Assembly: GCA_043809315.1 (NCBI GenBank)
Contig: JAZDDX010000023.1
Location: 1-14,942, forward strand
DNA length: 14,942 bases
Direction: 5' to 3'
DNA from: Pseudomonadota bacterium
GTDB lineage: Bacteria > Bdellovibrionota_G > JALEGL01 > DATDPG01
Shown: piece by piece, positions 1 to 14,942 of the stretch
Position numbering within the stretch: position 1 is the first letter of the stretch
How the letters are laid out: every line of letters starts with the position of its first letter
Program-made: the position numbers and the translations under genes
Notes under the pieces: model-generated
Databases searched by the model: none
What the model was told of the DNA's origin: nothing
The model's input: the letters and a program-made list of their open reading frames with translations, nothing else

Positions 1-117
1 TAGGTTTCTCCTAACTCGTGGTCAGGCTGTTTGGAAACTAGCGTAGCGCGATTGGCGGCAAAAACCAGGGGAGTTCGACCCGGGGTGGAGTGAGCCAAGA
101 TGGCCCGCGATTTTGGA

Positions 118-136
118 AATTGGCGGGGCGGACGGG
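118..136. repeat. att site (distal copy; displaced 3' fragment of tRNA-Asp)
   Basis: Identical to 9159-9177. The reverse complement is CCCGTCCGCCCCGCCA+ATT, the tRNA 3' end including CCA. Confidence 0.95.
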
Positions 137-253
137 TTAAGAAGTCCGCCTCGTCAACGTGTTGTAGTTGTTTGTATATCATTGAAACCATTAACAATCA
201 CCCGATCAGCTTTGGAAACGAGAAGACTCTGATACCCCTGTTTGGACGTGTCC

Positions 254-272
254 CGCTGGGTAGGCTGAGTAG
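254..272 (+). repeat. Putative integrase arm-type binding sites (tandem CGCTGGGTAG / GGCTGAGTAG)
   Basis: The same motif occurs as a tandem pair at the other end of the element (9090-9109), in the same orientation, so the two pairs would flank the core in attP. Confidence 0.7.
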
Positions 273-310
273 GAGTGTCTTGCCACTATAGCTCGGTTCA
301 TCCAATATGA

Positions 311-338
311 TTGCCTAAGTATACAAATTATGTATACT
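311..338 (+). promoter_or_regulatory. sigma70-type promoter of abiEi-abiEii with overlapping palindromic operator
   Basis: TTGCCT (311-316), 16 bp, TATACT (333-338). A perfect inverted repeat AGTATACA-N5-TGTATACT (318-338) covers the -10. AbiEi antitoxins are known to autorepress through promoter inverted repeats. Confidence 0.75.
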
Positions 339-350
339 GACGGATGCGTA

Positions 351-1148
351 ATGGATAGTCGGGTAAAATCGCTCAGTGCTTTTGTGACCGATCTCCAGGC
401 CAGGGGGCGCTACACGTTTACGCTGAAAGACATTCAGAACCTAAAAGGACGGAATGGCCTCAGCAATAAGATCGCGCTTCAGCGTTTGAAACAACAGGGG
501 CGCATTGTGAGCCCCAGACGGGGCTTTTTTGTCATTGTTCCGGTCGAATACCGATCGACGGGTTCTCCTCCCATTACGTGGTTCGTGGACGATTTGATGC
601 GATATCTTGGCCAACCGTACTATGTGGCGTTGCTGTCGGCCGCTGCCCATCATGGGGCCGGCCACCAGCAACCGATGGTGTTTAAGGTCATGACGGACCG
701 GCCGATCAAACCCTCGAAGAAAGGGAGAATGCGCATCGAATTTCATGGGTCAGGGCAAATCCGAAAAATCCCGTGTGTGGAGGTGCAGACGGAAACGGGA
801 AAGATGAGCATCTCGACACCGGAGGCCACGGCTTTCGATTTGGTCCGATATGCCGCCGTGTCGGGAGGTATTGGCCATGTCGCCACCGTTCTCTCTGAAT
901 TGGGTGAGGTCATTGACGCCCAACGCCTCGGCAAACTTTGCTCGCTGTATGCTCTTCCGGAAGTGCAGCGCCTGGGATTCATTCTGGAGCGGATCGGACG
1001 AAAGAACCTGTCCGACGTTTTGGGGAAGTGGTTCTCGCGACAACGGAAACGTGAAACACCGTTAGTCGTAGAAAAATCGAGGGGCCGGGCTAAGGCCGAC
1101 TCTCGTTGGAAAGTCGTTCCGAACGAAATCCTGGATCTGGACATATGA
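351..1148 (+). CDS. abiEi: Type IV toxin-antitoxin antitoxin, AbiEi family transcriptional regulator
   Basis: N-terminal wHTH-like region (GRYTFT...LQRLKQQGRIVSPRRGFFVIVP) and family motifs YYVALLSAAAHHGAGHQQP and STPEATAFDLV. ATG 351 is preferred because ATG 330 lies inside the promoter. ATGA overlap with the next gene. Confidence 0.88.
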   Translation: MDSRVKSLSAFVTDLQARGRYTFTLKDIQNLKGRNGLSNKIALQRLKQQGRIVSPRRGFFVIVPVEYRSTGSPPITWFVDDLMRYLGQPYYVALLSAAAHHGAGHQQPMVFKVMTDRPIKPSKKGRMRIEFHGSGQIRKIPCVEVQTETGKMSISTPEATAFDLVRYAAVSGGIGHVATVLSELGEVIDAQRLGKLCSLYALPEVQRLGFILERIGRKNLSDVLGKWFSRQRKRETPLVVEKSRGRAKADSRWKVVPNEILDLDI

Positions 1149-1990
1149 TTCCCCGCGCAAACATCACCGAATGGCGGAATTCCGCTCCCTGGCCCTTGGA
1201 TGTTCAGGTGGAACAGGATCTCGTGTTGACGCGTGCGCTGGTCGAGATTTTTCGGAAACGTGTTCCACGGGAGGAGTTGGTTTTTCGAGGTGGTACGGCG
1301 ATCCATAAGCTTTTTCTTCAACCGGCCGCCCGATACTCGGAAGACCTCGATCTGGTCCAGGTCAAGGCCTCACCGATCGGCGCGGTTACCGATGCGATCC
1401 GGGAAGCGCTGGATTCCTGGCTGGGAGTTCCCAAATGGAAAGCGGGGCAGGGGCGCTTTACGCTCTTCTATCGCTTTGAAACGACGGCACAGCCCGTGCA
1501 AAGCATGCGCGTGAAGATTGAAATCAATACGCGAGAGCATTTCGACGTGTTTGGAATCGAGCCCCACAACCTGGCTGTCTCCAACCCTTGGTATTCCGCT
1601 GATGCGGACGTGCCGGTGTACGGTTTGGACGAACTCCTGGGGACAAAATTGCGGGCGCTGTATCAACGAAAGAAGGGGAGAGACCTGTTTGATTTATACG
1701 TCGCGGGTCGGCGTAAGCTCTCTACCCCCGAGCGTGTAATCGAGAGTTTTAACGCCTACATGAGGCACTCGAAGACGAGCGTTTCCCGGGCGGAGTTTGA
1801 AGCGAATCTGGCGGGAAAGCTGAAAGACCCGTTGTTTCGTGAGGACGTACCGCCTTTGCTTGCGGAAGGAACCGACTGGGACATCGAGGAGGCTGCCTCT
1901 TTCGTTTTGAAATCGCTTATATCGCAACTGCCCGGTGAACCGTGGAAGGGGAATAAGCCGACCCGAAGGGCAAAGGTCCAAGCGAAGTAG
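1145..1990 (+). CDS. abiEii: Nucleotidyltransferase toxin, AbiEii/AbiGii family
   Basis: Motifs QVEQDL, FRGGTAIHKLF, RYSEDLDL, KIEINTRE and KLRALYQRKKGRDLFDL. ATG 1145 overlaps the abiEi stop (ATGA). Confidence 0.92.
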   Translation: MIPRANITEWRNSAPWPLDVQVEQDLVLTRALVEIFRKRVPREELVFRGGTAIHKLFLQPAARYSEDLDLVQVKASPIGAVTDAIREALDSWLGVPKWKAGQGRFTLFYRFETTAQPVQSMRVKIEINTREHFDVFGIEPHNLAVSNPWYSADADVPVYGLDELLGTKLRALYQRKKGRDLFDLYVAGRRKLSTPERVIESFNAYMRHSKTSVSRAEFEANLAGKLKDPLFREDVPPLLAEGTDWDIEEAASFVLKSLISQLPGEPWKGNKPTRRAKVQAK

Positions 1991-2010
1991 TTTTCTCGCG
2001 CGACAATCTC

Positions 2011-2060
2011 CTTGCTTTCCGGATATTACGTAGTAATCAATATACAAGAATGTGTGACAC
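2011..2060 (+). promoter_or_regulatory. Conserved promoter/operator block, copy 1 (upstream of the relaxase operon)
   Basis: CTTGCTTTC-N19-AATATACAAGAATGTGTGACAC aligns without gaps to 7492-7541 (34/50 identical; 9/9 and 19/22 in the two blocks). Confidence 0.6.
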
Positions 2061-2064
2061 TGTA

Positions 2065-2317
2065 GAGATGGGTGATCTCCAAGGTCTTGGCCGTTTTGAC
2101 CCTACCCCCTCCACCTCCTTCCTGGAGGTTCACTTTGGGTTCATGACAGGCTTCATTCTTGTTTCACGGGTGGGAACTATTTGGTGAACTTCGGGAAAAA
2201 TCGTAACTATCCGAAGGGACAACCAAAAGGCCGTGTCCCTGAACTTATTTCTTCTCGCTTTTTCCGCCGACCACACTCCCCCTACCATGTAAAAAAATAA
2301 TGGGGGACTGTGGTCGG
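2065..2317. other. Hairpin-rich noncoding region; candidate oriT/origin
   Basis: Inverted repeats at 2065-2079, 2079-2090, 2113-2129, 2189-2216 and 2215-2240, plus a 16-bp stem (2267-2282/2302-2317) with one mismatch, directly upstream of a relaxase-like gene. Confidence 0.45.
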
Positions 2318-3363
2318 TGCAAGAAAGCTCGAAGGTTGAAATGGGGCACGGTGAGGGAGAGTCGGAAGGGTCAGAATCGGTAGAAAAAGGGTTGAAGATG
2401 GATACAGAGAACGAAGAAAGAAAAGAAGAGCCAGGATTGAAAAGAGGGAAGGTCGGTAAAGGGAGGCGGCTGAGTTTATCCGAGAGGGGACGGGAGATCC
2501 TCAAAACCCTGTTTTCGGTCCGGCTGATCGAACGGGATGACCTGTACCGGCTTTGGTACTGGAATCGGACGATGCGTGCTCTCCTCAAGGAAATGCAGGA
2601 GCTGGAGGAACAGGGATTAGCCACCTCTCCCCTGGGTCGCTGCCGGTGTCCTAAGGTCTGGACGTACACGGAAACCGCACGAAGGTGCATTGGTTCCGCC
2701 TGTTTTACGGGATCGATCGCTCACGCAGGAAGCGAATTGGGTCTTCCGACAAGGGCGCATCAATGCTTAATCGCCAAAGCGTTCGTGGAATGGGTGGGAC
2801 GAGGGGAACTGGAGGACCGGCGTAAAAGGCTCAACTCTTTGGTTTGGCAGGATGGGCTCAAGAGGAAGATCCATTACACGGAGGGATATGGGGGTAAATA
2901 CGTCATTCCGGACGTTTGGATTGGAGGATATGACGGAGTACGGGCTTTTTTGGAGGCGGATCGAGGAACCGAATCGATACCCAGGCTTTCGGAGTACTTG
3001 CGGAGTTACTACAGGATGTTCACCCGGGAATATCCCACCGGGTTACGACCAGCCATTATCTATGTTTGCGAGGATTGGAACCGGAAGGAACTGATTGCCG
3101 AAACATTCCAAAAACTTGAAAGCTGGGAGCGGGACCAGTTCGAGTTTTTCGGTGTCTTGCATGTGACCGAATGCGGTCCCGGACTCGATCGGGTCCTGGA
3201 TTGGGATCGGAAGCGGCGAGTTTCTCCGCCAGCTCGAGGGCCTTCCATTCCTACAGAAAAACAAAACCCCCCAAATCCCAAAATCGAGAAAATAGTTCAT
3301 ACACCGTACGGCTGGCTTGCGGATCTTACCCAGCCTCGCACGGAACATAAACGCTCATCTTGA
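2317..3363 (+). CDS. Replication-relaxation (Replic_Relax) family protein; putative relaxase
   Basis: wHTH-like N-terminus (LSERGREILKTLFSVRLIERDDL), a conserved His (AHQCLI) and a PD-(D/E)xK-like core YVIPDVWI...FLEADRGTES. The true start may be ATG 2341 or 2398. Confidence 0.72.
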   Translation: MQESSKVEMGHGEGESEGSESVEKGLKMDTENEERKEEPGLKRGKVGKGRRLSLSERGREILKTLFSVRLIERDDLYRLWYWNRTMRALLKEMQELEEQGLATSPLGRCRCPKVWTYTETARRCIGSACFTGSIAHAGSELGLPTRAHQCLIAKAFVEWVGRGELEDRRKRLNSLVWQDGLKRKIHYTEGYGGKYVIPDVWIGGYDGVRAFLEADRGTESIPRLSEYLRSYYRMFTREYPTGLRPAIIYVCEDWNRKELIAETFQKLESWERDQFEFFGVLHVTECGPGLDRVLDWDRKRRVSPPARGPSIPTEKQNPPNPKIEKIVHTPYGWLADLTQPRTEHKRSS

Positions 3364-3432
3364 TGGGCCGAAGAACAAAAGAAGACGAAAGAGCAAGTAT
3401 CTGTTACAGATTTCCAACGGAAAGGAACGACC

Positions 3433-3639
3433 TTGAACCCATCGAATGCCGTCCCCTGGAAGGGGGAAAAACGAACGAAACAGCTCTGGCTTCCGGTTGA
3501 GCCGACGCTTTATGCCGCGATCCGGGAACGGACCGAGGAGACGGGGTTCTCGACCGTTTCGGACTATGTCCGAACGTTGATTGTCAAAGACATGATCGAA
3601 GGAAAACCCATTGTCGGGGGGAAAGGACGGCGGAAATGA
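3433..3639 (+). CDS. Ribbon-helix-helix (CopG/Arc/MetJ-like) DNA-binding protein
   Basis: Strand-helix-helix pattern KQLWLPVEPTLYAAIRERTEETGFSTVSDYVRTLIVKDM. AAAGGA SD upstream of the TTG start; ATGA coupling to the next gene. Confidence 0.7.
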   Translation: MNPSNAVPWKGEKRTKQLWLPVEPTLYAAIRERTEETGFSTVSDYVRTLIVKDMIEGKPIVGGKGRRK

Positions 3640-3923
3640 AAAAAACCAAAACCTCCGAAAGCGCTCGAAATCCAGCAGGGCGGTTGTTCGCCCTTACCCG
3701 CTACCAGGACAAGGTGATCGCGGATCTCGTCCAGGCAAAAGCGGAAAAAGAAGGGTTAAGCGTGGCTTCGCTTCAGAAAAAGCTCATGTATGAGGCGCTC
3801 CACAAGGACACAGACCTCAGCAAAGCCTTTCAAGGCGCGCTATCGGAAGAAATGAAGAAGAAAGGCGGGCGAGGCGGTATTCTCCAGCGGCTGAGAAATC
3901 TGCGTAAGAAATCTTCCGGTTAG
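3636..3923 (+). CDS. Small basic protein, probable second RHH protein
   Basis: ALTRYQDKVIADLVQAKAEKEGLSVASLQKKLMYEAL fits an RHH helix-G-x-S-helix pattern. Translationally coupled to the upstream gene. Confidence 0.55.
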   Translation: MKKTKTSESARNPAGRLFALTRYQDKVIADLVQAKAEKEGLSVASLQKKLMYEALHKDTDLSKAFQGALSEEMKKKGGRGGILQRLRNLRKKSSG

Positions 3924-4462
3924 TGATTCGGACGATGACCATAATTCGCTGCACGAAAAGACTCCTTGACGAACTTGGTCTGAGGATTTCGGACCTTCCC
4001 GACGAAGGTCCTGTCGAAGGACTTCTTGGAGAATGGTACTGCAACTTGCGGCGATTCGATCGACGCAAGGTTCTCCTGTTTACGCATCCTGATACCCTGT
4101 TTTCTTTCTGGGTCCCTGGCATCAAGAAGGCCGATCTTGAAGATTTTGGAATGCTGTTCTTCACGCATCTTGCGAAAAATCTTGCCCATGAAGGGTTTCC
4201 AGAACCGGTGATCCGCCGGGCAATTGAAACCGATGAAATACGCATCGGAAAGACTTCGAGTCGAAGTGTTCTCGGCTCCATGAACGACTATGCGTACCTC
4301 AGTGAATACATGATTGCCTCGGCAGGCGGCTTGCAGCGGGCCGACATCCTCGAAATCAACAAAAAGCTAAATCGGACTCCGATGAGCGGGATTGGGATGA
4401 ATTTTGCAATCGAAGCCCTGACGAAGCGCCTCCTGGGAGGACCCGCGAAGATCGCCGGGTAG
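3923..4462 (+). CDS. DUF6933-like hypothetical protein
   Basis: IRCTKRLLD...LLGEWYCN...RRKVLLFTHPDTLF...KTSSRSVLGSMND...LNRTPM resembles DUF6933 proteins (recognised from memory). The start may be ATG 3935. Confidence 0.65.
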   Translation: MIRTMTIIRCTKRLLDELGLRISDLPDEGPVEGLLGEWYCNLRRFDRRKVLLFTHPDTLFSFWVPGIKKADLEDFGMLFFTHLAKNLAHEGFPEPVIRRAIETDEIRIGKTSSRSVLGSMNDYAYLSEYMIASAGGLQRADILEINKKLNRTPMSGIGMNFAIEALTKRLLGGPAKIAG

Positions 4463-4583
4463 ATCTGGCATTGATGGTGTGAAGAACAGACTTCATTTGT
4501 CGCGTTTGTCGCATTCGTGGCATATAGGTCCCACTTCGAACTAGCTCCCAAAGAGTTAAGTGGCTGAAACTACTAGGTTACTG

Positions 4584-4600
4584 TTGGCATAGACAATGCT
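4584..4600 (+). promoter_or_regulatory. Candidate sigma54 (-24/-12) promoter of the DGR target gene
   Basis: TTGGCATAGACAATGCT has exact GG-N10-GC spacing and is close to the YTGGCACG-N4-TTGCW consensus. An alternative extended -10, TGGTATAAC, lies at 4611-4619. Confidence 0.55.
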
Positions 4601-4647
4601 AATAAAGGGATGGTATAACGCGCAGCGCCTTAACAGGGAGAAGAAAA

Positions 4648-5262
4648 ATGTGGGTTAAACGAATCTTTGTTTTTTCAATGGTTTTGGGTCTCGGCATCGG
4701 TTGGGCTTATGCCGGTTCCATCGACCGCACAAAAAAGCTGTGTGGGTTGGTTGGAATGGATGATGAACGAATCAACGACTGTTCTCAAAAAAACGAAGAA
4801 GAGGATGCGACTCGAATTGGGAAATCGAAGTTTCGTTGGAAGTTATTGACCCGCACGATTTCAAAATCGGGTGACGTTTTGTCCTTCTATAAAGACAAGG
4901 CGAGCGGAAAGGTCTGGACCGATCCGCTCAGTATGGATTCAAAGGATGACAAAACCTGGGAAGATGCAAAGAAGGCTTGTTCGACGTACCACCCCGATCA
5001 TTCCAAAACTGGAACCACGATGGGCGACGGTTTTCCCCGCACAGCCTTCGAATTGCCATCTGCGGAGGATTATAAACTCGCGGAAGACCATGGGATTCGT
5101 GATGCGCTGGAAGATACGATGAAAGATCAAGAGGGTGATTCCAGATGGTGGTGGACCTCTTCGCCCTACGTCGATCTCGCGGAGCACTTCCGTGGCTCCC
5201 ATGGCGGCATCAGCCCCTACCCCCGTGCGTATCCATATGCCGTTCGTTGCGCCGCGCGCTAG
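4648..5262 (+). CDS. DGR target protein: exported DUF1566/Lcl-like (C-type lectin fold) protein with C-terminal VR
   Basis: Signal peptide MWVKRIFVFSMVLGLGIGWAYA. Motifs DKASGKVW, TWEDAKKAC, LPSAED, WWTSS and a terminal AVRC. The last ~35 codons align with the TR. GGGAG SD upstream. Confidence 0.9.
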   Translation: MWVKRIFVFSMVLGLGIGWAYAGSIDRTKKLCGLVGMDDERINDCSQKNEEEDATRIGKSKFRWKLLTRTISKSGDVLSFYKDKASGKVWTDPLSMDSKDDKTWEDAKKACSTYHPDHSKTGTTMGDGFPRTAFELPSAEDYKLAEDHGIRDALEDTMKDQEGDSRWWWTSSPYVDLAEHFRGSHGGISPYPRAYPYAVRCAAR

Positions 5263-5269
5263 GCGTGGG
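5157..5269 (+). repeat. DGR variable repeat (VR)
   Basis: Ungapped 113-bp alignment to 5888-6000 with 23 mismatches, 19 of them at TR adenines. G/C-only tract GCGCCGCGCGC (5249-5259) near the 3' end. Confidence 0.96.
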
Positions 5270-5297
5270 GTAGTAGTCATTTGAAGATTGGATGATT

Positions 5298-5317
5298 GTC
5301 GGGCCGAATGGCCCGAC
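5298..5317 (+). other. DGR target-recognition hairpin/cruciform downstream of VR/IMH
   Basis: Perfect 8-bp GC-rich stem GTCGGGCC-GAAT-GGCCCGAC with a 4-nt loop, 28 bp after VR. It is absent after TR and matches the geometry of the Bordetella phage BPP-1 cruciform. Confidence 0.85.
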
Positions 5318-5338
5318 GAAATCGATGCGAGGCTCCGT

Positions 5339-5716
5339 GTGGCGCGATATCAGCATTTACCGCTCTATCAATTCTGTTACGCGCTCACACGGGAACTCTA
5401 CCGGCTTCGAATCAAACTTCCGAAGACGTTGAAACATGACTTGGGGAGCACGCTCTGCTCGTCCGCTCTCCATTGTTTGAAGCTCATCATTGTGGCGAAC
5501 GGCCAGCCCGACAAAGAACCGGCTCTTCGTTCGTTGCGCCTTGAGATTGAATGTCTGTGGACCTATTCACGGCTTTTATATGATCTCCGAGGCATCAGCG
5601 CCGGAGAATTCAAGGTGCTGTCGGAAAAGCTTTCGGAGGTTGCGTCGCAAGCTCAGGCTTGGCTTCGGTGGGAACGAAAACAAAAGAGCAACATCGTTGA
5701 AAGGAAAACCGAGTAG
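5339..5716 (+). CDS. avd: DGR accessory variability determinant (Avd-like four-helix-bundle protein)
   Basis: (M)ARYQHLPLYQ...LPKTLKHDLG...RLLYDLRGIS...EVASQAQAW fits the Avd/four-helix-bundle pattern, in the usual position between VR and TR. GTG 5339 with a GAGG SD is preferred over TTG 5288, which would run through the cruciform. Confidence 0.88.
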   Translation: MARYQHLPLYQFCYALTRELYRLRIKLPKTLKHDLGSTLCSSALHCLKLIIVANGQPDKEPALRSLRLEIECLWTYSRLLYDLRGISAGEFKVLSEKLSEVASQAQAWLRWERKQKSNIVERKTE

Positions 5717-5887
5717 GTCTATGTTTCCGTCGTTGGCGGCCGGAATTTGAAGGTCTACGGATCTTCAAAGAGTGCTTCTAACGACCCACGGGAGTCCGGC
5801 CTGTTTTTTTTGAACAGGCGAAAAGTCACGAATCCAACATCCCCCGAGCGGGCCTGTTGGAGGGAGTTGAACGGGACGCCATGAATG

Positions 5888-6000
5888 CTCTTCGCCCGAC
5901 GACGATAACGCGGAGAACTTCAATGGCAACAATGGCGACATCAACAACGACAACCGTGATAATCATAATGCCGTTCGTTGCGCCGCGCGCTAGGCGTGGG
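5888..6000 (+). repeat. DGR template repeat (TR), functioning as ncRNA template
   Basis: AAC/AAT-rich copy of VR with 10 AAY codons and 29 adenines in 19 sense codons, all at codon positions 1-2, so no stop codon can arise. Confidence 0.96.
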
Positions 6001-6011
6001 ACGTGCCAACC

Positions 6012-6054
6012 CGAAGGGGGCTACGAAGAAGAAATCGCTTTGTAGTCCCCTTTG
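6012..6054 (+). other. 17-bp RNA hairpin 3' of TR, overlapping the RT stop codon antisense
   Basis: CGAAGGGGGCTACGAAG (6012-6028) pairs with CTTTGTAGTCCCCTTTG (6038-6054): 14 Watson-Crick and 3 G-U pairs on the + strand. Confidence 0.7.
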
Positions 6055-7289
6055 ATCTTCAGGCGAGCGCGTGAAATTCCAAGTTCGCGCGGAATGGCTC
6101 GGTCCTCGGTGGTGCGGTTGATGAGACGATCTAACGATGCCTTTCGCAACCGATAGGTCTGTCCGTGTCCCAGATATCCGATTCGGGAATTGATTCTCGC
6201 GAGCTTTCTTTCGAGTGCTTTGGACCGGGCTGGAAATGCAAGCGGGTGCCGGACTCCCGGCTCGGAAAACGAAAAACGTTCAAGGTCGCGAATCTCCTTC
6301 ACCCACTCCCATTTCTTTCGGGGTTTTGAGAAAATTCGCAGAGGTTGGGAAGGGTAGGATTCCTGGCGCAGGCGGTATCCCAAATATTCGATCCCTTGGT
6401 TCAAGCAAGTTAACCGCGTTTTTTTCGCATTCAAATTCTGAAATCGGTTTTTCCGGAGCCATCTGTCGATGGGGTCCGCCATCCCCTGAAGTCGATTCGG
6501 ATCGAGATCCAGCAACATGAGATCATCCATGTATCGAAGATAAGCTCCCGGTTTCAAGGTCCGGCAGATCCAGTGGTCCAATGCGTTCAAATAGACGTTG
6601 GCACCGAACTGGCTCGTGAGATTCCCGATGGGAATTCCTTGATCAACGTTTCGGTTGAACCATGTTTTTTCGGGCAGGATAAGGTTCCAATCTTCCTCCG
6701 ATCCCTTTCGAACCGCGCCGATCCGCGCATCATGGTTGTACACAATTCGAATCAGATCTCGAAGCTTGGGATCGGTCGCGGTGCCTAACAATAAATCGCG
6801 AAGAGTCGGGCGATGAATCGTGACAAAGAAAGAAGCGATGTCGAGCTGTAAAGCCCACACGGGCAAGCGGCCTCCTTGGCTCACGGACCGGACCTTCTTC
6901 TGCAGGTAGCGTAGGGCTCCGTGGGTGCCTTTCCCAATTCTGCAAGCAAAACTCGAATGAACAAACCTCCGCTCCCAAGAAGAGGTCAATCGACTTACGA
7001 TCAGATGGTGCACGATGCGATCCCGGAAATGAGCCGCAAAAATTTCTCTCGGTTTGGGGTGTTTCACCACGAAACAAACCGAAAGGAGAGGTTTGTAACG
7101 GTTCTGATGGATCTCCCGATGAAGTTTTAAGATGTTTTCACCCAACCGGGCTTCGAATGTCGTTTGGTGGAAGCTGGCCTGTTTGCCGAGGCGACAGGTT
7201 TGATATGCCGTCAATAAATCTTTGAACGTGGGCCAGGATGTGGATTGACCGGAAAGGGAACGTGTAGTGGATCGCGGCCGACTGTTCAT
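6021..7289 (-). CDS. DGR-type reverse transcriptase, oriented opposite to target-avd-TR
   Basis: KPREIFAAHFRDRIVHH, FACRIGKGTHGAL, LDIASFF, the DGR signature GIPIGNLTSQ, catalytic YLRYMDD, GIEYLGY and C-terminal SRIGYLGHGQTYRLR. The frame is open to 7484, but ATG 7289 (422 aa) best fits the RT N-terminus. Confidence 0.95.
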   Translation of the reverse strand: MNSRPRSTTRSLSGQSTSWPTFKDLLTAYQTCRLGKQASFHQTTFEARLGENILKLHREIHQNRYKPLLSVCFVVKHPKPREIFAAHFRDRIVHHLIVSRLTSSWERRFVHSSFACRIGKGTHGALRYLQKKVRSVSQGGRLPVWALQLDIASFFVTIHRPTLRDLLLGTATDPKLRDLIRIVYNHDARIGAVRKGSEEDWNLILPEKTWFNRNVDQGIPIGNLTSQFGANVYLNALDHWICRTLKPGAYLRYMDDLMLLDLDPNRLQGMADPIDRWLRKNRFQNLNAKKTRLTCLNQGIEYLGYRLRQESYPSQPLRIFSKPRKKWEWVKEIRDLERFSFSEPGVRHPLAFPARSKALERKLARINSRIGYLGHGQTYRLRKASLDRLINRTTEDRAIPRELGISRARLKIKGDYKAISSS

Positions 7290-7491
7290 CTTTGGGTTTT
7301 CTATCTCTTCAACGCAGTAGACCCAAGATTTTTGATCGGTCGTTTGCTTCTTCCACATCTGAAGTGATTGAAAAACCACAGTTTTTTCGATGCGCTGGAA
7401 TCCGTTGATGTTGAGGATGAGAAAACCAAGAAAGATAACGGTCGTGAGGGGGGTCCTTCGGGTGTGACATCTTGCCGGGTCCAAGAATCCG

Positions 7492-7541
7492 CTTGCTTTC
7501 GTAAACTAGAAATGTAAGTAATACACAAGAATATGTTACAC
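7492..7541 (+). promoter_or_regulatory. Conserved promoter/operator block, copy 2 (between divergent RT and xis-int)
   Basis: CTTGCTTTC-N19-AATACACAAGAATATGTTACAC, matching 2011-2060. Confidence 0.6.
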
Positions 7542-7580
7542 AATCCGCTAGCCGGGGAGGTGGCTACGCGATACGCGTGC

Positions 7581-7838
7581 ATGGAAGAAACTGGCGAGTT
7601 GTTCTCGAAAGGTCTAAAAAGCGTTCATTCGGTCGAAAAGTCTTCCCCGGCCGGGATCTTTGAAAACAGAATATACACGGTAGAAGACGCCGCTAGGCTC
7701 GCCAACGTCTGCTGCAAGACCATCTACAGATTGGTTGCTGCAAGACAATTGCGCGTGAAAAGATTGCCTGGCGGTCGAAGTATCAGAATCCTCGGTTCCG
7801 AGCTGATCGGGTGGATGAAAGGGGGCAACCGTGCCTAA
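7581..7838 (+). CDS. xis: Excisionase-like helix-turn-helix protein
   Basis: IYTVEDAARLANVCCKTIYRLVAARQLRVKRLPGGRSIRI is an HTH_17/excisionase pattern. It overlaps the integrase start. The start is uncertain (7533, 7560 or 7581). Confidence 0.8.
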   Translation: MEETGELFSKGLKSVHSVEKSSPAGIFENRIYTVEDAARLANVCCKTIYRLVAARQLRVKRLPGGRSIRILGSELIGWMKGGNRA

Positions 7839-9099
7839 AAAATTCGACCCGATCGCTTACAAAGGGAAAAAGACAATCGCCGTAAAAATGGACCATCCCG
7901 GAGTCTGTCAACTCTGGGATTGGGATGAGAGAAAGGGGCGTTATTTCCCCCGAACCCAGGGAAATCGTTACTACGCGTATCGGAAGGTGGGCCTCACGCA
8001 ATCTTCCAAATATCTGAGCAGCTACGAGGAAGCCAAACGATGGCGTGATTCCGGGTACCTCGTGGAAGAAGAGGAAAAAGCACGGGGACTGACGTTTGCC
8101 GAAGTGAAGGCGCGCTATTTCGAGCACCTGAAAGGCAGAGTCAAACCCTCATCGATCGAAAGCTACGAGAACAACGTCCGGCATTTGGGATTTTTTGACG
8201 CGATTCCCGTAACCGAGATCACGACAAGGACGGTGGATAGCTGGATCACCGCGATGAAAAAACCGGAATATTTAGCGACTCAGCACAGTACGCGCATCAC
8301 GTATGAGCATGACCTGAGACTGTTGAGACAGATTCTTCAGTACTACGGTGATTATGTAGATCCGGACGGCAGGTTTCAGTTGCCGATCAAGAAGCGTCAC
8401 AATACGGATGTCATCGTGGACGTCGTGAAGTATCGGGAGCGCCTGGATCAGCGGCGCTCGAAATTCATGACGAGAGAGGAGAATGAGCACTTCTTGGAAG
8501 AACTCAGGAAGCGGTCGTTCCAGTCAATGCTGGATCGTTTCGTCTACCTGGCTGCGTTCATTTATTTGAGGACAGGAGCCAGAATCGGCGAGATCTGCGC
8601 TTTAAATTGGCGTGATCTGAATCTCAAGACGGGCGCAGTTGTGATCTCGAAGACGGTTCACTTTTCGAGGAGAAAGGGGCAAGTTTCGTACGTCTCTTCC
8701 TCGACGAAGACTAAGAAAACGAGAGAGCCGGTTATTCAGGACATGGAACTTCTCCGCGAACTCAGAGAATTCCGTTTGAGTTCGGGAAGGGGCGAGGGGT
8801 TGATCTTGAGCGAAGATGGGCAAACCCCATTGGAGTATAGGTCGATCCAATTCCGGATGGATAAGGTGTTTAAGGCTCTTGCGTTGCCGTTTCGAAGCAC
8901 GCACATCCTGAGACACAGCTTTGCCACGGATTTTTTGCGCGTGACGAAGAATCCTCTCGCTCTTCAGGCCATTCTTGGGCACAGCGATTTTCGCCAGACC
9001 CAAGAGTACGCAAAGCTCACGGATGACCTCGTGAAGGATGCTTCACGGGAATACGCCAAGAGCTTTTTGAAGAAGCCGGACGAAGTTGCCGCTGGGTAA
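7831..9099 (+). CDS. int: Tyrosine recombinase / phage-type integrase
   Basis: Catalytic set: R in TGARIGEICAL, K in TKTKK, HILRH, LGHSD and Y in TQEYAK. Adjacent to the att site and tRNA. Confidence 0.95.
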   Translation: MPKKFDPIAYKGKKTIAVKMDHPGVCQLWDWDERKGRYFPRTQGNRYYAYRKVGLTQSSKYLSSYEEAKRWRDSGYLVEEEEKARGLTFAEVKARYFEHLKGRVKPSSIESYENNVRHLGFFDAIPVTEITTRTVDSWITAMKKPEYLATQHSTRITYEHDLRLLRQILQYYGDYVDPDGRFQLPIKKRHNTDVIVDVVKYRERLDQRRSKFMTREENEHFLEELRKRSFQSMLDRFVYLAAFIYLRTGARIGEICALNWRDLNLKTGAVVISKTVHFSRRKGQVSYVSSSTKTKKTREPVIQDMELLRELREFRLSSGRGEGLILSEDGQTPLEYRSIQFRMDKVFKALALPFRSTHILRHSFATDFLRVTKNPLALQAILGHSDFRQTQEYAKLTDDLVKDASREYAKSFLKKPDEVAAG

Positions 9100-9109
9100 C
9101 GCTGGGTAG
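9090..9109 (+). repeat. Putative integrase arm-type binding sites (CGCTGGGTAA CGCTGGGTAG)
   Basis: Tandem 10-mer matching 254-272. Confidence 0.7.
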
Positions 9110-9127
9110 AACCCCTTTCCGGGGTTC
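9109..9127. terminator. Hairpin between convergent int and tRNA-Asp; possible terminator
   Basis: GAACCCC-TTTCC-GGGGTTC is a perfect 7-bp stem, but the U-tract is weak. Confidence 0.45.
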
Positions 9128-9158
9128 GGTTCTCAATCATCTCAAGAAGTTAAATAAG

Positions 9159-9177
9159 AATTGGCGGGGCGGACGGG
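9159..9177. repeat. att site (tRNA-proximal copy)
   Basis: Identical to 118-136. Confidence 0.95.
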
Positions 9178-9238
9178 ACTCGAACCCGCGACCTCATGCG
9201 TGACAGGCATGCGTTCTAACCAGCTGAACTACCGCCCC
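9162..9238 (-). tRNA. tRNA-Asp (GTC)
   Basis: Reverse complement GGGGCGGTAGTTCAGCTGGTTAGAACGCATGCCTGTCACGCATGAGGTCGCGGGTTCGAGTCCCGTCCGCCCCGCCA: 77-nt cloverleaf, anticodon GTC, encoded CCA. Confidence 0.97.
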
Positions 9239-9253
9239 AATGAAAGCTGCGGG

Positions 9254-9282
9254 TTTCTAACAATGTTACGGAGGCAGGTCAA
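9254..9282 (-). promoter_or_regulatory. sigma70 promoter of tRNA-Asp
   Basis: On the minus strand: TTGACC, 17 bp, TAGAAA with an extended TG, just upstream of the tRNA. Confidence 0.65.
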
Positions 9283-9382
9283 TTTCCATTTGAACCCACG
9301 CCCAGCCAACTCTTCCGAACCCTTGAGGTTTTTCGCGTTTCCGGCTATTCCTCTCCGCTCAACAACCGGCGTGGAGGTCGAA

Positions 9383-9862
9383 ATGGCGAAGTCTTCACAA
9401 GTGATCGAAGTTTTAAACGAGGCTCTGGCGGAAGAGATCATCGCGCTCAACCAGTACTTTCTCCACGCGGAGTTGTGCGAGCACTGGGGATTCGAGGCGC
9501 TCAGCAAGCACATCAAGAAACAATCGATCGACGAGATGAAGCATGCCGAGAAATTGATGGAACGTCTGCTCTTTCTCGGCGGAATGCCGAAGTTGGAAAC
9601 GGCTCCGAAGCTCAAGATCGGGCGGACGATCGAGGAGATCTTCGCGAACGACCATGGGTTGGAAGAGATGGCGATCGCGAGCTACAACAAGTGGATCGGC
9701 GTCGCGCGCACGGCGGACGACAACGGGACCCGACTGCTCCTCGAAGAGATCCTGAAGGACGAGGAAAATCACATCGACTGGCTCGGCACGCAGCTCGATG
9801 TGATCAAACAGGTCGGCCTTCAGAACTACCTGACGAAGCAGCTCGAAGAGGCGAAGGCGTAG
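9383..9862 (+). CDS. bfr: Bacterioferritin
   Basis: NQYFLHAE, SIDEMKHAEKLMERLLFLGGMP and ILKDEENHIDWL (ferroxidase centre and heme-ligand Met). GGAGG SD before ATG 9383. Confidence 0.95.
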   Translation: MAKSSQVIEVLNEALAEEIIALNQYFLHAELCEHWGFEALSKHIKKQSIDEMKHAEKLMERLLFLGGMPKLETAPKLKIGRTIEEIFANDHGLEEMAIASYNKWIGVARTADDNGTRLLLEEILKDEENHIDWLGTQLDVIKQVGLQNYLTKQLEEAKA

Positions 9863-9865
9863 ACG

Positions 9866-10483
9866 TTACGTTCCGGCTTGGATGAGCCGGACGATGTTTT
9901 GAGCGGCCTCACGCAAGGCCGACGTGTCATCCCCGTCATTCGCGAAGATCTTCTCCGCGAACTTCTTGTACGGATCGATATGCTTCCGGTGCATCGGCAG
10001 GACGAAGGTCTGGATGTTCGTCCAAGCGACGTCGTACGTCTTCCCCCGCTCGTTCAGATCACGCCGTAAGATTCTCCGGACGCGGACCTCGTCGGGGCAG
10101 TCGACGAAGAACGTATGGTCCAACGCCCTCCGGATCTCTTCCAGAGTCAAAAGGAACAACCCCTCGACCAGGATGATATGGGTCGGCGCCTGGGGGCGCG
10201 AGTGGCCGGTTCGGGAACAGCTGGCATAGTCGTAGGTCGGAACGCGGATCGATTCTCCGTTGCGCAATCGTTTGAGATCCTGGAGGAAGTGCTCCTCGTC
10301 GATTGCATCCGGACAGTCGAAATTTACCTTGAGGCGCTCTTCGGTCGAGAGAGGGCCGATGTCGCGGTAGTAGGAGTCCTGGGAGAGGACGGAGGCCTCG
10401 TCTCCGAGGAGGTCTTTCAGGTGAGCGCAGAGGAGGGTCTTCCCGGCTGCGGAGCCTCCACAGATCCCGATGAGGGTCGGCAT
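9866..10483 (-). CDS. udk: Uridine kinase
   Basis: IGICGGSAAGKT P-loop, QDSYY, NFDCPDAID, ILVEGLF, RRILRRDLNERG and PMHRKHIDP. ATG 10483 gives 205 aa. Confidence 0.9.
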   Translation of the reverse strand: MPTLIGICGGSAAGKTLLCAHLKDLLGDEASVLSQDSYYRDIGPLSTEERLKVNFDCPDAIDEEHFLQDLKRLRNGESIRVPTYDYASCSRTGHSRPQAPTHIILVEGLFLLTLEEIRRALDHTFFVDCPDEVRVRRILRRDLNERGKTYDVAWTNIQTFVLPMHRKHIDPYKKFAEKIFANDGDDTSALREAAQNIVRLIQAGT

Positions 10484-10547
10484 GTCGGGAAGTTCGTATA
10501 CTGGAGCCTGGCAGGGGGCGCAAGATTCGTGGCATAGTTTGTCCGCC

Positions 10548-11576
10548 ATGCGAAAACTCGCCCTTCTTTTTGTCTCCTCCATTCTTTCGACGGCTGTTTC
10601 GGCGGCCGAGAAATCGTCTCCACCGGCAGCGAACTCCCCCCTCTGGATCGCGAGCCGGAGCGCCGTAGTGGCCAAAGGACTCCGGTTCATCCGACAAGAG
10701 GGGGGGAAGATCCGGGATCCGAAACTGTCGGCCGCGGTGAAGGCGCTTCTCGATTCCCCACAGCCGAGTTTCGTTTCCAAAGAAGGGAAGGGGACACAGC
10801 CGTTGCTCTCGGCCCCGGGAGGTTCCTCGAATTCGCACCATGGTTATCCCGGCGGCTGGGCTCTGCACACGGCGTTCAACCTCCGGTCGGCTCTCGCGTA
10901 CGCGGAAAACTACGAGAGGACCGGAACGGGGGATCGCCTGCGCTGGGACTACGTTCGGGCCGCCGCGATTCTTCACGACATCATGAAGCCGTTTACGTTT
11001 GTGTGGGGGGTCGATGGAACCGCGGCCCCCGAGCCGCAGATGGCGGGGACCTCGTTGCATCACATTCTCGCGATCACGGAAGTGCTGCATCGGGGGCTCC
11101 CGAACGACTTCGTTTTCGTACTGGCAGCGGCGCACGACGCTCCCGACGGGAAGGGGGTCCCGATGTTGATCAAGTATCTTCAGGCGGCCTACGGCCTGCT
11201 CGGGCGGGATTCGGTAGCGGAGAAGATGCTCGTTTCACCCAAGAAAGGATCGTTCACTCTCGCGTTCCAGCCGCCAGCCGAGGCATTTATCCATTACCTA
11301 TCGGATCAAAACTGGGTTTTTTCGACTGAGGCGATCACGGTTCTGACTCCGGTATTTCGTGGGATCTATGACGGAGACGCCTGCCTGAACACTGGCCTTT
11401 GCACGTTTCAGGCGTTTCGGGACCTGCTCTTTTCGGAGAATGCGGAGACGAGCCTTTACGGTCTTTGGGCGATCGGCGGGAGGGACGCTCTGAAGCCGGC
11501 TTTGGATAAGGTTGGTGGGCGGTGCAGGATTCGAACCTGCGACCCCCTGCGTGTAAGGCAGGTGCTCTCCCGCTGA
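10548..11576 (+). CDS. Exported HD-domain metal-dependent phosphohydrolase-like protein
   Basis: Signal peptide MRKLALLFVSSILSTAVSA; motifs HHGYPGGWALHT, ILHDIMKP, HHIL and HYLSD. The 3' end overlaps tRNA-Val antisense. Confidence 0.75.
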   Translation: MRKLALLFVSSILSTAVSAAEKSSPPAANSPLWIASRSAVVAKGLRFIRQEGGKIRDPKLSAAVKALLDSPQPSFVSKEGKGTQPLLSAPGGSSNSHHGYPGGWALHTAFNLRSALAYAENYERTGTGDRLRWDYVRAAAILHDIMKPFTFVWGVDGTAAPEPQMAGTSLHHILAITEVLHRGLPNDFVFVLAAAHDAPDGKGVPMLIKYLQAAYGLLGRDSVAEKMLVSPKKGSFTLAFQPPAEAFIHYLSDQNWVFSTEAITVLTPVFRGIYDGDACLNTGLCTFQAFRDLLFSENAETSLYGLWAIGGRDALKPALDKVGGRCRIRTCDPLRVRQVLSR

Positions 11577-11587
11577 GCTAACCGCCC
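11513..11587 (-). tRNA. tRNA-Val (TAC)
   Basis: Reverse complement GGGCGGTTAGCTCAGCGGGAGAGCACCTGCCTTACACGCAGGGGGTCGCAGGTTCGAATCCTGCACCGCCCACCA: 75 nt, anticodon TAC. Confidence 0.97.
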
Positions 11588-11616
11588 GAATTTGGGTCCA
11601 GTCGTGTGTCCCCGAA

Positions 11617-14076
<2,460 letters not shown>

Positions 14077-14103
14077 TCCGACTCCTCGCGTTGGTGGACC
14101 CTC

Positions 14104-14132
14104 AACATAGGGTCCGAGAAGAAAATAGCAAG
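14104..14132 (-). promoter_or_regulatory. Putative lon promoter (sigma70- or sigma32-like)
   Basis: On the minus strand CTTGCTA...CCCTATGTT reads as TTGCTA-16-TATGTT, or as sigma32-like CTTG-N-CCCTATGT. Confidence 0.4.
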
Positions 14133-14154
14133 GGGATCAGGGTATAATATAACC

Positions 14155-14942
14155 ATGGCCGTGGGTCGAGCCCCTTTCCTCTTGCTCCTTGCGGTGCTCG
14201 CGGCCGGATGCAAGAACACGCAGGTCAACTGGGTCGGCATCTTCTCGGGCGATCCTTCGAGCGGGTTCCGTTGTTACACCGGAGGTCTCGGATGGCTCGC
14301 CTGTTCGGATACCGACGGCGATGGCGAACCGGACCGAACCGACGGCGGTCATCCGTTCACCCCCAAACCCTCGGAGGGGAGCGACGACGCGGCTCCGGCC
14401 CCTCCCGCTGGAGCGATTCCCGACACCGGTGAAGATCTGGATGGACCGCTTCGTGGGTTCGATCTCGACGTGTTCGACTCCTCGAGGGGGTCGACGTGGG
14501 AAACCCGGCAGGCAAGCCACACCCATCTGTTTGACAACCAAAACTCTCATTACAATGTCGTGGATTTTTTCTCCGATACGAACTTCGGTTTCGCGCCGGC
14601 GGTCGAGGGGTGCACGGATCTCACCTTCCGGGTCCGGCATGCCGATCGAGGGAGCGGGGCATTGGATCTCACGTTCAACGGGGTGCCAAAAAAATTTCGG
14701 GCCCCCAATCGTTTCAGCGACACGTTCGGGTATGCGAACGGCGACTTCATTCTGCACGAAAGCGGACCGGTGACGGTGTTCCGGTGGCAGCCGAATCGGA
14801 TCGGGGTACTTGCCGGGACGCAGCCGAGCGTCGTGCAGAAAGACACCGCCGACCGGCACGGATCGTTCACGGTCCAGGTCTTCTGTGGGAGCACTCGAGT
14901 CTGGGAGTTCGCCGCGTACGAGCACGTGGCGGAGGGGGCGGA
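14155..14942 (+). CDS. Putative lipoprotein, truncated at the window edge (not in the ORF track)
   Basis: Open frame from ATG 14155 to the end: MAVGRAPFLLLLAVLAAG-C lipobox, DTDGDG motif and a Pro/Ala/Asp-rich linker. TATAAT at 14143-14148. Confidence 0.8.
   Translation, partial: MAVGRAPFLLLLAVLAAGCKNTQVNWVGIFSGDPSSGFRCYTGGLGWLACSDTDGDGEPDRTDGGHPFTPKPSEGSDDAAPAPPAGAIPDTGEDLDGPLRGFDLDVFDSSRGSTWETRQASHTHLFDNQNSHYNVVDFFSDTNFGFAPAVEGCTDLTFRVRHADRGSGALDLTFNGVPKKFRAPNRFSDTFGYANGDFILHESGPVTVFRWQPNRIGVLAGTQPSVVQKDTADRHGSFTVQVFCGSTRVWEFAAYEHVAEGA

Follow-up and report, generated by a model that had tools for sequence, protein, structure and literature searches.

Does the 9-kb mobile island that occupies the tRNA-Asp gene of an uncultured bacterium represent a family defined by the DGR it carries, or is the DGR cargo of a more general island, and how might so small an element spread? 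To answer these questions we analysed a window of 14,942 nucleotides, which is an entire contig (C23) of the assembly, together with the remainder of the source genome and its relatives.

Boundaries and backbone of the island

The island comprises 9,041 bp bounded by an exact 19-nt direct repeat, AATTGGCGGGGCGGACGGG, which occurs only twice in the window at ≤3 mismatches (0.01 occurrences expected; two or more in 0 of 200 shuffles). The distal copy, attL (118-136, + strand), matches attR (9159-9177, +) exactly. The latter, assigned by repeat identity and the tRNA call, consists of the 3' 16 nt of tRNA-Asp(GTC), CCA included, plus 3 nt past the tRNA; the integration target (9162-9238, - strand; ARAGORN; Rfam tRNA 72.2 bits) is left intact. 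The G+C content is 52.0% within the element, compared with 59.5% in the right flank and 59.7% in the whole genome. Another contig of the same assembly, C33, is 100% identical to window positions 1-136 and departs at base 137, the inner edge of the repeat; past the shared att it enters a different element (B), with a Phage_rep_O gene at its start. The tRNA-Asp site is therefore polymorphic. Moreover, since contig ends of this assembly commonly overlap by 141 nt, both junctions (flank-att-A, where A is the island studied here, and flank-att-B) must exist in the reads. On C33 the left flank runs on into 34 kb of chromosomal genes, and therefore the element is not, in the C23 haplotype, a piece of some longer prophage or ICE.

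At the right end, an excisionase-type HTH_17 protein (7533-7838, +; Pfam 2.6e-9; TIGR01764 30.7 bits, cut-off 28.8) precedes a tyrosine integrase (7831-9099, +; Pfam Phage_integrase 2.4e-18, plus SAM_3; PHROG_1 9.3e-46). At the left end lie an AbiEi antitoxin/transcriptional regulator (330-1148, +; Pfam AbiEi_1 5.2e-30; PADLOC AbiEi 3.7e-88) and an AbiEii nucleotidyltransferase toxin (1145-1990, +; Pfam AbiEii 5.4e-37; PADLOC 3.1e-100). The AbiEii start codon overlaps the AbiEi stop codon, and translation from 1145 gives a PADLOC match that begins at residue 1. With both components present, adjacent, overlapping and very strongly matched by profiles, the pair resembles known AbiE type IV toxin-antitoxin/abortive-infection systems, from which it differs in nothing unusual; its presumed role would be to stabilise the island. 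An imperfect 26-nt inverted repeat (300-356) with a promoter-like site at 311-338 spans the AbiEi start and may be its operator. The island also encodes a DUF6933 protein (3923-4462, +; Pfam 1.2e-39; PADLOC PDC-S63 4.3e-17), a candidate defence family by PADLOC, which is matched by DUF6933 clusters in the ESM Atlas and for which a search of the PDB found no relative. None of the 16 ORFs matched capsid, tail, terminase or T4SS families at E≤0.01 (Pfam, PHROG). Thus a discrete, att-bounded element of about 9 kb with its own int/xis pair and AbiE module, and with neither virion nor mating-pore genes, was found as originally predicted.

The putative transfer region includes a Replic_Relax (MobC-type, PD-(D/E)XK) protein (2398-3363, +; Pfam PF13814 3e-9; 37.7 bits, cut-off 25.3), whose ORF is open from 2317 with a likely start at 2398. 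The residues P171-D172 ... E186-x-D188 are nearly invariant across 12 relatives, and the N-terminal part shows a weak likeness to MarR-type wHTH chains (E 0.006-0.05). The protein is very divergent: tblastn against 72,556 plasmids and against 50,697 phages gave no match, and a word-based protein search was also empty. Two genes follow it: RHH1 (3433-3639, +), a NikA-like ribbon-helix-helix protein (Pfam NikA-like 4.8e-5, 23.9 bits, under the cut-off of 27) with homologues on islands of contigs C4 and C17, and RHH2 (3636-3923, +), a small basic protein that is RHH-like by pattern only (RHH_5, E 0.073), with homologues on C4, C17 and C7 and also adjoining the DGR of the relative G003. Of the predicted relaxase-like gene with two RHH genes, the former stood, but just one RHH gene had a profile match, and this was sub-threshold.

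Directly 5' of Replic_Relax lies a conserved extended hairpin of ~100 nt (2224-2345, +; arms 2259-2282 and 2302-2325, loop motif CTACCATGTA) which recurs on sibling islands and is a candidate oriT or origin. Its covariation is strong: across nine copies from 4 genomes, compensatory changes occur in 12 of 18 pairs, and 95.7% of cells are paired, compared with 72.6% in shuffles (0 of 500 as high). No Rfam family matches it. Of 17 genomes from the phylum, 4 had the hairpin, as against 0 of 134 from elsewhere. The source genome has five copies, every one of them either within an island with an integrase or Replic_Relax or next to such an island; two are directly 5' of a Replic_Relax gene (C23 and C17) and one is at the 3' end of another (C24). 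The three strongest copies all adjoin AbiE pairs and, since two of these sit on islands without Replic_Relax, the link between hairpin and Replic_Relax is non-exclusive.

The DGR and the island family

The DGR is complete, in agreement with the original prediction, although its layout had to be corrected: target-VR, Avd and TR follow one another, and the reverse transcriptase (RT) is encoded on the other strand and converges on TR. The target gene (4648-5262, +) encodes a 204-aa protein with an N-terminus that reads as signal-peptide-like and a C-terminal Lcl_C/FGE-type variable domain. The Lcl_C-bearing target of G003 (E 7e-5) and 6 other targets align with this C-terminus, and a profile built from them matches SUMF2 in the PDB (8.6e-4). 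The variable repeat, VR (5157-5269, +), ends 7 nt beyond the target stop codon and shares its final 33 nt with TR without a mismatch (IMH-like). A GC-rich hairpin, GTCGGGCC-GAAT-GGCCCGAC (5298-5317, +; z -2.7 for 5236-5330), follows VR at a distance of 29 nt. The accessory protein Avd (5288-5716, +) was recognised by PHROG ('Avd protein of DGR', 7.9e-19) and, each under its cut-off, by NCBIfam DivGenRetAVD (4.9e-12) and Pfam bAvd (2.3e-7). The template repeat, TR (5888-6000, +), is rich in in-frame AAC/AAT codons. The RT (6021-7289, -; Pfam RVT_1 3e-17; PHROG 4.3e-76; motifs IGNLTSQ and YMDD) has an ORF open to 7484, with relatives starting near 7289, and is 62-64% identical to the RTs of G003 and G001. 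That TR and RT may occupy different strands has been described (Wu et al.), and RT is convergent with TR in 12 of the 13 closest RT loci.

Compared over 113 positions, TR and VR show 23 mismatches. TR has an adenine at 19 of these (hypergeometric P 1.8e-10) and another base at the other 4, and 21 of the 23 fall at codon positions 1-2. The genome has one TR, one VR and one RT, and the sole other genomic match of TR is VR. These data show an adenine-specific TR/VR pattern. In the proposed mechanism, RT and Avd would make a copy of the TR transcript that is mutated at adenines, and this copy would replace VR at the 3' end of the gene for the small, presumably secreted, Lcl_C/FGE-type protein.

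The source genome contains at least five further islands or island fragments that have parts of the backbone in common and carry other cargo. They include a 9.2-kb arsenic island on C7, flanked by an 18-nt repeat of tRNA-Ser(tga), a 3.0-kb islet on the same contig, flanked by a 21-nt repeat of tRNA-Ser(gga), and sibling islands on C17, C4 and C24, of which that on C4 has a coupling-protein-like gene. The element has kin in this genome, a family of small islands integrated at tRNA genes. What unites them is the hairpin, the RHH pair, AbiE and/or Replic_Relax; their cargo differs. In the 80 loci with relatives of the RT, by contrast, no homologue of the element's Replic_Relax, RHH1, DUF6933 or Xis was present, and the closest DGR (64% RT identity, same bacterial family) has no integrase or relaxase nearby. 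Since the DGR relatives lack this backbone and the backbone siblings carry other cargo, we rejected the proposal that Replic_Relax, AbiE and DGR together define an undescribed family. The best reading of the DGR is that one member of an island family acquired it as cargo on a single occasion.

Mode of spread

We favour, with somewhat more confidence than doubt, an integrative island that forms a 9,041-bp circle and inserts at the 3' end of tRNA-Asp(GTC), most likely an IME with the DGR as cargo. Judging from homology and anatomy, the tyrosine integrase and the HTH_17 excisionase would recombine the 19-nt core. Replic_Relax, probably with the RHH proteins, would act on the upstream hairpin and in this way start transfer via a mating pore supplied by another element, and AbiE would stabilise the island as a toxin-antitoxin or abortive-infection module. 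Mobilisation is what we infer; against it, a search of the 96%-complete bin found no VirB4/TraC-type ATPase (PF03135, PF12846, PF19044), and no helper T4SS is present there.

Because sibling islands pair Replic_Relax with Phage_rep_O, a replication role is suggested as a live rival to the relaxase role. The element could then be an integrated plasmid-like replicative island, in which Replic_Relax, as initiator, and the hairpin, as origin, would sustain the circle after excision, with any intercellular spread by another route. We regard this as unlikely but deserving of serious weight. Phage_rep_O, hairpin and Replic_Relax come in this order on C17, the hairpin again directly follows a Phage_rep_O gene on contig C17 of G001, and element B, at the same att site, starts with such a gene; the weak PHROG match to 'replication initiation protein' (E 0.0074), the lack of a T4SS in the bin search and the reported ties of PF13814 to both plasmid replication and relaxation (PMC3424549) point the same way. 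However, a Rep_O gene is missing from the DGR island itself, RHH1 has a likeness to NikA, which binds oriT, and PF13814 counts as MobC in CONJscan, as described in PMC5357655. The two hairpin-bearing C7 islands, moreover, have neither Rep_O nor Replic_Relax, which is easier to reconcile with a site acted on in trans than with a self-contained replicon.

That the repeats record a past integration, the element being an immobile remnant or a module of a larger composite (tandem) tRNA-Asp island incapable of solo movement, seems improbable. No backbone ORF is disrupted, attL and attR do not differ, and the flank-att-A junction on C23 indicates that A occurs without B to its left. On the other side, B is attached to that left flank and att as well, so that tandem arrays are possible there. 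This reading would also accommodate two nested distal repeat copies at the C7 tRNA-Ser(tga) island, the presence of other foreign genes at tRNA-Asp in three relatives (a serine recombinase in G002, DUF4258 in G003, unknown ORFs and an IS110 in G004) and the fact that neither the excised circle nor the empty site is among the 3 att copies of the assembly. Small phage satellites are similar in size to this 9-kb element and likewise tRNA-integrated and equipped with an int-xis pair but no structural genes. Packaging of the element by a helper phage as a PICI-like satellite, with no conjugative transfer, is nevertheless very improbable: terminase small subunit, capsid-remodelling, primase and AlpA-type families are unmatched in the 16 ORFs (PHROGs, E≤0.01), the integrase had no relative in IMG/VR by pattern scan, and the phage records searched with Replic_Relax, as given above, yielded nothing.

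Relation to known DGR carriers

DGRs are already known on ICEs, in Legionella pneumophila (LdtA), as described in PMC5758913, and in Bacteroides, where excision and conjugative transfer of ICEs in tRNA-Lys are reported (bioRxiv 10.1101/2024.11.15.621889). As described there, these DGRs are also cargo of site-specifically integrated, horizontally transferable elements and diversify bacterial surface or exported C-type-lectin-type proteins, but the elements that carry them are large, encode a T4SS and transmit themselves. The present element has 9 kb and encodes neither a mating pore nor a coupling protein; a PD-(D/E)XK Replic_Relax substitutes for a canonical relaxase, and the RT converges on TR. 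The streptococcal IME_Class_8, in the account of PMC5357655, is similar in combining a compact integrase with a PF13814 relaxase and in needing the pore of a helper; it has a serine integrase and its own VirD4, while our element has a tyrosine integrase with an excisionase, no coupling protein, a Replic_Relax without BLAST-level similarity to any plasmid record, and a DGR as cargo. With the DGR of Bordetella phage BPP-1 (mtd-avd-TR-brt), as presented in PMC5758913, the cassette has in common the 3' VR, Avd, TR, adenine-specific TR-to-VR differences, the GC-rich identical 3' segment and the downstream hairpin; it differs in the RT, which is on the opposite strand and convergent with TR, in its carrier, an island instead of a phage, and in its target, a small secreted protein instead of a tail fibre. 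With this finding the known carriers of DGRs, hitherto phages and large conjugative elements, come to include a very small island.

Element A and its tRNA-Asp site

Element A, the 9-kb DGR-carrying island of the window, is real and well bounded, as the original prediction of a tRNA-integrated element with its own int/xis had proposed. It lies between two exact copies of a 19-nt direct repeat (attL, 118-136; attR, 9159-9177), spaced 9,041 bp from start to start. With up to 3 mismatches allowed, this repeat had 2 sites in the window versus 0.01 expected, and 2 or more sites were obtained in 0 of 200 shuffles. The right copy comprises the 3' 16 nt of tRNA-Asp(GTC) (9162-9238, minus strand), CCA included, plus 3 nt outside the gene; since this copy supplies the tRNA 3' end, the tRNA-Asp that serves as integration target is intact after integration. 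Moreover, the G+C content drops to 52.0% between the repeats, compared to 59.5% in the right flank and 59.7% in the whole genome, a bin (G000) of 2.42 Mb in 44 contigs, 96% complete, of which the window is one contig (C23) in full. As expected of an IME, element A encodes both its int/excision module and its att repeats. The HTH_17 excisionase-type protein (7533-7838) scores above the cut-off of TIGR01764, and the tyrosine integrase (7831-9099) has its best full-length relatives in the phylum at 34% identity; a pattern scan of metagenome and viral contigs gave zero relatives of the integrase. Note that the chromosomal flank carries two long ORFs without a Pfam match (10470-11576, plus strand; 14137-14925, minus strand), one of which may be no gene because it overlaps tRNA-Val (11513-11587).

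The AbiE toxin-antitoxin and the lack of capsid, tail and T4SS genes, both anticipated from the sequence, were borne out. AbiEi (330-1148; PADLOC 3.7e-88) and AbiEii (1145-1990; PADLOC 3.1e-100) are adjacent, and their stop and start codons overlap at 1145-1148, as in AbiE toxin-antitoxin pairs. A 26-nt imperfect inverted repeat (300-356) extends across the AbiEi start codon as well as a promoter-like site (311-338), an arrangement that would suit AbiEi autoregulation. In profile searches of all 16 ORFs, alternative-strand ORFs included, no virion, packaging or T4SS family was matched at E<=0.01. Of the "relaxase-like gene with two RHH genes" the first part stood, since Replic_Relax (2398-3363) matches its Pfam family at 3e-9, above the cut-off; RHH1 (3433-3639) has a NikA-like match of 4.8e-5, below the cut-off, and RHH2 (3636-3923), with no significant profile match, is RHH-like by pattern only. 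The adjoining DUF6933 gene (3923-4462; 1e-39) has a further match, at 4.3e-17, to PDC-S63, a candidate defence family of PADLOC, and may be a second cargo gene, of a defence type. Some DUF6933 clusters of the ESM Atlas carry a fused PRiA4_ORF3 domain.

A second contig of the bin, C33, is 100% identical to window positions 1-136, and from base 137 it continues as a different sequence, opening with a Phage_rep_O gene. This element B shares its left flank and its 19-nt att with element A (C33:1-478; L002, L009); the contig stops 459 bp into it, and the remainder is absent from the bin. Leftward, C33 runs into 34 kb of ordinary chromosomal genes with 58.9% G+C. Overlaps of 141 nt are common at the contig ends of this assembly, so the 19-nt repeat, present in 3 copies in all, cannot alone cause an assembly branch; flank-att-A and flank-att-B must both be in the reads. 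Thus, the att site has different occupants in different cells, or element B lies ahead of element A in some cells. Neither a circle junction nor an empty site occurs in the assembly at the 3 att copies examined. In the relatives G002, G003 and G004, the C33 left-flank proteins have no homologue next to tRNA-Asp; in the absence of left-flank synteny, these genomes do not allow an empty site to be reconstructed. The 3' side of tRNA-Asp in three same-family genomes holds a serine recombinase (L026, G002:C71), a DUF4258 gene (L022, G003:C3), and unknown ORFs with an IS110 (L025, G004:C1). These unrelated, foreign-looking genes in three genomes make tRNA-Asp look like a hotspot for insertions in the group.

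The DGR and its relatives

The claim of a complete DGR on the element was confirmed, since RT, Avd, target, TR/VR with adenine bias, IMH-like segment and hairpin were all found. The cassette consists of the target gene (4648-5262), Avd (5288-5716; PHROG "Avd protein of DGR", 8e-19), the TR (5888-6000) and the RT (6021-7289, minus strand; RVT_1 3e-17, PHROG RT 4e-76). The motifs IGNLTSQ and YMDD, which are diagnostic of DGR-type RTs, can be read off the RT sequence. Over 113 nt, TR and VR differ at 23 positions. Of the 30 TR adenines, 19 are changed in the VR (hypergeometric P 1.8e-10), and 4 differences lie away from adenines; 21 of the 23 affect codon positions 1-2, and in-frame AAC/AAT codons are abundant in the TR. 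The VR occupies the 3' end of the target ORF, its final 33 nt equal those of the TR in a GC-rich, IMH-like segment, and a GC hairpin (5298-5317) lies downstream. The TR matches nothing in the genome other than the VR, and the genome contains 1 RT; the cassette is therefore self-contained on element A, and remote DGR targets in the genome were rejected for the same lack of another TR match. We also rejected a defence RT or retron, as a TR/VR/Avd set identifies a DGR and the NCBIfam Drt and retron scores are far under their cut-offs.

The RT is convergent with the TR. Of the 13 RT loci closest to it (45-64% identity; one same-family genome, plus Bdellovibrionota/Oligoflexia and unclassified MAGs), 12 likewise have Avd downstream of the RT on the opposite strand, and an assembly artefact was therefore rejected as the source of the opposite-strand RT. 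TR and RT on different strands had already been noted in the text of Wu et al. (PMC5758913). The RT relatives L029-L041, from public MAGs, represent a DGR clade with the RT convergent on (TR)-(Avd)-(target), mostly in Bdellovibrionota/Oligoflexia and with Lcl_C-type targets; several of these loci adjoin Gp49/HTH toxin-antitoxin pairs or conjugation genes.

The diversified protein had been described as exported. The adenine-specific TR/VR pattern of a diversified protein stands; export is a prediction based on a signal-peptide-like segment at the N-terminus, read off the sequence. A homologue search with the target returned the target itself as the sole match, and no Pfam family was matched even at E 10. 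Over its C-terminal ~140 residues, the protein can be aligned with the Lcl_C-bearing target of G003 (E 7e-5) and with six more targets, and a profile of these 7 targets matches the FGE-type protein SUMF2 in PDB (8.6e-4); the variable domain is thus a candidate for the C-type lectin/FGE fold of DGR targets. Two AlphaFold runs on the target gave models with pLDDT 41 and 48, too poor for use.

The originally suggested family of Replic_Relax, AbiE and DGR is not supported: the 80 RT loci inspected lack this backbone, and the backbone siblings in the same genome differ in cargo. Specifically, these loci contained zero homologues of the element A Replic_Relax, RHH1, DUF6933 or Xis, together with one weak integrase match, one AbiEi, one AbiEii and one RHH2-like gene. 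In the nearest DGR relative, G003, a genome of the same bacterial family (RT 64%, Avd 74% identical), the DGR is flanked by AsmA/YdjM-type and TPR genes, and of the backbone just an RHH2-like gene adjoins it, with an HTH gene. These two genes (L023:9892-10638), the first with 57% identity over 37 aa and the second of Xre type, lie just upstream of the RT, and are either a trace of the island backbone or a DGR-linked regulator. In six further DGR loci we scanned 86 of the 106 ORFs, those closest to the RT, and found no tyrosine integrase among the 86; a TraC/VirB4-like gene occurs at one locus, a coupling protein at one and Gp49/HTH toxin-antitoxin pairs at two, and two appear to be chromosomal. 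Hence the cassette passes from carrier to carrier, and element A is one such carrier.

Sibling islands and a conserved hairpin

Parts of the element A backbone recur in further islands or island fragments of the same genome, on contigs C17, C7 (two), C4 and C24 and in element B. The C17 island (~41650-58300; L005) encodes Fic, Phage_rep_O (75% DNA identity to the element B rep_O), the hairpin, Replic_Relax, ion-transport/antiporter and trehalose cargo, RHH2, RHH1 (duplicated) and an integrase; an ISL3 transposase lies alongside. On C7, an 18-nt repeat of the 3' end of tRNA-Ser(tga) marks the limits of a 9.2-kb island (29002-38235; L007), which carries the hairpin, AbiEi/AbiEii, an integrase and arsenic resistance cargo (DsbD-like, ArsP with LMW phosphatase, ACR3-type SBF, MerR). 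A second partial repeat at C7:27700-27717 suggests an older tandem insertion. The same contig holds a 3.0-kb islet (15383-18427; L006), delimited by a 21-nt repeat of the 3' end of tRNA-Ser(gga), whose whole content is the hairpin, one AbiE pair and an ORF of 220 aa; it has no integrase and may be a family member that has decayed or depends on functions in trans. The C4 island (L008) contains Xis, Int, RHH1, RHH2, a TraG/TrwB-like coupling protein, DUF6088 and HipA, and the C24 island (2679-5234; L109) an integrase, a third Replic_Relax and a weak hairpin copy. What is new here is a modular island family united by a common structured site; a DGR is carried by one of its members.

This structured site, a conserved hairpin of about 100-120 nt (2224-2345), is 72-83% identical to two C7 segments, and the AbiE proteins beside the C23 and C7 hairpins have no mutual similarity detectable by tblastn. 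A covariance model built from these three copies found 5 sites in the genome; 4 weaker ones came from three further genomes of the phylum (4 of 17 genomes in all), compared to 0 sites in 134 genomes outside it. Of the weaker copies, one lies directly after a Phage_rep_O gene, another has a tyrosine integrase and MqsRA toxin-antitoxin genes for neighbours, the third precedes by ~500 nt an integrase that adjoins tRNA-Ser(tga), and the last is near a DUF4258 gene. When the nine copies were aligned independently with MAFFT/RNAalifold, compensatory changes appeared at 12 of the 18 stem pairs, a covariation to be read with the fact that the weaker copies were found with a model already encoding the same structure. 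Paired cells make up 95.7% of this alignment; the figure is 72.6% in shuffles, none of 500 of which came as high, and does not exceed 53% with the partners slid. Against Rfam, the hairpin matched mir-463 alone, at chance level (E 0.09). It immediately precedes the coding region of Replic_Relax on both C23 and C17; on C24 it sits at the gene's 3' end, and two islands with no Replic_Relax gene carry it too. We read the hairpin as the putative cis site of the island family, an oriT or an origin.

Probable mobilization, possible replication and the spread of DGRs

Characterised MobC proteins include CloDF13 MobC and pAD1 TraX. The element A Replic_Relax scores 37.7 bits against PF13814 (curated cut-off 25.3), and the scores of its C17 and C24 paralogues are 67.7 and 51.3 bits, respectively. 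The PD-(D/E)XK residues P171-D172, E186 and D188 (P-D ... E-x-D) are nearly invariant in 12 sequences. No relatives of the protein were found by a word-based protein search, by a single-protein search of metagenome contigs, by tblastn against 72,556 plasmid records (E 1e-3) or in phages, and a two-sequence profile matched 0 of 16 other phylum genomes at 1e-5. An exhaustive HMM search of 1.84 billion representative proteins, with a profile of this protein and its C17 paralogue, recovered 402 relatives at E<=1e-3, 6 of them at E<=1e-30. Replic_Relax of element A is thus a very divergent family member.

We consider it rather probable that element A is mobilizable. CONJscan scores PF13814 as the MobC relaxase superfamily, and the family is present in streptococcal IMEs (PMC5357655). 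The same family, with its PD-(D/E)XK fold, is tied in the literature to plasmid replication and relaxation alike (PMC3424549), and this protein may equally act in replication or as a relaxase on an oriT; close behind the mobilizable reading comes a replicative island, in which the hairpin would be an origin. Transfer would call for a helper. Element A has no coupling protein, a TraG/TrwB-like gene being carried by the separate C4 island, and no VirB4-type ATPase was found in the bin, so the helper is hypothetical; plasmids and ICEs are frequently missing from bins. A phage satellite of the PICI type would be moved by packaging, and the packaging, capsid-redirecting and phage-type replication PHROGs are absent from the 16 ORFs at E<=0.01, which argues against it. 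Returning to mobilization, we tentatively propose a wider scheme, possible and still doubtful: an undescribed family of very small tRNA islands, restricted to one little-sampled phylum, would share the hairpin site; Replic_Relax, which only some members encode, would act on it in trans, site-only islands would ride on enzyme carriers, and one member would have captured a whole DGR.

Known DGR carriers are phages, plasmids and large ICEs. An integrated conjugative carrier is already known from a Legionella ICE (PMC5758913), and Bacteroides ICEs in tRNA-Lys carry DGRs, with excision and transfer shown (bioRxiv 10.1101/2024.11.15.621889). Horizontal spread of "evolvability" has been demonstrated experimentally for ICEs. 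Like them, element A carries a DGR; unlike them, it is a 9-kb island without T4SS genes. Among the matches listed in the literature searched, supplementary tables being outside its scope, there was no DGR on a small mobilizable island or IME. With the DGR as its only substantial cargo, element A would be near the smallest known vehicle for such a cassette, and would be evidence that modular islands exchange DGRs as cargo. The hairpin provides a concrete candidate cis site for the poorly understood PD-(D/E)XK "replication-relaxation" proteins. Finally, two different elements at one att in the assembly offer a natural system for island turnover in an uncultured phylum and, since the site has different occupants in the sampled population, exchange among islands may be current. 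If the island-family scheme is true, targeted hypermutation of a secreted protein would be a 9-kb portable trait.

Follow-up and report, generated by a model that had tools for sequence, protein, structure and literature searches.

The question raised by this locus is whether a DGR whose reverse transcriptase (RT) lies on the opposite strand to its TR, and runs towards it, is a complete system, a relic or an artefact, and what such an arrangement implies for the RNA next to the TR. Judged from its sequence, the window (the whole 14,942-nt stretch of DNA analysed here) most likely carries a complete and probably active DGR of an inverted-RT architecture that has already been described, on an ~9-kb tRNA-Asp island of an uncultured Bdellovibrionota (Table 1).

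Table 1. Features of the inverted-RT cassette and of the island that carries it; positions are those of the window.
Feature	Position	Strand	Remarks
DGR target gene	4648..5262	+	204 aa; N-terminal signal-like helix; C-type-lectin (Lcl_C/DUF1566-like) fold
VR	5157..5269	+	last 35 codons of target, its stop codon and the next 7 nt
IMH-like GC-rich 3' segment of VR	5237..5269	+	equals TR 5968-6000, no mismatch
avd-like accessory gene	5288..5716	+	142 aa from TTG 5288; ATG at 5292
GC-rich hairpin overlapping avd start	5297..5318	+	28 nt past VR; from folding against shuffles
Upstream arm of 12-nt perfect complement	5789..5800	+	87 nt before TR
TR	5888..6000	+	adenines on + strand
17-bp hairpin with 9-nt loop across RT stop codon	6012..6054	+	T-rich stretch next on +
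Downstream arm of 12-nt complement	6248..6259	+	247 nt past TR; antisense within RT coding sequence
DGR reverse transcriptase	6021..7289	-	422 aa from ATG 7289; stop codon 6021-6023
Tyrosine integrase of island	7831..9099	+	Phage_integrase E 2.4e-18 plus SAM-like N domain
19-nt exact direct repeat, left copy	118..136		island end, att-like
19-nt direct repeat, right copy	9159..9177		overlaps tRNA-Asp 3' end

The VR and TR form a direct near-repeat with an offset of 731 nt, and the differences between the two copies are strongly adenine-biased: 19 of the 23 in the core (VR 5157-5269) fall at a TR adenine, with 30 adenines in the 113 nt (binomial p 3.2e-8; Fisher 1.8e-10), and the count is 20 of 25 over the slightly wider interval 5156-5270. 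Thus, 19 of the 30 core TR adenines are changed in the VR, and every adenine-type change affects codon position 1 or 2 of ORF 4648-5262. Read in the frame of the target, the TR contains six AAC and four AAT codons. The four core differences at other bases (5167, 5218, 5229 and 5235) could represent drift since the last homing event. After position 5236, VR and TR run without mismatch through an identical GC-rich end of 33 nt, beyond which (5269/6000) the copies diverge, as IMH from IMH*. The hairpin at 5297-5318 consists of eight G-C/A-U pairs and one G-U pair closed by a 4-nt loop (z -3.6; equalled by none of 200 shuffles), and the inverted repeat that follows the IMH in the Bordetella phage DGR is the same kind of element (Wu 2018). 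The system thus has the IMH/IMH*-like ends and the GC-rich inverted repeat past the VR that are expected of a DGR, all of putative function.

For the protein that carries the VR, a word-based homologue search returned only the protein itself, its 90% cluster has one member, and it has no Pfam match at threshold; an exhaustive search retrieved 49 remote homologues (E<=1e-3), and 14 of 29 aligned members of this family match Pfam Lcl_C. In the predicted structure (AF2 pLDDT 81, pTM 0.77), the best PDB match is the C-terminal domain of Legionella Lcl (8q4e_A; E 1.1e-3), and C-type lectin-like chains come next. The VR thus lies, as is typical of DGRs, inside the coding sequence of a target with a C-terminal C-type-lectin fold, with changes at codon positions 1 and 2.

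The RT matches RVT_1 (E 3e-17) and contains the Y-M-D-D motif and an I-G-N-L-T-S-Q stretch; S-Q is a diagnostic motif of DGR RTs. All residues that are invariant across 36 relatives are kept, including D150, Y253, D255, D256 and G222-N-L-x-S-Q227. Its frame is open upstream to TTG 7484 (the database copy has 445 aa), and its best relatives are 57-68% identical. The C-terminal tail is genuine conserved protein and not read-through spacer, being kept in co-oriented relatives; any RNA 3' of the TR must therefore overlap it. A profile search of genome contigs with this RT gathered 80 relative loci, 53 of which have an A-biased TR/VR pair; at the other 27, many with the RT at a contig end, a relaxed TR/VR search gave only short low-complexity matches. 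The avd-like ORF (5288-5716) scores below the cut-offs of both relevant models, Pfam bAvd (E 2.3e-7, 31.7 bits; cut-off 40 bits) and NCBIfam DivGenRetAVD (E 4.9e-12, 46.1 bits; cut-off 80), with matches that span each model in full. Its size and position fit the avd genes of three related loci (L003, L012 and L044) that pass the Pfam cut-off.

Repeat search, ORFs and domain matches place every part of the DGR where the preliminary description had put it, with target, avd and TR on the + strand and the RT on the - strand, so that, taken in the RT direction, the order is RT-(TR)-(AVD)-(TG). The distance of 20 given there between RT stop and TR is exact (6001-6020, up to the last VR-aligned base of the TR). 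The mutated adenines sit on the + strand, and the template RNA is therefore the + transcript, again as proposed; the identification as a DGR also held, as did the point that an RT inverted and convergent on the TR requires separate transcription units for RT and template RNA. This last conclusion had already been reached in print (Schillinger 2012; Wu 2018). Separate transcription is mechanistically unproblematic, since cDNA synthesis in vitro requires no more than purified bRT-Avd and DGR RNA that was made separately (Handa 2018). A scan of 4400-7900 for sigma-70 promoters and terminators found five promoter-like sites (2.3 expected), none of them ahead of the RT on the - strand, and three terminator-like sites (4.8 expected).

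The layout was less novel than first supposed. It was described, under the name of 'inverted DGRs', in 2012 (Schillinger 2012), and the RT and template have been known as separate, oppositely oriented transcription units since then. Within rows 1-23 of the 372 in Table S1 of Wu 2018, four are inverted, and in rows 19-22 the TR end lies between -19 and +57 nt from the RT stop. The closest counterpart in that part of the table is row 19 (AMFJ01002400.1, uncultured bacterium), which is assigned to architecture B as RT-(TR)-(AVD)-AVD-(TG) with a CLec2/DUF1566 target. As in the window, target, avd and TR occupy one strand, the RT converges on the TR end, and the VR is C-terminal in a DUF1566-type target; by its table entry, it differs in a gap of 57 rather than 20 nt between RT and TR, and in an additional avd that shares the strand of the RT. 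Group 4 of DiGReF (Schillinger 2012), which is architecture D of Wu 2018, (AVD)-RT-(TR)-(MSL)-(TG), likewise has the RT opposite to TR, VR and target, and DUF1566 C-type-lectin targets. In its members (Shewanella baltica OS155 pSbal02, Vibrio sp. RC586 and Photobacterium angustum S14), the 3' end of the RT abuts or overlaps that of the TR (-19, -19 and +21 nt); the tight abutment was confirmed on the pSbal02 sequence. By contrast with the window, where avd stands alone between VR and TR without an MSL-sized gene and an integrase lies beyond the RT start, in group 4 the RT stands between avd and the TR, and MSL between TR and target. Group 4 was compared through the pairwise identity of the S. 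baltica RT, which is 32% identical to that of the window over 350 residues and no closer to it than many co-oriented DGR RTs.

Among the 53 related loci with a TR/VR pair, six have an inverted RT, and three of these (L003, L012 and L044; gaps of 3, 23 and 27 nt) match the window in both gene order and tight abutment, with TG-avd-TR facing the RT stop and a Pfam bAvd match between VR and TR. The lineages in which the layout recurs have RTs only 33-41% identical to that of the window, and the similarity between the window target and that of L044 (190 aa) is not detectable. The closest RT relatives in the genome collection, L001, L002 (Bacteriovoracaceae) and L008, at 42% identity, are co-oriented: they share with the window the RT C-terminal tail and avd, L002 also an Lcl_C target, and differ in that the TR precedes the RT, both on one strand. 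An RT phylogeny with orientation scored in relatives, which the preliminary description had suggested, was carried out and rejects a single origin of the inverted layout. That description had also stated that a common layout would count against its claim; this applies in part, as the layout proves to be documented and recurrent, yet a minority among the related loci and table rows compared.

The BPP-1 DGR (mtd-avd-TR-brt) resembles the window in its C-type-lectin target with C-terminal VR, its avd, TR and IMH-like end, its GC hairpin after the VR and its AAC-rich TR codons. All of its genes are co-oriented, whereas the RT of the window is inverted and leaves only 20 non-coding nt past the TR; in BPP-1, a 140-nt non-coding spacer separates TR and brt.

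An assembly artefact, or a phase-variable RT segment inverted by the neighbouring tyrosine recombinase, is a rival explanation of the orientation. The recombinase gene lies 540 nt from the RT start and matches, very weakly and at scores far under the cut-off, NCBIfam models of tyrosine-type DNA invertases (E 1e-4 and 2.4e-3). However, of the three inverted-repeat pairs (12-19 nt) in 5600-8000, none flanks 6001-7500; for want of such repeats on either side of the RT gene, an invertible or misassembled RT segment was rejected. The recombinase instead adjoins a tRNA-Asp gene (9162-9238, - strand), and a 19-nt att-like repeat lies 9 kb away, which identifies it as the integrase of an island. This repeat, whose right copy overlaps the 3' end of the tRNA, is the sole exact repeat of at least 11 nt that 9100-9260 shares with other parts of the window, in which an Rfam search found two tRNAs and nothing else. 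The cassette thus belongs to an island of ~9 kb that has inserted into tRNA-Asp in a Bdellovibrionota genome. As the same layout also occurs in independent assemblies and in a finished plasmid, we regard the artefact or inversion explanation as highly improbable. It is also improbable, to a lesser degree, that the cassette is a dead or decaying relic in which inversion cut the RT off from the TR. The four non-adenine TR/VR differences would fit decay, as would L012, the nearest inverted relative, whose RT is split by a frameshift over two overlapping frames, so that decay, or else a sequencing error, may affect at least one of the inverted copies. Against this stand the intact RT, avd and target genes of the window, the confinement of its adenine-type changes to codon positions 1 and 2, and the recurrence of the layout in lineages with strongly diverged RTs, each with 15-17 adenine-type differences, as well as among the curated 'putatively functional' DGRs of Wu 2018 (Table S1). 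Moreover, the hairpin at 6012-6054 pairs non-coding sequence beside the TR with conserved RT codons, and this junction looks selected.

For this hairpin, the region 6001-6070 folds with -30.8 kcal/mol (z -4.1; none of 200 shuffles folds equally well). Its right arm codes for the I-K-G-D-Y-K that is conserved in the RT tail; its left arm covers the final RT codons, the stop codon and non-coding sequence. A hairpin directly 3' of the TR is also found in L012 and in the co-oriented L001, both of which belong, with the window, to one RT clade. That of the window may serve the template RNA, as a site for Avd or as the element that sets its 3' end, or it may terminate both convergent units. In addition, the complementary 12-nt arms at 5789-5800 and 6248-6259 bracket the TR and form the closing helix in both MFE and centroid structures; a complement of this length was reached in 0 of 200 shuffles and, in a second test, in 2 of 1,500. 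When all 53 TR-bearing loci were compared with the window, a complement of 12 nt was confined to the latter; the best ones in L012, L003 and L044 are of 7-8 nt, as in shuffles.

These structures bear on a further, more elaborate reading, in which the template RNA runs ~260 nt past the TR, antisense through the 3' end of the RT, the 12-nt helix closes an RNA domain, as the upstream/downstream 'cPRT stop' duplex does in the Bordetella phage RNA, priming and Avd-binding elements lie opposite RT codons, and convergent transcription couples the levels of RT and template. The rarity of the complement around the TR and its use in both folds speak for this reading, as does the position of the hairpin directly 3' of the TR, where Avd-binding stem-loops have been reported, together with upstream/downstream duplexes of 13 bp on average in 207 of 278 Avd-type DGRs (Handa 2024 preprint, 10.1101/2023.10.23.563531). 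The coding nature of the RT tail is also in keeping with it. By contrast, the duplex occurs in a single sequence without covariation support, and its arms, at 87 and 247 nt from the TR, fall outside the 40 and 100 nt examined in the preprint. The 17-bp stem with its 9-nt loop differs from the reported tetraloop stems of ~9 bp, and the T-rich tail past it fits termination near 6060, ~55 nt after the TR. The complete reading is rather unlikely. The simpler suggestion of the preliminary description, that functional RNA 3' of the TR is antisense to the 3' end of the RT, is plausible; its 'two-input switch' and antisense interference are speculation.

For the preferred reading, a probably active DGR with a separately transcribed RT, the following course can be outlined, with the Bordetella phage system as a guide. 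Target, avd and TR would presumably be expressed on the + strand as one transcript, or two, and the RT from its own - strand transcript, convergent on the TR. RT and Avd would bind the TR-containing RNA in trans; the RNA 3' of the TR would start with the strong hairpin overlapping the RT stop codon. The TR RNA would be copied with misincorporation opposite adenines, and the cDNA would replace the VR at its IMH-like end. The outcome may be the recoding of at most ~20 codon positions on the ligand-binding face of a small secreted protein of C-type-lectin fold.

The window provides a clean and complete example of an inverted-RT DGR from the poorly sampled phylum Bdellovibrionota, on a small tRNA-integrated island. 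Slightly beyond what was found in print, the comparison indicates that the inverted layout has had repeated origins across the RT tree, and that all tight cases have the 3' end of the TR within a few tens of nucleotides of the RT stop, so that RNA past the TR must overlap RT codons. It is tempting, at long odds, to extend this to tight inverted DGRs in general: the RNA elements required by RT-Avd on the 3' side of the template, namely a stem that binds Avd, a priming site and a closing duplex, would be antisense to the last ~80 codons of the RT, making the sequence carry two codes at once, and convergent transcription would make template RNA and RT mutually limiting, a built-in brake on hypermutation with several independent origins. 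Because of the enforced overlap with RT codons, tight inverted cassettes are natural test beds for the need of DGRs for 3' flanking RNA.

Two copies of a direct near-repeat, offset by 731 nt, differ at 23 positions, of which 19 fall on an adenine of the downstream copy, although adenines make up 30 of its 113 nt (binomial p = 3.2e-8; Fisher p = 1.8e-10). Widening the repeats by one base per side gives 20 A-type differences out of 25. All A-type changes affect the first or second codon position of the target open reading frame (ORF), and, read in that frame, the downstream copy contains six AAC and four AAT codons. The downstream copy is therefore the template repeat (TR) and the upstream copy the variable repeat (VR); the four non-adenine differences are at 5167, 5218, 5229 and 5235. 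The 3′-most 33 nt of TR and VR are identical and GC-rich, with divergence beyond, a pattern that would be expected of IMH and IMH*. The reverse transcriptase (RT) has all residues that are invariant in 36 relatives, including the catalytic aspartates, and its stop codon occupies 6021–6023. ORF coordinates, profile matches and the TR/VR pair bear out the preliminary description, which had placed target, avd, TR and the TR adenines on the + strand and the RT on the − strand, with 20 nt between its stop and the TR. Its layout observation is correct in every particular, and the window holds a genuine, complete diversity-generating retroelement (DGR) with an inverted, convergent RT.

Coordinates of the DGR and its surroundings in the window, and of avd and RT in two inverted relatives
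Feature	Position	Strand	Comment
Target ORF	4648–5262	+	204 aa; VR at end
VR	5157–5269	+	Near-repeat of TR; overlaps target ORF
avd-like ORF	5288–5716	+	Between VR and TR; Pfam bAvd E 2.3e-7, NCBIfam DivGenRetAVD E 4.9e-12, both over the full model length and below curated cut-offs
Hairpin 3′ of VR	5297–5318		8 G-C/A-U pairs and 1 G-U, loop 4 nt; z −3.6
TR	5888–6000	+	Adenines on +; A-specific mismatches with VR
RT ORF	6021–7289	−	RVT_1 E 3e-17; ATG start, frame open to 7484
Island	118–9177		~9 kb; delimited by 19-nt repeat
Direct repeat	118–136 and 9159–9177		19 nt, exact; includes tRNA-Asp 3′ end
AbiEi/AbiEii pair	330–1990		Island cargo
Replic_Relax protein gene	2317–3363		Island cargo
DUF6933 protein gene	3923–4462		Island cargo
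Tyrosine integrase	7831–9099		Next to tRNA-Asp
tRNA-Asp	9162–9238	−	Adjoins integrase
L033 avd	1232–1618	−	See L035 for the source MAGs
L033 RT	43–1341	+	
L035 avd	7116–7478	−	MAGs of L033 and L035: Pseudomonadales and Woesebacteria
L035 RT	6004–7212	+	

The target has no close relatives by a word-based search, which returned the target itself alone; an exhaustive search gave 49 remote homologues at E ≤ 1e-3. Most of these are small, begin with a signal-like segment and have four conserved cysteines. Pfam Lcl_C (DUF1566) matches 14 of 29 aligned family members, and the window target itself falls below every Pfam threshold. For an AlphaFold model built from the homologue alignment (pLDDT 81, pTM 0.77), the nearest structure is the C-terminal domain of Legionella Lcl (8q4e_A; E 1.1e-3, TM 0.54 on target), and C-type lectin-like domains come next. 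DGR targets belong to this class more often than to any other.

The tRNA-Asp repeat, the adjoining integrase, a G+C content of 0.49–0.55 within the ~9-kb element against ~0.60 to its right, and the relatives of the flanking Lon protease (up to 82% identity to Bdellovibrionota-named proteins, 73–74% to Bdellovibrionales- or Oligoflexia-named ones) together show that the DGR is carried by a small integrative island of an uncultured member of the Bdellovibrionota. A ferritin-like ORF (9161–9862, 233 aa as listed) overlaps the tRNA-Asp with its 5′ end; its Ferritin domain begins at residue 82, and translation probably starts beyond the tRNA.

The best RT homologues share 57–68% identity with the window RT. 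Searching a species-representative genome collection with a profile of 36 RTs (A2) yielded 80 loci, the best at 42% identity, and a screen for near-repeats in which A (T when the opposite strand is read) accounts for 70% or more of the mismatches detected a TR/VR pair in 53. In 44 loci the TR is co-oriented and either immediately precedes the RT start or overlaps it; in three it is co-oriented and downstream of the RT, and in six it is downstream with its A-strand opposite the RT, as in the window. No pair was detected in the other 27, also under relaxed search settings. The inverted loci take two forms. In the tight form (L003, L012 and L044), target and avd precede a TR that faces the RT stop across 3, 23 and 27 nt, respectively, as in the window, with a Pfam-passing bAvd gene between VR and TR. 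In the loose form (L025, L033 and L035) the gaps are 260–367 nt; L033 and L035 have the order target, TR, avd, with avd overlapping the RT 3′ end by ~100 nt in antisense, and no avd was detected in L025. L012, from an Oligoflexia MAG, is the closest inverted relative; all 16 of its TR/VR differences are A-type, and its RT lies in two overlapping frames (5971–6426 and 6381–7244), reflecting a frameshift or else an error in sequencing. Separately, L041, from an Alphaproteobacteria MAG, has a VR (3887–4003) inverted relative to both TR (5838–5954) and RT, with 11 of 11 differences A-type, the other rare orientation variant in the literature. The RT frame of L002 (5914–7245) contains the TR (5931–6059) in its 5′ portion, and as a result the RT N-terminus matches Lcl_C weakly (E 5e-5), the match being to a pseudo-domain that the TR encodes.

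In a quick IQ-TREE tree (LG+G4) of 81 RTs, the window RT falls in a five-member clade (SH-aLRT 100) with the inverted L012, the co-oriented L001 and L002, and L008, which has no detected pair and an avd co-oriented with its RT. The inverted label requires six changes on the tree, at least five forced by well-supported branches. The AU test, applied once the tree was known to groups set by layout, rejected a single clade for all seven inverted sequences together (p = 3.5e-8) as well as for the tight subset of four (p = 2.5e-59). Inversion of the RT against the rest of its cassette, or RT exchange between cassettes, has therefore occurred repeatedly and is no one-off dead accident. Within the window's clade, a serine resolvase/invertase gene lies directly 3′ of the co-oriented RT of L001 (4322–4927); enzymes of this type could mediate recurrent inversions.

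The layout is not new, as these six of 53 related loci and the literature show. Schillinger et al. give Shewanella baltica OS155, Vibrio sp. RC586 and Photobacterium angustum S14 as inverted examples, describe the layout as rare, and conclude that a single transcription unit for RT mRNA and template RNA is not required; the MyDGR paper likewise treats opposite-orientation cases as rare, but handles them. Within rows 1–23 of the 372 in Table S1 of Wu et al., the TR is opposite the RT in four: three read (AVD)-RT-(TR)-(MSL)-(TG), with TR ends at −19, −19 and +21 nt of the RT stop, and row 19, an uncultured bacterium with a DUF1566 target and a 57-nt gap, reads RT-(TR)-(AVD)-AVD-(TG), the order found in the window. 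In the S. baltica plasmid region, a TR/VR pair on the strand opposite the RT was confirmed to overlap the RT end; the RT encoded there is 32% identical to the window RT. The layout, tight convergence included, is therefore already documented, and the window is a further example of a known architecture rather than a new one.

In the Bordetella phage DGR, cDNA synthesis requires RNA on both sides of the TR, and a non-coding segment 3′ of the TR binds Avd and permits processive synthesis (Handa 2018); the nucleotide that primes synthesis is located in this segment, base-paired to the 3′ end of the TR (Handa 2024 preprint). Predictions in that preprint for 207 of 278 Avd-type DGRs place Avd-binding stem-loops just 3′ of the TR, with upstream/downstream duplexes averaging 13 bp. 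In the window, 20 non-coding nt follow the TR. The RT C-terminal tail beyond them is no read-through spacer: it aligns to co-oriented L001 up to residue 419 and L002 up to 412, and it ends in K-x-(D/G)-Y-x-(S/A)-I, a pattern conserved throughout the family. Any RNA element reaching more than 20 nt past the TR must therefore be antisense to RT codons, so that the earlier proposal of a 3′ segment antisense to the RT 3′ end is sound as logic, and two features fit it. A hairpin at 6012–6054 (17 bp; −30.8 kcal/mol for 6001–6070, z −4.1, 0/200 shuffles) combines the RT's last codons, stop and non-coding sequence in its left arm with the codons for I-K-G-D-Y-K in its right. L012 has a hairpin in the equivalent position, also straddling its RT stop, and L001 has one in its 51-nt TR–RT gap. 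Against the proposal, a T-rich stretch follows the window hairpin on the + strand, and the hairpin may simply end the template RNA; the − strand folds too (z −3.1), and the hairpin may work both ways between convergent genes. The second feature, a 12-nt perfect complement between 5789–5800 (87 nt before the TR) and 6248–6259 (247 nt after it, within the RT), closes the fold in both MFE and centroid structures and was equalled in 0/200 and 2/1500 shuffles, but nothing comparable is seen in L012, L003 or L044. In most co-oriented relatives the TR abuts or overlaps the RT start, and thus the RNA after the TR is coding sequence there too, which argues against a long dedicated spacer being general in this RT lineage.

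Convergence on opposite strands implies separate promoters for RT and template RNA, as first proposed. Purified RT–Avd acts on separately made RNA in vitro (Handa 2018), so nothing forbids separate transcription units. A two-input switch and antisense interference are speculative possibilities. A promoter scan found no consensus promoter upstream of the RT. By eye, a sigma-70-like pair 5′ of the target (4590–4619; TAGACA, 18 nt, TATAAC), missed by the scan because its final base is not T, is a putative promoter of the + strand unit. The interest of this DGR lies in the repeated independent origin of its layout, the constantly tight junction between RT stop and TR, and the candidate RNA elements overlapping RT codons; jointly, these pose a specific, testable question, namely what length of RNA 3′ of its TR a DGR requires.
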